Source: a virus (lineage: Duplodnaviria > Caudoviricetes). Taken from it: a stretch of 64,000 nucleotides of DNA. Shown here piece after piece: positions 1-64,000 of this stretch (position 1 is the stretch's first letter; each line of letters opens with the position of its first letter). The notes beneath the pieces are model-generated. The model was not told where the DNA came from, did no database searches, and saw only the letters and a program-made list of their open reading frames with translations. Location of the stretch: the IMG/VR virus record IMGVR_UViG_3300020492_000001, positions 12,305 through 76,304 of that record, one strand, 5' to 3'. The translations under genes were made by a program, and so were the position numbers.

Positions 1-268
1 TTCTAGCAAATATACTTCCACAATTAACATCGTGACTTCCTAAGATAGCACCTTCTACCTTAATAGCATTATCAGGTAATTGTGCCGTGCATCCGCAAAC
101 ATCAATAACTTTCCATTGTCTTTCGTATTGATAGTAACTTCCTATTTCCTTTTCCGCTTGGTAAGCCCAAGTCATAAATAACGGTCTGTGATTAGCGTGG
201 TCAACCGCCGCCAAATCCATCGCATTAATTATAGGATTGTTTATTGATATTAGTTTGTTTATTGACAT
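1..268 (-). CDS. Partial virion ring/connector-like protein (runs off window start)
   Basis: Not in the ORF track. ATG at 268 overlaps the end of 259..720; open frame MSINKLISINNPIINAMD...WAYQAEKEIG...AQLPDNA to the edge; W-x3-E-x2-IG pattern recalls crAss-like ring proteins. Confidence 0.5.
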   Translation of the reverse strand, partial: MSINKLISINNPIINAMDLAAVDHANHRPLFMTWAYQAEKEIGSYYQYERQWKVIDVCGCTAQLPDNAIKVEGAILGSHDVNCGSIFAR

Positions 269-720
269 TTTAGCCTTGTTATTAATGTTCCTTTTTTAAT
301 TCCTTCTGTAACAGCATCTCTTAAATCTTGATGTGGTTTAAAAAATATCTGTTTGTTCTTTTTGTATCTCTTAGTTTCTAATACTATTTTGTAAATATAC
401 TTAGAACTACTTAAATTCAACTTCGCTTTTGTTACTCGCCCTCCAACATACGTTAATCCTTTTTCTAGTAACGACATCATTCTTTTACTATCCGTTGTCT
501 TTGTTGCTTTAACCCAAATTTTAGTTTGACTATCTAAATTTATAATCGCTCCTAGTTTTAAGTTATTCAATATCTCTTCTTCTATGTAACTACTCCAAAT
601 ATCGTTAATATCCTTTGTAGTTATCTTTTGTTTAAATCTTCTTTTAAAGTCCCTTTTAATCAATCCATGTACTCTTGGAGTTGACCACTCTCCTAACTTC
701 TTATCTACTAATTTCTTCAT
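259..720 (-). CDS. IHF/HU-like DNA-binding protein
   Basis: Basic 153 aa with helical N-terminus, beta-arm region and terminal IFFKPHQDLRDAV, typical of HU/IHF; such genes sit in crAss-like structural modules. Confidence 0.55.
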   Translation of the reverse strand: MKKLVDKKLGEWSTPRVHGLIKRDFKRRFKQKITTKDINDIWSSYIEEEILNNLKLGAIINLDSQTKIWVKATKTTDSKRMMSLLEKGLTYVGGRVTKAKLNLSSSKYIYKIVLETKRYKKNKQIFFKPHQDLRDAVTEGIKKGTLITRLKCQ

Positions 721-1562
721 TTAGTTACTACATCATCCGCCGAATCATTTAAAACATCCACCACTTGCTGTTTCTCTATTTGAAACTCAGTTGTTAAGAT
801 AGATATTACAATTTGTCTAGCTAAGTGTGACGATACAGGATATGGGTCATTCTCAGTCATCTCTACTTCATAGTTAGTATAGAATACTTGTGAGTTTCCG
901 CTAGCTGTAAAAGTAGCTGTAGCCGTTCCTGTGAACGTATCATTAGGTAAATAATTAACTCCATTGTAAATTACTAATCCTGTTGTTCCTTTTACCGTAT
1001 ATGAGTAACCTGATTTAATTCCACCACTAATAACAGGTAATGTTTTCTTAATCATTAATCCTTCTGTGGTAGTAGGTATTCCAAAAAATCTTAGGTTTTG
1101 TACAATTTTATTAATATAAATAGTAGTACCAAATCTTTGATAGTAATGAAACATACTTCTAACGTGTTCTTTAGGTATCATTCTCCACGTTTCAATAGGA
1201 TAGAAAGTGTAAGTAGTCTTTCCGCAAGCAGATATAACCCTTAACCCTAAATCTAAGTTTCCGTCTCCTAAGTAAGTTAAATTGATTACTTCGGGTATTT
1301 CAGCCTTCATAATATCACAAGCGCAAAAGTCTACGTTTGGATCATCAGAGAAATTTACCTTAGTTAACGAGTGAATACCAAAGTCCACTAACCAATTTTG
1401 GTCAATAACCTTAGTAATGTTGTATTCTTTAAGAATTTCAGAAACTCTTGCTTGCTCTACTTTATATCCAACCCAATCTTCATCAATCCTAGATTCATCA
1501 GTGCGAGAAAATCTTTCAGCTAAAATTAAAATATCGTCTATGATTTGTTTTTTAGTTGGCAT
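717..1562 (-). CDS. Virion ring (head-tail connector)-like protein
   Basis: 281 aa; C-terminal YPVSSHLARQIVISIL motif resembles that of 9866..10675; structural operon context. Confidence 0.5.
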   Translation of the reverse strand: MPTKKQIIDDILILAERFSRTDESRIDEDWVGYKVEQARVSEILKEYNITKVIDQNWLVDFGIHSLTKVNFSDDPNVDFCACDIMKAEIPEVINLTYLGDGNLDLGLRVISACGKTTYTFYPIETWRMIPKEHVRSMFHYYQRFGTTIYINKIVQNLRFFGIPTTTEGLMIKKTLPVISGGIKSGYSYTVKGTTGLVIYNGVNYLPNDTFTGTATATFTASGNSQVFYTNYEVEMTENDPYPVSSHLARQIVISILTTEFQIEKQQVVDVLNDSADDVVTK

Positions 1563-1688
1563 ATTCTACTTATTTATACCTCAAATGTAACGAAAATAAT
1601 TAATTGTTTTTAACTCAAAGTTGAATTAAAAAAGCCTCACATTTCTGTAAGGCTAGTTGTAATTAAATTCAAGATTGCGACCCTAGAT

Positions 1689-2351
1689 TTATTTCAAAGC
1701 AAATATAGTTAAAACTTCTGTAATTGATGCAACTATAATAGCGCCTATTGTTTTAATCTTTTGTTTTCTTAAAGCTTTTTTAGACTCCTTTTCAAGAGTT
1801 TTATAGTCCTCTGCTTGATTTTTAATTATTGTTTGCGCCGTCACAACCATTCCTTTACTTATAACTAACTCTTCTTTTACTGTACTTAATTCTTCATTAA
1901 CACTTTTATTAGTAGAATCTTTCTGAGCAAGTAAATTGTTTTTTGATTTAATAGTACTATCGCAATCATTCATGGCAATCTTTATCAATATAGTATCGCA
2001 AATACCTCTAGCAAGTAATTCTCTCACTCTTTTAGATGAACTTCTATATAACTTCTCATTCTTATCAGCAATTACCTTAATCGAGTCTTCTGAGCGTTTT
2101 GAAGCTATTGTATTTAAGCTGTCTTGATACCTCTCTTGCATTAAACTAACAATTATCATACTATCTGACTTCATTTTAGCAAAGTATTGACTATTATCAG
2201 TTTTAGCTACTTCAATTTTATTCTCGCATCCGCCACAATATCTAAATACAAATAAACAAGCAAGTAATATTACTATGCCTCTGCCTATTACCCCTAACCA
2301 ATATTTAACTACCGAAACTTCCATTAGTTTTTTTCTTCTAAATATAAACAA
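1689..2351 (-). CDS. Spanin-like membrane-anchored coiled-coil protein
   Basis: N-terminal TM, long coiled coil, C-terminal hydrophobic segment; next to lysis genes. Confidence 0.4.
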   Translation of the reverse strand: MFIFRRKKLMEVSVVKYWLGVIGRGIVILLACLFVFRYCGGCENKIEVAKTDNSQYFAKMKSDSMIIVSLMQERYQDSLNTIASKRSEDSIKVIADKNEKLYRSSSKRVRELLARGICDTILIKIAMNDCDSTIKSKNNLLAQKDSTNKSVNEELSTVKEELVISKGMVVTAQTIIKNQAEDYKTLEKESKKALRKQKIKTIGAIIVASITEVLTIFALK

Positions 2352-2539
2352 GCTAATAACGTATCTAATATAACACCTCCTATACCTACATAAATAGCAT
2401 AAGTAGCATTAGATTCATACCATGTCATTCCTGCAATGGCACTTACTATACCTTTTGCGTATTGCTGTAATTTTACAATCTCTGATTGGGTATTCCCGAA
2501 TAAATTAAATACCGAGAAATATACTTTATACTTTTTCAT
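2324..2539 (-). CDS. Small membrane protein, holin candidate
   Basis: Two hydrophobic segments; lysis cluster. Confidence 0.35.
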   Translation of the reverse strand: MKKYKVYFSVFNLFGNTQSEIVKLQQYAKGIVSAIAGMTWYESNATYAIYVGIGGVILDTLLACLYLEEKN

Positions 2540-2550
2540 ATCTTAATTTT

Positions 2551-3165
2551 TTAAATTATATGTTTAGATTCGATGATTGTTCCAGTAACCTTATTCCCAT
2601 AAATACCACACGATATTCTTGTAATAGGTAATATCTTTTCAAATTCAGGCTCTGGACTTCCCATACATCCCAAACTCCAATTATTAACTAATCCACTTCC
2701 ATAAGTATTATTTTGACTCATTCTGTGCCAATGTGTGCCAAATATCTTTGCTATTTGCCTTTGAACTTTATCAATAAAAGTGTCTTTATTTCCATCTCTC
2801 CAATAATTAACCTTACCAACTTGTCTGAAATAAGGATATGAACTAAATTCTTTTGTAGTATCCCTAAATTCCCATCCACCTAATACTTGCTGAGGACTTT
2901 CTATAACCGCTGTTCCTTTAATGCCTTCAACCGTTGTAGGTTCTAATAACGAACCTTTTAATCCTGGTTTTGTTGTTGCTGGAATTGTTAATATCACTTT
3001 ATCTCCATGATTTCCTTGATAACAAATATGTAAATAATCAGTAAATTTATTTGTGGCTTCAAATGAAGTTCTTTCCCAAACATAATTTAAAGAATGTGGT
3101 GCTGTAAACCATTTATATCCAAGTGATCTAACAGCTTGTTCTATTTGATTATAAGTTCTATTCAT
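2551..3165 (-). CDS. Putative endolysin (YkuD/L,D-transpeptidase-like catalytic motif)
   Basis: H-x(n)-W-S-x-G-C motif (THWHR...NWSLGC); flanked by TM proteins. Confidence 0.55.
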   Translation of the reverse strand: MNRTYNQIEQAVRSLGYKWFTAPHSLNYVWERTSFEATNKFTDYLHICYQGNHGDKVILTIPATTKPGLKGSLLEPTTVEGIKGTAVIESPQQVLGGWEFRDTTKEFSSYPYFRQVGKVNYWRDGNKDTFIDKVQRQIAKIFGTHWHRMSQNNTYGSGLVNNWSLGCMGSPEPEFEKILPITRISCGIYGNKVTGTIIESKHII

Positions 3166-3284
3166 GCTACTAATTTTTTAATATTAAACTTCTTTCTTTG
3201 ACATTAATGTTTTACAAGCATCACCGCGTACTTGCGGATGCTTTTCTTTCTAATCCTTTCAGTTATTAGTTTTTGTATTCTGAA

Positions 3285-3683
3285 CTAGATATTTTTGGCT
3301 TTTAAATAACCTGTTAGTTCAGCTAAATTATTACTAATGTTTTGCTGCATCTTTTCTACAGTGTCTAACTTGTTCCATAACTTATTGTGAGCTACTTCTT
3401 GCTCACTTTTTATTTCAGTTATTTTACTGTAAATTAAATTCTCTTTTTTTTCTACTGTATCCATGATATATTCTACTGTTGCTTTTTTTGTATTTTTAGA
3501 ATGTAAAAACTTCTCATTTACAACTTTTTTAAATTCATCTAATTCATCATTAACTTCAGATATTTTAATGTTAGCTTTTTCTGAACTTGATTTTATAACA
3601 TAAACAAAACTAACTATAGAGCCTAATCCTATGATAATTGCTACTACGTCTTTTATTCCAAATATTAATTCTGAGGCATTCAT
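3285..3683 (-). CDS. Holin-like protein (N-terminal TM plus coiled coil)
   Basis: Single N-terminal TM, charged coiled coil, directly upstream of the lysin candidate. Confidence 0.4.
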   Translation of the reverse strand: MNASELIFGIKDVVAIIIGLGSIVSFVYVIKSSSEKANIKISEVNDELDEFKKVVNEKFLHSKNTKKATVEYIMDTVEKKENLIYSKITEIKSEQEVAHNKLWNKLDTVEKMQQNISNNLAELTGYLKAKNI

Positions 3684-3763
3684 AGTCTTTTAAGTTCTTT
3701 TATTTTAAAGCAATTATTAATTCGTATATTGTTTTATGGTTATATTCTGAAATTTTAATATCA

Positions 3764-3982
3764 TTAGTTAATAATATAATTAATTAATTCACTATCTGTA
3801 ACTAAAATAATATCATCTTTTTTTAAATCTAATTCTAATACCCTTGTATTGTTTTCTGATTTGGCTAAAATAACATCATCAAAAATATTATCATTAATTT
3901 TCACAATACTATTAACATCTAAATTATTTGAAATAGTTAATACTATTTTACAGTCTTTTAATGCTTTATAAATTTCTTTCAT
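3764..3982 (-). CDS. Hypothetical protein
   Basis: ORF tightly packed in operon. Confidence 0.55.
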   Translation of the reverse strand: MKEIYKALKDCKIVLTISNNLDVNSIVKINDNIFDDVILAKSENNTRVLELDLKKDDIILVTDSELINYIIN

Positions 3983-3984
3983 AA

Positions 3985-5448
3985 TTATTTTTCTATTATT
4001 ACTGTAAAATAAACAGCCTTTGTTCCTAGACTTGCAAACACAGCACCAGCAGCAGTTGCTCTAAAATCAACGATATTGCTACCTTCCCAAACAAAACACC
4101 TAGCAAAAATATTTGTACCGTTATTTATTGCAAACCTACAATCATCTAATTGCACTCCATTATTTGTAAAAGGAAGTACAACTTGCGTATTTGAACTATT
4201 AGATATTCCTGTTACTTGTCCGTTTACAATATAATATGAACCCATATCTACAGATTTTATTTTATTAATTGAATAAGAAAGCCAACCAATTATTGTACAA
4301 CTTGCCGTTATATCTACCCAGCTATTACTTTGCTTGTTTTTCCACAAACTTGTAGCACTATCGTATGTTAATACATCGTTGTTTGCTACTCCATTTATTA
4401 AAACATTATGAAGTTCATTTAATTCATAACCATTGTCAACTTTAACAAATATAGTTCCTTGAGTTATATGAGCATGTACTACATAACCAATAATAACTAT
4501 ATGATTTGGTGCAATAGGTTTTATATTTGTAATATTACCAGCAGTTGTTGGACTTAAATATAAAATATCTCCATCCGCCCAAGTTTCGCTTTGTAAAGAA
4601 CCAGTTGTATTAATACCTCTTACTAATCCGCTTGTAGTAATAAATCCTTCTTGATTATTCGCTATTGTTTCCGTTACTAAACCAATTGTTTCAGCACTTA
4701 ATAAATCACTTGTCGCTAAAGCTAAATCTACTTTTAATCTTTGACCTTGCGCCCCTGTAACTCGTACAGCTTGATAGTTAGATTCTAATAAAGTAATGTT
4801 TGTTGCTGTTTTATTAACTACTCTTGATACTTGCTCTTGTCCGATTTGTAAAGTAACATTGCCACCTTTTAATTTTAAATCTAAAGTTCCATCTGTATCA
4901 TTCCAAACTACACTACCAGCAGTTGTTGGTATATTAGTTGGTGTATTATCAAACTCTAAATTACCTAATTGTATTCCAAACTCGCCTAAATTAACATCAC
5001 TTATTGCACCTACATAAGGTACATAACCATTAGCATCCATTTGCATGATGTTAGTCATGTTTAGATTAGGCAAATCAATAGCTTTAATTTTAAATATGTA
5101 GACTAATGCTACAGGATAAGCGGAAGGAGTACCACTAAGGACATAATTCCCACTAGTATCAAAACTAGTAACCGATACCACTGTACCACCAATGGTAAGC
5201 GGAGATTGTCCAGTTGGTTGCCCATTACTAAGTGTTTCAACAAGAGCATCGCCACCACTATAAAATTGGTCCAAAAGTATTGTCGCACCTGTGGGTTTCG
5301 TGATTGTGCCTGTTGCTGAACTGATGGTCTGGAAGTAAAGGATTTTATATTCATTATTTTCTAAATTTGTTACACGATTATTTAATGCAGGGTCTGCCCC
5401 AGCTTGACTGAATATTTTTCTAGGATTCTTTACTGCTGACTGTCCCAT
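3985..5448 (-). CDS. Tail fibre-like protein
   Basis: G/T/N-rich beta character; fibre-type segments ELNELHNVLINGVANNDVLTYDSATSLWKN. Confidence 0.65.
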   Translation of the reverse strand: MGQSAVKNPRKIFSQAGADPALNNRVTNLENNEYKILYFQTISSATGTITKPTGATILLDQFYSGGDALVETLSNGQPTGQSPLTIGGTVVSVTSFDTSGNYVLSGTPSAYPVALVYIFKIKAIDLPNLNMTNIMQMDANGYVPYVGAISDVNLGEFGIQLGNLEFDNTPTNIPTTAGSVVWNDTDGTLDLKLKGGNVTLQIGQEQVSRVVNKTATNITLLESNYQAVRVTGAQGQRLKVDLALATSDLLSAETIGLVTETIANNQEGFITTSGLVRGINTTGSLQSETWADGDILYLSPTTAGNITNIKPIAPNHIVIIGYVVHAHITQGTIFVKVDNGYELNELHNVLINGVANNDVLTYDSATSLWKNKQSNSWVDITASCTIIGWLSYSINKIKSVDMGSYYIVNGQVTGISNSSNTQVVLPFTNNGVQLDDCRFAINNGTNIFARCFVWEGSNIVDFRATAAGAVFASLGTKAVYFTVIIEK

Positions 5449-5453
5449 ATTTA

Positions 5454-5714
5454 CTAATTTTCACTAATTGGTGGAAAAGGATTTTCTTTAGGTACATATA
5501 GTATTAAAGGTAAATCTTTAACCCACATATAATTTGGATTTATGTTATTAGCCATCTCCTCAACACTAATAACCCAATTATCTGCATTATCCATTATAGG
5601 ATTAAAAAAACAGTCTGGAGCATACATCTGCCCTACTAATTCATCTTTTTGTTCTACTGTTAGAAGTCCTACATAAGTAGTGTATTCTGCTCTTGTTATA
5701 TCTGTTAGTTTCAT
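5454..5714 (-). CDS. Hypothetical protein (possible fibre chaperone)
   Basis: 86 aa between two fibre-like genes. Confidence 0.5.
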   Translation of the reverse strand: MKLTDITRAEYTTYVGLLTVEQKDELVGQMYAPDCFFNPIMDNADNWVISVEEMANNINPNYMWVKDLPLILYVPKENPFPPISEN

Positions 5715-5737
5715 AGTTTATATTGTTGTTTAAGTTT

Positions 5738-7348
5738 TTAAACTTGGCGATTTAAAGTTGTGTTAAAAGTTTGAACTGCATTGTAAAAAGCTAAGGCTTC
5801 AGCATCGGTTAATCCATCACCTATTGATGCAAAGGCACATTGTCTATTTGAAAAACTTACCGCAATTCCTTGACTATTTGAAGCACCTAAAAAAAGATTT
5901 AAATTTTGCAAAGAACCGCTTGCACCTGTATTAGTAGCACCTATTTGAGCAGAATTTTTAAATAATTTATGAATAGCACTTGTTGTTCTTGATGTAATAT
6001 AAAAACCTTGTGAGTTTGCGTTAGCAATTATAATTCTTCCAGTTGTTGAATTATATTGGTCACTAATACAACCTACCGCTGTGTATCTAAGTGCTAATAA
6101 TAATTGACCTCCAGAACCATTTGAATTACTTAAGTCAATTCCAAGATTTTCATTATTTGTTCTTGAATAATAAGAGGCGTGAGTATTGTTTAAAGTGCTT
6201 TGAGTTGATGTATTAAAAAAAGTATCTGCAAAAGCATTGGTTCCATTAGGTAAGTAGCCATTTGCACTAAACGTACCTCCACCACTAAACACTAATCTAT
6301 AAGCAGCATTAGTATCTTGTGCATTAACTAAGTTAAACTTACAAGTAGTAGCTGTTCCACCAACCATAGGGTAGATAGCTTTCATTTTAGTAAAGATATT
6401 AGCAGTCTTTAAATCACTAACTAAAGTGTTTGTAGCAGTTTGAATAGTGTTATCTGTTATTTGTGTACTAAATAAGAAAGCATTAGTTTCATTGTTGTAT
6501 GCAGGATTGTAGTAGAATGATTGAGTAGCATTTATATTTCTACCTAAAGCTACTTGATACTTTTCAGTTATTTGATAGAATAGTTGAGATTCTAAATCAG
6601 TAAGCCCATCTCCTATTGTTGAAAAAGCACATTCTCTTGGACTAAAATATGCTGAACCTACAGGTGGACCAGAATTATTCCATGCACTTATAAATATACT
6701 ACGATTACTTAACCCTTGTGAATTAACAGAAAAACTACTAATTGTTGTATTTTTTACAAGTTTTTGAACAGTAGCTGATGTTCTTGAAAGCAAATATAAA
6801 CCTGTTGTATTAGTATTAGAAACTAAAGATTGAACATTTGAATTTACAACACCATAATATGAATTACTGAAAAAAGGACAAATATAAATTGAATTTGTTA
6901 CTAATGATGAGTTTACATTAGTTCCCATGTCAAAATAAGTACCAGAAATATCATTAGTTCTTGAATAAAAACTAACATGAGTATTATTTAATGATAAAGT
7001 AGTACTTGGCAATAAAAAAGTATCTGCATAAGAATTGATACCATTAGGCTTATAGCCATTAGAACTATGAGTTCCGCCACCTATAAAACTTAGTCTAAAG
7101 GCTGCATTAGTATCTAAAGGATTTTTAAGGTTAAATTTATGAGAAGTTGCAGTACCACCTACCATTGGATAAACTGCTTTAAACTTAGTCCATATACCTA
7201 CTGCTTTGCTATCTACTACCCATTGATTAACTGCATCTTTTTCAGTAGTAGTAAGAGTTACTCCTGCTGCTGTTTGAGCATTAAAAAATAGTTGAGCATC
7301 TGGGTCATAGGTAGATGCAACTCCATATATGTACGGATTTATTATCAT
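5738..7348 (-). CDS. Virion fibre/receptor-binding-like protein with tandem duplicated ~250-aa domain
   Basis: Two halves share KAxYPMVGGTAT-x-xKFNL, SxNGYxPNGxNxxADTF, SFYSRTN and CAFxxIGDGLTD; lectin/ConA-like fold inferred. Confidence 0.6.
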   Translation of the reverse strand: MIINPYIYGVASTYDPDAQLFFNAQTAAGVTLTTTEKDAVNQWVVDSKAVGIWTKFKAVYPMVGGTATSHKFNLKNPLDTNAAFRLSFIGGGTHSSNGYKPNGINSYADTFLLPSTTLSLNNTHVSFYSRTNDISGTYFDMGTNVNSSLVTNSIYICPFFSNSYYGVVNSNVQSLVSNTNTTGLYLLSRTSATVQKLVKNTTISSFSVNSQGLSNRSIFISAWNNSGPPVGSAYFSPRECAFSTIGDGLTDLESQLFYQITEKYQVALGRNINATQSFYYNPAYNNETNAFLFSTQITDNTIQTATNTLVSDLKTANIFTKMKAIYPMVGGTATTCKFNLVNAQDTNAAYRLVFSGGGTFSANGYLPNGTNAFADTFFNTSTQSTLNNTHASYYSRTNNENLGIDLSNSNGSGGQLLLALRYTAVGCISDQYNSTTGRIIIANANSQGFYITSRTTSAIHKLFKNSAQIGATNTGASGSLQNLNLFLGASNSQGIAVSFSNRQCAFASIGDGLTDAEALAFYNAVQTFNTTLNRQV

Positions 7349-7785
7349 GCCCTAGTTCCTTTTAATAATATCTTTAAACCTTTAGCAGTACCATCTCCTA
7401 TTTGGTCAATATCAATAGTTATTAAAGCATCATCTGCCAAAGCACTATCTGATATTACAGGAGGTGTTGCAGCAGTTACACTAGTTAATTCAGTATTATC
7501 TATTGTTAATAAAGTTGATAAAACACTAACTCCTGCTTCATTAATATCTACTGTAAATATAGTTCCACTTGCTTGAGCAGTAACTAAAGAAGCTCTAACT
7601 TCTGTTAAGGTCATAGCGTAAGGCATTCTAAAGCTAACCTTAGATGTACCTGTTGTTAAAGCAGTAGATTCATCACTTGCAGCTAATTGGATTTCACATG
7701 GAGAACCTACTAAGTTAACAGCAGCTCCACCACTTCCTCCATTTTGAGAAAATACTCTTTTTATATTTTTAATAGCTGAAATCAT
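7345..7785 (-). CDS. Structural protein
   Basis: Beta-rich, overlaps the next gene, structural operon. Confidence 0.5.
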   Translation of the reverse strand: MISAIKNIKRVFSQNGGSGGAAVNLVGSPCEIQLAASDESTALTTGTSKVSFRMPYAMTLTEVRASLVTAQASGTIFTVDINEAGVSVLSTLLTIDNTELTSVTAATPPVISDSALADDALITIDIDQIGDGTAKGLKILLKGTRA

Positions 7786-7791
7786 GTTTTA

Positions 7792-8130
7792 TTATTTATA
7801 GTATTGTATATGTAATGTGTGGGAGCCGCTAACTGCAATAACTCTAAAGTTTCTCACATTATCTCCATTTGTAATATCAAAGAAATCTAAATAAGATAAT
7901 GCCATACCATCTGTAGTTGTCGGAGGAGTTGTAGCTCCTAGCATTAAATATCTCATAATTACACCACTAGTAGTAGCTGATTCAACTCTAACCTCTGCAT
8001 AAACAGCAGATGTTGGAACGGTTAAAGATTGAGCAGCTCCACCTGTTACAGTTAACTTCTCGTAACCTACAGCTATTAACTCTTTTTTCTGTTTAATTGC
8101 CCTTACTATAGCGCCTGAGTTTTCATTCAT
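7792..8130 (-). CDS. Structural protein
   Basis: Beta-rich small ORF in structural operon. Confidence 0.5.
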   Translation of the reverse strand: MNENSGAIVRAIKQKKELIAVGYEKLTVTGGAAQSLTVPTSAVYAEVRVESATTSGVIMRYLMLGATTPPTTTDGMALSYLDFFDITNGDNVRNFRVIAVSGSHTLHIQYYK

Positions 8131-8161
8131 TTTATTAAATTTTTATGTATCAAAAATAAAT

Positions 8162-8196
8162 AAAAAAAGGCTTAGTTTTTTACACCAAGCCTTTTT
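8162..8196 (-). terminator. Intrinsic terminator
   Basis: AAAGGCTT/AAGCCTTT stem flanked by A and T runs, after 8216..9802. Confidence 0.65.
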
Positions 8197-8215
8197 AATT
8201 GTAATTAATTTATTA

Positions 8216-9802
8216 TTATGCTTTCCAAGTTGAAGTAGGAAGAGCAGCAAACTCATTTAACACTAAATCAGGGTCTCCACCAGAGATGTTTACAGACCTT
8301 ACATAAGGTATCATAATAGTTCCAGCAGCAAAAACTAATGGAGTTGTACCTACTGAGTAAACAGGATAAGTTACATCATTTACTTTACAGGTTACAGCAC
8401 CAGCCTTGTTAACTAATACTTCTACAGTTAAGTAAGCAGCATCCACAGGAGCAATAGCATTTGTAGATACAAGTGTTGCAGAAGCTAAAATTCCATTAGT
8501 AACAATTTGATCGCCAGCTCCAGCTAATGTACCAACAGATGCTAAATTTGAGTAAGCAAAAGTTGAACTATGCGCAGCTTTAGTGTGAAATCCTATTTGC
8601 CAAGCAGCATCAGTCCAATCAGCAGCTACTAAACGAGCAAATACAGAGAAATCAGTTTTACCAACAACAAACTCTTCTGGAGCTAATGTTAATAAACTTG
8701 GAGTAAATTCTGCTCCAATAGCATTAGTAAGAGTCATGTCTAAAACAAGTCCCGTATTACCTGGAGTTGGAACTGGAGTTGCGTTTGTACCAATTTGGTT
8801 ATAAACCCACTTAGCGTCAGATACCATTTTATTTTCACCTGTAGTTGTTGGAACAGCTCCAGCAGCACCTTGGAATAAAATAACGTTATCTAAGAAGTCA
8901 ATTTGAGAAGATGGGTCAGCAGCGTACTGTCCTAACAATCCTCTGTGAGCAGCTCTTTCAAAAGCAATATATCCAGCTAAGTTAGCAGTAGAAGCACCAG
9001 CTCCATTATCTACATAAGCAGTTTGGTTTTTAACTAAATACACTCTTGATGTTCCGTTAAATGCAGTTGGCAAAGCAACTAAATCTAAGTAAGAAATGTT
9101 GAACATATTGTATTTTTGACCACTTACAGCACTTAATCCAGCAGCAGTTAATGGAGTTTCAATTTCACCTGAAATTAAGTTTCCTGTCATAAAGTCGTAA
9201 ACAGGAGCATTGTTTAACAAGTTTAATCCTGTACCGAACTCATAAACAGCCGCAGTTGTTAATACGAAGTTAGAAGCAGCAAATCCTGTTCCGTCTGTAT
9301 TAGTTGTTGGACGAACTACAGAAGCACCTTGACGACCATTATTGCCTTGACGGTTATAAGGGAAGTATCCTGCTTTGTCTGTTACTGTAAATCCGTTACC
9401 TAATGTTAAGGTAGCAGCAGTTACGAATGGAGAACCTGCGTTAATATCAGCTACTAATTTTAATGTAATAGCCTCACGCTGTAAAGCAGCAGAAGCTCCT
9501 AATGTAGTAATATCATCTGGAGTAGTATAAGTAAACTTCTTTAAAGAAGAAGTGTACCCATGGTCTCTTACGTTTACATCTCCAATTTCAACCGAATAAG
9601 CTGTTGAAGCTGTAGGAGTGTAAGCTGTTGCTCCGATTGTGATTACTTGTGCTACTTCAGCACGATAATTGATTTGAGAGAAATTAATCACTCTTGATAA
9701 TTTGACAGCGTCTAATCCAGCAATTAGGATTTCACCGCCACTGTATTGTACATCGCTTCCTGCTGATGTATTAAACAATACTGATTTGTTTTTCTGTGAC
9801 AT
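8216..9802 (-). CDS. Auxiliary capsid/decoration-like protein
   Basis: 528 aa, A/T/G-rich; position after capsid and ring genes as in crAss-like phages. Confidence 0.5.
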   Translation of the reverse strand: MSQKNKSVLFNTSAGSDVQYSGGEILIAGLDAVKLSRVINFSQINYRAEVAQVITIGATAYTPTASTAYSVEIGDVNVRDHGYTSSLKKFTYTTPDDITTLGASAALQREAITLKLVADINAGSPFVTAATLTLGNGFTVTDKAGYFPYNRQGNNGRQGASVVRPTTNTDGTGFAASNFVLTTAAVYEFGTGLNLLNNAPVYDFMTGNLISGEIETPLTAAGLSAVSGQKYNMFNISYLDLVALPTAFNGTSRVYLVKNQTAYVDNGAGASTANLAGYIAFERAAHRGLLGQYAADPSSQIDFLDNVILFQGAAGAVPTTTGENKMVSDAKWVYNQIGTNATPVPTPGNTGLVLDMTLTNAIGAEFTPSLLTLAPEEFVVGKTDFSVFARLVAADWTDAAWQIGFHTKAAHSSTFAYSNLASVGTLAGAGDQIVTNGILASATLVSTNAIAPVDAAYLTVEVLVNKAGAVTCKVNDVTYPVYSVGTTPLVFAAGTIMIPYVRSVNISGGDPDLVLNEFAALPTSTWKA

Positions 9803-9865
9803 GGTTTTTTTTGGTTTTTTATTGGTTTATAATGATGTAAATGTAAATATTATTTTAATATGATT

Positions 9866-10675
9866 TTACTTAGTTTCTTTTTCTGCAAAAGCCGAATTTT
9901 CAAAAGCACTTGTTACTCCTAATAAGATACTTGCTGCCAACTTAGCTAATTCATCTTGACACTTCTCAGGCATATCAGTAGTAGTTGTATTAGATGCTAA
10001 TATTACTTGTCCGCTTGCTAGTGTTGTTGTAACCGCCGCCGTAAACTGAGTTCCTATTTGATAAGTAACACCGTTTTGAACACTTAACTCTGTAGCTATG
10101 TAAGAAGCACCAATAGTCACTACACCTACTCCTGCATTAATATATTGACTCTCATCTCCCATATTAAATACTGCTGGCTGCTTAATATAGTCTAGTTTAC
10201 ACGATGTGATAGCACTAGAATCTCCTTTATAAATAAGTAATCCTGTTGAATCTTCTAAGAAGTAAGGTTTTTTATTTGTAGGTTTTCTGAAAGAACATTC
10301 TAGTAATGGCCCACGCTTGTTATAAGTAGTTTCTCTTCCATAAGTAGTATTTCCACCTACGGTTAATGTTAAAGCGGCAAATGTTTGGTAATCTATTGGA
10401 TAGTCTACATGGTTAATGTAAACATCTGTATTATAAGTACCTATGTTTGTCGGCGCAGTTGAGCTTGTTTTAAGTAAGGTATATAACTCATCTCTATACT
10501 TTTGGATTCTATCTATGCCTGTTAATTGATTAGAATTGATTGTATCTGTTATACTATCTATCTTTTTCATAATAGCATCATTCATAGCTTTATTCTTTTC
10601 TATGTTGTAAAATCTTGATGCGTGGGTAAGATTTGTATAAAAGTCTATTGCGTAACCTATTTGTATAGCATTCAT
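9866..10675 (-). CDS. Virion ring protein (crAss-like conserved capsid-module gene)
   Basis: N-terminal helix EKNKAMNDA, LDYIKQP, C-terminal DMPEKCQDELAKLAASILL; synteny. Confidence 0.55.
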   Translation of the reverse strand: MNAIQIGYAIDFYTNLTHASRFYNIEKNKAMNDAIMKKIDSITDTINSNQLTGIDRIQKYRDELYTLLKTSSTAPTNIGTYNTDVYINHVDYPIDYQTFAALTLTVGGNTTYGRETTYNKRGPLLECSFRKPTNKKPYFLEDSTGLLIYKGDSSAITSCKLDYIKQPAVFNMGDESQYINAGVGVVTIGASYIATELSVQNGVTYQIGTQFTAAVTTTLASGQVILASNTTTTDMPEKCQDELAKLAASILLGVTSAFENSAFAEKETK

Positions 10676-10702
10676 TATGTTAAATTTTTAATAAAAGTAA
10701 AT

Positions 10703-10734
10703 AAAAAAAGGGCAAGTTTTATCTCGCCCTCTTT
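10703..10734 (-). terminator. Intrinsic terminator
   Basis: AGGGC/GCCCT stem with U-tract on the minus strand. Confidence 0.55.
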
Positions 10735-10754
10735 CGTTTTGTGTTTAGTTATAG

Positions 10755-11936
10755 TTATGCTAGTTTACTTTCTGCTTCTTCTATGGCAGCTACTAATTTA
10801 GCTTCTGTCATGTGAGGTAGTCCGAATCCTTTAATACCTAATTCTTTAGCTCTTGCTTTTAAATCAGCCATTACTTCAGCGCTATCTTTTTTAGTCTCTT
10901 CCGAAACCACCGATTCCATACTTGCAAATGGTGACTTAAACTCTTCTGTTGGTTTATTCTTAGCTAATTCAGCTTCTAATTCCATAATCTTTTTCTGCAT
11001 TTCTGCTTCTTTAGATTGTGATTGAACTGTATCTTGCTGAACTTCCATAGATTTTCTTGACTCAGCATCTTGCATATCGCATTTAGCATTTAAAGTAGTA
11101 GCCATTCCTGTATTATCTACTAAGAACTTAATAGCCATTTCTTTATTATGTCCTAATGGAATATTACCATAGATATAATTACCTGTAACCACATCGTTTA
11201 TAATAAATCCTTTAGCAACAGCCTTATTAAATACTGAAATATATTCTCTCTCAGGATTGTTATGTAATTCTATAAACTTCTTAGGATCTAACTCCATTAC
11301 TCGGTAAATCTCATTAGTCATCATAAATACACTTCTGTTAGCATCTACATTAACACCTAAATTAATTGCAGCTTCTTCTAAAGCACCTCCACTTAATGAC
11401 TCGATAATAGCCTCCGCTTGTCTTCTTAAAGTACGTTTATTAATCTCTTTATGAGCTAACACTTCTTTGTCAATTACTTTCCATAAGCTTCTACCTTGTT
11501 GGTTAGGGCTTCCTTCTATGTATTGACTGTTTAAAATGATAGCGCAAGCCATCGCTTGATCAGGAATTGACAAATCGAATAACATCTTATTGTCTATCCA
11601 AATTGCTTTAAACTGTAACTCTTTAGTTTCTGTGTTAATTCCTGTTGGAATACCATAGAATAAGTTAGTTTTCTTGTCCCGAATTTTTCTAATCATTTTA
11701 ACATTTTCATGTTTATTAGATTTTCTCATAGCTTCAATTTCAATAAATCCCTTGCGAGGACAATATTTCTCATTAGCTAAATTGACGATTTTTGTTTCTG
11801 CACCATTGCCGTCTTTTACAATGATGTAATCTACGCCCTCTTTAAGCATCTCGCTTACGTTGTTGTTGGCTGTTAAATTAAATACATTCATTTTTATTTG
11901 GTTTAAATTTAAGACAAATATATAAAAATAACTCAA
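10755..11936 (-). CDS. Conserved protein downstream of major capsid gene (true start probably ~11890, MNVFNL)
   Basis: Synteny with crAss-like capsid module; Rho-N/HeH-like C-terminus (DLKARAKELGIKG). Confidence 0.55.
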   Translation of the reverse strand: MSYFYIFVLNLNQIKMNVFNLTANNNVSEMLKEGVDYIIVKDGNGAETKIVNLANEKYCPRKGFIEIEAMRKSNKHENVKMIRKIRDKKTNLFYGIPTGINTETKELQFKAIWIDNKMLFDLSIPDQAMACAIILNSQYIEGSPNQQGRSLWKVIDKEVLAHKEINKRTLRRQAEAIIESLSGGALEEAAINLGVNVDANRSVFMMTNEIYRVMELDPKKFIELHNNPEREYISVFNKAVAKGFIINDVVTGNYIYGNIPLGHNKEMAIKFLVDNTGMATTLNAKCDMQDAESRKSMEVQQDTVQSQSKEAEMQKKIMELEAELAKNKPTEEFKSPFASMESVVSEETKKDSAEVMADLKARAKELGIKGFGLPHMTEAKLVAAIEEAESKLA

Positions 11937-11953
11937 AGTTGCGTTAAAAAACT

Positions 11954-11988
11954 AAAAAACCCCTAACAAATTAATGCTAAGGGTTTTT
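11954..11988 (-). terminator. Intrinsic terminator after major capsid gene
   Basis: AAACCC-CTAA/CTAA-GGGTTT stem with A/T runs. Confidence 0.6.
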
Positions 11989-12004
11989 ATTATTATAAAT
12001 CTAA

Positions 12005-13480
12005 TTAAGCTGATTTACGGATGATACACCATCTTTTAGTGTTGTAGATAACAAGTAAATCTTGTTTCAACATTGCCATTTTCCAAGCGTCCTCTTCTGA
12101 AATAGCATCTCCAGGTAAACCTGTCATACCATTAATAGTAGTTTTAACGTCAGAACGATTAACACCGTAAGCGCCTTTAGGTATAATTTCGATATTAGAA
12201 TCCATAAACGAACCTAAATCTCCACCAATATAAGTACTTGACATGATTAATTGACCGTCATTACCTCTCTCTGGGAAACGTAACTCATCATCAAATAAAG
12301 GATGTTGTACAAAACATACTGAACTTCCTGCGAAATTCATACGTGTGATATGGTATCCTACTTCGATTTCAGCACCACCTTGTACTTGTTGCATTAATTG
12401 AGCGTTTTGCGCTAATACGAAACGAGCCATTTTACGTTGTGCATTGTAATATCCATCAATACCTGTCATAAACACGATATTAACAGAAGACGTAGATGAA
12501 TCAGATTGCTTAGTTAATAATTTCATTGCATCAATAAAATCATCTTCTGTAGCTTCTCCGTTTACACCTGAACCATATAATTCGTTACCGCCAGAGATTT
12601 GCTCTTCGATACCGTCACCCATGATAATACCATTACCTGTTTCGTTATCAACTAAGTTAGCTACAGCAGCACGAGAGCCATCTGTGTTTTTCATAGTAGA
12701 GATACCGAAGATTTTAGCATATTCATTCTCCATAGCCCATTGAGCTTCTGCTTGACGAACTTTCTCGAATTTCCATCCTTTAACTGGACCGTTAGAAGAC
12801 ATATACTCATACCATAATACATCTGTTGCAGCATCTCCAGAGATAGCAACTGTTTTACGTTGAGTAGTCATATCTACGATAAAAGTATCAGGGAATTGGT
12901 CACGACCATATCCTTTTAAAGATTTCTCACCATAACCTGTTGTAGATGGGAAGAAAGTATAAGTACCTGTACCTTGAGCTGCAACGTGTGTAGCAAAAGA
13001 GAATACTTCTTTTTGTGGATGTTGGAAGCTATATAACCAACCTGCTGCTACCTTAGTAGGCTCAGCCATAACCATTGCAGAATAACGATTTCCGTAGAAA
13101 ACACACATTTGTCCTTTGTACGCGTAGTTATCTTTAGCGATTAATTGGAAAGTACCATCTGAACCTGAACTACCTACTTGAGAGATAATTGTTGCAGCTT
13201 TTTGAATACGACCCATAACGTTGAAACGGTAAGAGTTATCTCCAATAGCTTGGCTTTCTTTTACTTTACCAAATTTAGTTGGCTTACTTAAATTAATACC
13301 ATAAGGGCCTACTGCTCCAGATGTTAATAAAGTAGTTAATTGTCTTTGATCCACACGTTCTAACATTTGACGGATAGCAGGGAATTTTTGCTGATTTCTA
13401 ATTAAATCAGACTCTAAAGTACAGTCTGCTGAGAATGTACCTCTTACTAGGTTTGTTTGACCTGGGTTTACTGTTGGCAT
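12005..13480 (-). CDS. Major capsid protein (crAss-like)
   Basis: 491 aa after portal and scaffold; size, composition and gene order of the crAss-like head module; followed by a terminator. Confidence 0.8.
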   Translation of the reverse strand: MPTVNPGQTNLVRGTFSADCTLESDLIRNQQKFPAIRQMLERVDQRQLTTLLTSGAVGPYGINLSKPTKFGKVKESQAIGDNSYRFNVMGRIQKAATIISQVGSSGSDGTFQLIAKDNYAYKGQMCVFYGNRYSAMVMAEPTKVAAGWLYSFQHPQKEVFSFATHVAAQGTGTYTFFPSTTGYGEKSLKGYGRDQFPDTFIVDMTTQRKTVAISGDAATDVLWYEYMSSNGPVKGWKFEKVRQAEAQWAMENEYAKIFGISTMKNTDGSRAAVANLVDNETGNGIIMGDGIEEQISGGNELYGSGVNGEATEDDFIDAMKLLTKQSDSSTSSVNIVFMTGIDGYYNAQRKMARFVLAQNAQLMQQVQGGAEIEVGYHITRMNFAGSSVCFVQHPLFDDELRFPERGNDGQLIMSSTYIGGDLGSFMDSNIEIIPKGAYGVNRSDVKTTINGMTGLPGDAISEEDAWKMAMLKQDLLVIYNTKRWCIIRKSA

Positions 13481-13520
13481 AATTGTTTTTTTATTTTAAG
13501 GTTAGTTGTTTTTTAATTTG

Positions 13521-14672
13521 TTAACCATTCAAATGTGGGTCGTTTTCTAATAACTCAAAATTTCCTGTTTTTTGTAATGTCATACTTTTTGATGCTCCTC
13601 CTTTTTCCAAAGGCGGTGTGTTGTGCATCTTGTTTGCGTATTCAAGTTTGCCTTTAGTGTAGCTCTTAGCTTCAATATTTTTTACGGCTTTCTCTCCTAA
13701 CTCTACAAATGCTATAAACTTACTTACCATACTTGGGTCTTTCATTAGTTGGTCGTACTTACCACTATTATACCTTTCTGTTAAGCCTTTCTTTACTTCT
13801 GGTGCAAGTGGCTGATTCATAAAGACTGACAATTCATTCAGTGCTTTTGTTACTGATTCAGATTCCGCTTTGCGCGCTTGTAGTAAACTATTTTCTCTAT
13901 TCGCTTTGTATTTTTCAATTATCTCTGAGCGTTGTGAAACAATTTGTTTCTCCGCAGCATCTAATTCTAATCTAATTCTAGTAGCCTCATGTTCTACCTC
14001 TCCACTTTCAACTTTTCTTTCAATCTCTTGGTCAATCCAAGCTACGTCTGTATCTGTTAGTGGTCTTATTTGTTCAATCTTAATAGTTAAATCTTCTCTA
14101 TATAAAGCTACAGAATCCATTGATTTGTACTTGTCTATATTTTTAAGAGGGTTAACTATCTCATCGTGTGAGTATCCTGCATCCGCCAACTCCATATACA
14201 TTCTTTGTTCTGGAGCTAGTTCTGAGAATAAAGATTCTTTAGTTAATGACTTAGCCCTTTCAATCTCTTCTATTAAAGGAGCTGTTTTAGCTTCTATATA
14301 AGCCTCTACAGAATTTTCTGCAATTTCTAAACCTTCTGATTTAGCATATACAATCCAATCTCCTTCTTCTTCTTGAGTAGAATCATCATCTAATGTTAGT
14401 GGTGCGTTCTCATCAATTACCTCTTCTTTTACCTCTTCTGTTAATTCCTCTTTAACTTCTTCAGATGCTTTTTCTTCATCTAATTTTATTTCAGATTCAA
14501 TAACTTCTTCTGGCTTTTCAGATTTAACTTCTTCTTTTACCTCTTCTTTTGCTGCTACTGGAACTTCACCGTTAATAAATGAGTCAGTTGACAACAAATC
14601 GAAATTAGGCTTTACGGCAGTCTCAACATCTCGTTGAGTATTTTCTGCTACTATTTCAGCTTGGTTTTCCAT
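13521..14672 (-). CDS. Capsid scaffolding-like protein
   Basis: Highly acidic, helical, between portal and MCP. Confidence 0.65.
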   Translation of the reverse strand: MENQAEIVAENTQRDVETAVKPNFDLLSTDSFINGEVPVAAKEEVKEEVKSEKPEEVIESEIKLDEEKASEEVKEELTEEVKEEVIDENAPLTLDDDSTQEEEGDWIVYAKSEGLEIAENSVEAYIEAKTAPLIEEIERAKSLTKESLFSELAPEQRMYMELADAGYSHDEIVNPLKNIDKYKSMDSVALYREDLTIKIEQIRPLTDTDVAWIDQEIERKVESGEVEHEATRIRLELDAAEKQIVSQRSEIIEKYKANRENSLLQARKAESESVTKALNELSVFMNQPLAPEVKKGLTERYNSGKYDQLMKDPSMVSKFIAFVELGEKAVKNIEAKSYTKGKLEYANKMHNTPPLEKGGASKSMTLQKTGNFELLENDPHLNG

Positions 14673-14697
14673 TTTGTTGTATTTTTAGTCAAATATA

Positions 14698-16917
14698 TTA
14701 AATATTTGTATTGTTTATATTTTCGTTATCGAATTTATTTTGATTTAAAATTAATTGGTCAGACATCTTATTTTGGGAAACACGTATATCAGTGTCACCT
14801 TGCAAAATAATATTATCTTTTTCATTTAACTGTCTGTCCTCGCGGTCCTCTCTAGCTAACTGTAATTGTTGTTCAAGTTGAGCCGCTTGCATTTGTTGTT
14901 GATTTTGCATTTGAGCTTGTTGACTTTGTCCTTCAAGTTCTTTAATCTTAGCCCACCCTTCTTTTAATATAGCTTTCTGCTCTGATGCAATATCTGACCA
15001 TACAAAAGCTAAAGCATCTTCAGGACGTATCTCTTTAGCATTTAAAGAAGCGTTTAATTGGTCTCTCATAAATTGTTTAACCTCTGCGTATTTACCCGAG
15101 TCTTCTAAATGAACACCGTAATCCTTGTATCCTATCTCTTGAGATACTTTTAAGAACTTAAATTTACTTACTCCTAATATCTGCTCACCCTTTTCTAATT
15201 TATAGAATGCCCAAGTAATCTTAGTACTTTCTACAATTTTAGTTAAAGTCTTATTAATATACATATAAACACCATAAAAGAATGGCTCTGTCATTGTCCT
15301 AGAAGCTTGAATAGCTGAATTAGTATTAGTTGCAGTTGCACTAGCCGATATTTGACCTTCTCTATCATTGTTAATACCTGTCATTCTGTCCATCATAACT
15401 AGAATGTCGTTTTTAAATTGAACTAATGCTCCGAATGATTGACTTAATCCTAAATCATGTGTTTGTAATATGTTATTTAAACTTACATCTCTACCGTGAA
15501 AGTTACCGCTTGCTGAAGTATCATAAGTTACAAATCCATCGTTTACTATATCGTAATTTATTTTCTTTACTGTATTTTTTGCTCCTAGCGCCGCCGTATT
15601 GAATCCTAAAATTGTTCCTTTGTGCTTGTTAATATCTTTCAATATCTGATACATTACAATATCAAATATGTTGGACCAATTCTCCATTTCATTCATTAAA
15701 GAGATACGCTTACCGTCAACTGTGCCACACAAGAATCCTGTATAAGATGAACTTAATACTTTTCCTGGCTCGTCAACACTTCTCATAATAAAATAAGAAC
15801 GTCTCATATTAATATCTAATTTCTCTAATCCTCCGATACGAGTTGCTTCCCATAAATCTTCTGCATATCTTACTTCTATCTCATATTTACCTTTCTGAAC
15901 TTGTGAATCGTGCCACTCTTTATTATCCTCGTAGTTTTTAGCGTCAATTTCTGTGTAAATGAATTTCTCTGATGGGTCGAATATTAATTGAGTTACAGTT
16001 TTAGGCATTTTCTTAAAATAAGAAGCTGTTACTGATTTCCACTCTATATGAATAACCTCTACTACTAATCCGCCATTAGGGCTATATCTAATTCTGTTAT
16101 TAGAAGCGTTAGCGTAACTTTGTGGATTGTTAGATATATCTTTTAACATATCTAATTGCTTAGTGTCAAAGTTATATCTACGCATTACATCGTGAATAGA
16201 CATCCATTGTCTACATCCCATGATAGGACTTTTCTCTAAGAAAGTATCTCCATCAATTTCTTCGTAAATAGCATCGCGTGGGTCAATACTAATATATCTT
16301 GTTTCACCCTCTTCATCTCTCTCTACCTTTCCGTAAATCATAGATGCTATTGAGCAATTTAATAAGTCATTTGAAAATTTTTGTTTTAAATCTAAAGAAG
16401 GTATTTGCTCATTTAAGATAATCTGCATAATACTCTCTTCTTTGTCTTTAGGAGACATCTTTTGAAATATCGGGTCTTCTTCTCCATCAGGTATCGGCGC
16501 ACCTTCCATTATATCTACACCAACCTTGTTTTTTAAATCAAGTATTTCTTGTTTAGCTTCCATAGCACCATACATAAAATCAAGTTGATCCATCTTTGCA
16601 GATTTAGCATCTCTATTTATAGTTGTTACGGTTGCATTTAATGGCCTTGTAAGAAACTCTCCAACCATTAATTTAATCTTAGTTGAATGTGCGCGGTAAG
16701 GTATAAACTTTGCTCTATTCTGTATTCCGTAAGTTTTTGTAAGATACAATATACTCTCAGGAGTCTTTATTCCATTATATGATTTAAAAGATTCATCCAT
16801 AAGCGACCTATTATAGTCGCTACTTCTTAATAAATCTTGAGAATAATCTAGGAATAGCTTACACCACTCAGGTGTTTTTTCTTTCTCTAAAACATTTGTT
16901 TGTGGATATGAACGCAT
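14698..16917 (-). CDS. Portal protein
   Basis: 739 aa after TerL; LVGEFLTRP, WEATRIG, GINNDREGQ motifs and Q-rich C-terminal coil. Confidence 0.85.
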   Translation of the reverse strand: MRSYPQTNVLEKEKTPEWCKLFLDYSQDLLRSSDYNRSLMDESFKSYNGIKTPESILYLTKTYGIQNRAKFIPYRAHSTKIKLMVGEFLTRPLNATVTTINRDAKSAKMDQLDFMYGAMEAKQEILDLKNKVGVDIMEGAPIPDGEEDPIFQKMSPKDKEESIMQIILNEQIPSLDLKQKFSNDLLNCSIASMIYGKVERDEEGETRYISIDPRDAIYEEIDGDTFLEKSPIMGCRQWMSIHDVMRRYNFDTKQLDMLKDISNNPQSYANASNNRIRYSPNGGLVVEVIHIEWKSVTASYFKKMPKTVTQLIFDPSEKFIYTEIDAKNYEDNKEWHDSQVQKGKYEIEVRYAEDLWEATRIGGLEKLDINMRRSYFIMRSVDEPGKVLSSSYTGFLCGTVDGKRISLMNEMENWSNIFDIVMYQILKDINKHKGTILGFNTAALGAKNTVKKINYDIVNDGFVTYDTSASGNFHGRDVSLNNILQTHDLGLSQSFGALVQFKNDILVMMDRMTGINNDREGQISASATATNTNSAIQASRTMTEPFFYGVYMYINKTLTKIVESTKITWAFYKLEKGEQILGVSKFKFLKVSQEIGYKDYGVHLEDSGKYAEVKQFMRDQLNASLNAKEIRPEDALAFVWSDIASEQKAILKEGWAKIKELEGQSQQAQMQNQQQMQAAQLEQQLQLAREDREDRQLNEKDNIILQGDTDIRVSQNKMSDQLILNQNKFDNENINNTNI

Positions 16918-16956
16918 TGAATGTATTTTTACTCAAAAATAGTAAAAATTAAGTAA

Positions 16957-18972
16957 CTAACTACCAAAATATTCATGGTCCTCTTCAGGATTAGTTGGAC
17001 GCTTAAAATCTCCAGCAGGAATTACGTTACCATTTTTATCAGTTATCCAATTTCCTAAACTAAAAGGGTCTTCTGATTCTTTAGTATTATCATCTCTTGG
17101 AGCCGCCACTACACTGATAGATTGCATTAAAGCAATACCATAAGCATCCGCCAAGTCATTATCACTTCCTATCTCCACTTCATCAAAGTTACCTAATTGA
17201 TTAATTAATTCAGGAAACCATATATTTTGACAGTAATCATGTATAGATGTTTGCATAGCTCCAACCATTAATGGACGGCTATAAGTATTTAATGAAACCC
17301 AAAATTCATGTGACTGCTCACTATTCATACTCTCAAATTTCTTAGGTCTCGGCGCTAAGTATCTCATACAATTATGGTTTTCATACCATTTTATAATACC
17401 TGAACTACCAGCCTTATCTCCTAATGTATTACCAACTAAATCATAATAAACAGATAGTTTTAAACACATATCAAAGAATATCTCTTTTCTTTTAGGACGA
17501 GTACATATAACCGCCACTGGCATATTAAATGGAATACCAAAAGTATTAGGACGAGACATTACACACATAGCTCCTAGAGATTTAGACACACCTTTATCTT
17601 GATCGTAAGGGTCAATTCCTCCAACATAAAGATTCTTATACTTTTTATCAGGATGGTATTCATCAAGTATTAATATACAATCTCCTTCGTCATCAGTATC
17701 TTTTGCAGGAATAGCTTTTATTCTTAATGGATTTACTCTTTCTAATGTTCCTTCTTTAGTTACCCATTCTAATTTCCACTTTGAATACTTATTCTTATTT
17801 ACTGTTATCTCGTCTTGTTGGGAATTTATCTTCTGTATATCGAAGTTATTACTAAACATCTTTCTAAATATCTCCGCCTCGTTTATTGGATTATTCTGTA
17901 AATGCTCCATGTATTTCTTTAAATCCCCTTTCTTTAACCTCTCTCTCTCTTCCATAATATTCTCCATGGCAGCTTCAGTGTCTTCCATTCCTATTATTTG
18001 GTATGGTTTATACTTCTTTAAAAGATTAGGTGTTACCGATACGTCTTTACCAAAACGAGTAGCGCCACCATAAAATGGTTTCTTAAATCTATCTCCTGTA
18101 ATAAGATATTTAACAGCATTGTAATCATTAGGATTCTCCCATACTTTCTTAAAATCTTTAGAGCCTTTGTTAATATTACCTCCTGTTCCATAAATCATAA
18201 ACATTCCAACTTGTGTATCTCCATCTATTAAACAATCATTAGTAGCACTAATAAACTCACAAAGATTCTCAAATTCTCCTGATTCTTCCGCCACAACATC
18301 ATTTAAGAATAAACCCTTAAACATATTTGGGTTGTTGTGCATGGTTCTTACAAATATCTTACAAGCGTTATTTTTTAGAGTTGTCTTACCGCCGTCCATT
18401 AACTCGTATCCCGAAACTACTTCATCAGGGTTGTTTAATAGAGAGTTTACTCTAAATTCACTCTGTAACAAAGCTTCAGAATCCTCCCACTTTGTCATAA
18501 AATCCTCTGCATACTTCTTTTGTCCTGCCGCTATACCAGCTTGGTAAGACTCACTAAATCTATATCCGTGGTCAATAACAGCCTTTTGAGTAAACTCAGA
18601 TATACCTGCCCTTCGTTTCTTTCCTATTATTAAATTCTTTCCATTTGCTTTACACCACTCTATTATGTAACATAATTCTAAGTGCATATCGCAAAAGTCA
18701 GGAGTAATAATACCGTGAACCGTATTCATATTATTAAAATTCATGTAGTAGTAGAATCTTCCTGGTATAAATATTCCTCCTGTTTGGTATCCGTTTATAC
18801 ATCTGTAAAGTTGTTCCGCCCAAAATGTTTCGTATTCAGTAGTCCCTATCACTTTAGTATTCTTTGCTCCATCAGCATAATCAGGAATGCCGTTAACAAC
18901 TAAAGGATTGGGCAAAAAATTTTTCCCCTTAACATAAGGCGCGAGTAATATAGGTAGTTCTTTATAGTCCAT
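16957..18972 (-). CDS. terL: Terminase large subunit
   Basis: ATPase motifs GKKRRAGIS, VVAEESGE, YGTGG; nuclease GIDPYD and terminal DLADA. Confidence 0.9.
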   Translation of the reverse strand: MDYKELPILLAPYVKGKNFLPNPLVVNGIPDYADGAKNTKVIGTTEYETFWAEQLYRCINGYQTGGIFIPGRFYYYMNFNNMNTVHGIITPDFCDMHLELCYIIEWCKANGKNLIIGKKRRAGISEFTQKAVIDHGYRFSESYQAGIAAGQKKYAEDFMTKWEDSEALLQSEFRVNSLLNNPDEVVSGYELMDGGKTTLKNNACKIFVRTMHNNPNMFKGLFLNDVVAEESGEFENLCEFISATNDCLIDGDTQVGMFMIYGTGGNINKGSKDFKKVWENPNDYNAVKYLITGDRFKKPFYGGATRFGKDVSVTPNLLKKYKPYQIIGMEDTEAAMENIMEERERLKKGDLKKYMEHLQNNPINEAEIFRKMFSNNFDIQKINSQQDEITVNKNKYSKWKLEWVTKEGTLERVNPLRIKAIPAKDTDDEGDCILILDEYHPDKKYKNLYVGGIDPYDQDKGVSKSLGAMCVMSRPNTFGIPFNMPVAVICTRPKRKEIFFDMCLKLSVYYDLVGNTLGDKAGSSGIIKWYENHNCMRYLAPRPKKFESMNSEQSHEFWVSLNTYSRPLMVGAMQTSIHDYCQNIWFPELINQLGNFDEVEIGSDNDLADAYGIALMQSISVVAAPRDDNTKESEDPFSLGNWITDKNGNVIPAGDFKRPTNPEEDHEYFGS

Positions 18973-18973
18973 C

Positions 18974-19519
18974 TTATCCTCGTTTAGCGGTTACTGATTT
19001 AAACATCTTTTGATTAGACTTCATCTTCTCAAGGAAACTAAGTTCTGTTTTACCTTTAAGCTCTCCATCAAGCAACTTTTCTTCCACCACTTCTCTCTCT
19101 ATTGCTTGGATTGCTTTTCTGAACTTATCTATTGAGTCCATAGCATTCTTAATACCTGTTGTAGAATTATCGTGGTCTAATATATTAAGAAGTTCGTCTA
19201 TTTTCTTATTATACATTTCTACTAATTCAATATTTCTATTGTATTGCAAAGACTTGTATGCTTCAATAGCCGCCGATATGCGTTTTGGACGCTTATCTTC
19301 GTTTAGTAATTCAGGTTTATTGTCCTGCCAAACGTGAAATATAGCCTTAGATACTCTTTGTCTTTCGGGAAACTGTCTGTAAATTGAATTGTAGTCGTAA
19401 GCCAAAATTATGAATAGAACTTCCTTATCTGTTAATAAGGCTAGTTGTGGCTCCAATTTTACTACATCGGGATGAAGAACTTTATTGTTCTTTTGGTCAA
19501 TAAAAAATAAATAACTCAT
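18974..19519 (-). CDS. Terminase small subunit candidate
   Basis: Helical 181 aa directly upstream of and translationally coupled to terL. Confidence 0.4.
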   Translation of the reverse strand: MSYLFFIDQKNNKVLHPDVVKLEPQLALLTDKEVLFIILAYDYNSIYRQFPERQRVSKAIFHVWQDNKPELLNEDKRPKRISAAIEAYKSLQYNRNIELVEMYNKKIDELLNILDHDNSTTGIKNAMDSIDKFRKAIQAIEREVVEEKLLDGELKGKTELSFLEKMKSNQKMFKSVTAKRG

Positions 19520-19536
19520 AATAAATTGTTTTTCGC

Positions 19537-19570
19537 AAAAAAGCGATAGGTAACATCTCGTTCCTATCGC
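19537..19570 (-). terminator. Intrinsic terminator
   Basis: GCGATAGG/CCTATCGC 8-bp stem, U-tract on the minus strand. Confidence 0.6.
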
Positions 19571-19589
19571 CTAAATTAATAAATTTTCT

Positions 19590-19775
19590 TTAATGTTTGT
19601 GATTGTTCTTATAAACTACACTTGTACTTATGTATCTCTTGTAATATAAAGGAGTGTCTTGGAACTGTTTATTGTAGTCTTTTATAAGAGTCTTTTTATC
19701 TTTATTAGCTACAACTACTACTATTATACATCCTCCGATACTGAAAAACAAAACTAAGGTTGCTAGAAATTTCAT
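19590..19775 (-). CDS. Small membrane protein
   Basis: N-terminal TM. Confidence 0.45.
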   Translation of the reverse strand: MKFLATLVLFFSIGGCIIVVVVANKDKKTLIKDYNKQFQDTPLYYKRYISTSVVYKNNHKH

Positions 19776-19777
19776 AC

Positions 19778-19996
19778 TTAATCGGTCGTAAAAACATCAA
19801 CTATTTCACAGTTTTTAAAGTGAATATTCTTATCTCCACCTAAATTTACAACTTGAGGTTTACACCCTCCTTTTGAACTATCCCATTCGATTATACCTTT
19901 TTCTAAGGCGTCTTTAGATATTTCTTTCATTGTTTTTGAACCTGGTAACGACTTTACGTCATAACCTAAAATCCATCCTTTTTCTTTATTTTCCAT
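19778..19996 (-). CDS. Hypothetical protein
   Basis: A-rich leader, operonic. Confidence 0.55.
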   Translation of the reverse strand: MENKEKGWILGYDVKSLPGSKTMKEISKDALEKGIIEWDSSKGGCKPQVVNLGGDKNIHFKNCEIVDVFTTD

Positions 19997-20011
19997 TTTT
20001 TTACGTTTTTT

Positions 20012-20470
20012 TTATTTAAATATACCAATCATTTCTAATACAGACGCTAATTCAGATTTATTTTTAATGTCACCATTAAATAAATACGCTGGACGCTCGT
20101 TAATTCCCATAGTTTCTTTATTATAAATTGATATAATGACCTTGTTAATATCTTTAGTTATTCCTTGTAGATTCTCTATAAAATAAATTAAATGTTTTTT
20201 CTCTAATTGATAAACTTTATGTTGTCCATTAAACATCATTCTCTCATCGTAAAAATGTATTGTCTCATTTATTTTAAATCCAAAACTTTTTATATCATCT
20301 TCATTTAAACACTTAACTCTAATCAACCCTTTAAATAATTTGTCTTCTAAGATTTCAAAAGTATCATAAAATTCAAACATGCCGTTAAGCCATTCGACAC
20401 AAAACTCTTCGTATTCAAATCCAATATAAAACTCTGTTGCTACAGGCGTGTAATATTTTTCTTTTTCCAT
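20012..20470 (-). CDS. Hypothetical protein
   Basis: A-rich leader, operonic. Confidence 0.6.
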   Translation of the reverse strand: MEKEKYYTPVATEFYIGFEYEEFCVEWLNGMFEFYDTFEILEDKLFKGLIRVKCLNEDDIKSFGFKINETIHFYDERMMFNGQHKVYQLEKKHLIYFIENLQGITKDINKVIISIYNKETMGINERPAYLFNGDIKNKSELASVLEMIGIFK

Positions 20471-20513
20471 TTTTTTATTTTTTACGTTTTTTAATTCAAT
20501 TTTGAGTTATTTT

Positions 20514-21326
20514 TTAAAATATTTCTTCATCATCCGCCGATACATCCACAAAATCTGCTTTTACAGTATTATCTAACATATCCTTTATTTCGTCTTGGAA
20601 AGTTTCTAATAGTATCTTAATATCATTCTTTAAATACATTGTCGGTACAACTTCGTTCTTATAGCTTATTAATTTATTATTAGAATCAAATACAGGAGTG
20701 ATTAAATCTATAAATACTTTCTCGCACTTTCTCCCAGTCAATTCCTCGAATAAATGGCTATAATAAGATAATTGTAGGCTGATTTTAGTAAACTTTGTAT
20801 TAGACAAGTGTTCAAATGGAGCGTTTAAGAAAGGTTGGCCACTAACAGTAAATAGAGAATCGTATCCTTTAACAAAGCATTTAAAGTCAGATAACACAAA
20901 CTTACTATCTTTACGATTAGAAGTTAAACTTAATTTATCCCAACTCCCCGCTACTCTGTATTTCTTAGAGTAGGGGATTCCTTGCTCAAATGTTTTCGAG
21001 TAGTTTCTGTACTTATACAATACATCTACAACGCAAGTTCTTAAATCTTCATCACTTTCATCTAAAGTAGCCGTTTGAGCATATCTTTCTAAAGCAGCAT
21101 CTACTCTTGATCCGTTTACAGCAGTTTGTTCCCATCCTTGTCTTATCTCGCTTGCAGACTTGTCTCCGTGTTTACTTACTAGCTTACTGATACCTACTGC
21201 GTCAAACTTCTTTACAAGTTTACCATATAGTGCCGAAAATGAGATGTATTGATTACCTTCTGAATCAAAATACTTGTGTTCGTTAGGTTCTAAATACACC
21301 TCATTTGGAAATAGATTATGAATCAT
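20514..21326 (-). CDS. PD-(D/E)xK exonuclease (RecB/Cas4-like)
   Basis: Motifs GSRVDAALE, FEQ, AGSWDK, SDFK, LQLSYY. Confidence 0.75.
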   Translation of the reverse strand: MIHNLFPNEVYLEPNEHKYFDSEGNQYISFSALYGKLVKKFDAVGISKLVSKHGDKSASEIRQGWEQTAVNGSRVDAALERYAQTATLDESDEDLRTCVVDVLYKYRNYSKTFEQGIPYSKKYRVAGSWDKLSLTSNRKDSKFVLSDFKCFVKGYDSLFTVSGQPFLNAPFEHLSNTKFTKISLQLSYYSHLFEELTGRKCEKVFIDLITPVFDSNNKLISYKNEVVPTMYLKNDIKILLETFQDEIKDMLDNTVKADFVDVSADDEEIF

Positions 21327-21328
21327 AT

Positions 21329-22117
21329 TTATTTTTTAAGTTTAATTGGTTCTGCTATTTTTAATTCTAAAGGCTCAATTTCATCTTCTTGTGGCATAGT
21401 AGCTTCCCATACTTCTTGAGATTCATCACTCATTGGGTCCATATCTAACATCAATGGTTCTATATTAGTTTCTAAAGATACTTCTTCCACTTCTCCTTCT
21501 TCATATACTTCATCAGGACGAATAACTAAACATCCTAGTTTCTCAAGGATAGATTGACAGTAATCCGCTTTCTCTTCCGCCGACATCTCATTTAACTTAT
21601 CTAAATCCATACTCTTATCCTTACCATGACGGATATAGCTTATCATTAAGTCTTCATCACTAATCTGCTTTAACCCCTTCTCATACTGCTCAACTTCTTC
21701 TAATAATGACTCTACTACATTCATAACTGTATCAAAATACTCATAATCATCGCTAGAATCTGTCTTTGGAGTACTTAATGTAATAGTCTTAGTATCAAAT
21801 ACTCGGCTTGCTACCTTAATCTTAAAGTAACCAGTAACACCCTTCTCAAACTCAATAGATAATACATCGCATCCGTCAAGCAACATTAGTTTTTCATTCT
21901 TAGTTGTACTATCTGTTATTAAACCACAAATATTTAAAGCAAAAAAACGAAACTCTTTAAGTTTGTCTTCTAAGTCTCTTGAAATAGGATGCTTTTTAGT
22001 TAACTTGAAGCCGTCTTCAGTAATCTTGTTGTTCTTAGCCACATCTTCGCGACCCTCTAGGATTAATCCCTTTAAACCTCCTGAATTAACAGTGATTTTA
22101 CTAATTGTTCTTTTCAT
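21329..22117 (-). CDS. Hypothetical protein, acidic C-terminus
   Basis: 262-aa ORF. Confidence 0.65.
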   Translation of the reverse strand: MKRTISKITVNSGGLKGLILEGREDVAKNNKITEDGFKLTKKHPISRDLEDKLKEFRFFALNICGLITDSTTKNEKLMLLDGCDVLSIEFEKGVTGYFKIKVASRVFDTKTITLSTPKTDSSDDYEYFDTVMNVVESLLEEVEQYEKGLKQISDEDLMISYIRHGKDKSMDLDKLNEMSAEEKADYCQSILEKLGCLVIRPDEVYEEGEVEEVSLETNIEPLMLDMDPMSDESQEVWEATMPQEDEIEPLELKIAEPIKLKK

Positions 22118-22239
22118 ATATTTATTTGGTTTTTAATTAAATCTGTAATAAATTAATAAATCTCCTTCTTCATTTATAAATAAGCTTCCTGTACTATTCA
22201 TAAAGTAATTTCTATGAGTACTATAACTATATGTTTGAT

Positions 22240-22581
22240 TTATAAATCTATCCATGTTCTTTCTCCGTTTTCATACCATAAGTAATCATCAATGTTATTA
22301 AATACAATAATAGTAACCGTAACTCTCTGACTACATCTCACAACCCTCTTATCCATATCCTCAAGTAAGTGTTTACTTCTATCTAAGTACTGAGCGTTTA
22401 ATCCTACTTGTATGCTAAAAGGAAGTTTATTACCACTCGGATCAAAAGCTAAATTATCGTCAGCATAAACAGAAGCATCAACCACAGGATCTCTTTCACT
22501 ACCACTATACAGTTCCATATACTGTAAATCATATACACTATCGTATATCGCGTAAGGCTTTATCTTATTAATTGACACCAT
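22240..22581 (-). CDS. Hypothetical protein
   Basis: 113-aa ORF. Confidence 0.55.
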   Translation of the reverse strand: MVSINKIKPYAIYDSVYDLQYMELYSGSERDPVVDASVYADDNLAFDPSGNKLPFSIQVGLNAQYLDRSKHLLEDMDKRVVRCSQRVTVTIIVFNNIDDYLWYENGERTWIDL

Positions 22582-22617
22582 GCTAAATTAATTACTTTTT
22601 TATTAATTACCTATTTT

Positions 22618-22854
22618 TTAACTCAAAGTTGAGTTACTTTTTAAATACCATTCATAAATATCATCATTTATTCTCTCTATCGGGCCATAAGGAAATGGAC
22701 TCTTATTCCATAATATAAAGTCTATATCTTCTTCATCCGCCTTAGGGAAGTAATACAACACTAATTCATGTGGCATCATATCTTCTATTAATGTTAACTT
22801 CTGCATATCTGTCTTTCTATCCACCATTTCGGCGGAACTCTTATCTTCTCCCAT
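22618..22854 (-). CDS. Hypothetical protein
   Basis: ORF directly after the promoter motif at 22861-22889. Confidence 0.55.
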   Translation of the reverse strand: MGEDKSSAEMVDRKTDMQKLTLIEDMMPHELVLYYFPKADEEDIDFILWNKSPFPYGPIERINDDIYEWYLKSNSTLS

Positions 22855-23062
22855 ATACCCTTATACTTAATTATCTTTTAAAAGGTTACAACTAAATTAA
22901 ACTATTTACTAAAATCTTTAATCACTACCGTCCACTTACTAAACCTCTTAACCTTATCCAAATCCCCTACAATCCACCTCTCATCCACCCAATCCCACAT
23001 CAACACCTTTCCTGCCCTCGCCTTCTTTACTTGTCTCAGAAACCCCTTACTTGCCGTTATTC

Positions 23063-23269
23063 TCATCTCCAACTTATTTTACATATAATATACAAATCAA
23101 ACACCTCTTCATCAGATAACTTATCCAAACTCCCCCAACTAGTCCTCCCATATTGGTCACTATAACTATGCCCAGCTTTCTTAACTAATCCATTACTAAA
23201 CTCAGAGTAATTAACCCCAATACCCATAACCAAGGCTTCCAAATCTTTTCTATCTAATTCTACTTGCAT
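23063..23269 (-). CDS. Hypothetical protein
   Basis: ORF directly after the promoter motif at 23286-23315. Confidence 0.55.
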   Translation of the reverse strand: MQVELDRKDLEALVMGIGVNYSEFSNGLVKKAGHSYSDQYGRTSWGSLDKLSDEEVFDLYIICKISWR

Positions 23270-23659
23270 ATCTCTTTTTTACTGCTTATACGCAAGTACT
23301 TTCCTAAAGGTTACGTTATACCTCAAATATTTTATTGATTATTTAAACAACGAATTTTTTTTATTTTTAAAATTATTTTTATGGTACTATATAGGTTGAA
23401 TTTCCGAATAGAAAGTAAAGTCGGGGGTACGGGGGATAAGAGAAAGCCATAAGGATAAACAGATAATTGAAATTAGGATTTTTACAGGTTAGTAAATTAG
23501 GATTTATATATAGTAAATTGGTTTATACTATGCTAGTAGTAAATGATATAAATTAGTAATGTGATATATATAAAATTATTATTTTAATATAGCCGCCGCC
23601 TTGCATAATCATTTTACACAGCCACCAACATACAACACACTAACCAAGGAACAACACAC

Positions 23660-24140
23660 GTTTATAACTCAAACTTGAGTCAGAATAACCGACAACAAAC
23701 GGATAATAAACGACAACAAACGGATAAATAGCCCTTACCGTTCATCAAGCTATACAACCGTTCATGTAATAGATCCTTTTTTAACATATTTATAGTAAGT
23801 TTGGCACACGATTAAACGACAACAAACGGCTATTTAAGCAATTACCGTTAATCCTGGATTATTACCACTTATGTAATAAATTAAATTTATGTGATTTTGG
23901 CACGATATTATTTAAAACTATCATTTTTGGGCTGAGTATAAAGGTTAAGTAAATAGGGTAAATTAAAACTAAATTTTAACACACTATTTTTACATACTGT
24001 TTACCGCTCATCAAATAGGTAGTTCATATTGATAGTTTGGCACACTTTTAGATTTTTGTAAAGCCCCTATTTATAGGCTTTTTGAGGCATTCCATTTGTT
24101 GTCGATTAAGTTTAGTTATTTACTTACCGTTCATGTAGTA
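23660..24140. repeat. Non-coding region with interspersed short repeats (origin/terminus candidate)
   Basis: CGACAACAAACGG at 23690, 23711, 23817 (inverted partial ~24096); ACCGTTCAT-like about 6 times; TTTGGCAC 3 times; at the divergence point of transcription. Confidence 0.6.
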
Positions 24141-24218
24141 TTCACATAGTGAGTTTAAAGTATTTGTACATTTGAATAAGGAAACAAACTAATATAAACC
24201 CTTTAATAAATAGAAATT

Positions 24219-24638
24219 ATGAAAAACCCAACTAAAAAAGAACTAATGTATAATAACATTAAAAGACACGGCGAAAACCTAAATACTATTTTTAACACTG
24301 GTATTGAACCAATAGAACTATGTAAAAAACTGTTTAGAGTAGAAAGAAAAGCCCACCACGCAACAACATGTTTATTAAATACTAATACTTTACATTTATT
24401 AGAACTAAACAAATTAACAGGATACGACGTAAAACAAACAACCGAAGAAGAACAAGAGAAGTTTTTTAACGGTATTGAAAAGCAAATTGTTAAGATATTA
24501 GGCGACAAAGCGAAAGATTTAGTATATATCAATTTTGACGCTAGAGGATACGCTTTAAAGATTAAAAGCGAAAAAGCAATAGATTTAAACATTTATAAAG
24601 ATTTTGGCGGATACGGTATAATTGCACCCGAATTTTAA
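24219..24638 (+). CDS. Hypothetical early protein
   Basis: First gene of the rightward cluster; TACATTTG (Bacteroidota -7 type) upstream at ~24167. Confidence 0.65.
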   Translation: MKNPTKKELMYNNIKRHGENLNTIFNTGIEPIELCKKLFRVERKAHHATTCLLNTNTLHLLELNKLTGYDVKQTTEEEQEKFFNGIEKQIVKILGDKAKDLVYINFDARGYALKIKSEKAIDLNIYKDFGGYGIIAPEF

Positions 24639-24721
24639 ACACAAAATGCGTTTTGTCCACCGAGTGAATACCAATGTTTACAGGCTTTTAACATTTTTAA
24701 CCCCCTTAAAAAACTAATCCC

Positions 24722-24970
24722 ATGAAAAACCCACAAATAACCTTAAAACTTCGCGACCTAATGAATAGAGAAAGACAAGCGAAAAACGACCTAATTGGTT
24801 GTATATTAGACAATTACAGAGAAACAGCGCCACATTTAGTTAATGGTGACACATTTAACCAGTTGTATGATATGGAAATGTACCAACTAAATGACATTTT
24901 AAGCGACTTAATTAGTGAATTATACGCAAATATTGAACAACAACTAGAGAGATTTAAACAACGTAACTAA
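24722..24970 (+). CDS. Hypothetical early protein
   Basis: ORF with A/C-rich leader. Confidence 0.6.
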   Translation: MKNPQITLKLRDLMNRERQAKNDLIGCILDNYRETAPHLVNGDTFNQLYDMEMYQLNDILSDLISELYANIEQQLERFKQRN

Positions 24971-25108
24971 TTGATTTTTAAGTTGTTGGAAGTATAAGAA
25001 TTATATAATACACATTACAATATGCTTATATACTATCCGACAACAAACGACTACCAACGTATTAAGGTTAAGTATTAAAGGTAAATTAACAATTTAAAAT
25101 ATAAAGAC

Positions 25109-25408
25109 ATGAAAAACGAAGTTAAGACAATAGATATTCAAGCTAAAGAGTGGTTTGATAAGTTAAACGGCAATAGTTACTTTTCGGGCTTAGTAACGGT
25201 TAACTATGGAATGGCAGATGCTAAAGAATTTATAATGCCGTTTCAATATGGTTACGGTAGTAGTTACGAGAGTACAGGATTAAGTATAATAAGAAAGGCT
25301 TATAAATTAGATAGTGTGTATACTAGTGATTTAAGAGATAATGGTATTATAGTACGTTCTAATATAGAAAGAAAGTGTAAACAAAGAGAGTTAAAAGAGT
25401 ATAAATAG
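25109..25408 (+). CDS. Hypothetical early protein
   Basis: 99-aa ORF. Confidence 0.65.
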   Translation: MKNEVKTIDIQAKEWFDKLNGNSYFSGLVTVNYGMADAKEFIMPFQYGYGSSYESTGLSIIRKAYKLDSVYTSDLRDNGIIVRSNIERKCKQRELKEYK

Positions 25409-25505
25409 ATACAGCCGCCGAAGTGTAAAAACGATTTTTAAATCCTAATTAATAAACGGAATTATAACGCAAACTTGAGTTAAAAACAATCTAAAATTTA
25501 AGAAA

Positions 25506-25709
25506 ATGATAAGCTATTTAAACCATACAGAAACAGAAAGTACAAAAGCCCATACAGATATAATGTTAAATGGTGAATATATAGGATACTATATTAAAGA
25601 TAATGAAGTTTTAACCGCATTCATTGAGATAGATAGAGAAATGTACGCAGGCGACTTCAAAAACACTAAACAATTAGAAATAACAATCAAAAACATAATA
25701 AACCCCTAA
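25506..25709 (+). CDS. Hypothetical early protein
   Basis: 67-aa ORF. Confidence 0.55.
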   Translation: MISYLNHTETESTKAHTDIMLNGEYIGYYIKDNEVLTAFIEIDREMYAGDFKNTKQLEITIKNIINP

Positions 25710-25722
25710 AAACCCAAAAACC

Positions 25723-25932
25723 ATGAAAACAGTAATTTTAACACTAGCAAGCACAATTTTATTAAATAGCTGCACACTACACAAATTTAACGTTGACGCC
25801 TGCCCGAAATGGACAAACAACATTAAAAACCCTGACAATTTAGAATTTATCGAAGAAGTAGCCTTTAATCTTAATAAAGCACCTCAACAAGTAACACAGA
25901 CAGAATTTAACGCTAGATATGCAAACAACTAA
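25723..25932 (+). CDS. Putative lipoprotein
   Basis: Signal peptide with lipobox-like LLNSC. Confidence 0.5.
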   Translation: MKTVILTLASTILLNSCTLHKFNVDACPKWTNNIKNPDNLEFIEEVAFNLNKAPQQVTQTEFNARYANN

Positions 25933-25977
25933 TAAAAACCCCTAAACAATAAATAAACCCCTTAATAATTAGAAACC

Positions 25978-26223
25978 ATGGTAAGTAAAGCAACAATAAA
26001 AGGATTAGATTTTAATACTATTGAAGAATATTTTGAATATATTTTAGATAGTAGGACCAACGGCCAACGCAAGCAAGCCCAGGAATTATATAAAAAACTA
26101 AGTACAAGACAGAAAAACGATTTCGAAAATTGGTTTGACGTTTATACATACTATGATAGAGCAGATGAGGACCAAACAACAAGCGAAAGTATAAATGATA
26201 TGCTTGCATATTTAAAAGATTAA
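25978..26223 (+). CDS. Hypothetical early protein
   Basis: 81-aa ORF followed immediately by the GGAACTATAAT motif. Confidence 0.6.
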   Translation: MVSKATIKGLDFNTIEEYFEYILDSRTNGQRKQAQELYKKLSTRQKNDFENWFDVYTYYDRADEDQTTSESINDMLAYLKD

Positions 26224-26261
26224 AGGAACTATAATTTAAAACCCCTAAAAACATAAAAGCC

Positions 26262-26459
26262 ATGAAAACATTAAATAATAATACTATCCAAGAAAATAAA
26301 AGAGCTTTTTTAGCAACTTGTAACGGCGCCACAGTGAAAGAAACAGACAAAACACTATATAAATTTTGTTATATGTTTGGCCCAAAGACATTAATTTTTT
26401 GGAAAGATACAGGCAGGATAAGTGTAAGAATTCGATTTAATGATAAAGGACTCAATTAA
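26262..26459 (+). CDS. Hypothetical early protein
   Basis: 65-aa ORF bounded by motifs. Confidence 0.55.
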   Translation: MKTLNNNTIQENKRAFLATCNGATVKETDKTLYKFCYMFGPKTLIFWKDTGRISVRIRFNDKGLN

Positions 26460-26525
26460 TTAAGGGAACTATAATGTAACCTTTGTATAAATAAATTAGT
26501 ATAAATATTCTAAAACCTTAAAATT

Positions 26526-26675
26526 ATGTTATTCGATACGCCAATAAGTAAAACAAAAGTAAGAAACGGGATTTTTGCATACAAATATGCAAACGGCTGC
26601 ATTAATATTAATGGAGAAAAGTTTTTTGACTACTCAGTTAAAGACGCTATTAAAATTTGGAGAAGTAAACATTAA
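26526..26675 (+). CDS. Small hypothetical protein (49 aa, not in ORF track)
   Basis: MLFDTPISKTKVRNG...IWRSKH; follows the promoter motif at 26476. Confidence 0.5.
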   Translation: MLFDTPISKTKVRNGIFAYKYANGCININGEKFFDYSVKDAIKIWRSKH

Positions 26676-26687
26676 AACCTTAAAGCC

Positions 26688-26828
26688 ATGAAATACGAAA
26701 TAAAACTATTGACACCGCGCGGACCAATAACAGAAATTTACACAGATACGCAAGACTTAACAGAGTTTAATAAGCAAATGATAGACAAACACGGACAGTT
26801 TATAATGCTATCATCTAACCCAATTTAA
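26688..26828 (+). CDS. Small hypothetical protein (46 aa, not in ORF track)
   Basis: MKYEIKLLTPRGP...; followed by the GGAACTATAAT motif. Confidence 0.5.
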   Translation: MKYEIKLLTPRGPITEIYTDTQDLTEFNKQMIDKHGQFIMLSSNPI

Positions 26829-26866
26829 TAAAGGAACTATAATATAAACCATTAATACTAAAAACC

Positions 26867-27094
26867 ATGGCAAATTTAACCAAAGCAGAAAGACATAACA
26901 GAATGTTAAATAATACATTCGATACATACCGCAAGCAACAAGCAGAGAAAAGAGATTTTTTACCAACCGTTAACGAGTATTCACACTTCCTGGATGAAGC
27001 AGTTAAGCGACTTAAAATAACAAGAGATGAAGCGAGGAACCAATACGGCAAGTTTACACACGGCCAATGGAAAGAACTGTTACAACTATTTTAA
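26867..27094 (+). CDS. Hypothetical early protein
   Basis: 75-aa ORF bounded by motifs. Confidence 0.6.
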   Translation: MANLTKAERHNRMLNNTFDTYRKQQAEKRDFLPTVNEYSHFLDEAVKRLKITRDEARNQYGKFTHGQWKELLQLF

Positions 27095-27135
27095 AAAGGA
27101 ATTATAATCAATTTTAACCCTTAATACATACAACT

Positions 27136-27426
27136 ATGAAAAACTTAACTAAATCCGACCTGGTAAACATTGAAGCATTAAAAGCAGTATTAATAATGCT
27201 GAGTAATGATATTAAAGACGTAAAGGCAAAAGTAGATATACCCTCAAACAAGGCTGAAAAGATATTCAGTTTATACAGACATAAAGCCCAATTAATTAAC
27301 AGCGCCGCCGACAAGTACCCTCATATTAATTGGCTAAATGTAGCATTAGGAGAGGAAACAAACTCAGAAAGAAGTTTAAAAGATACAGTAAGGATCAAAA
27401 TAGAGACACGTTTAAACCTTAATTAA
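27136..27426 (+). CDS. Hypothetical early protein
   Basis: 96-aa ORF bounded by motifs. Confidence 0.6.
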   Translation: MKNLTKSDLVNIEALKAVLIMLSNDIKDVKAKVDIPSNKAEKIFSLYRHKAQLINSAADKYPHINWLNVALGEETNSERSLKDTVRIKIETRLNLN

Positions 27427-27466
27427 TAAACGGAAGTATAATATTAATCACTTAAAATTAGAAATT

Positions 27467-27691
27467 ATGGATATGTTCGCTCAATCAAAATTAAATAAAT
27501 GGTACAGAAAAGCCATTAAAGAGTTAAAAAGTGATATAAAACACTACTTAAACCTAAAAAATACGGATAACTTAAACAGAACTGTTTTGGCTGATGTTTT
27601 AAGACGTAAAAGAACTGAACTACTTAATGTGATGACAGACGCTCAAAACGACTTTAATACAGTTAATTGGATTGAATTATATAACAAGTAA
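27467..27691 (+). CDS. Hypothetical early protein
   Basis: 74-aa ORF. Confidence 0.55.
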   Translation: MDMFAQSKLNKWYRKAIKELKSDIKHYLNLKNTDNLNRTVLADVLRRKRTELLNVMTDAQNDFNTVNWIELYNK

Positions 27692-27694
27692 GCT

Positions 27695-27928
27695 ATGATA
27701 CACACGATATTACCACAGAACGGAGTTATAATTTACATGAAGTACAGTAATGAAGTGATAACAATAGGCTTTAAAAAGGCTAAAGGAGTAATACAGGAGC
27801 GTAGTTATTTTTGTGACAAAGAAACCGCATACAGATTTTTTTACAGCAAAACCGCCGAACAGACTTTATCATTTTTTAGTAATAATATTAAAGGAAAATT
27901 GAAACTAATTGACGTAAATTTGCGTTAA
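27695..27928 (+). CDS. Hypothetical early protein
   Basis: 77-aa ORF. Confidence 0.5.
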   Translation: MIHTILPQNGVIIYMKYSNEVITIGFKKAKGVIQERSYFCDKETAYRFFYSKTAEQTLSFFSNNIKGKLKLIDVNLR

Positions 27929-27954
27929 ACAGTTAAATTAAAAAAGGAATTATA

Positions 27955-28533
27955 ATGGAAAATGAAGTTTGGATTGATATAAAAGGATATGAAGGGCAGT
28001 ATCAAATATCTAATTTAGGTAGAGTTAAAAGCCTTGAAAGAGAAGTATTAAGGCCTTTAAATTCCTATACTATACCTACCAAGATATTAAAACATGGTAA
28101 AAACAAAAAAGGGTATGAATATGTTAATTTGTGTAAATACTCAAAAGTAAAACTAAACGTAATTCACAGATTAGTGGCAATACATTTTATTCCTAATACA
28201 GAAAATAAAGCAACTGTTAATCACAAAAACGGCATAAAAATAGATAATAGAGTTGAAAATTTAGAGTGGAATACTGTATCTGAAAACACAAAACACGCTC
28301 ATAAAAATGGGCTATCCAATATAAGTGAACTAAATAGACAAATGTCAAGAGATAGACTTTATAAAAAAGTAATACATACCGAAACAAATAAAATATTTAA
28401 TTCAGTACAATCCGCCGCCGAGTTTTTTAAAATAAACAAACAGAATCTATCATCTAAATTAAACGGAAAAAAGAAAAACAATACTGGATTAATATTTTAT
28501 GAAGAAAATAACTCAAACTTGAATTATAAATGA
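27955..28533 (+). CDS. NUMOD4-HNH homing endonuclease
   Basis: EVWIDIKGYEGQYQISNLGRVKS (NUMOD4), VIHRLVA...VNHKNGIKIDNRVENLEW (HNH), C-terminal IENR1-like FNSVQSAA. Confidence 0.9.
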   Translation: MENEVWIDIKGYEGQYQISNLGRVKSLEREVLRPLNSYTIPTKILKHGKNKKGYEYVNLCKYSKVKLNVIHRLVAIHFIPNTENKATVNHKNGIKIDNRVENLEWNTVSENTKHAHKNGLSNISELNRQMSRDRLYKKVIHTETNKIFNSVQSAAEFFKINKQNLSSKLNGKKKNNTGLIFYEENNSNLNYK

Positions 28534-28723
28534 TAATTTATAAGTGGAAGTATAATGCAAACTAATAAGTTGATATTAAAATCAAATTCTACTTATCAAA
28601 TTTCAATCCTGCTGATACTTTATAACAAATCTAATACAATATACCATAAATACATTTAACCTCATTAAAATCAAATTAAATCAATATTAAGCCGCCGAGT
28701 GATATTTTACCATTAAGGGGTTA

Positions 28724-29035
28724 ATGGTTCATGGGTTCATTAAAATACATAAGGCGGCTTTACTTAACTTTACTACTATGATAAAAGAACTTGACATAAC
28801 AATAGACAGCGCCGAGCTTAATTGCTCAGTAAACTTTGAATATTTTAAAGACTCAGATGAAGTAGATATTAGAATCTATGATATTAAAAATGGATCAATA
28901 GAAATATCGGAACTACTCAGCGCCGAGCAAATAGAAGATATTAAATGGAAGTGCCAGGTGCATTATGAAAATACTGCATTTGAATATTGGGAGCAACGAT
29001 ACGAGGAACGTAACTCAGGGCTTGCTAGAGATTAA
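28724..29035 (+). CDS. Hypothetical protein (start probably 28778)
   Basis: Acidic ORF, last of the rightward cluster. Confidence 0.5.
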   Translation: MVHGFIKIHKAALLNFTTMIKELDITIDSAELNCSVNFEYFKDSDEVDIRIYDIKNGSIEISELLSAEQIEDIKWKCQVHYENTAFEYWEQRYEERNSGLARD

Positions 29036-29048
29036 TTTATAAAGGGAA

Positions 29049-29387
29049 CTATAATGGTTTTTTGAATACTATTGAATCTATATTTTCGAGTCCCCTAAAA
29101 GCTACATTAACATATACATTCTTTCCATTCCTTGCTATTATACCTGACTTTATTAGTCGGGTTATAGCTGTTCCTAATGTTGTGTAAGGTACATTCATCT
29201 CTTTCTGTATCCTCCTTCTGATATGCTTATCGAGATTAAACGGATTAAAGAGGTCGAATTTAATAAGGACTTTGATTAAGTTTATTTCCATATCCGCCGT
29301 GGTCCCGAATTGAGATGCTAAGAGTCTTATGAAAGCATCCTCTCCTTTTAATCTTATTACTTTGGACTTACGCTTACCAGTTTCCAT
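29049..29387 (-). CDS. Winged-helix DNA-binding protein
   Basis: LGTAITRLIKSGII...VYVN winged-HTH pattern. Confidence 0.5.
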   Translation of the reverse strand: METGKRKSKVIRLKGEDAFIRLLASQFGTTADMEINLIKVLIKFDLFNPFNLDKHIRRRIQKEMNVPYTTLGTAITRLIKSGIIARNGKNVYVNVAFRGLENIDSIVFKKPL

Positions 29388-29919
29388 ATTTCTTTGTATA
29401 TTCTTTAAATACTTTCTCTATATCATTACAATATTCTGTTAATTCTCCTGCTAGTTTATCCGCCGAACTGTATTCTATAATATCTAAATACTCCTTATGT
29501 CTGGATGCTCTTGCAAACTTTCTAGGATTACTTGAATATACCATATAAGGATTGATCATAAATCTATTCTTACCTTTTATTCTTATTAATAGTCCTTTCT
29601 CTACTAAAGATATAAATGTCATCCGCGCATTGTCCCTCGAAGTTTTATACTTTACTTTATCTACTCCGTATATCTCCATAGCTCTATCAGAAGCTTTGTC
29701 AAACTGTTGTAATAGAGTAGTAGAGTAAGTTAATACGTTTACTTGGTCGCTATATCCTACAAGCCATGTGAATAAGGCACACTCTGTTGGGTCTAAATAT
29801 AGGAATATGTTACACCAATGACGAGTGAAGGCTTTATTACAAGATTGGTCCGCTAACTCCTGTTTAGGTAGAAGTTCTTTTAAGGTTATAGACTCTATTA
29901 GTTTAGTGTTGCCTGCCAT
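29374..29919 (-). CDS. RepL-like winged-helix protein
   Basis: SLVEKGLLIRIKGKNRFMINP resembles the RepL/wHTH wing motif. Confidence 0.5.
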   Translation of the reverse strand: MAGNTKLIESITLKELLPKQELADQSCNKAFTRHWCNIFLYLDPTECALFTWLVGYSDQVNVLTYSTTLLQQFDKASDRAMEIYGVDKVKYKTSRDNARMTFISLVEKGLLIRIKGKNRFMINPYMVYSSNPRKFARASRHKEYLDIIEYSSADKLAGELTEYCNDIEKVFKEYTKKYGNW

Positions 29920-30033
29920 TTATAATTCAAATTTGCATTATTTTATTCATATAATTACTATAAACTTATATATTTTGTTTTATGGGTGGTTTTTACCTAT
30001 TATTCTTTATTATGCTCAGTGGTGTTTTAGAGT

Positions 30034-30663
30034 TTAGATTATAACTAGCTTAGTATGGTTTTGATTGACTCCTTTTATCCAAACACAGTGCATATATTCT
30101 ATGCTATCTGTTGCTCCTTTTAAGAAACTTATACGCTTTCTATGAACAAAGGTTACTGATGGCATATTATCTTTCCAAAATTCAGCGCGTTCTTTTGAAC
30201 CAAAGAAGTTTAATCTAAGTAACATAATTACATAGCCTCCATCTTTTACTTCTAACTGAGCTTTTTTGATAATAGGCACGGCTACATTAAATGGAGGATT
30301 AGTAATAATTATATCTGCGCGGTTCAAAATAGGTTCACTAGCTATATAGTCTGATTTAACCTTAGCTAAACTATCTTCTCTAATATCAATAGATTGAATA
30401 TTGTTATCATCCACTCCGTGCTTATTTAAGCAATAAGGATAGCTTGGTGGATTATATCCTTTATCATTACTTGATGGATTTCCTCCCGCACAAGGATCTA
30501 AAAACTTTAAATCGTCTCTAAATGTTCCGTCTTGTAAAAACAAGTGTGTTAATTCGTTTGAATTATACATTTCTTTAAATAAATCAAAAATTGCCGCTGG
30601 TGGTGTTACATAATAATCACTTACATGGTTATCTCTCGCGTTACTTCTGTTTGTACTACTCAT
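30034..30663 (-). CDS. DNA methyltransferase (amino-MTase, probably N6-adenine)
   Basis: Motif I LDPCAGG and motif IV ITNPPF. Confidence 0.8.
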   Translation of the reverse strand: MSSTNRSNARDNHVSDYYVTPPAAIFDLFKEMYNSNELTHLFLQDGTFRDDLKFLDPCAGGNPSSNDKGYNPPSYPYCLNKHGVDDNNIQSIDIREDSLAKVKSDYIASEPILNRADIIITNPPFNVAVPIIKKAQLEVKDGGYVIMLLRLNFFGSKERAEFWKDNMPSVTFVHRKRISFLKGATDSIEYMHCVWIKGVNQNHTKLVII

Positions 30664-31012
30664 CTATCTTAGTTAAGGTTATTTCAAATTTATCTATGAA
30701 CTTACTACTGTCCTTCTTGTATTCTTTTATTAGTTGTCCGATTACTATTAAATCATCCGCCGATACCGAAGTAAGATTTTCTACTAAATCCTTATACTCT
30801 CTCATTAGATTAACAGTGAACATCTCATCTACTTGGAATATCTTAGGAAGTTCTGTTTTAAGCATCTTTTCTAACTCAGTGGATAGATTACCTGACAAAT
30901 GCTTTATCTGCTGTCTATACACAGGAGTTTCCTTTAATTCCTCAAGATAGTTAGATAGTAACTCGGCACATATTACAGTATTAGTGTAAGTGAATAGTTG
31001 TTTCTCAGTCAT
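30656..31012 (-). CDS. Hypothetical protein
   Basis: 118-aa helical ORF overlapping the MTase start. Confidence 0.6.
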   Translation of the reverse strand: MTEKQLFTYTNTVICAELLSNYLEELKETPVYRQQIKHLSGNLSTELEKMLKTELPKIFQVDEMFTVNLMREYKDLVENLTSVSADDLIVIGQLIKEYKKDSSKFIDKFEITLTKIDE

Positions 31013-31014
31013 AA

Positions 31015-31209
31015 TTAAATATTAGATTCATCATTAACATCCTCACTGCTATAATGGTCATCAATAGATTCATATTCACTCTCTTCATTAAACCATATCC
31101 AAAATAAAGGAATAGATATAAATCCCATTATTAAAGCTATTGGCCATATCTGACACAACACCTCCCATATATAAATTAGCGTTTCCATCTTATTAATTAT
31201 TAAGTGCAA
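31015..31209 (-). CDS. Small membrane protein
   Basis: One TM and acidic tail. Confidence 0.45.
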   Translation of the reverse strand: MHLIINKMETLIYIWEVLCQIWPIALIMGFISIPLFWIWFNEESEYESIDDHYSSEDVNDESNI

Positions 31210-31312
31210 TACATATCAATACTAATATTCCTAATCCTATTACTATATTGGACTCTCTACCAGATATAATCTCTATAAACTTATCTCTAATCATTTATAA
31301 TTCAAGTTTGAG

Positions 31313-31498
31313 TTAAATTGTAGGTTCTTTTGAAGTTGGAATTAAGTCTAAAATAATATAAGTGTGACAGATATTACGAAGATAATTAGACACATCAGAT
31401 AATTGATGTGTTGCAGGAAATATCAACTCATGTGTTTGGTCGTATGCCTTGAATATTACTTTTATTGATTTATTTACTCCCATATTATTTTGTTCCAT
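31313..31498 (-). CDS. Hypothetical protein
   Basis: 61-aa ORF. Confidence 0.45.
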   Translation of the reverse strand: MEQNNMGVNKSIKVIFKAYDQTHELIFPATHQLSDVSNYLRNICHTYIILDLIPTSKEPTI

Positions 31499-32054
31499 AA
31501 GTTAATGCTATTTTCTTTTGTAAGTAGCTAATATACAAGTTAAGATTGAAATTATCCCAATACGCTGATTTAATTAATGTTTCTTCCATAGTTTTTATAC
31601 GTTCTATTTATTTAAAAGGTTACGTTCTGCTAATAATAATCCAAAATAACTTTTATCAAAAGCTTCTTTATTTTTCTTTTGCACATCGCGCGGATGTAAT
31701 TTAGGAAATCTCTTTTTCCTATCTCTCACTTCACTCTTAGAATATTTAATTGATAATTCTTTCATAATTCGAGAATGTTTTAAATTGTTTTAAAATTAAT
31801 TACTCTTTTTATTTTATTTGCATTATCAACAGTTGTTTGTAACATACTTCCCGAATAAGAACCAAACTTTATTTCTTTCCATAAAGATGAATATAAGTCA
31901 ATCCATTGTACTTTTGTCATTGCTGGCATTCCGTCTAATATTTTTACTTTATTTTCCATGATTGTTATTGTTTGATTTATACACTTATACTATTAATCTA
32001 TTAATAAGGTTACAATTAATTATTTAATTATTTACTTGTTAGTTAAGTTTGTTT

Positions 32055-32300
32055 GTTGAGCCTTTACTGCTAGCGTAAGATTCGAGCTTGTGAGCTAGGT
32101 AAAGGTAGGTGTTTGACGACCTACTTTTACTCATCTGCTGTGGTTGAGTTCTCGCCCATCGCTTTTGGCTGACTAGCGGAAAGTGTTTTACATCCACTCT
32201 AATCATTTAAAAAGTTTTATTATTTATACTCGGGGCAACCTACTATTAGCCACCTACCTTTCGACATAAACTAATCGCACCCCGATTGTATCTCTATTTC
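32055..32300. ncRNA. Candidate structured non-coding RNA (unassigned)
   Basis: GC-elevated ORF-free stretch with several stems (CCTTTAC/GTAAAGG, CTAGC/GCTAG, GTAGGT/ACCTAC, TCGGGG/CCCCGA). Confidence 0.35.
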
Positions 32301-32356
32301 ACTATACGAAGCTATATTAAGGTTTAATAGCACACAACCACTTATGTAGTTGCCGT

Positions 32357-32671
32357 TTAGCCATCCGTTCTATTTAAGTGTTCTTTAATAATATTTACCA
32401 TTATAGGAATAAACTCGATAGGATATGAATTAACAGAACATCCATTAGGAGTTGATGCAAACATTCCTGCTTGTCTAACTTTTTTCGGTTTTGATCCTCC
32501 GAGTTGATAATAAAAAGTAGAAATTTTATTACATAGTAAAATCCATTTATTATAATCGTCTTCAAGTTCTAATGAGACTGAACGGTAAACCCTTAATACA
32601 GTTGGATTGTATTCTAAACTTTCTCTAAGTGGCTTTAATTGAATCATAATAAAATAAAAAAAATCTACCAA
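32357..32671 (-). CDS. Antirepressor-like DNA-binding domain protein (start probably 32647)
   Basis: KKVRQ...SVNSYP pattern recalls phage antirepressor C-terminal domains; own TAAATTTG promoter at ~32768-32775. Confidence 0.4.
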   Translation of the reverse strand: MVDFFYFIMIQLKPLRESLEYNPTVLRVYRSVSLELEDDYNKWILLCNKISTFYYQLGGSKPKKVRQAGMFASTPNGCSVNSYPIEFIPIMVNIIKEHLNRTDG

Positions 32672-32968
32672 TTTACGCCCTGCAAGCTATTGATAGATTT
32701 TCTTTTTAACGAGGAGGTTTTATATTCCTCAAGATTTTATATTGCTTTGCAGGGCAAATATCGTGTTCAAATTTACAAATAATTTCTTTACTACCAAATA
32801 ATTATTAAAAAATAATTCAACTTTGAGTTAAAAATATTAAATTTACACTAGCTTTCAAATAGTTTGTGTTGCTTTTTGACTGATTATTTCTTGTTTTTGT
32901 CCAGCAGAACTCTCGATAATTCGGGAGTTTTGTTTTTTTTGTAACCTTTTTATTTTATTTACGTTAAA

Positions 32969-35900
32969 GTGTATAAATTAAACAATATGAAAACTAAAGA
33001 AGAAATAGAACAGTTATTTAAAAAATGGTGTAATAATGTATCATCATCTGAAAGACTTGCGTATATAGATGGCTACACTCAATGCCAAGAAGATATGGCT
33101 GATATTTCAAAAGTAACAAGGGTTGAAGTTATTGATGAATATGGTAGAAGATATACAAAACATAATTGTAAAGTAGAACTATCTTACCAAGATGATGGCA
33201 GAACTTTAAAAGTATTTATCAACTCACTAAACAAACAAGACTAATATGGACATACTAATATGCATACTAATACAACTTTTGACTTTTATACCTTTTTATT
33301 TAATTTGGAGAAAAGATTGCAAGGAAATAGGAAAAGATAATTTAGCCGTAAGTTTATCAGAAAGATTTTTTTATTGGTTAATTCTTTGTCCTATTTGGAT
33401 ATTAGGTTTTATAAAATAATAACAACTAAAAACAACTAAAAACAAATAAAAATGACACCAAAAGAAAAAGCAATGGAATTAGTGGATAAATTTTATCAAT
33501 CAACTCCTAATGAAAGTTGGATTAATCAACCAATAGGATTAAAAAAAGAATATAAAGCATGGGAACAAGCCAAACAATGCGGTTTAATAGCAGTTGATGA
33601 GATAATAAAACAAGAATCAACTTATGATCCATCAATAAGCGACATCTTATTTTGGAAATTAGTTAAAGAAGAAATAAATCAAATTAATAATTAAAAACAA
33701 ATAAAAAAATGGAAACACCAGAAATTAAACAGTTAAAAAAACAAATAGAGTATTTAGAAAATGACTTAGAATTAGCAGATAAAAAAGTAATAACATCATC
33801 TTATTGGTATTTTGCAAAAGGCTTATTACTTGGTGCTATTATTATGTACTTATTAATTAATTAACCAATAAAAATAAATAAAATGACAAAAAGAACAATT
33901 AAAATTAAAGAACTAATAAGTGGACAAGTTGATATGGGAACATTTGGACTTGTAGAACTTGAGTTACTTGCTATTGAAAAAGAAATTGAAGAATTAAAAA
34001 CCAATAATTCAAAAATCATTTGGGAAAATGCTTGTAAAGCACAAATGGAATTAGTTTATGAACATTGTACACATTCACCACAAGGAACTAATGGACATGC
34101 TATTAAACATTGGGTAAAAAAAGCAGAATTTAAACAAGACTAATATTAACAACTAAAAACAAATAAAATGGAAACAAACAATTTAACACCAGTACAATGG
34201 TTTGCGTCAAAATCGGAGGATTTAAGAGGTAAACTTACATTAGGGGCTATTTCTCCTATTGAATATTATGAAGAATTAAATAATGTTCTTAAAGTAGCAT
34301 TGGAAATGGAACAACAAAACATTAACAACTAAAAACTATGAAAACTATAATATCTTATATAATTTATTTTTTTGTGTGCAGAAAAAATGGACATACAATA
34401 CGAAAAATACATCCTAAATACCCATCAAGATTTTGTTCTAAATGTCTTCAAGAAATTAACAAATAAAAACATGAAAATTAACAAAAAGATTAAAATCAAA
34501 GGCTGTGCTTGTTATGGTGTTAATTCTATACACCCTTGCTTTTGCAGTTTTTATGTGAATAAAACAATTGAAAAAAAAAATAAACTTAAAGAAAAACTAA
34601 CAACTAAAAACAAATAAAATGACACCAAAAGAAAAAGCAATAGAATTAGCAGATAAATATTTTCCTGTAGTAGGCGATATTGATAGAATGAAATGTAACT
34701 CTCCAAGAATATATATGGGTTTTGTTGTACAATGTGCTTTAATAGCAGTTGATGAAATATATAATGGTGGCTTGAATTTACGTTATGGAGCTTATTTAGA
34801 TGAATTTGAAGATAAACAAAACTATTATTCTTATTGGGAAGATGTTAAAAAAGAAATAAATCAATTAATAACTAAAAACAAATAAAAAATGGAAACAAAT
34901 GCAAAAATTAAAGCAGAACAAATTTTAAAAGATTTGTGTAAAATAATAACTGCTCCAAGTGGTCAAGATGCAAGGGTGTCAAATATTGATAAACTTGTTG
35001 CTAAAAATTGTGCAATTTATATGATTGATAAATTGTGTGAAGAGTTAGATTTTACTGATGGCAGAAATGAATTAATGGCAAATATTGCCTATGAGATTAA
35101 TAATAACAACTAACAATTAAATGAAAACAAGGGAAGAGATAGAAAATATAATACCGAATACTGGGTATGGGTTATCATATAATTATGATGATGGTTTTAT
35201 TGATGGCTACACTCAATGCCAAGAAGATATAAAGGGATATATTTTTGAAGTAGCATTTCAATTTCATAGATTAGGCAAATATAGTGGCAATACAAGCGAT
35301 ACTCATTTTACTGATATTTATGAAGAAACAATTAACTCACTAAACAAATAAAAATGGAAAAGAAACAAACAGCAGTAGAATGGTTTTATCAAAGAATATT
35401 AGCAAAAGATATTGAATCAGTATTTGAACAAGCCAAAGAAATGGAAAAGCAACAGATAATAGATGCTAATATGGCAGGACAAAAGTTTATAGGAGCAGTC
35501 CCAGGTCATTATAAAAATGATGCAGAACAATACTACAATGAAACATTTAAAAAAGACTGACATGAAAAGATTTTGGAATATAATACATAATTGTATAGCA
35601 CATCCATTACTTATTACAAACAAAAAATGGGCTGATAGATTTCATGATTGGACAGCTGAAAAAATGTAAATAAATAAAAACTAATAACTTAAAATCAATT
35701 AATATGAGTGAAATAGATTTAAAAATAATAAATGAAATACAGGTCATCCTTGAAAAACTTAATGCTAATACTGAATTATTAAGCATCATTAATAGCTGGA
35801 AAGATACTTTAAATGATGAACAGATTTTGAATGAATTAGTAAGAATAAATAATTCAATAGAAGTCAAAATAACTGAACATGAAGATTTATTTAAATCAAT

Positions 35901-36447
35901 TATGATTCTTTATAATGATTGTGTAAGAATAAGAGGAAATGCAATTACACAAAAAGAAGCAAATATTATAATTGAAAATAAATATGACGCTGGTTTTTTT
36001 GCTGGAGTAGAAAAAACATATCAAAATACTGAAAGATTATTGTATGATATTATAAATGATTATAATTTTAGATTATTTATAAAAAGAATATGAAAAAAAC
36101 AAAATGGAATCCTTATAATGTTGATATAACAGTAAGTGATATGCACCAAATAGCTAAATTCTTTAAAATAGTTAAGAATTACATTAAAATAAAAACATTA
36201 ACAACTAAAAACAAATAAAAAAATGGAAAAAGTAAATTTAAATGATGCAATCAATAGAGTTTGTGTAGAAATTATAAACGACAAAAGTTACAGAATTGGT
36301 TGGGAAGCTAATATTGCAATGGCTTTTAAAGATGCATTTTATTTTTCAGGACATAAGCATAACAATGAAATTGTGCATGAAGTTGCTAATAAAGCTGCTG
36401 CTAATTTTCTTGACCAATTAATTAGCAAAGATGTGGAAAAAGACTAA
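32969..36447 (+). other. Cluster of about 14 short mosaic hypothetical genes with repeated leaders
   Basis: ORFs 32969-33244, 33452-33694, 33883-34143, 34619-34885, 34889-35113, 35121-35351, 35354-35560, 35704-36093, 36223-36447 plus shorter ones (starts 33709, 34168). Leader ACTAAAAACAAATAAAA repeated; paralogous TPKEKA and DGYTQCQED families. Confidence 0.7.
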
Positions 36448-36468
36448 TAACTAAAAACAAACAAGACA

Positions 36469-36681
36469 ATGAAAACTAAACTAGACGTAATAAGCACTCA
36501 AATAAAGTCATTAGAGTACGATACAGAAACTAATATTCTTATAGTAACCTTTATGCAAGATAAAAAGTATGAATACTCTGATGTGTCCGCAGAAGAGTTT
36601 AGAAAGTTGATTGAGGCTGAGAGTATTGGACGACACTTCAATTTATATTTTAAAGGAGTATATCCTTACAAACAGATATAA
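36469..36681 (+). CDS. KTSC domain protein
   Basis: STQIKSLEYD...LIVTF...YEYSDV...AESIGRHFN matches the KTSC pattern. Confidence 0.85.
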   Translation: MKTKLDVISTQIKSLEYDTETNILIVTFMQDKKYEYSDVSAEEFRKLIEAESIGRHFNLYFKGVYPYKQI

Positions 36682-36806
36682 TTTATTACTTTTACAATCA
36701 GGGAAACCTATCGTTCTTTATATTGTTTGTTTAACAACTATCAGCAGACCTCGTAAAACTACTTAACGGTGGATTTATTAAAACAACGAGTAATCTGCTG
36801 ATAACC

Positions 36807-36880
36807 GTGGAAGTAAGTCTCAGTGGCTAGAGCTTGGGGAAAAACCCGCCAGTGCATAGGTTCGAATCCTATCTTCTACA
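36807..36880 (+). tRNA. Degenerate tRNA-like element, anticodon undetermined
   Basis: Acceptor GTGGAAG/CTTCTAC, D-loop AGTGG, T-arm ATAGG-TTCGAAT-CCTAT; anticodon arm non-canonical (GGGG-AAAAA-CCC). Confidence 0.55.
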
Positions 36881-36885
36881 CAAAT

Positions 36886-36958
36886 TGTCTGATGGTGTAA
36901 CTGGCAACACGACTGATTTTGGTTCAGTAGAGTCTAAGTTCGAGCCTTAGTCAGACAA
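36886..36958 (+). tRNA. trnQ: tRNA-Gln (anticodon TTG)
   Basis: Acceptor TGTCTGA/TCAGACA, D-stem GTGT/ACAC, anticodon arm ACTGA-TTTTGGT-TCAGT, T-arm CTAAG-TTCGAGC-CTTAG. Confidence 0.9.
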
Positions 36959-36986
36959 CGAGCTAGTTCGAGTCTAGTCGCTAACC

Positions 36987-37228
36987 GAGCGTCATAATGA
37001 CGGCAGGGACATAAAAAATCCTACAAGGCAGGTTTGACTGATGGAAAGACATCAAATATTAAAGCCCGTTTGACGACTCGGCGGATGAAGAAGAAAGACT
37101 GCAATACCTAGGTAAGTTGTAGTAATAGAGTCGTAGTATTAAAACCATGGCGGTGGTAAAAATAATAGGTGCCAAGACACTCAGTTTAAACATTGGTAAA
37201 TGAAGGACGTTCAGCCTATTGTTTTTTT
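36987..37228 (+). ncRNA. Candidate structured RNA downstream of tRNAs
   Basis: ORF-free; stems CGTCA/TGACG, TGATG-GAAAGA-CATCA, ACGACTC/GAGTCGT, ACTGCAA/TTGTAGT, AATAGG/CCTATT followed by a U-run. Confidence 0.35.
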
Positions 37229-37308
37229 TAACTCAACTTTGAATTATTTTCTATAATAATTGTAACCTTTCTTATTCTATTATCGTATAACCTTTTAAAT
37301 TAATAATC

Positions 37309-37809
37309 ATGGAAAAGTATAAACACAAGAAAACAGGAATCATTGTAGAAATTGGAGTAAGTAACAAGAACTATTACTATGCTTATAAAGAATGTGAAGC
37401 TATTGCTAAATGGGTAGTAGAAGATTCTTTAGATTGGGAAGAAGTAAAAGAAGAATCTAATCCATGGCATATAGAAAAGAAACCTAAAATATACACTACT
37501 ACTGACGGTGTGGATATATTTGAAAAGAATTTTACTGTATTATATTTACTAAGTAAAGAATTAACTATTCCATCACAAAATATTGTTGTTGTTCACAGTT
37601 TCTCTAAACAAGATAAGGAAGTGGCGGATAGATACTTAACGTTCACTTCAGAAGAAAACAGAGCTAAATATGTAGACGAAAACAATCCTAAATATAGTTT
37701 GGCGGACATTGAAAACTGCTACCCTCATGCTAATGTTACAGGAAACAGAATTAAAGATATTCCTGTAGTAGCAGCCTTATTCAGTAATCTTAAAAAATTA
37801 GGTAAGTAG
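37309..37809 (+). CDS. Hypothetical protein
   Basis: 166-aa ORF after the promoter motif at 37262. Confidence 0.65.
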   Translation: MEKYKHKKTGIIVEIGVSNKNYYYAYKECEAIAKWVVEDSLDWEEVKEESNPWHIEKKPKIYTTTDGVDIFEKNFTVLYLLSKELTIPSQNIVVVHSFSKQDKEVADRYLTFTSEENRAKYVDENNPKYSLADIENCYPHANVTGNRIKDIPVVAALFSNLKKLGK

Positions 37810-37812
37810 TAT

Positions 37813-39378
37813 ATGATAAAGAACTTGCGTGGATACCAACAAGAAGTAATATGTAAAGTAGAAGATGCTTTAAAATCAGGAGTTAGCCGCCAGCTTGTTT
37901 GTATGGCAACTGGTTTAGGTAAAACTTTTACGGCAGTCAAGATAGTTGAGAAGCTACAATTCAAGCGTATTTTATGGATTACACATAACGAGGAGTTAAT
38001 CCAACAATCTGGACTTGCATTCCTTAAAGATAAGTTTGACGATACATTTGCTAAACACGTTCAAGATATAGGCTTCTTAGATTGGGTTGATAAACATAAC
38101 TGTAATTTCGGAAACCATACAGGAACGTTTAAAATGGGTGCAATTAAAGCCTCTGTATTTAAGATTAATGCAGAAGTTACTATGGCATCAGCACAAACTC
38201 TCTACAGAAGACTAGATAAGATTCCATTTGATTATTTCGATTGCATCGTAGTTGATGAATGTCACCTCTTCATGGCCAAGACGTTCCTACAGCCATTAGA
38301 ATACTTTAAGCCTAAATTACTACTTGGACTTACCGCCACGCCGCATCGTATGGACGGCTTATCTCTAGGCAACATATTTGAGCAAATAACCTATGAGTAT
38401 AATATAGGACAAGGTATTAAAGATGGTTACTTATGTGAGTTAGACGGAATAAGAGTACAAACTAATGTGTCATTAGATAACGTAAGAACAACCGCAGGAG
38501 AACTTAATCAGAAGGATTTAGCAGATGAAGTAAATATTCCTAGACGTAACCAATTAATTATAGATAAATACAAGGAATACGCTGATGGAAGACAAGGAAT
38601 ATTCTTTTGTGTAGACATTCAACACGCTTGCGATTTAGCGGATATGTTTATTGAAAATGGTATTAGCTGTAAACCTATTGTTGGAGATGAAGAATTTACT
38701 CCTGATAGAGTTGGTACTATACAAGATTTTAAAGATAGAAAGATACAAGTCCTTACTAATTGCCAGATACTTACTACTGGTTTTGATGAGCCAAACGTAG
38801 GGGTAATCGGTAATGCTTCTCCAACAAAGTCTTTAACTAAGTATATGCAGTCTGTTGGGCGCGGATCAAGATTAAAAGATAAAGAGTTCGTAGATAGATT
38901 TGGACAAAACTGTGTAATCCTAGACTTTGTAGATTCAAGTTCAAGACATAAGTTAATCAATACATGGACACTAGATCAAGGAAAGAACTTAGAGGATAGA
39001 GTATTCTTAACTCAGGATAAGAGAGACTATATATTAGAAGAAAGAGCTAGAAAGTCTGCTAAAGTTGAAAATTTAACTGATAAGGATGAGAGAATAAAGC
39101 TAATTGAATTACCTCCTGCTAAACAATTTGGATGGAAGAAAATGCAAGAAGCGGCAACATCCGCACAATTAAAATACATATCTGATTTAGGACACGATAT
39201 TCAAAACAATACTTACACTAAACAGCAATGCGCGGATATTATATCTTTAGAGCCTTGTAATAAAAAAGAGATAGAATATTTGAAATCTAAAGGATATGAC
39301 ACTACATTTGCCACAAAGGGCCAATACGGCACAATTTACTACGAATTAGAAATGAAAAACAAATGGAAAAAGAAGTAG
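37813..39378 (+). CDS. Superfamily 2 (DExH) helicase
   Basis: LRGYQ Q-motif, ATGLGKT, DECH, TAT, TGFDEP, QSVGRGSR. Confidence 0.9.
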   Translation: MIKNLRGYQQEVICKVEDALKSGVSRQLVCMATGLGKTFTAVKIVEKLQFKRILWITHNEELIQQSGLAFLKDKFDDTFAKHVQDIGFLDWVDKHNCNFGNHTGTFKMGAIKASVFKINAEVTMASAQTLYRRLDKIPFDYFDCIVVDECHLFMAKTFLQPLEYFKPKLLLGLTATPHRMDGLSLGNIFEQITYEYNIGQGIKDGYLCELDGIRVQTNVSLDNVRTTAGELNQKDLADEVNIPRRNQLIIDKYKEYADGRQGIFFCVDIQHACDLADMFIENGISCKPIVGDEEFTPDRVGTIQDFKDRKIQVLTNCQILTTGFDEPNVGVIGNASPTKSLTKYMQSVGRGSRLKDKEFVDRFGQNCVILDFVDSSSRHKLINTWTLDQGKNLEDRVFLTQDKRDYILEERARKSAKVENLTDKDERIKLIELPPAKQFGWKKMQEAATSAQLKYISDLGHDIQNNTYTKQQCADIISLEPCNKKEIEYLKSKGYDTTFATKGQYGTIYYELEMKNKWKKK

Positions 39379-39517
39379 ATAAAACAAAAGTATGTTATAT
39401 CTGTAAGAAACCTACAGAGTATAGCCTACACCCAGTATTTACTTCTGACATGGTAATTATCAAAGGAATAAAACAATGCTTTAAATGCCTATCAAATAAC
39501 TATAAAAACAAATAAAT

Positions 39518-39874
39518 ATGAAAAACAATCCAACAACAGGAAAACGCAAAGAGGCGGATGCTCCAACAAACTTAGTAATAGAAGGTTCTATTGACTATAA
39601 ACTAACTATATCTAAAAAAGGATATGAATTAGAAACTAAGAATAGTATTGATAATGATTTAGCTGCCATGTTACACGCAAGAGGAATAATAGAAATGTAT
39701 AAAAAAGACTCTGAGATGACTAAAGCTCATCCTATTTATAAAATGATGAAGCCTGACAAAAGAAAAGAATTTAATAGTAAGTACGATAAACTAATTCACG
39801 CATCTTATATTATAGAGAAATTATCTGGAAAATTATTAGAAAATGCTATGATAGCTATTAACAAAAAAGATTAA
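39518..39874 (+). CDS. Hypothetical protein
   Basis: 118-aa ORF. Confidence 0.6.
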   Translation: MKNNPTTGKRKEADAPTNLVIEGSIDYKLTISKKGYELETKNSIDNDLAAMLHARGIIEMYKKDSEMTKAHPIYKMMKPDKRKEFNSKYDKLIHASYIIEKLSGKLLENAMIAINKKD

Positions 39875-39878
39875 TGCC

Positions 39879-40124
39879 ATGAAACATAAACGCGAACTTA
39901 AAATTTATAACGGAAGAGTAAAAGTATATGTAGATGGATACGTGATGTTTTCTTTTAATCAAATTGACTTCTTAGGTTATTATGCTTATAAGGACGATAC
40001 TTCACTCTACGGATTAGATATTTATTTATTAAGAGAAAAAGCGGGTGCGTCCACGATGGAAATTTACTTTAAAACTAAAGAGAATTGGCTCGAAATGCTT
40101 AAATTACTTGATACTCATTTGTAA
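39879..40124 (+). CDS. Hypothetical protein
   Basis: 81-aa ORF. Confidence 0.6.
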   Translation: MKHKRELKIYNGRVKVYVDGYVMFSFNQIDFLGYYAYKDDTSLYGLDIYLLREKAGASTMEIYFKTKENWLEMLKLLDTHL

Positions 40125-40180
40125 TTTAATTATTTTGAAAATAAACGTAACCTTTTAAATTTATATACGTTTAAATAGAT

Positions 40181-40310
40181 AGATAACGTTGAGTATATAT
40201 GTTCGGTTGCGATTAATAGCACGAACTTATCAATTTAAACAAAACTTAATAGAATGAACAAAATTTCAAATAAACACGAAACCGCAACTGACATATATAC
40301 TGTGTTATGT
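40181..40310. repeat. attC-like site E1
   Basis: GATAAC-GTTG-AGTATATATG...CATATATACT-GT-GTTATGT. Confidence 0.75.
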
Positions 40311-40706
40311 GCTGCCTTTTGTGGTGCTGGTAAAACATTTATTTGTGATAAAACAGATATAAAGGCAGTTGAAGTTGAATATTGGAAGTATAAAGAAAAA
40401 GGACTGTTCAAAGAATATATTGAAGATGTTAAGAAGTATATCGGTAAGGTAGATTACATCTTTATTGCAACAGAGCCAGAAGGAATGAAATTGCTACATG
40501 ATGAAGGATTTGAAATAACTCTTGTTTACCCAAAAAATGAACTCCGAAACGAATATTTGGATAGATACATTGAGCGTGATAGTCCTTATGATTTTATTGG
40601 AACATTTATGAAGCATTGGCATATATGGATTGATGAACTTAAAGAGCAAAAATATTGTAAGCATATTATTTTGGATTCAGGACAATACTTGCAGAATGTT
40701 CTTTAA
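40254..40706 (+). CDS. Cassette 1: small P-loop NTPase/kinase-like protein
   Basis: Walker A-like AFCGAGKT; starts inside E1. Confidence 0.65.
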   Translation: MNKISNKHETATDIYTVLCAAFCGAGKTFICDKTDIKAVEVEYWKYKEKGLFKEYIEDVKKYIGKVDYIFIATEPEGMKLLHDEGFEITLVYPKNELRNEYLDRYIERDSPYDFIGTFMKHWHIWIDELKEQKYCKHIILDSGQYLQNVL

Positions 40707-40710
40707 GGTT

Positions 40711-40807
40711 GCACATAACGTTTTGCGGCTTGGCGAAGGCTGCCTAACGGATGCTCAATTTTCGCACAAATTTCAATGGCAGCTTTTGCCAAACCGCTGT
40801 TACCTGC
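40711..40807. repeat. attC-like site E2
   Basis: GCACATAAC-GTTTT-GCGGCTTGGCGAAGGCTGCC...GGCAGCTTTTGCCAAACCGC-T-GTTACCTGC. Confidence 0.85.
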
Positions 40808-41114
40808 TGGGCGGTTTATCAGTAGGAACTTAAAAATAATATTCAAAATGTTGCCAAAAGAAAAAGCACAGGAACTTGTAAGCAAGTTTAAAGATTACGT
40901 TCACGGATATGTTGGTAGCTCAATGCTTACCAACCATGAATACCCTGAACAAATTTTATCACAAGCAAAGAAAGTAGCAATTATTGTTGCAGATGAAATG
41001 CTCCATCAATACACTACTTTAAATGCTGATTTAATAAACGCATTGTATCGAACAGAAAAGGTTGTCTTTTGGCAACAGGTCAAAATAGAAATTGATTATG
41101 TGTCGGAATTGTAG
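40776..41114 (+). CDS. Cassette 2: hypothetical protein (PKEKAxEL family)
   Basis: MLPKEKAQELVSKF resembles 33452 and 34619. Confidence 0.6.
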   Translation: MAAFAKPLLPAGRFISRNLKIIFKMLPKEKAQELVSKFKDYVHGYVGSSMLTNHEYPEQILSQAKKVAIIVADEMLHQYTTLNADLINALYRTEKVVFWQQVKIEIDYVSEL

Positions 41115-41118
41115 CCTT

Positions 41119-41255
41119 GCAGGTAACGTTTCGCAGCTATATTTAGTTGCGATTTTGAAAAACAAAAGTTTAATTAATAAATAAAAGTAAATATGAAAAA
41201 CAAAGTTGAAAATAAGAGCAATAATAAGCAATTGAATATACTAGCTGTTAGGCGT
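41119..41255. repeat. attC-like site E3
   Basis: GCAGGTAAC-GTTTC-GCAGCTATATTTAGTTGC...GCAATTGAATATACTAGC-T-GTTAGGCGT. Confidence 0.8.
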
Positions 41256-41636
41256 AGTTTTTTTAACTTCAAGTATAAATGGCCATTAAGAAAATACTGG
41301 CTTAATTGGTTTAAAAGAGATGTTAAGAGATGGTATTATTCTAAAATACACGGTTTTAAAATGGGTGTATTTGATGGAACTATGATTCCAACTACTGGTA
41401 AAGGTAAATATGTATCTGTTTATTCTAAAGGTGAAATAATCCAAATTAAACATGAAAGCGGTTATGAACATTTAGAGTATGATGAAATTAGAATAATACC
41501 ATGTCAAGAAAATCACGGTGTAATGGTTGAAAGATTTAAAACAGGAAAAATGTGCGATAGAAACCACATGGATTTAAAGCAATTTAATAAAGGTATAATT
41601 TTCGCTTCCAATGTTGAACAGTTGGCTGGTCGTTAA
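41193..41636 (+). CDS. Cassette 3: hypothetical protein
   Basis: Starts in the E3 loop. Confidence 0.6.
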   Translation: MKNKVENKSNNKQLNILAVRRSFFNFKYKWPLRKYWLNWFKRDVKRWYYSKIHGFKMGVFDGTMIPTTGKGKYVSVYSKGEIIQIKHESGYEHLEYDEIRIIPCQENHGVMVERFKTGKMCDRNHMDLKQFNKGIIFASNVEQLAGR

Positions 41637-41640
41637 AATT

Positions 41641-41780
41641 ACGCCTAACGTTTTGCAACTTGCATTAGTGCCTTGCAAAAATACGAGTAGCTTCGGATTA
41701 AAAAAGAACACAACAAATAAAAAACAAACATTAAATTAACAACCAAGCCAAAGGCATTGATGCAAATTGCTGTTATGCGC
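41641..41780. repeat. attC-like site E4
   Basis: ACGCCTAAC-GTTTT-GCAACTTGCATTAGTGCCTT...AAGGCATTGATGCAAATTGC-T-GTTATGCGC. Confidence 0.85.
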
Positions 41781-41803
41781 TGGCAAAAAAAAAATTAAAA
41801 ATT

Positions 41804-42118
41804 ATGAGTACAATTATCGAAGACATTCAGTTTATGAAATCAATTTTGCCTGAACACTATGAGGTAAAAGAAAGTAAAAAATCAGGTTCAATTCATTGTA
41901 AATCAAGTATTGGATTAAGAAAAACGCCATACAATAGTTTTGATAGTTTTAAACGACCAATTATTGTTGATGATGCGGAAGATGAAGAACAATGGTTTTA
42001 TATCGTTGAAGCTATTAAAGCAAAGTTTGGCGAAAGGTTACAGGAAATTGACCATAACACTTGTTTTTGCCACGTCGATTTCACGATTTATCTGCGGTTT
42101 TCCGTTGCTTGCGCATAA
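41804..42118 (+). CDS. Cassette 4: hypothetical protein
   Basis: Stop TAA lies within GCGCATAAC. Confidence 0.6.
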   Translation: MSTIIEDIQFMKSILPEHYEVKESKKSGSIHCKSSIGLRKTPYNSFDSFKRPIIVDDAEDEEQWFYIVEAIKAKFGERLQEIDHNTCFCHVDFTIYLRFSVACA

Positions 42119-42247
42119 CGGTTTGCAGCTAAACGAGGTGGCTGATTAATACCTCGAAACTTAATTAAAAGAACAAAATTATGAACACAGACAAAAGTTT
42201 ATTAGAAGAACAAAGCAAGCCATCTTTTTTAGGTGCTGTTATGTGCC
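42111..42247. repeat. attC-like site E5
   Basis: GCGCATAAC-GGTTT-GCAGCTAAACGAGGTGGCT...AGCCATCTTTTTTAGGTGC-T-GTTATGTGCC. Confidence 0.85.
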
Positions 42248-42387
42248 GTTTTTTATTCCAATACAGAAGTATGGATAAAGATTTAATGGTACATATTGAA
42301 GCAAGTAGTTTAAATTATGCAATGGTGAAATTTGCAACTCACTACCATTTAATTGATGAAGTGTATGAGATTGCAAGGGTGTCCTAA
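42181..42387 (+). CDS. Cassette 5: hypothetical protein
   Basis: Starts in the E5 loop. Confidence 0.55.
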   Translation: MNTDKSLLEEQSKPSFLGAVMCRFLFQYRSMDKDLMVHIEASSLNYAMVKFATHYHLIDEVYEIARVS

Positions 42388-42390
42388 AAT

Positions 42391-42545
42391 GGCACATAAC
42401 GGAAAATAATAAACGTATGTGTTGGTGTGTGGTTAAAGTGTTCCTCTGGCTAATGGACAAGTACCATAACCGTAAGTGCCTAAAACTTACCATACCACGC
42501 TACGGGCGGAACACGCCAACATTACGTTTATTTATTGTTAGCAAA
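42391..42545. repeat. attC-like site E6 (long structured loop; precedes an ORF-less cassette)
   Basis: GGCACATAAC-GGAA-AATAATAAACGTATGTGTTGG...CCAACATTACGTTTATTTATT-GTTAGCAAA. Confidence 0.75.
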
Positions 42546-42556
42546 TCGTTTTAATG

Positions 42557-42638
42557 TTTGCTAACGGCATCAAGCTAAAAGCTGACCGCCTAATAAGCGG
42601 TTAGTATATGGCGGTTTGATTTTAGGTTGTGTTATGTT
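42557..42638. repeat. attC-like site E7
   Basis: TTTGCTAAC-GGCAT-CAAGCTAAAAGCTGACCGCC...GGCGGTTTGATTTTAGGTTG-T-GTTATGTT. Confidence 0.8.
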
Positions 42639-42699
42639 GGTGCGATGGCAAGTGTGTGAGGCAGTTTTATTTTATTAATTTTTAAAAAAGCGGAGGAAA

Positions 42700-42912
42700 A
42701 TGGAAAACTTATACTTTAGAAAAAAACTTATATGGGCTGAAATTGAGCGATTAAAACACGAACTTGAAAAGAATCAAGAGTTTATTAACTTATTTCAAAA
42801 ACAAAACAATGATTTGCTAAAACAGATTGAAAAGCAATTTAAAGAAATAGAAATTGTTGGAGAGCAATTACTAAAAATAGAAACAGAACAATTAATAAAA
42901 CATGATTTATGA
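42700..42912 (+). CDS. Cassette 7 gene a: coiled-coil hypothetical protein
   Basis: 70-aa ORF. Confidence 0.55.
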   Translation: MENLYFRKKLIWAEIERLKHELEKNQEFINLFQKQNNDLLKQIEKQFKEIEIVGEQLLKIETEQLIKHDL

Positions 42913-43178
42913 CAACAGAAAAACCACTTAGAAAAACAGGCAGTTATATAGTAATTGCCAAACGTTGGAGCAGCGAACAATCACATAATTACATTGTAGA
43001 TTTATGCTCAGGAATTGATTCAGCTAAAGAAATTGCAGAAAATGAAATGCGAGAGCGTGGCGGTAAATATGGGATACAGATAATTGCTTTTAGAGAAGAT
43101 AACAACGAGCAAGAAATTGTTTTTGAAATTGAAAGCCCATATAAGAATAAGGTAAATATACCTACTGATAACGCTTAG
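42909..43178 (+). CDS. Cassette 7 gene b: hypothetical protein
   Basis: ATGA overlap with gene a. Confidence 0.55.
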   Translation: MTTEKPLRKTGSYIVIAKRWSSEQSHNYIVDLCSGIDSAKEIAENEMRERGGKYGIQIIAFREDNNEQEIVFEIESPYKNKVNIPTDNA

Positions 43179-43214
43179 GTGCGTAGGCTTTTAAAAATTA
43201 ATAAAATAAAATTG

Positions 43215-43303
43215 AACATAACGGTTTGCAGCTAATAGAAGGCTGTAATTACACAAAAATATATGAGCTGTTAACTCAGCTTTTTATTAGGTGCTGTTAG
43301 TAC
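43215..43303. repeat. attC-like site E8
   Basis: AACATAAC-GGTTT-GCAGCTAATAGAAGGCTG...CAGCTTTTTATTAGGTGC-T-GTTAGTAC. Confidence 0.85.
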
Positions 43304-43351
43304 CAGTAGCCAAATTAAAATTTAAAAACAATAACAATTAAAAACTAAAAT

Positions 43352-43630
43352 ATGAAAAACAACAAAGAACAATCGTACCAATACGCTGCAATTATACAAG
43401 GCGCAATAGCAGAAATGTTAAATGAAGATAGTGATAGCGATTATAGAATATCGTTAAGCGATTTTGATGATGAGGATAAAGCAACTGCATTTTTGCACGC
43501 ATTAGCTAATATAGTGCCTTGTAATATCTATAAAAAATTAACTCAAGATGATACTGACATTTTAGGTTTTAATCATATCGCTAATAGATTAGTATATCAA
43601 TTTACAAAGCAGGACGAAGCCGAAGATTAA
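43352..43630 (+). CDS. Cassette 8: hypothetical protein
   Basis: 92-aa ORF between E8 and E9. Confidence 0.6.
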   Translation: MKNNKEQSYQYAAIIQGAIAEMLNEDSDSDYRISLSDFDDEDKATAFLHALANIVPCNIYKKLTQDDTDILGFNHIANRLVYQFTKQDEAED

Positions 43631-43646
43631 ACATCAAAGGCTATTA

Positions 43647-43780
43647 GTACTAACGGTTGGTGCTTTATTTAGTGCCGACTTAACAGATAAAATTTAATTG
43701 AAACACAAATGAAAAATAAAAAGACAAAAGTAAAATCGAAGCCGAAAACTAAGGCATTGAATAAAGCACTTGTTAGCAGT
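43647..43780. repeat. attC-like site E9
   Basis: GTACTAAC-GGTT-GGTGCTTTATTTAGTGCC...GGCATTGAATAAAGCACT-T-GTTAGCAGT. Confidence 0.85.
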
Positions 43781-43966
43781 AGTGCCTATGTGCGTTACCG
43801 CTACTCAGGTAAATCTTCTTCAATATTTTGGGATATAGTAAATTCATTACCAAAAGATGCAGACAGACAAGAGATGTATGCTTTAGGATGCGTTTTGCAA
43901 AATGTTGAAGAAGATGTGTTGAGAACACTAAGGAATATTAACAGCAAGTATGTGCGTGGCAAATAG
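43709..43966 (+). CDS. Cassette 9: hypothetical protein
   Basis: Starts in the E9 loop. Confidence 0.6.
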   Translation: MKNKKTKVKSKPKTKALNKALVSSSAYVRYRYSGKSSSIFWDIVNSLPKDADRQEMYALGCVLQNVEEDVLRTLRNINSKYVRGK

Positions 43967-43971
43967 GCATT

Positions 43972-44110
43972 ACTGCTAACGTTCTGGCGGTTGGCGTTCG
44001 TTGCCGACTTTGGAACACTAAACTTTCACTTTTAAAATAAATTTGATATGGAACACAAAACTTCAATAAACCACGAAAACGGCAATGACGCCAACCGCTT
44101 GTTACCAGCA
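43972..44110. repeat. attC-like site E10
   Basis: ACTGCTAAC-GTTCT-GGCGGTTGGCGTTCGTTGCCG...CGGCAATGACGCCAACCGCT-T-GTTACCAGCA. Confidence 0.85.
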
Positions 44111-44275
44111 GTTAGTTGGTATAAATCATTATCGCTCAACCAAAAGATGGCGCTCAAAGAAGTATCAGCATTAATTTGTGGAATGAAATGGGAAGATTTC
44201 AATATTCTATTCAGTCCACGAGAAAGACTTGAGATATTGCACAACAAATTAATATTGGAAGGTTTCCTTGTCTAA
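44048..44275 (+). CDS. Cassette 10: hypothetical protein
   Basis: Starts in the E10 loop. Confidence 0.55.
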   Translation: MEHKTSINHENGNDANRLLPAVSWYKSLSLNQKMALKEVSALICGMKWEDFNILFSPRERLEILHNKLILEGFLV

Positions 44276-44276
44276 T

Positions 44277-44379
44277 TGCTGGTAACGTTTTGCAGCTAAT
44301 AGAAGTGGCTGCTTGTAAGAACTTCTGAATTATAAACAAATGCTTGTAGCAGCCATTTTTGTTAGGTGCTGTTATAAGC
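44277..44379. repeat. attC-like site E11
   Basis: TGCTGGTAAC-GTTTT-GCAGCTAATAGAAGTGGCTGCT...AGCAGCCATTTTTGTTAGGTGC-T-GTTATAAGC. Confidence 0.85.
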
Positions 44380-44396
44380 TGTAAAAATTACGACTT

Positions 44397-44603
44397 ATGA
44401 AAACGTATTTATCATTTTACGGAGATTGTTATTACCCAAGCGGTGGTATGGGTGATTTTATTGGAGATTACGACACCAAAGAAGAAGCGATACAAGCTAT
44501 TGAAGAAGCTCACAAAAAGAACCGCCCTGATGATTTAGAATGGGAGTGGGCTTGGGCTAATGTTTGGAGTGCACATGACCGAATCGAAGTGTACACTAAG
44601 TAA
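44397..44603 (+). CDS. Cassette 11: small phage-type protein (YYPxGGxxDF family)
   Basis: YLSF...YYPSGGMGDFIGDYDTKEEA motif familiar from phage hypotheticals. Confidence 0.6.
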   Translation: MKTYLSFYGDCYYPSGGMGDFIGDYDTKEEAIQAIEEAHKKNRPDDLEWEWAWANVWSAHDRIEVYTK

Positions 44604-44611
44604 TTTTTATT

Positions 44612-44679
44612 GCTTATAACGGATGAAGCCTTACCCAGCGAAGGTGTCGACCGAGTTGGGTAAGGGTTGGGTTATAAGC
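44612..44679. repeat. attC-like site E12 (shortest, 68 bp)
   Basis: GCTTATAAC-GGAT-GAAGCCTTACCCAGC...GTTGGGTAAGGGTTG-G-GTTATAAGC. Confidence 0.8.
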
Positions 44680-44728
44680 TGACGGTTACTAATGTTACTA
44701 TGAAAAACAATTTAAAAAAAATAACGAT

Positions 44729-44914
44729 ATGATTGAAATAGAAGAATTATTTGGTGGAAATGATGCCGAAGAACACAATGTTTTATACACTATTATTAAA
44801 AATAGAGGATATAAATATTTTGAAGAAACACCCAAAACAAGTATGACTTGCGGATTAATTAAAGATTTACACGAACTAAATTACGAGATTGTAAAAAAAA
44901 ACGTTTCAAAGTAG
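44729..44914 (+). CDS. Cassette 12: hypothetical protein
   Basis: 61-aa ORF between E12 and E13. Confidence 0.55.
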   Translation: MIEIEELFGGNDAEEHNVLYTIIKNRGYKYFEETPKTSMTCGLIKDLHELNYEIVKKNVSK

Positions 44915-44923
44915 CTACCGTTT

Positions 44924-45051
44924 GCTTATAACGGTTCGCAGATAAACGCAGTTTTATGAAACAGAAATTAGATATAGAAAAAATTAGAGAGTTGGAAACC
45001 ATAGCTAAAGAATTAGATGCTGAAAAATTGCGTTTATCTGCTGTTAGCAAA
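44924..45051. repeat. attC-like site E13
   Basis: GCTTATAAC-GGTTC-GCAGATAAACGCAGTTT...AAATTGCGTTTATCTGC-T-GTTAGCAAA. Confidence 0.85.
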
Positions 45052-45153
45052 TCGGTTTGCGACCACTCTTGGATGAACACAGGATTATCAGTACAAGGCA
45101 AAAGTTTGATGGTATGCACCAAATGTAGGGAAACCAAGCAAACTGTTTGCTAA
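44956..45153 (+). CDS. Cassette 13: small putative Zn-ribbon protein
   Basis: CDHSW...CTKC; starts in the E13 loop and stops within TTTGCTAAC. Confidence 0.55.
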   Translation: MKQKLDIEKIRELETIAKELDAEKLRLSAVSKSVCDHSWMNTGLSVQGKSLMVCTKCRETKQTVC

Positions 45154-45200
45154 CTATTATATGTAAACTACCCTTTAAACTAACAGCAAAATCAATACTC
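45146..45200 (-). other. attI-like half-site
   Basis: Core GTTAGCAAA on the minus strand with no palindromic partner arm; second GTTAG about 30 bp away; lies just 5' of the recombinase start. Confidence 0.55.
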
Positions 45201-45221
45201 TTTAATTAAAAAATCGAAAAT

Positions 45222-46055
45222 ATGAATTTAGAAAAGTGGATAAATAGATATAAAACTGATTGTGCTTTAAAGTATAATAGTGATGCAACCAAAGAAAATT
45301 ACACTTCTGGAGTTAAATCTTTTCTTATAAAATTCGATAAATATTCTGAGCCTAAAGAAATACCGACTCAGGAAATTAAAGAGTATTTATTGACTTTTAA
45401 AACGATAAATACACGAAAGCATAACCTTTGCTCTATTAAATCTTTCTATAAATTAACTGTAGGTATGCCAAGCAAGATTGATAAGATTCCTTATCCTAAG
45501 TCTGATAAGAAACTACCTATCGTTCTTTCTGTAAACGAAATTCAAAGAATGTTTAATGTCTGCCAAAATAAGAAGCATAAAGCAATTTTAGCTTTACTGT
45601 ACTCTTGTGGATTACGTGTATCGGAACTTATAAATTTGAAATGGAAAGATATTGATAGAAGTAGAATGGTAATTAATATAATCCAAGCTAAGGGAAATAA
45701 GGATAGGCAAGTCCCATTATCTCAAGATTTGATTAATGTATTAGAAAGTTACTGGAATGAGTACAAGTCCGCCGAGTATGTTTTTAATGGACAAAAATCA
45801 CTGCAATACACAGATAGAAGTGTAGGAGAAGTAATTAAACAGTTGGCAGATAAAGCAGGAATATGTAATAAAAGGGTTTACACACACCTTATGCGTCATT
45901 GCAGCTTTACGCACATGGTTGAGAACGGAACTGATATTTCGCTTATCCAAAGACTCGCTGGACATTCTAGTGTAAAAACGACTAATATCTACCTCCATAT
46001 CAGCCATAATCACATAAGTAAAATCCAAAGTCCACTAAGTAATATTAAATTATAA
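45222..46055 (+). CDS. Tyrosine recombinase, integron-integrase-like (lacks IntI-specific insertion)
   Basis: SAM-like N-terminal domain; KLPIVLS; complete catalytic set GLRVSE, KGNKDR, THLMRH, LAGH, TNIY. Confidence 0.9.
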   Translation: MNLEKWINRYKTDCALKYNSDATKENYTSGVKSFLIKFDKYSEPKEIPTQEIKEYLLTFKTINTRKHNLCSIKSFYKLTVGMPSKIDKIPYPKSDKKLPIVLSVNEIQRMFNVCQNKKHKAILALLYSCGLRVSELINLKWKDIDRSRMVINIIQAKGNKDRQVPLSQDLINVLESYWNEYKSAEYVFNGQKSLQYTDRSVGEVIKQLADKAGICNKRVYTHLMRHCSFTHMVENGTDISLIQRLAGHSSVKTTNIYLHISHNHISKIQSPLSNIKL

Positions 46056-46075
46056 CTCAAACTTGAATTAAAAAC

Positions 46076-46450
46076 ATGGTAAAACTAGAAGTAATAGAAG
46101 AAGGAGATTTATTCCTATATAATTTCACTTTGGCAGACGGATCAAAGAAGCAGCAGAAATACACTAAAGCTACACATGAAGCTATTAAAAGTTATTTTAG
46201 TAAGCCTAAGAAGGAGAAAAAGAAGCCTGCAACCGCGCCGACATTAGAAGAAGTAAAGGAGTATTTTAAGAAAGAAGGCTACCAAGAGGATGCTGCTATC
46301 AGATTCCATAAGTATTACGAGGCACTAGATTGGTATGATAATCAAGGTCGCCCTGTATTAAGATGGAAAGGAAAGGCTATCGCAACTTGGTTTAAGCCTG
46401 AAATGAAATTAAAAGTAGAAGTTAAAAATACATCATCATTTTTTCAATAA
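46076..46450 (+). CDS. Replication initiator/helicase-loader-like protein
   Basis: PTLEEVKEYF...FHKYYEALDW...G..V.RWK, a C-terminal domain type of phage replication initiators; directly before dnaB. Confidence 0.55.
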   Translation: MVKLEVIEEGDLFLYNFTLADGSKKQQKYTKATHEAIKSYFSKPKKEKKKPATAPTLEEVKEYFKKEGYQEDAAIRFHKYYEALDWYDNQGRPVLRWKGKAIATWFKPEMKLKVEVKNTSSFFQ

Positions 46451-46453
46451 CAC

Positions 46454-47821
46454 ATGGACTTAAAACAAAAAGAAAGAGAAGTACTTAATCTATTTGCGGA
46501 TAATGCTGATTTATTTGTTAATTGTGAACACTTGGTATTTGAAAACTTATGGTCCACAAACTTTAATAAGGTTAAATTCAAAATTATAACTTATAATCAT
46601 AGTAAAGGTAAGAAATCTGACATTTACCTGCTCTCTAATATGCTTATTAAGGCAGGTTGTAACAAAAAAGAAATCGGACTTGAAGTGTCTGAGCCTAATT
46701 ATAAAATCGCTAAGAATGTAGATGAGTATGTTAAGGATATTTTTGATGAGTATTCTAAGCGACAATTAACTCCATTACTTCAAAGAGTTCACTCAGAGCT
46801 TAGTTCTGAATTAGGAGATGTAAATAGCTGTTTAGAAGATTTAAAGACGGCAGTGAACGATATAGAGAGTATTAAGAATAATCTTTCTGTAGATAAAAAA
46901 GCAACTGATATTTTTGATCAAGCATTTAACGAGTTAATGGAAGCTCAGAATAATATAAAAGAGATAGTTGGTTATTCTACAGGGCTTAAAGATTTAGATA
47001 AGATGTGTGGTGGACTAAAACAAGAGGTTATTGTTATTGGAGCGCCTCCTGGTTCTGGTAAAAGTTCATTAATGGTAAACATCGTTGATAATGTAGCTAT
47101 CAAACAAGGTAAGCCTGTTGCTGTGTTTTCTTTAGAGATGCCTGCTACTCAATTAATGAAGAATATGTGGGCCAACAACCTTACAATTAATTCTTATGCG
47201 ATACGTGGCGGAGGATTGTTAGATGAAGATTTAGTAAAAGTAAAGAAGTACAAGCAAAGATTAAAAGATAATTTAGTCATAGATGACACCCCAGGAATTA
47301 CTTGGCAGTATATGGAGACTAGAATAAGAAAGATGCGTAAAACAGTTCCTATGAATGAATTGATAGTTGTTATGGTAGACTATATTCAAATTATGAGAAA
47401 TACTATTGAGGAGACAAGAGGGATTAGTAGTGAAGAGCAATTAGGATTAAGAAGTAACGGCTTAATGGAACTTTCTAAGAAATATAATCTTTGCATGATG
47501 GAATTATCTCAATTATCTAGGGAAGTTGGTAAGAGAGAGAATAAAAAGCCTGTAATGGGAGATTTAAAAGGCTCAGGAGCTATTGAAGCAAACGCTGTAC
47601 AGATATGGTTACTCTATAGGCCAGACTACTTTGAAACCGATCCTATGGAGAATGGAATGTCTTTAAAAGGACTCTGCGAGATTAATATGGCTAAGAATAG
47701 ATATGGAGAGACAGGTAGAAGATATGTAAGATTTGAAGGTAAATACTCAGCATTTAAAGATTTTGATATTAATGAAGTTAATGGATTAGTAACAGGAAGT
47801 AGCAATGGAGATGAGTTCTAA
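46454..47821 (+). CDS. dnaB: Replicative DnaB-like helicase
   Basis: GAPPGSGKS, FSLEM, VDYIQ, LSQLSR, DLKGSGAIE, KNRYG. Confidence 0.92.
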   Translation: MDLKQKEREVLNLFADNADLFVNCEHLVFENLWSTNFNKVKFKIITYNHSKGKKSDIYLLSNMLIKAGCNKKEIGLEVSEPNYKIAKNVDEYVKDIFDEYSKRQLTPLLQRVHSELSSELGDVNSCLEDLKTAVNDIESIKNNLSVDKKATDIFDQAFNELMEAQNNIKEIVGYSTGLKDLDKMCGGLKQEVIVIGAPPGSGKSSLMVNIVDNVAIKQGKPVAVFSLEMPATQLMKNMWANNLTINSYAIRGGGLLDEDLVKVKKYKQRLKDNLVIDDTPGITWQYMETRIRKMRKTVPMNELIVVMVDYIQIMRNTIEETRGISSEEQLGLRSNGLMELSKKYNLCMMELSQLSREVGKRENKKPVMGDLKGSGAIEANAVQIWLLYRPDYFETDPMENGMSLKGLCEINMAKNRYGETGRRYVRFEGKYSAFKDFDINEVNGLVTGSSNGDEF

Positions 47822-48224
47822 AGTAGATTTTAAATCCCAAATAGGATTAGCTTTATCCGCTATATGCCTAAAAGAGTTCTATAACCTTTACGATAATGAA
47901 GGTTGTGGGATAATAACAAATACACACTCAGGAGCCATGCTTTACGATTTACTTAAATGGGCAGGTAATGATATGTCTATTGATGAAAATATCAAGAAAG
48001 AAGTATTAGAGAATTGTAAAGCAGACTACTTAGTCATCCAAGATAGAAGTATTAAAGATAAAGATAAGCATAAGAAGATATACCAAGACTACTGTAAATG
48101 TAAGATGGCGGAGATATGGCTTAATATTAAAGCAGACTTAGATAAAAGAGTGTTCCCTGATGAGATACCTATTCCTAAATTAGATGCTCAATACCATAAG
48201 TTTAGGCTTAATAGAGAAGAATAA
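47805..48224 (+). CDS. Hypothetical protein
   Basis: Overlaps the end of dnaB. Confidence 0.55.
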   Translation: MEMSSKVDFKSQIGLALSAICLKEFYNLYDNEGCGIITNTHSGAMLYDLLKWAGNDMSIDENIKKEVLENCKADYLVIQDRSIKDKDKHKKIYQDYCKCKMAEIWLNIKADLDKRVFPDEIPIPKLDAQYHKFRLNREE

Positions 48225-48300
48225 AAAATAATTTGAATAAATAATCAATTTTTTGTAACCTTATTTATTTTTATACGTTTAACTATTAAAATTACACATT

Positions 48301-48639
48301 ATGAATACATATTATAATCCTTGGTATTATTACAACGCTGGAGTTTTAGTTAAGAATAAGAAGCCTTGCATTCCAGGAAGTCAAGTTCACATATCTGATA
48401 TGGAAGGTTGCTTTACTGTATTGGATGTAAAAATAGATCACTTTGTGGTTATGAAGAAGAAAAAAGAAGTTAAGATACCTTGGGACAGATTTATCTGTTT
48501 AAAAGGAGACGGAACTAGCCTTGAGGCTCAAACTAAAAGAGGATTAAAAAGTGCTTTATATCAAATAGAATCCGCGCAATATAATTCAGCTATGTTAGCT
48601 AAAGAATTAACTAATTTTCTAAAATCACTAAAAAAATAA
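48301..48639 (+). CDS. Hypothetical protein
   Basis: After the promoter motif at 48255. Confidence 0.6.
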   Translation: MNTYYNPWYYYNAGVLVKNKKPCIPGSQVHISDMEGCFTVLDVKIDHFVVMKKKKEVKIPWDRFICLKGDGTSLEAQTKRGLKSALYQIESAQYNSAMLAKELTNFLKSLKK

Positions 48640-48642
48640 ACC

Positions 48643-49500
48643 ATGGCAAAGAAAGAAAAAGTAACACTACAAAAATTGATAGTACAAACTCCTGAGTTAA
48701 AGTCATCTCTTCTTAAATTCGAGAATGTAAAATTACAACTCGACAAAGCGGCTGAAACTTGTCTACAAATCAAAGTAACTGATGAGAACAGTCTAGCTGT
48801 TTGCGAGAATCAAATGGGTAAAGTGAACGAACTTATCAAAGCAGTAGAGTCTGTTAGAGTAGCTGAAAAGAAACCACACTTTGAGAGAGGTAAGGCTGTT
48901 GATGCGGCGGCGGCTTATGTATCAGAATCTTCAGAAGAAGCATTAAAGCATCTTAAAAATGAAAAGATAGCTTGGATTAGATTAGTTGAGACTGAGAATA
49001 AGCGTAAGCAAGATATTCAAGATAGTATTGAAAAAACTAAGCATTGGTGCCAATCAAGATTAGAAATGATTAAGGATTATGATAATTGTGATTATTGTAT
49101 TGTAAAGCTTAATGAATTATTAGGTAAACCCGAATCTTACCAAGAGTTTTATACTCAATTAGAAGAGATTGCAAGTAGTTATATCAGATTATTTAATCTA
49201 AAGAAACAAGAGTTTGCCGCTGAAAGCCCTGATGAATTAGAAGCTATTAAAGAAGTCCAAGCAGAAATAAAACAAAATATCGAATCAGCGGACGTTCCTA
49301 AAGTTGAAGTAGAAGTTATATCTAAAATTCGCAGACCATGGTGCTTTGAAATAGTAGATATTAACCTAGTTCCTAAAGAGTTCTTAATGGTAGACGAGAG
49401 TAAAGTAAAAGAGTATTTAAAAGCTAATTCTGAGTCATTAGAAGATGGTAAAATAGTAAATGGTATTAAGTATTACAAAGATTTAAAAGTAACCGTGTAA
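48643..49500 (+). CDS. Coiled-coil protein (Gp157/Gam-like C-terminal motif)
   Basis: Long coil ending in WCFEIVDINLVPKEFLMVDESKV...VNGIKYY. Confidence 0.55.
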   Translation: MAKKEKVTLQKLIVQTPELKSSLLKFENVKLQLDKAAETCLQIKVTDENSLAVCENQMGKVNELIKAVESVRVAEKKPHFERGKAVDAAAAYVSESSEEALKHLKNEKIAWIRLVETENKRKQDIQDSIEKTKHWCQSRLEMIKDYDNCDYCIVKLNELLGKPESYQEFYTQLEEIASSYIRLFNLKKQEFAAESPDELEAIKEVQAEIKQNIESADVPKVEVEVISKIRRPWCFEIVDINLVPKEFLMVDESKVKEYLKANSESLEDGKIVNGIKYYKDLKVTV

Positions 49501-49766
49501 TGCTAAACGCTCAACTAATACATAAACTAAAAGATAAGCATCCTAAGTACACTGAGGAACAGATAAGACTTGTTATTATGCGACACGTTGGCGCTATGAA
49601 TATCATGTTTTCTAAATCTGAGACGTTCAAAATAACTATTAATAAATTAGGAACTATCCACACGCACGGTAATGCAGTAAGCAGAGCTAAAATAGTAGAT
49701 AGAAAGTACCACAGGAAGAATATGAATAAGTTAAGTAATTTCACAGATAGAGCATTATTATTTTAA
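49500..49766 (+). CDS. HU/IHF-like small basic protein
   Basis: Helix-helix then ITINKLGT pattern. Confidence 0.4.
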   Translation: MLNAQLIHKLKDKHPKYTEEQIRLVIMRHVGAMNIMFSKSETFKITINKLGTIHTHGNAVSRAKIVDRKYHRKNMNKLSNFTDRALLF

Positions 49767-49850
49767 ATTCCTTGCATATTTTAATCAAAGTGTGTAACTT
49801 TACATCAAGAAATTAAGTATAAATAGTATAAACCATAAAAACAAAAACAA

Positions 49851-50609
49851 ATGTCAAGAAGTAATCCAACAAACAACGCCGTAAACCCATCTTCAAAATT
49901 TATCGAATGGAGTGGCTCGGAAGGAAAATTTAAGTACTACGATAAAGAAAAGAAGGAAAATGTATTCATTGAATTACCTTTCTACTTTCTGCCGTTAGAT
50001 CAATTATCTACAACTAAAGGTTATGATGAGAAAGCAGGATTAGGATTCTATTCAAATGAAATTCGTAACACTAAAACTGATATGCTAACAGTTCGTACAA
50101 AGAACGGAGTAGTTATGACAGGCTTATACGAAAACGTAAAAGAGAAGTTGTCATCTCGTGGACTTGACTACGTTCAATCTGTATATGTAGCTATTAAAGA
50201 AGGCAAGAATTATGTATTAGCTAACTTACAATTAAAAGGTTCTGCATTAGGACCATACATTGAGTTCTGCAAAGGTAAAAAGATGAGTGAGATTGGAGTA
50301 TCTGTTAAAAAAGCTAATCCAATGAAGAAAGGAGCTACTAAGTATTTTGAGCCAGTGTATGAGATTTTAAAAGTATCTGAAGAAGCTAATGATGCGGCTG
50401 TAGAATTAGATAGAGAGCTACAAGAATACTTAACTCCTTATTTAGCTAAGAATGCTTCTACGGTAGCGGCAGGTGAAGTTGTGGATGCTAATCAAGACAA
50501 TGGATTAAACTCTAAATCTAAGTCTGCTCCTAAGTCAGAAGTTAAGATTGAAGCTGAAAAAGATATTGTTTTCAATCCAGCAGATGAAGACGATGATGAA
50601 GCGTTCTAA
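49851..50609 (+). CDS. ssDNA-binding protein-like
   Basis: Beta-rich core, acidic tail ending DEDDDEAF. Confidence 0.55.
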   Translation: MSRSNPTNNAVNPSSKFIEWSGSEGKFKYYDKEKKENVFIELPFYFLPLDQLSTTKGYDEKAGLGFYSNEIRNTKTDMLTVRTKNGVVMTGLYENVKEKLSSRGLDYVQSVYVAIKEGKNYVLANLQLKGSALGPYIEFCKGKKMSEIGVSVKKANPMKKGATKYFEPVYEILKVSEEANDAAVELDRELQEYLTPYLAKNASTVAAGEVVDANQDNGLNSKSKSAPKSEVKIEAEKDIVFNPADEDDDEAF

Positions 50610-50747
50610 TTTAATCTATCCGTTCTAAAGGCGGAAACACTTTGCGAGGGCTAACTCGTTTACTAGTGTAGATTTGATAGCAAGTAGCCCGAAACATATT
50701 TTAACCGAAACGAGTTGGCTGCTTGTAAAAACCATAGATAAATTAGA

Positions 50748-51215
50748 ATGGCAAATATTACCATAAAACATTTCGGACGCGTCCTTCCAAACGGAAACAT
50801 TAGTTTTTACAATGTAGATTTATGGCAAGAGCAAAGAGAATCCTTAGCAGGAAAAGAGTTTGAGTTAACTATTAAAGAGCGCCATAAGCGTCCTAGTGTA
50901 TCTCAATTCGGATATTATTGGGGAGCTATACTAAAGACTTGTTTACAGAATGAATCTTTTAGTCACTATACAACAGTTGAGGAACTACATAAAGAAGTAA
51001 TGGCTCCAATGTTTTTGTGCTATCAAATAAGAGTAGTAGTAGGTAAAAAGAAATACGATAAGCACATGGTTAAGAGTTTAACAGAGTTGAATAAGAAAGA
51101 AACATCTGAATTTATCGACAATGTTCTCAACTTTGTGGCTCAAGAAGGAGTGATAGTATTATCTCCTGAGTCTTATACAGACCGCTATTACAGAGAAATT
51201 ACAATAAAAGAATAG
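50748..51215 (+). CDS. NinB/YbcN-like recombination protein
   Basis: RPSVSQFGYYWGAI...ELHKEV...SLTELNKKETSEFIDNV. Confidence 0.6.
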   Translation: MANITIKHFGRVLPNGNISFYNVDLWQEQRESLAGKEFELTIKERHKRPSVSQFGYYWGAILKTCLQNESFSHYTTVEELHKEVMAPMFLCYQIRVVVGKKKYDKHMVKSLTELNKKETSEFIDNVLNFVAQEGVIVLSPESYTDRYYREITIKE

Positions 51216-51217
51216 AT

Positions 51218-51400
51218 ATGAAAGAAACTTGCACAATAGAAAAAGTATTATGGGGCAACACTAATAATACATGGAAGCCAACATCTTATTACAGCTTTGA
51301 TTCATTTGAAAAAGCAAAAGAGTTTTTAAATAATGATAAAGATTATTTATTTTCAAAACTACATACTTATAACGTATCAGTAAAAATAATTAACTATTAA
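51218..51400 (+). CDS. Hypothetical protein
   Basis: 60-aa ORF. Confidence 0.45.
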   Translation: MKETCTIEKVLWGNTNNTWKPTSYYSFDSFEKAKEFLNNDKDYLFSKLHTYNVSVKIINY

Positions 51401-51412
51401 ACCAAAACATAT

Positions 51413-51676
51413 ATGAAACCAACAGCATCAATCGCTAAAGAAGCAAAAACAAAAGACGGAAGAAACATCATTGTTACTATTGATACTTTCAAAGAACCAA
51501 TAGGGAGAAACGCCGATGGAGAATTTTTTAACCTCCAAACATTTGTTGATCGTAAAACTAAATTAGAAATCGGAAGACTTACTTTTCCTAAAACTACAAA
51601 TGATTTACTAGAGAAACAATTAGATATAGCTATTAACAACATAGATGAATACTTAGATGTCATTAGTAAAGGATAG
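51413..51676 (+). CDS. Hypothetical protein
   Basis: 87-aa ORF. Confidence 0.55.
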   Translation: MKPTASIAKEAKTKDGRNIIVTIDTFKEPIGRNADGEFFNLQTFVDRKTKLEIGRLTFPKTTNDLLEKQLDIAINNIDEYLDVISKG

Positions 51677-51968
51677 TAAAGTCTTAAAGAAGCATATCCA
51701 CGATAGGCTGAAAGAGTTATATCCGTCCAATGTAGGATTTGGATTTAAGAACTCGGCGGTTGTGTTAGATGCTTCTGAAAGACGATTCAAGATAGCTCCA
51801 GAGCAGTTATCAAGATACTTTAGTGATAAGCCTCAAAAGAATACACTAAGTGAAGCTCAGATTATATGGTTAGCAGTAAGATATGGTATTAATATACAAT
51901 TACTTGTTACTTCTCCTAAATTTGATGAAGCAGAGGCTCTTAAAAAACTTAAATTAATATTTGGATAA
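51657..51968 (+). CDS. Hypothetical protein (possible HTH)
   Basis: IAPEQLSRYF helix-turn-helix-like segment. Confidence 0.5.
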   Translation: MSLVKDSKVLKKHIHDRLKELYPSNVGFGFKNSAVVLDASERRFKIAPEQLSRYFSDKPQKNTLSEAQIIWLAVRYGINIQLLVTSPKFDEAEALKKLKLIFG

Positions 51969-52531
51969 TGGCTAAGAAACTAGGTTTTACAATAGAGAGA
52001 TTAGAAGCTATGGGACTTACTCGTAACGAAGATGGAACTTATAGTAAAAAGAAAGCTGCATCTGTTAGTGGAATTGAAGTAAAAGAACCTATCTCTATTG
52101 TCCGACAAAAGGTAAATGATAGTCCTGATTTTGAACATAAGATAAATACTGAGTGGTTTATTACTTACAACGTTCCATCTAAAAAGAATAGCCGAATAAA
52201 CTTTGTTAGAAATGGAAAGCAGATTAGTTTACCTAGTGCAAATCATAAGAAGTATAAAGATGTGACTAAAATGCAATACAATATCTTTGGAATTGAATTT
52301 AGGAATGCTATTGAACATTATGGATTAAAACCACCATTTAAAGTTGAATTTACATTTGTAAGGGGAAGCAAGCATAGGTTTGATTATTGTAATGCGGCTC
52401 AAACTTGCGAAGATTTATTCACTGAAAATAATTGGATTGAAGATGATTCTGCGGATTTTCTGATTCCATCTTTTAAGCCATATCAATACGATAAAAATAA
52501 TCCAGGAGTTCACATTAAACTTTTAAAATAA
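51968..52531 (+). CDS. RusA-like Holliday junction resolvase
   Basis: VPSKKNS, RFDYCNAAQTCEDL, IEDDS. Confidence 0.65.
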   Translation: MAKKLGFTIERLEAMGLTRNEDGTYSKKKAASVSGIEVKEPISIVRQKVNDSPDFEHKINTEWFITYNVPSKKNSRINFVRNGKQISLPSANHKKYKDVTKMQYNIFGIEFRNAIEHYGLKPPFKVEFTFVRGSKHRFDYCNAAQTCEDLFTENNWIEDDSADFLIPSFKPYQYDKNNPGVHIKLLK

Positions 52532-52532
52532 T

Positions 52533-53003
52533 ATGTTTCAACCACATCACGGAATTTGCGTAAAATGCGATAAAGAAGGTATTATAGCTGTTAAAAAAGG
52601 CTATTGTCAAAGATGTAATTACGAACTTAAACAAGCTAAAAAGAAATCGGAAGGTAAATCAGTAGCTAAAAAACAAGTATTTAAAGCTACAGGAGAAAAA
52701 GATGTATTCCAAGTTATATTAGATTCATTTGAGGATAATCCTATTACTTGCTTTGTGTGCGGAAAAAGACTTAGCCTTGTGACTCATTCAAACTTTGCTC
52801 ATATACTCAGAAAAGGCAGGTATGAGAGATTTAGACTTAATCTTGATAATATCAGAATAATGTGTTATAATATACAAGGAACTGGGTGTCATAGTATTTT
52901 CGATAACAATCCGCGAAGTGAAATAATCAATAAACCTGAGTGGCAGAAAGTATTTGAATTAGAAGATAGATTAAAACAAGAATATAATTCAAAAATGAAT
53001 TAA
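52533..53003 (+). CDS. NinG/HNH-like nuclease
   Basis: CxxC pairs, FAHIL, FRLNLDNIRIMC...CH. Confidence 0.6.
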   Translation: MFQPHHGICVKCDKEGIIAVKKGYCQRCNYELKQAKKKSEGKSVAKKQVFKATGEKDVFQVILDSFEDNPITCFVCGKRLSLVTHSNFAHILRKGRYERFRLNLDNIRIMCYNIQGTGCHSIFDNNPRSEIINKPEWQKVFELEDRLKQEYNSKMN

Positions 53004-53059
53004 AAATGTAACCTTTTGAATTAATATTCGTACAAATACTTAAATCAAAACTAAACATC

Positions 53060-53263
53060 ATGAATAACGTTGGTCTTATAATAAAAAACTCTTACTGTAA
53101 TGGATTCTTTGGAAGAAGATATGATCTTTGTGATTCAGTTATAGAATCAGAAGGTAAAGATTGGGTTGTGATAAGGATAAATGAGCAAGAGTGCGAATTT
53201 GCATTTTTTAAACATGGAGATAAGCAAGAATGTATTGATAGTTGGTGTGAAGAATTTGAATAA
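53060..53263 (+). CDS. Hypothetical protein
   Basis: After the promoter motif at 53008. Confidence 0.55.
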   Translation: MNNVGLIIKNSYCNGFFGRRYDLCDSVIESEGKDWVVIRINEQECEFAFFKHGDKQECIDSWCEEFE

Positions 53264-53282
53264 TAACTAAAACCAAATAAAC

Positions 53283-53576
53283 ATGAAACAAACAATCGAA
53301 AAAGTAGTACAATGGGCTAAGGATAAAGACCTATTGAAAAAAGAAAATTCATTTGCACAAATGGCAAAGGTAACCGAGGAAGTAGGAGAAGTAGCATCTG
53401 CTTTATTGAAGAAGAATACCCCTAAATTAATTGATGGCATAGGTGATGTAATGGTTACTTTAATTATACTCGCAGAGCAGAATCAATTAAGAATAGAAGA
53501 CTGTTTGGAAGCTGCATGGGTAGAAATATCTAATAGAAGTGGAAAGACTGTAGACGGTACATTTATCAAAGATTAG
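53283..53576 (+). CDS. MazG-like nucleotide pyrophosphohydrolase
   Basis: KVTEEVGEVA...DGIGDVMVTLI...CLEAAWVEI. Confidence 0.85.
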   Translation: MKQTIEKVVQWAKDKDLLKKENSFAQMAKVTEEVGEVASALLKKNTPKLIDGIGDVMVTLIILAEQNQLRIEDCLEAAWVEISNRSGKTVDGTFIKD

Positions 53577-53657
53577 TTTAAACAATTAAAATGATTGATT
53601 AATTTGTAACCTTTTATATTAAGTATCGTATAAACTTTAAATCAAAAACAAATAATT

Positions 53658-53903
53658 ATGAAACACTTATTAATTTTAGTCCTATTTGTAGGATGTCAAA
53701 AGAAAACTACTGCTCCAAGCAGCACAACACAAACAACAACTTCAAAAGTATATTGTTGGTATCAAATGGGTTTCAACAACTCTTTTATATTCTATAAATG
53801 CACCTCAACGGATGCAGAATATCAAGCCACTTCAAACTATGGAGCAACTAATCAAATGAACCTAACTGTTATAGAAAAAAACAGTTGCAATGAATGTCAA
53901 TAA
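53658..53903 (+). CDS. Putative lipoprotein
   Basis: Lipobox LFVGC; Cys-containing. Confidence 0.55.
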   Translation: MKHLLILVLFVGCQKKTTAPSSTTQTTTSKVYCWYQMGFNNSFIFYKCTSTDAEYQATSNYGATNQMNLTVIEKNSCNECQ

Positions 53904-54184
53904 TGATAAACATAATACATCCTTCAGCCGATAAAGACATTAACAAAGAAATCTTAGAAAACAAAACAAATGATAGTTCTGAGTTAATCTATGTTAAAGA
54001 ACCTTATCCATTCTCTACTACTAAGCAGTTAGATTGGATACTAGCTGATGATATTCAGCAAGTCCGTAATTGGAAAAACAAAGTAATAGAAATCCGAGAT
54101 AAACACAAAGGAGATTATCTTTATGAAATATGGGATTCAGAAGCAAAGCGAATAGTGGATTTTCTAAATAGATTTTACGCTTAA
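53894..54184 (+). CDS. Hypothetical protein
   Basis: 96-aa ORF. Confidence 0.5.
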   Translation: MSIMINIIHPSADKDINKEILENKTNDSSELIYVKEPYPFSTTKQLDWILADDIQQVRNWKNKVIEIRDKHKGDYLYEIWDSEAKRIVDFLNRFYA

Positions 54185-54343
54185 TATTTTGATAATAAAT
54201 ACAAATAGTTTAATTTTATAACCAAACAAAAACAGAAAAAATGAGTAAATTAAAAATGTCAAAACGAGCCGATTGCTTAAAAGCATGGATGACAGAAAAC
54301 AAATTCCCAAAAGTTAAATTAACAACAACACAGCCAACTACTT

Positions 54344-54877
54344 ATGGAAAGTATTAATCAGCAATTAGCAAAAAGAATCCAAGCAATAAAAGTACCATTG
54401 GATTTAGTTAAAAGTAATGTAAACGTTATTCCATTAGGTAAATCAGTTTTATTACAGCGCGTTAAAGGCGGAGAAAGAAAGTCTGAAACAGGATTAATCA
54501 TTCCTGATGCAGTTAGTACTCAAGAGTTCACTGCTAGAATCATAGCATTAGGCCCTGAGTGTTCTGATTATCTTAAAGTAGGATTATTAGTGATTTACAA
54601 TTCAATGGCTAACCTAGAGTCTATTATCAATGGTAAGCCTTATTTAATGACACATGAGAGTTCTATTTATTACATTGTATTAGATGAAGAGGCTCAAGTA
54701 AAAGCAGCTCCAGAGTCATCGGAACAGAAACGTAGAAATGCTAAAATACAAACGCAAGCAGCCACATTAAAACGTGTAGATAAAGCTCAAGCTAACCAAG
54801 AAGATGCTTATGAAGAGAAGTTGAAAGCTAGAAAAAAGACAATTTTCGCAGTTACTAAACAATCTAAAAAGAAGTAA
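54344..54877 (+). CDS. GroES-like co-chaperonin with C-terminal extension
   Basis: IPLGKSVLLQR, SETGLIIPD, IIALGP. Confidence 0.75.
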   Translation: MESINQQLAKRIQAIKVPLDLVKSNVNVIPLGKSVLLQRVKGGERKSETGLIIPDAVSTQEFTARIIALGPECSDYLKVGLLVIYNSMANLESIINGKPYLMTHESSIYYIVLDEEAQVKAAPESSEQKRRNAKIQTQAATLKRVDKAQANQEDAYEEKLKARKKTIFAVTKQSKKK

Positions 54878-55273
54878 ATGAGCAAAATATCTGCTGAAGA
54901 ACTAGCAAAACAATTAAATGGATTTGACGTAGATGATAGCTTTACTAAAAGTGTTATTAACTCAGCTAAATACAGTAATCTAGTCATAGTGTCTGCTATT
55001 GGTGATGATACTATAATTTTTAGTGGTTCTTTAAAAGATGAGTTTGATTTACTTCACGGCGGACAGATATTCATGGCTAAAGAAGGAGATGAGTTCGTCC
55101 CTTATACTAAGCAGTGTCCTAATAAGTCAAGAAAGGTAATAGAAGTATTTTGGGATAAGCATAGTATATTCAAATGGAAGTTTTTAACTACTATAAAGCA
55201 CGTTCAATATGATTTAAAAAAAGACGGTAAAAGCTTTTGTAAAGGAATTATATTTAGCCTAAATGATGTTTAA
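54878..55273 (+). CDS. Hypothetical protein
   Basis: 131-aa ORF, last of the rightward block. Confidence 0.6.
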   Translation: MSKISAEELAKQLNGFDVDDSFTKSVINSAKYSNLVIVSAIGDDTIIFSGSLKDEFDLLHGGQIFMAKEGDEFVPYTKQCPNKSRKVIEVFWDKHSIFKWKFLTTIKHVQYDLKKDGKSFCKGIIFSLNDV

Positions 55274-55375
55274 AACATTGGTCACAGACGTGTGAATCGT
55301 AAAAATGAGATGCGTTTAATCTATTCCTAAATAAATTAAAGCCCACTAGCTCATCTGAATCGTAAGTCAGTAATT

Positions 55376-55402
55376 AACCCTCCCTAAAAAAGAGGGTTTT
55401 TT
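55376..55402 (+). terminator. Intrinsic terminator between convergent blocks
   Basis: AACCCTC/GAGGGTT stem plus T-run. Confidence 0.7.
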
Positions 55403-55491
55403 ATTATTCTATAGCTAACTATTATTCAGTCCATTTATTAATATAATTCATGGCTGATTTTAACGATTCTATACTTTCATTCATTAACCTA

Positions 55492-56100
55492 CTACAAGGA
55501 GTCTTCTATAAACTCTATTGAAATAGATATAGCGTTACCCGCATTAGTTCTGCCATTGTAATTTAAACATAAACATTGGTCGGCTCCTCTTAAAACAATA
55601 GCTTTAGAAGCTCTATCTCCAAATAACATTTTTAATGCGTATGGTTGAGTTTTTGATGTACTTAAAAATAATTTATGAGAAATTATATCACCAACAGATG
55701 TACCTAATTTTTTTGAGTCAGCAGTATAAGCTTTTATAACTGATGTAGCTGGTTCATCTGAACTATCGTGAGGAACACTTGTTAAAGTTGTTGATGTTCC
55801 TTCTTCATTTAATGTAGACCGCTTTACAACTGTAATATCTGTAACTGCATCTCCATTAGCTGTACCTATCACTTCTATTTTAGTTACACGGATTGTTTTA
55901 GTAGCACTTCCTGTTATCATAATAAAATCAGTAGCCGCTGCCGCAACAACAAGTCCTGTTATAGAAGCTGAATATGTTTTAGAAACGCCATCAATAGTTT
56001 TAACTAAAGAAGCATCTGTATTATATTGTGTAACTCTACCTGCTTGAGAAGTTTGGTCTATTTTCCAAATATATCCTAATAAGTCTTTAATAATTGCCAT
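55492..56100 (-). CDS. Structural (tail-associated) protein
   Basis: T/A/G-rich beta protein at the end of the structural operon. Confidence 0.5.
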   Translation of the reverse strand: MAIIKDLLGYIWKIDQTSQAGRVTQYNTDASLVKTIDGVSKTYSASITGLVVAAAATDFIMITGSATKTIRVTKIEVIGTANGDAVTDITVVKRSTLNEEGTSTTLTSVPHDSSDEPATSVIKAYTADSKKLGTSVGDIISHKLFLSTSKTQPYALKMLFGDRASKAIVLRGADQCLCLNYNGRTNAGNAISISIEFIEDSL

Positions 56101-56105
56101 AATAT

Positions 56106-56633
56106 TTAATTTATTGAGTAGTTAATTTTAAATTTTCCTTCTAATGGACTTCCATCTGCTGCCGTTATAAACAAGTTAAATGTTTCTTCAGATGATACTC
56201 CTGCTTTAATTATTAAATCATCCATCTCTAATTCATCTAAATCTTTATCGGTTGGTTTAGAGTATGCTAATGATGCTAATATTAATGTATCTGATAATAT
56301 TCTACTGTCATATATAGTAAATTCTTTTTCAAATAATCCTTCGTTACCAAAATCAACCTCTACTTGTTTTATTTCAGATTTAGTATTTAATTCTGATACT
56401 TGACTAACTAATGACTCTACAGTTAATTGTTGTTGATATTCCTCTTGCTCAGCAGCCAACTGTTGCTTTCTTAACTCAGCCTTGTAATTATCTAAGTTGC
56501 CAGTAAGAATCCTTGTTAAAGCTCCGTTACTCACACCCTTATACATATAATTATCATCACAAAGATAAATTTTATCTAATGTGGCAGTTTTATCTTGCCA
56601 TATAGCATTTATCTGAGCTATTGTAAAAATCAT
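56106..56633 (-). CDS. Structural (tail-associated) protein
   Basis: Operonic, coil plus beta domain. Confidence 0.5.
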   Translation of the reverse strand: MIFTIAQINAIWQDKTATLDKIYLCDDNYMYKGVSNGALTRILTGNLDNYKAELRKQQLAAEQEEYQQQLTVESLVSQVSELNTKSEIKQVEVDFGNEGLFEKEFTIYDSRILSDTLILASLAYSKPTDKDLDELEMDDLIIKAGVSSEETFNLFITAADGSPLEGKFKINYSIN

Positions 56634-57211
56634 TGTAATAGTTTATGTAATACTTCATACATTTTAGGTAAATCAGAGTTATCTATACAGTTATAGCAAG
56701 GAGGTGTAGTTACTTCACATACTCCTACAACAGTATTGGTTAAAATAAATGTATTAGTTATTTCTGATTTAGTTATTGATGCTGTAATATTTTTAGTGTC
56801 ACAAGGCATGATTAAAGTAAATGTACTACTGTCGCCATTATTTACTAATACATAATCATAGTCTAAGTCATTTAATATTTGTGACCACGCTGTAGGTTTA
56901 GATATCCCATCTGGAGTTGTAACAGATGATACTTGAACACCATCAACTATTAATTGTAATACGGTTCCTGTTAAGTAATCATTATTAGCTACAGTAAAAG
57001 TAAACTCTGCTGACACGGCATTGTCATATACAGGAGTTTCAAAACAAAAACACTCAAGTCTTCCTATAAGTTTTTGAGCCAAGTAAAGTTTATTAATACA
57101 ACATGATACATCCTCTCCATAAGACATTTTTTTTTGTAAAATATCTACAGCGCAAACGTAATTACACTTTGCATTAAGTAAAGTTACTCTATGATTAGTT
57201 TGAATATCCAT
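56630..57211 (-). CDS. Cys-rich tail-associated protein
   Basis: Operonic, Cys clusters. Confidence 0.5.
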   Translation of the reverse strand: MDIQTNHRVTLLNAKCNYVCAVDILQKKMSYGEDVSCCINKLYLAQKLIGRLECFCFETPVYDNAVSAEFTFTVANNDYLTGTVLQLIVDGVQVSSVTTPDGISKPTAWSQILNDLDYDYVLVNNGDSSTFTLIMPCDTKNITASITKSEITNTFILTNTVVGVCEVTTPPCYNCIDNSDLPKMYEVLHKLLQ

Positions 57212-57678
57212 TATAAAGCTATAATCCTATAAGTTAAATAAATGTCTACTGAGCTATTTCCTGCCGTAGGATTTCCAACAAGCGCACTTACATTAACTGC
57301 TGCATTAGATATTAATTGAGTCTCAGATGCCGTAGAACCAATAGCTAACCCATTTTGTATTTTTGTAATAGATGCTCCTAATAAGCCAGTAATAGTTTCT
57401 TGACTAACTGATGCTGTTGGAGAGCCTATACCTAACACTAAATTTGTAGCATAAGGAACAGTATTATAATTAATTCTAGCAGAACTTTTTATTACTTGTA
57501 TAGCTAAATTTACGCCAGGAGCAGCCACTAATTGTATAGGGGTAGTAAATAAAGCTAATATTTGAGCTGTCGTCAATGTTACTTTAGTAGTTAACACACT
57601 CGTGTTTCCAGAATCACCTTTTTCTCCTTTTGTTGTTGATGTGATATTACAACCACATTTACCTGAACATTTACACAT
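57211..57678 (-). CDS. Short fibre-like protein
   Basis: Cys-rich N-terminus, collagen-like KGEKGDSG, beta head. Confidence 0.5.
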   Translation of the reverse strand: MCKCSGKCGCNITSTTKGEKGDSGNTSVLTTKVTLTTAQILALFTTPIQLVAAPGVNLAIQVIKSSARINYNTVPYATNLVLGIGSPTASVSQETITGLLGASITKIQNGLAIGSTASETQLISNAAVNVSALVGNPTAGNSSVDIYLTYRIIAL

Positions 57679-57696
57679 ATTTAATATTTTTAATTT

Positions 57697-58368
57697 TTAA
57701 CAATCTGTACAATTACTATCACAAATCTCAGCAGCCTTATCTAACATACCTTGAGCTTTACTATCTTGTCCTACATTCATGGCGTATTTAGCGCCTTGTA
57801 ATAATACTTCTGATAGAATTAAGTTTTTTAATTTATCGTCAAAGCATCCGCAAGATAAGTCCATTTCTACATATTTATTCTCTATGCAACAATTTACTGA
57901 ACAACTAGACAAAGCTTCATCTGAAGTAGTATAAGAGAAAGGTAATTCTCCAATCAATCCACTGATAGTGTAATCCCATTTAAAGATACCATCAGCCATT
58001 TCAGGTAAAGTAACTCCATAAGCAGCTAAAGTAACATCAAAGTTAGTCAAAGGGAATACTGTAGATTCTAATAAAGCAGTAATATCTGTTACTGTTCCGT
58101 TTAAATCAGTGAATAAACATTCTTTAATAACGTGACTAGAAATAGTGAAATCAAAAGTAATAGGAGTAGTCATCGAAGGATAATAGACGTTTAATTGCGC
58201 GGAAGTAACATCGTCTAATGCTGCTCCATCTGTTAATCCATATCCAAACTCATTATACTCATCATTACATAATGTAACAAGAAATCCAGTTATGTCTGAG
58301 AACAAAAGCTGCGTGCAACCTTTCTCTATTTCGATACAACCTGTTAAATCTATTCTTTCTATTGCCAT
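57697..58368 (-). CDS. Tail hub-like Cys-rich structural protein
   Basis: CSVNCC...CGC, C-terminal ICDSNCTDC; follows the cargo gene. Confidence 0.45.
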   Translation of the reverse strand: MAIERIDLTGCIEIEKGCTQLLFSDITGFLVTLCNDEYNEFGYGLTDGAALDDVTSAQLNVYYPSMTTPITFDFTISSHVIKECLFTDLNGTVTDITALLESTVFPLTNFDVTLAAYGVTLPEMADGIFKWDYTISGLIGELPFSYTTSDEALSSCSVNCCIENKYVEMDLSCGCFDDKLKNLILSEVLLQGAKYAMNVGQDSKAQGMLDKAAEICDSNCTDC

Positions 58369-58398
58369 TTTATTACTTTTATACTGTAAATATATAGA

Positions 58399-61300
58399 TT
58401 ATTTTATTTGATTTTCAACAAATGTTACAGCCTTACCTCCTGGTAAAATTCTCTTAGTTTTCTGCCAAGCATCTTCCTCAAATCCTACAAGTGCTTTAAA
58501 AGCATTTAACATATCTTTAATCTTACCTAAAACAGCAGCAGGGTTACTTACCATATACTTATCTTGTTCTAAATCAAAAATAAATAACACTTGACTTAAT
58601 GCGCTATCCCAATTTAATCCACCTTTTTTCTTATCATCATCGTCATCTCCTCCGTGTTTAAGAGCTAATAAAGCGCCGATAGTAGCCATTCCTTTTAAGT
58701 TTTGAACAAAAGCAGGATTAGTTAAAGCTTTTTTAATATCACCTTTCTTTAAATCGGTAGCCATTTCTTTAATTCCTACTCTTAACATCTTAGTATAAGA
58801 ACCTTCTTTCTCTTGGCCATAAGCATTAAAGTATCTAGCAGAGAATCTTTCTTTGAACCAATCTGGCATCCATACTTTAAATTGGAATAAAGCCTTACCA
58901 AACTCTCCGCGCATAATATTACGGCGGTCCTCGTCAGGATATTTACCTTGTATGTCTGTAACTCTATTCTTAATTTGAGTCATTTTAGACTTAATCTCAT
59001 CTTCAGTATATTTTCCGTTAGGTTTAACAGTTAATACATCGTTACCATACTTGTCTTTAGTAAACTCAAAGCTATCAAACTCTTCTTGACTAAGTAATCC
59101 TAATCCTAATGAACCTTGTATTTGATATTCACCTACTTGAGTACCCCACGTTGCTAACTTAGAAAATACACTACCTGCTTTAATTACAGGATGTGAGTCA
59201 AAGTCTTGGTTTACTAAGTTATACTTCTTAATAATAGCTAAAGCATAATCATTAACAATACCTATTTCTTTTCTACTTCCCTTACCTCCAAATAATCTAG
59301 CATTACCTCTAGCTAATGTTTCAGCATTCTCGGCTCTCCAATTATTGTAGTTACCTACAAATACGTTAATAGTATTAGCAGGAATATTAAACCACATAGT
59401 TGTACTTGCTACTAATTTTCTTAAAGATTTAATAGCAGCGTCAATAACAGGATCGTTCACGTATGGTTCTTTGAAAATCTGTAAAGCTTTCCAATCGTTA
59501 ATCCACTTAGATACATTCTTTTTAGGAACATATCCCTCTTCCATATAGCCATTCTTATTAAGATACTCTATAGCCTCCACTAATGGCATAATCTTACTAA
59601 TATGCTTAACGTGTGCTGACTCATCTATAAATTGATTCATAGCTTTATAGAAGTCTTTTGAGTAACCTCTATCCGCAGCTCTTGGCTTATCAAACTTACT
59701 TACTAATTGACCTTTCTCGTTTAATGAATACTCAGAATCTCCCTTTAATTCTAAAGGATTATCTTTCTCATCAATGTTTTGACCTTTCTTTAATTGGTAT
59801 CTAGCTTTAATGTTAGCTACAAGTAAATTGTATAAAGCCTTTGCTATACTCTTAATGTTTTTCTTATCAACGCCAGCGATAATCTCTTTTTCTATTTCAG
59901 AATAAGACATTACTTTACCATTATGTAAGATTCTTACTCTACCTAAATTAGTTGCTCCGCCGCCTAAGTAATAACTAAAAGCAGGGATTAAACCTTCTGA
60001 CTTATAAGCCTCTCTAAAGTTCTTATCAACTCTAATAGCACCCATCTTAACATTCTCATAGTCATTTGAAGACATAGATTCTCTATATCCTGCAACTGTT
60101 TCTCTATGGAAGTCTAAGTAGTCAAGTTTAGCCTTAGATAATCCTTTAGCTTTTGCTTCGTCTATTGTTAAGTAATCACCTTTTTCGTTAATCATCCACT
60201 CGAAGTACTTACTTGAGTCAGAACTAAATCTATTGGCGGCTTTACCTACAATACCTAATCTCTTATTCTCTTCTTGAATTACTTTTAATCCAAGTTTAGC
60301 ATGAGTATCTTTTAATGAATTAGCTTCAGTTATCTTGTCAATGATAGCTTTACCGTTTGCTAATGCTAAAGCTTGCATATCAGCGTTCTTTTCAGAGAAT
60401 TGAGAGTAGTGTAATATCTTACTTTGCAATGGACTAATATCACTTGTCTTACCTAAAGCCTCTATAAAGCCTTCGTTATCTTTATGTATCTCGTTTTGCT
60501 TAACAGTAACTAGATGTCCAAGTCTTTGATACGCTCTTTCTTTTACAGATTTAGCAGCTCTATCATTAAATGCGAATAGCTTAGTAATTAAATCATTAAG
60601 TTCTTCAATATTGTATTCATCTAAGTTATCATCTTCTAAGATAGCTTGTACTGCTCTAAAGTCTTTTTTATACTTCAAGTATCCTAAGTATCTTTTAGCT
60701 TTGATAGCAAACTCTTTACTAGCTTCTTTTAATAAAGCTCTTTGTTTCTCTAACTCAGCATCAGCAGCCTTAATTTCTTCATCAGTAACAGCTTCATCGG
60801 CGGCTATTGTAGCTAATTTCTCATCTTCTTTTACCTCTCTTAATTCTACAGTAGCTTGCTCGTATTTATCAAATTCTTTCTGAGCATCAAAGCCTTCTTC
60901 CATAGCATATTGATTATACTTTAATGCTTGCGCTGCGAATGGTTTTTTCTTTTCTTTATCAGTCTTTTGTAATTGTTCTTTCCCTGTAGCAACTCCTTCT
61001 AGGTTCTTAGTTTTAACACCTCCGATTATCTGTTTAGCAAGACTCTTAGCTACGTTTTTATCCATACCTAACTTCTGTTTTAACCAATCAAATATGTAGT
61101 CTAAGTAAGCTTTAAACTTACTTCTATCTTCAACTTTATCAAAGATGTCAGCGCCTTCTCTTCCGATTGCTTCTGCTAATACTTCTTTATCTAATTCTTG
61201 TTCACTTAATTCTTTGTAACGTTCTTTTGTTTCTGCATATAAAGGAGTTGTTCTTAGTTGTTTTACGGCTGCTTGTATAACTTTATTGTTATATCCCATA

Positions 61301-64000
61301 GCATCAATTAAAACGTGTCCTGCTTCATGTATAACGGTATCTAATCCTGCGTAATTAGGATTTAAGTAAATATTTTTACCGTCTGCCGATACCTTACCTG
61401 CAACCGTAGACTGACTCTCGTCAAATTTACCTGCATTTACTTCTACATTAATTTTAGGGAATGATGCAGCTATTTTATCCCTTACCTTAGTAATATCCCC
61501 TTTACGTTGAGATACTTTTTGGAATTGGTCAGGTCCATACTCACCTCTAACTATATCTTCTTCTCCACTTTTTTTGCTCTCAGTTTTAATAAAGACATCG
61601 TTAATTTCACCCTCATCTCCGAAGTAATCGGCTGAGATTTCTTTTGCGAGTTGTTCGTTTCTTTCGTTTTCATTTGTGTTTTCTATTTTTTCTGTTATTT
61701 GTATATATTCTTCCGCATTTACATTCTGGGATAGTTCCTTATCCTTTTCAAAATCAGATTCTTTTATATTATTCTCTTTAACATAAGCTTCTAATTCCTT
61801 AATCTCTTTATCAGTATATCCATCGTTAATTTCTCTTTCGTAAGCTTCAACAGCATAATCAATAGCTAAATCTCTGCCTCCTTCTGTTAAATATTCTTTT
61901 AAGAAGTTCATAGCTTCTAAGTTGAAATAAGATTCATCAACAGATTCATCATTTAAGTTAGCTCTGTTTTTATAACCTTGCAATAAAGACTCTAAATTAT
62001 ACCCTGTTTTAAAATCCTTCATCATAGAAGGAACGTCAGGAATATTTATAGTCACACTTTCTGCAAATTGACCTTTAGAACCTATAACCATAGCAAGGTA
62101 CTGAGGTATTGAAGTTGGAGTAGTATTTAAAGCATCTTTTCTTTTCTTAGCAATAGCTTTTTCAGCATCTATAACAGATTGTTCTCTTTTTACAGGAGCT
62201 TTCTTTACTTGCTTACCTTCGCTATCTAGTAATTGTATTTTACCTTTAAGTAAAGGTTTAAGTGAACCGCCAAACTCCTCAACTTCTTTTTGAATTTCTT
62301 TTCTAAGATTAACTCCAAATTCAGATTTCTTTTCATCACTACTTAATTGATTATAACCTTTTATTTTTCTTCTAAGACTTGAACTATCTTTTTTAGTAGT
62401 AGGTTCTTTTTTAGTAGATTCCTTTTCTGAACTAACTTCTTTCTTATTAGTTTCTTGTTTATTAATAATTTCTAATGCTCTTTCAGGCTTCATGTTATCC
62501 ACATTAACCTTACTATATCCTAAGTCAAATAATTGTTGTCTTACTGCTTTTGTAATAGTTAATGGAACTGACGCTTTTTGTTCTTTTACTTTAGCCTTTG
62601 CTTCTTCAACTATCTTATTAGTAGCTTCTTTAGCTTTCTCTGTAGGAGTTGGTTTAGGTTTAGGTTTAGTAAGTCTTTCTATAACATCACCGCCTTCAGG
62701 ATTTTCGTTATACATCTGTTGCTCTAAGGTTTTAAGTAAATCCTTTTGCTCTGCTGTATATAATTCATTGCCTGCTTTATCTAAAGACTCTGCGCTACCT
62801 AATTTAGTTTCTTTAGCCCATGATAAAAACTTGCCTGTTCTAGCATCAAATACTTTTAAAGCTATTTTGCCAGGCTTGTAATTAGGTCCTTTATCTTCAT
62901 TTAACGGATTGTTTAAGTCAACTGCGCGGATACCTACAGGTAATCCCTCTTCATTTCCTTGCGTTCTTTCACTTCTAAAGTGTCTTCTAAAAATATCATC
63001 CCATCTTACCGTCTTATCATTCTCATCTTTAAATTCTTGCTTAGAAGAGGCTACACGTATTTTCTTACCATCTTCCATAGTAACTTCTATAACATCACCC
63101 TTCATTCTATCTCCTTTATCATTAACATAAGAATATAATCTCTTAGTTAAGTTTCCGAATAGTTTTCTGTTAGGTTTATTATAAGCTTCTTTACGAACTA
63201 CTCTATGAATAGTCCGCGCATCAGTAGAAGGATTATTAAATTCTTCTGTATCTATTTCTTCATAAGTTCTTTTGTCGTCTTTCCAATAAGGTTTATTTTC
63301 AAGTTTAGGATATGTAATTACTTTTTCTTGACCTAAACCTTCAATATCGGGCTGTCTTGTTTTAGCTTTTTCAACTTCCTTTTCTTGACTCAACTTTGAG
63401 TTAGTTTCTTCTACCTTAATCTCCTTCTCTTTTTCTTTTTTAATACGCTCTTCTTCCTTTTTAGGAACTATTGGTTCACCTTTGATTTCTCCTTGGCGGA
63501 TAATATCATTTAATTCAGATTGAAGTTCTTTAGCTTGTTTCTGTTTACTCTCAACCTTTGCTCTAGCAATCGGATCAAGTTTAGAGATTTCATTCTCATT
63601 AGTTGGTATCTCAGTTTTAAGCCCTTGTATTTGGAATGATAATTCAAATGCTTTTTTCTCATCCTCTGGCTTTAAATTAACATCTTTAGTTTCTTCGTTA
63701 TACTTGCTATAAGCATCTATTTTAAAGTTAGCCTGCTCGTATTCTGGCGTAGTTATCTCTCCTTTATCTAAAGCATTATTTAAGTCAGTTCTTAAGGCAT
63801 TAACCGCTTCTGGACCTTCCTTAACTCTTTGGTAAGCATTAACAGATTGTCTATCATGGTTGTTTTTTAATACTTGAGATGGGATAGACATCATTCCTCC
63901 ACTAATAGCTCCTTGGGTAAAACTATTAACATAACTACCAAATGATTTAGCATCAAAGGCATCTGTTCCAAATTGTCCTCTCTCATCAGGAGTTAATTTA
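58399..64000 (-). CDS. Giant virion cargo/polyvalent protein with zincin-like motif; 5'-truncated by the window edge
   Basis: Frame stays open from 63894 to 63999 (KLTPDERG...QGAISGGMM), so >1866 aa; IHEAGH...EVLAEAIG metallopeptidase-like motif; K/E-rich coils. Confidence 0.7.
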   Translation of the reverse strand, partial: KLTPDERGQFGTDAFDAKSFGSYVNSFTQGAISGGMMSIPSQVLKNNHDRQSVNAYQRVKEGPEAVNALRTDLNNALDKGEITTPEYEQANFKIDAYSKYNEETKDVNLKPEDEKKAFELSFQIQGLKTEIPTNENEISKLDPIARAKVESKQKQAKELQSELNDIIRQGEIKGEPIVPKKEEERIKKEKEKEIKVEETNSKLSQEKEVEKAKTRQPDIEGLGQEKVITYPKLENKPYWKDDKRTYEEIDTEEFNNPSTDARTIHRVVRKEAYNKPNRKLFGNLTKRLYSYVNDKGDRMKGDVIEVTMEDGKKIRVASSKQEFKDENDKTVRWDDIFRRHFRSERTQGNEEGLPVGIRAVDLNNPLNEDKGPNYKPGKIALKVFDARTGKFLSWAKETKLGSAESLDKAGNELYTAEQKDLLKTLEQQMYNENPEGGDVIERLTKPKPKPTPTEKAKEATNKIVEEAKAKVKEQKASVPLTITKAVRQQLFDLGYSKVNVDNMKPERALEIINKQETNKKEVSSEKESTKKEPTTKKDSSSLRRKIKGYNQLSSDEKKSEFGVNLRKEIQKEVEEFGGSLKPLLKGKIQLLDSEGKQVKKAPVKREQSVIDAEKAIAKKRKDALNTTPTSIPQYLAMVIGSKGQFAESVTINIPDVPSMMKDFKTGYNLESLLQGYKNRANLNDESVDESYFNLEAMNFLKEYLTEGGRDLAIDYAVEAYEREINDGYTDKEIKELEAYVKENNIKESDFEKDKELSQNVNAEEYIQITEKIENTNENERNEQLAKEISADYFGDEGEINDVFIKTESKKSGEEDIVRGEYGPDQFQKVSQRKGDITKVRDKIAASFPKINVEVNAGKFDESQSTVAGKVSADGKNIYLNPNYAGLDTVIHEAGHVLIDAMGYNNKVIQAAVKQLRTTPLYAETKERYKELSEQELDKEVLAEAIGREGADIFDKVEDRSKFKAYLDYIFDWLKQKLGMDKNVAKSLAKQIIGGVKTKNLEGVATGKEQLQKTDKEKKKPFAAQALKYNQYAMEEGFDAQKEFDKYEQATVELREVKEDEKLATIAADEAVTDEEIKAADAELEKQRALLKEASKEFAIKAKRYLGYLKYKKDFRAVQAILEDDNLDEYNIEELNDLITKLFAFNDRAAKSVKERAYQRLGHLVTVKQNEIHKDNEGFIEALGKTSDISPLQSKILHYSQFSEKNADMQALALANGKAIIDKITEANSLKDTHAKLGLKVIQEENKRLGIVGKAANRFSSDSSKYFEWMINEKGDYLTIDEAKAKGLSKAKLDYLDFHRETVAGYRESMSSNDYENVKMGAIRVDKNFREAYKSEGLIPAFSYYLGGGATNLGRVRILHNGKVMSYSEIEKEIIAGVDKKNIKSIAKALYNLLVANIKARYQLKKGQNIDEKDNPLELKGDSEYSLNEKGQLVSKFDKPRAADRGYSKDFYKAMNQFIDESAHVKHISKIMPLVEAIEYLNKNGYMEEGYVPKKNVSKWINDWKALQIFKEPYVNDPVIDAAIKSLRKLVASTTMWFNIPANTINVFVGNYNNWRAENAETLARGNARLFGGKGSRKEIGIVNDYALAIIKKYNLVNQDFDSHPVIKAGSVFSKLATWGTQVGEYQIQGSLGLGLLSQEEFDSFEFTKDKYGNDVLTVKPNGKYTEDEIKSKMTQIKNRVTDIQGKYPDEDRRNIMRGEFGKALFQFKVWMPDWFKERFSARYFNAYGQEKEGSYTKMLRVGIKEMATDLKKGDIKKALTNPAFVQNLKGMATIGALLALKHGGDDDDDKKKGGLNWDSALSQVLFIFDLEQDKYMVSNPAAVLGKIKDMLNAFKALVGFEEDAWQKTKRILPGGKAVTFVENQIK

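Follow-up and report, generated by a model that had tools for sequence, protein, structure and literature searches.

A 64,000-nucleotide stretch of phage DNA (the window) carries an array of hairpin sites and small genes beside a tyrosine recombinase gene. It raises the question of whether an integron-like platform can keep the classical arrangement of its sites, insertion site (attI) and recombinase while every cargo gene is turned the other way. The carrier is a freshwater Flavobacterium-type phage with direct terminal repeats. The array lies on the + strand, where 13 hairpin sites (40184-45046) alternate with small + strand genes, and its contents are 12 coding cassettes (13 ORFs) and one cassette without an ORF in the + strand ORF list. 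A sequence-only reading of this DNA had proposed such an inverted geometry. On the basis of comparisons with related phage loci and with Flavobacterium chromosomes, we assign a probability of about 0.8 to a complete phage-borne Bacteroidota-type integron-like platform that has the classical site/attI/recombinase framework with its cargo flipped.

Sites were scored with a covariance model built from 25 Flavobacterium chromosomal sites only, taken in the strand antisense to the host genes. The features of the locus are as follows, with bit scores from this host-built model.

40147-40187, + strand: conserved flank at the distal end, closing with ATAAC; it bounds the variable array on the left
40184-40307, + strand: site E1, fold; 50.4 bits on +, 10.2 on −; the loop holds the start of ORF 40254
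40716-40802, + strand: site E2, fold; 55.0 bits on +
41124-41250, + strand: site E3; 69.3 bits on +
41646-41775, + strand: site E4; 67.8 bits on +
42116-42241, + strand: site E5, first element of cassette 5 (42116-42400); 71.6 bits on +, 9.3 on −
42397-42540, + strand: site E6, first element of cassette 6 (42397-42565), which is ORF-less, fold; 20.7 bits
42562-42634, + strand: site E7, fold; 19.8 bits
43219-43299, + strand: site E8; 47.6 bits on +
43651-43775, + strand: site E9, first element of cassette 9 (43651-43980); 56.3 bits on +, 10.7 on −
43977-44104, + strand: site E10, first element of cassette 10; 86.2 bits on +, 13.2 on −
44283-44374, + strand: site E11, first element of cassette 11 (44283-44620); 56.1 bits
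44617-44674, + strand: site E12, short (58 nt); fold of −16.8 kcal/mol on + versus −12.0 on −
44929-45046, + strand: site E13, first element of the last cassette (44929-45154); 54.7 bits on +, 11.5 on −
45151-45221, + strand: attI-like site, consisting of a lone TAAC (45151-45154), non-palindromic conserved DNA (TATTATATGTAAAC...) and a second CTAAC (45180-45184)
45222-46055, + strand: tyrosine recombinase of 277 aa, Xer/IntI-like, without the IntI insertion (ORF list and profile search)
40254-40706, 40776-41114, 41193-41636, 41804-42118, 42181-42387, 42700-42912, 42909-43178, 43352-43630, 43709-43966, 44048-44275, 44397-44603, 44729-44914 and 44956-45153, + strand: the 13 small cargo ORFs

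Each site folds as 5′-x′TAAC-G-(4-nt bulge)-arm-loop-arm′-GTTAx-3′. The hallmarks seen in the sequence are an asymmetric 4-nt bulge, structure conserved over sequence, and an invariant TAACG (13/13 phage sites and 25/25 host sites). Classical attC sites have a conserved G after the AAC of the bottom-strand R′ box (PMC2727003). The phage sites (n = 13) are attC-type in that they are imperfect palindromes with AAC...GTT cores whose structure is kept while the sequence varies, and they also belong to the Bacteroidota-type site family TAACGKTTTGCRGC...GTTA, for which the length is about 125-130 nt. The structure-aware model from the host sites recovered 12 of the 13; E12 was missed and is known from its fold alone. 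No further match to the model was obtained elsewhere in the 76-kb phage genome. A TAAC...GTTA palindrome at 48256-48451, proposed by a heuristic finder, was without covariance-model support and was dropped as a chance occurrence. The fold and the model match of E1 bear out the earlier claim that the distal end of the array has a complete site. In the flank distal to it, a 56-nt block shows 82% identity with one relative (L008); the flank would correspond to the second half of an attI that was still empty in an ancestor.

The polarity of the sites was compared between phage and hosts. Ten phage sites scored 47.6 to 86.2 bits on the + (gene-sense) strand and no more than 13.2 bits on the − strand. 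In four Flavobacterium chromosomes, all 111 matches were antisense to the ORFs and came after them, and the orientation of host repeats that the sequence-only reading had given was therefore right: relative to the genes, the phage sites are opposite. Among 41 loci with a related recombinase or the attI motif, 71/71 model matches were upstream of the recombinase and on its (gene-sense) strand. A heuristic count in relatives gave 78 versus 1, with an ORF cover of 0.7-0.9 on the + strand in most arrays. Of 33 recombinase loci with DNA available upstream, 31 have sites there by the heuristic or the model, and the layout is kept across recombinases that are 57-100% identical. One host array (G049), in which the recombinase is divergent from the cassettes, has the classical layout. 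The comparative data support the proposal that sites, attI and recombinase of the phage form the classical layout on the minus strand and that the cargo is flipped relative to this framework, all 13 ORFs being on the + strand.

The homology of the phage hairpins to host sites is also what would be seen if a host-derived attC-like cluster had been captured once, inverted by chance and left inactive. However, loci with identical recombinase and flanks contain different and reordered cassettes, and the layout is conserved over the whole range of recombinase identity given above. A PHROG search also placed three cargo ORFs in phage-only families of unknown function, and no gene body was common to the phage and the 301 sampled Flavobacterium genomes. 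We give passive capture hardly any credence. A Pfam search of the cargo yielded no family above its cut-off.

At the recombinase-proximal end, the half-site reported from the sequence, TTTGCTAAC, is present at 45146-45154, with its reverse complement GTTAGCAAA at 45043-45051, and the second CTAAC downstream of it was confirmed at 45180-45184. The lone TAAC closes the array 67 nt before the recombinase ATG, on the same strand, and the covariance model with filters off found no hairpin after it. The half-site 9-mer by itself is not significant: it has four copies in the window, a number that 6 of 100 shuffles reach, and all four are matched ends of cassettes 6 and 13. By comparison across loci, the half-site is nonetheless beyond chance, since homology between strain variants resumes at 45148-45151 and all 33 related loci keep the motif TAAC-N3-5-TATATGT(A) ahead of the recombinase gene. 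In addition, four different cassette ends adjoin one and the same attI TAAC in strain variants, and this is the point of the homology break in four variant arrays. The phage attI reads TAAC then TATTATATGTA, and host arrays have TAAC then TTGTTTATATGT beside the host recombinase, so that TAAC followed by T..TATATGT is common to both. These data point to an attI adjoining the recombinase gene. Metagenome scans brought no match to a 37-nt attI pattern and 23 matches to one of 18 nt; at least half of the 23 are due to chance, and none belongs to this strain.

Profile searches of the phage recombinase identified the domains PF00589 (9.9e-39) and PF13495. NF040815 was the best profile for both the phage (198 bits) and the host (225.5 bits) recombinases. 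TIGR02249 matched the phage protein in two stretches with 164.5 bits (cut-off, 265); the first stretch stops at profile position 180, and about 39 profile positions are unmatchable by length. The score for NF011946 was 86, versus a cut-off of 435. The phage recombinase is therefore of the NF040815-like clade without the IntI insertion, and the IntI-specific additional domain is absent from it. It shares 40% identity with a host array-side recombinase, and 16 relatives all keep the catalytic residues R, K, H, R, H and Y unchanged. In classical work, the IntI insertion has been held necessary for the recognition of folded attC. As this insertion is missing here, the use of single-stranded sites is an analogy rather than a finding; by this analogy, the phage recombinase may act on single-stranded folded sites.

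Cassette boundaries were examined in strain variants represented by assembled contigs. Where the recombinase is 100% identical, both flanks are retained but the cassettes differ or are shuffled. In the left flank of these variants, homology ends at 40190-40193, and after the shared ATAAC / TAAC(G) the array opens with one of three different hairpins. Four window cassettes recur in L003/L005 in the order 11, 10, 5, x, 9, and three of the four recurring units align from the 5′ TAAC to the next 5′ TAAC. These are the cassette 5 unit (42116-42402; 100% identity in L003/L005, at another array position), the cassette 9 unit (43650-43980; 100% identity in L003/L005/L006, where it lies directly against attI) and the cassette 11 unit (44283-44621; 100% identity in L003). 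The cassette 10 unit has 97.7% identity with L003, and its alignment begins 8 nt before its TAAC and extends 28 nt beyond the next, into a similar adjacent hairpin. L007 and L002 differ by one 804-nt hairpin-plus-ORF unit that has TAACG at its bounds. Furthermore, a Logan contig in which 42396 is joined to 42562 represents a precise loss of cassette 6, although its shorter flank is only 24 nt. Cassettes move as discrete core-bounded units. Homology breaks at the hairpin 5′ TAAC and at the lone TAAC, which makes the hairpin together with its downstream gene the mobile unit. As the sequence-only reading expected, the strain-variant breakpoints put the crossovers at the 5′ TAAC of the + strand, equivalent to G|TT on the minus strand, rather than at the + strand G|TT. 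The start codon lies inside the hairpin in 7 of the 12 coding cassettes (ORF 44956-45153, for example, begins inside the E13 loop), so a + strand GTT crossover would sever those genes from their starts. Cargo stop codons are located 0-41 nt ahead of the next TAAC. The cassette ends are complementary to each other over 8-18 nt (mean of mismatched pairs, 5.2); as a locator of the crossover, this complementarity was rejected because it fits either hairpin end equally well.

Logan contigs also break at the right GTTA of E2 (40802, two runs) and of E8 (43301), and in one of them the cassette 12 body stands behind a different hairpin. Hairpins and bodies are therefore separable, and this separation can reflect another pathway or homologous exchange between similar hairpins. 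If the sites were not strictly polar, with crossovers at both TAAC and GTTA, folding of either strand, or homologous exchange in the hairpin arms, heads and gene bodies would assort independently and the attI-side geometry would matter little. Such breaks are in line with this explanation, as are the hairpin-only similarity between distant phage lineages (85-91% over 97-127 nt) and the 70-77% identity of whole phage hairpins to host sites with which they have no bodies in common. On the other hand, both array boundaries are of the TAAC type, the 100%-identical moved units run from TAAC to TAAC, and hairpin-only similarity is also expected from a homogeneous site family. The VCR repeats in Vibrio are such a family. 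The Logan contigs are short and derive from mixed lake communities, and many of the matches have flanks of <30 nt, several of them about 20 nt, and may belong to other organisms. On balance, we consider non-polar sites unlikely, though they deserve to be kept in mind.

Folding is more stable for the sense strand than for its complement in 9 of 10 window sites and in 46 of 55 from relatives; host sites, by contrast, have no folding-strand bias (17 versus 21). This bias and the location of start codons in loops would suit hairpins that act mainly at the RNA level, as 5′ leaders in translation or processing, in which case the recombinase would be an unrelated phage integrase or Xer-type resolvase and the variation ordinary mosaicism. 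Against this, sites and recombinase co-occur in a fixed geometry in the 31 of 33 loci, the recombinase is related to host array-side recombinases with a similar attI, the breakpoints are exact at the 4-nt core, and an Rfam search of 39500-46200 gave no match. In the hosts, moreover, the site family is antisense to mRNA, so RNA function cannot be its primary role. An explanation by RNA leaders is accordingly very improbable, while a secondary RNA role for the phage hairpins is possible. The folding-energy bias was discarded as a discriminator because it cannot tell DNA-level from RNA-level selection, and GC skew was discarded as a replication marker because it tracks the coding strand, which makes replication and transcription inseparable. 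As far as sequence comparison can establish them, the polarity of the sites, the unit boundaries, the conserved attI and a family-wide layout opposite to that of the hosts are clear.

In an integron-like platform with flipped cargo, the preferred reading, the + strand of the phage sites would be the counterpart of the classical attC bottom strand. Each cassette is a hairpin plus its downstream gene, ends at the next TAAC and in many cases has its start codon in the hairpin loop, and the genes are read towards attI and on into the recombinase gene. The recombinase is predicted to cleave the folded + strand sites within TAAC and to excise hairpin-plus-gene circles, which would be reinserted at the attI adjoining the recombinase gene.

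A promoter proposed at 40147 received no support in a sigma-70-type scan, a type of scan that does not cover Bacteroidota promoters; it gave fewer promoter matches than in shuffles, and terminator matches were about equal to those in shuffles. Read-through from phage genes further upstream probably accounts for transcription of the array. From the conserved attI, we infer that new cassettes enter at the recombinase-proximal end. However, the strain variants differ as much in the distal cassette as in the proximal one, so that nothing indicates insertion only at attI. Because insertion there is inferred and the distal cassette equally variable, the reversed expression gradient suggested earlier, with the newest cassette farthest from the promoter, is speculation.

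The phage system resembles classical integrons (class 1, Vibrio) in several respects. A tyrosine recombinase gene adjoins a lone insertion site; discrete cassettes are bounded by imperfect palindromes in which only AAC/GTT and structure are conserved; a G follows the bottom-strand AAC, cassette ends match, and cassettes are reordered between strains. With regard to site polarity, both run from the sites to attI and then to a recombinase pointing away. Unlike in classical integrons, where the gene is followed by attC and faces Pc on the attI side, the phage genes lie on the bottom-strand-like strand with the site before the gene, and they face attI and the recombinase with no Pc-type arrangement. 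Other differences are the 277-aa recombinase without the IntI insertion, the R-box of about 9 bp with TAAC/GTTA, and the carrier, a phage with direct terminal repeats.

The Bacteroidota chromosomal arrays with Xer-like recombinases, represented by four Flavobacterium genomes, share with the phage the site family (48-86 bits), a similar attI, and recombinases that are 40% identical and both without the IntI insertion. They differ in that host sites come after genes and antisense to them (111/111), in that host recombinases of 345-364 aa have an N-terminal extension and are divergent from or upstream of the cassettes, and in having no cargo in common with the phage. IntegronFinder 2.0 finds almost no integrons in Bacteroidota (PMC9024848), and no paper on a Bacteroidota or phage integron-like system with an Xer-like recombinase was found in the literature. 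In the "reverse" or "unusual" integrons of Treponema denticola, Chlorobium and others, the recombinase is co-directional with the cassettes, as in the phage; there, however, intI is upstream of the array, the gene-then-attC order is kept and only intI is flipped (PMC6557892). The phage differs from the Treponema type: here it is the genes that are flipped, and the array lies upstream of the recombinase. Cassette arrays in phage genomes have been described as phage integrons and CALINs (integrase-free attC clusters), with canonical IntI/attC detected by IntegronFinder and mostly in phages of Proteobacteria (PMC9892861). The text of that paper contains no match for "Flavobacterium" or "Bacteroidota" and does not discuss site-versus-gene orientation, "orientation" being used twice, both times on plasmid vectors.

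Strand choice at attC is understood as making captured genes face Pc (PMC2727003, PMC8946536). The phage family keeps the recombination geometry with every gene turned; therefore, strand choice and expression logic can be uncoupled. It is a tentative and somewhat doubtful suggestion that the flip is adaptive, such that the phage and its Flavobacterium hosts use one recombination chemistry for two cassette pools of opposite gene polarity. If so, a cassette crossing between phage and host would be antisense and silent, and phages would be insulated from host defence and toxin cassettes and hosts from phage cargo. The recombinogenic strand would be the non-template strand and may also be the lagging-strand template, giving hyper-dynamic phage arrays, and each site would become a 5′ leader with the start codon of its gene. 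The locus would offer a natural setting in which to study what determines cassette orientation, be it transcription, replication strand or isolation from the host pool. It would also add a complete platform of recombinase, attI and array to the integron-like systems of Bacteroidota, which have so far gone unrecognised and whose recombinases are without the domain thought necessary for folded-site recognition, and it suggests a way in which phages of the lytic type may exchange small accessory genes in cassette form.

The window covers positions 12305-76304 of a virus record that is complete (76,304 bp, with direct terminal repeats). A block of small + strand ORFs with imperfect palindromes between them lies between two helicase genes, and 13 palindromic sites, E1 to E13, were mapped from 40184 to 45046. 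The landmarks around these sites are as follows.

37813-39378: helicase gene, left neighbour of the array block
45146-45154: TTTGCTAAC, the end of the 105-nt stretch that follows E13
45180-45184: second CTAAC, within the non-palindromic DNA after TTTGCTAAC
45222, + strand: start ATG of the gene for a 277-aa tyrosine recombinase
46454-47821: DnaB-type helicase gene, right neighbour of the array block

On the + strand, each site reads x'TAAC and an invariant G, after which approximately 4 bases are unpaired; two complementary arms (13-22 nt) then enclose a loop of 15-100 nt, and 0-2 bases separate the second arm from the closing GTTAx. Each site and the gene following it are numbered together as a cassette; cassette 6 has no ORF. 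The half-site beside the recombinase gene, followed by non-palindromic DNA with a second CTAAC, had been located correctly by the sequence-only reading; its lone TAAC and the conserved DNA 3' of it are designated attI. The 9-mer TTTGCTAAC is not significant alone (4 occurrences; 6 of 100 shuffles do likewise), and cassettes 6 and 13 account for all four copies as their matched ends. Between consecutive sites, the DNA 3' of one GTTA is reverse-complementary over 8-18 nt to the DNA 5' of the next TAAC, compared with a mean complementarity of 5.2 nt for mismatched pairs of cassette ends. Matched ends evidently mark units that would be able to close into circles. Because end matching suits a crossover at either hairpin end equally, it does not settle the geometry.

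A search of IMG/VR with the recombinase as the query yielded 31 loci, in eight of which the encoded protein, whole or as a fragment, is 100% identical. The left flank is common to the window and these eight loci only up to 40190-40193, the ATAAC(G) that opens E1; on the right, the shared sequence begins only at 45148-45151, where the lone TAAC lies. Among the strain variants, one ATAAC is followed by three different first hairpins, and one junction of TAAC and then TATTATATGTA is abutted by four different cassette ends. Two related phage loci, L003 and L005, contain four window cassettes in the order 11, 10, 5, x, 9; three are identical to their window counterparts (100%), and the other matches at 97.7%. 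The recurring stretches in the window are as follows.

42116-42402: first stretch matching L003/L005
43650-43980: second stretch matching L003/L005
43969-44314: third stretch matching L003/L005
44283-44621: fourth stretch matching L003/L005

Three of the four run from the 5' TAAC of a hairpin to the 5' TAAC of the next; the match of cassette 10 starts 8 nt before its TAAC, and the alignment passes the next TAAC by 28 nt into a similar hairpin. None of these four stretches in L003/L005 breaks at a right-hand GTTA. The related loci L007 and L002 are set apart by an 804-nt, TAACG-bounded unit of a hairpin and an ORF, an indel explained equally by excision and by insertion. In one Logan contig, 42396 was joined to 42562, so that exactly cassette 6 is missing; the shorter flank of this joint is only 24 nt. 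The start codon lies inside the hairpin in 7 of the 12 coding cassettes, and all stop codons lie 0-41 nt before the next TAAC. Based on the limits of the shared flanks, the TAAC-to-TAAC units, and the placement of start and stop codons, the mobile unit is evidently the hairpin with its downstream gene. The crossover evidently falls within, or at the edge of, the + strand 5' TAAC. As judged from these alignments, phages that are otherwise identical have clearly swapped and rearranged hairpin-plus-gene cassettes, with a 4-nt core as the point of exchange.

Some Logan contigs also break at the right-hand GTTA, in E2 and in E8, and one carried the body of cassette 12 behind a different hairpin; therefore, hairpins and bodies are separable by some route. 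Hairpin-only similarity links distant phage lineages, and phages with hosts, which suggests a homogeneous site family prone to homologous exchange. Lake metagenome contigs contained loop-less versions of E2 (window 40738-40784), and cassette 11 matched ends abutted without an ORF (window 44392-44599) at a depth well beyond that of the phage itself. These modules thus appear to be in circulation on other elements within this lake community. An 11-nt string, TCGTTTTAATG, was found in three settings: as the sole content between the cassette 6 matched ends GTTAGCAAA...TTTGCTAAC (window 42537-42565), as the sole content between the matched ends GTTATGGCA...TGCCATAAC closing the last cassette against attI in L002 (~4515-4547), and, in L007 (~128-170), as the loop of a hairpin of minimal size (46 nt). 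It may be a default loop or a filler of emptied cassettes.

In 33 loci encoding recombinases of 56-100% identity, a palindrome finder placed 78 sites with the window polarity, and one with the reverse polarity, upstream of the recombinase; downstream of it, no sites with the window polarity were detected. ORF cover on the recombinase strand was 0.7-0.9 in most of these arrays. TAAC-N3-5-TATATGT(A) was present in all 33, approximately 55-70 nt before the start codon, and the sequence 5' of the attI TAAC was unrelated between loci. A conserved lone half-site with a conserved flank clearly adjoins the recombinase gene in the aligned loci, and the layout of sites, attI, and recombinase is a rule of the family. 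A GC-richer phage lineage (L079, L080, and L086) has an identical 22-nt attI, TAACTATTATATGTAAACTACC, with a recombinase only 59% identical, and here too the last unit is an 'empty' pair of matched ends. The promoter proposed earlier at 40147 gained no support beyond a 56-nt block before the first site (window 40147-40200) conserved with one relative. This block is 82% identical in L008 (7453-7508), where it precedes an ORF, not a hairpin; the surrounding intergenic DNA was not alignable.

Some Flavobacterium chromosomes have clusters of TAACGKTTTGCRGC on a single strand (97 matches in 44 of 151 genomes, with a maximum of 16 per genome), and regions fetched from four Flavobacterium genomes contained long arrays in which each ORF is followed by a 125-160-nt site. 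A covariance model was trained exclusively on 25 host sites, each read antisense to the host genes, and the window was searched with filters off. On the + strand, ten window sites scored 47.6-86.2 bits (E 5e-8 to 2e-16), and E6 and E7 scored ~20 bits; on the - strand, the same sites scored 13.2 bits or less. No further matches were obtained over the 76-kb phage genome. In the regions taken from the four Flavobacterium genomes (172 kb in all), 111 of 111 matches were antisense to the host ORFs. Across the 41 loci that encode a related recombinase or contain the attI motif (L079 is stored reversed), all 71 matches lay upstream of the recombinase and on its strand. The orientation of host repeats given in the sequence-only reading was therefore confirmed, host sites being opposite to phage sites relative to the genes. 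The inverted geometry it had proposed also held, with putative crossovers at the 5' TAAC and host arrays in the opposite orientation.

At the recombinase-side end of the host arrays, a lone TAAC is followed by TTGTTTATATGT. In the Flavobacterium genome G049, the recombinase gene and the cassettes diverge, as in the classical layout; in G152 and G115, the recombinase gene is upstream of the cassettes and co-oriented, as in the 'reverse integron' (PMC6557892). By site polarity, the phage and G049 share the same order, from sites to attI to a recombinase reading away, and only the phage cargo is flipped. The G152 chromosome (L065-L069; C1 2.28-2.36 Mb and 1.808-1.828 Mb) carries two large arrays. 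The first, with a 348-aa recombinase, runs leftward from ~1.825 Mb past the fetched stretch; the second (~55 kb, 2.289-2.345 Mb) has the opposite orientation and no recombinase nearby. Tandem units of ~11 nt (CATACTCCGTA / CATACTCCATA) occupy L069 16725-16812, with the host attI on one side and the 3' end of the host recombinase gene on the other.

Base conservation in attC is limited to AAC and GTT, the bottom-strand R' box of classical attC has a conserved G after AAC, and strand choice serves the expression of captured genes from the platform (PMC2727003, PMC8946536). Because TAACG is invariant (13/13 phage and 25/25 host sites) and only on that strand is it followed by an unpaired spacer, the gene-sense strand of the phage would, by these hallmarks, be the counterpart of the bottom strand. 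In phage sites (E1-E13 and 55 sites in related loci), this strand folds more stably than its complement (46 of 55; mean difference of ~1.7-2.4 kcal/mol), and host sites have no such bias (17 versus 21). The bias could stem from base composition, from selection acting on the recombinogenic strand, or from an additional function of the sites in RNA, as 5' leaders.

The phage recombinase has Phage_integrase and SAM-like domains, and its catalytic residues (R, K, H, R, H, and Y) are unchanged across 16 relatives. Its best NCBIfam match is NF040815, 'XerA / integron integrase'. Its match to the integron-integrase model TIGR02249 is below the cut-off and split in two, with the first part stopping at profile position 180; by length, ~39 profile positions, roughly the size of the IntI insertion, are unmatchable. 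By this defining feature the recombinase is not an IntI; the element is nonetheless built like an integron. The recombinase beside a host array, 40% identical to that of the phage, has the same TIGR02249 gap, plus a 70-aa N-terminal extension.

The cargo consists of thirteen small proteins, three of which match phage-only PHROG families of unknown function; none was assigned above the cut-off in Pfam. No cargo gene bodies were shared with 301 sampled Flavobacterium genomes, where only hairpins match.

By analogy with integrons, the recombinase would bind the folded + strand and cleave within TAAC, cassette circles would be excised through site-by-site recombination, and these circles would be reinserted at attI. 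In classical attI, the accessory sequence is on the recombinase side of the crossover. Because the conserved accessory sequence lies on that side here, a functional attI should remain by the recombinase after each insertion. Between close variants, the distal and proximal cassettes are equally variable, so these lend no support to new cassettes entering at attI alone, and the reversed expression gradient proposed in the sequence-only reading is speculative. The array is within a co-directional gene block (~28-55 kb), and transcription probably enters it from upstream and continues into the recombinase gene. The lagging-strand template favours attC folding (PMC8946536); the positive GC skew across the block fits the + strand being this template, but is no proof.

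Almost no integrons were reported in Bacteroidetes by IntegronFinder 2.0 (PMC9024848), and a study of integrons in phages covered canonical elements only (PMC9892861). Our literature search found no description of the present system, or of arrays with all cargo inverted. What is new at this locus is a complete platform, together with a direct, model-based comparison of phage and host polarity.
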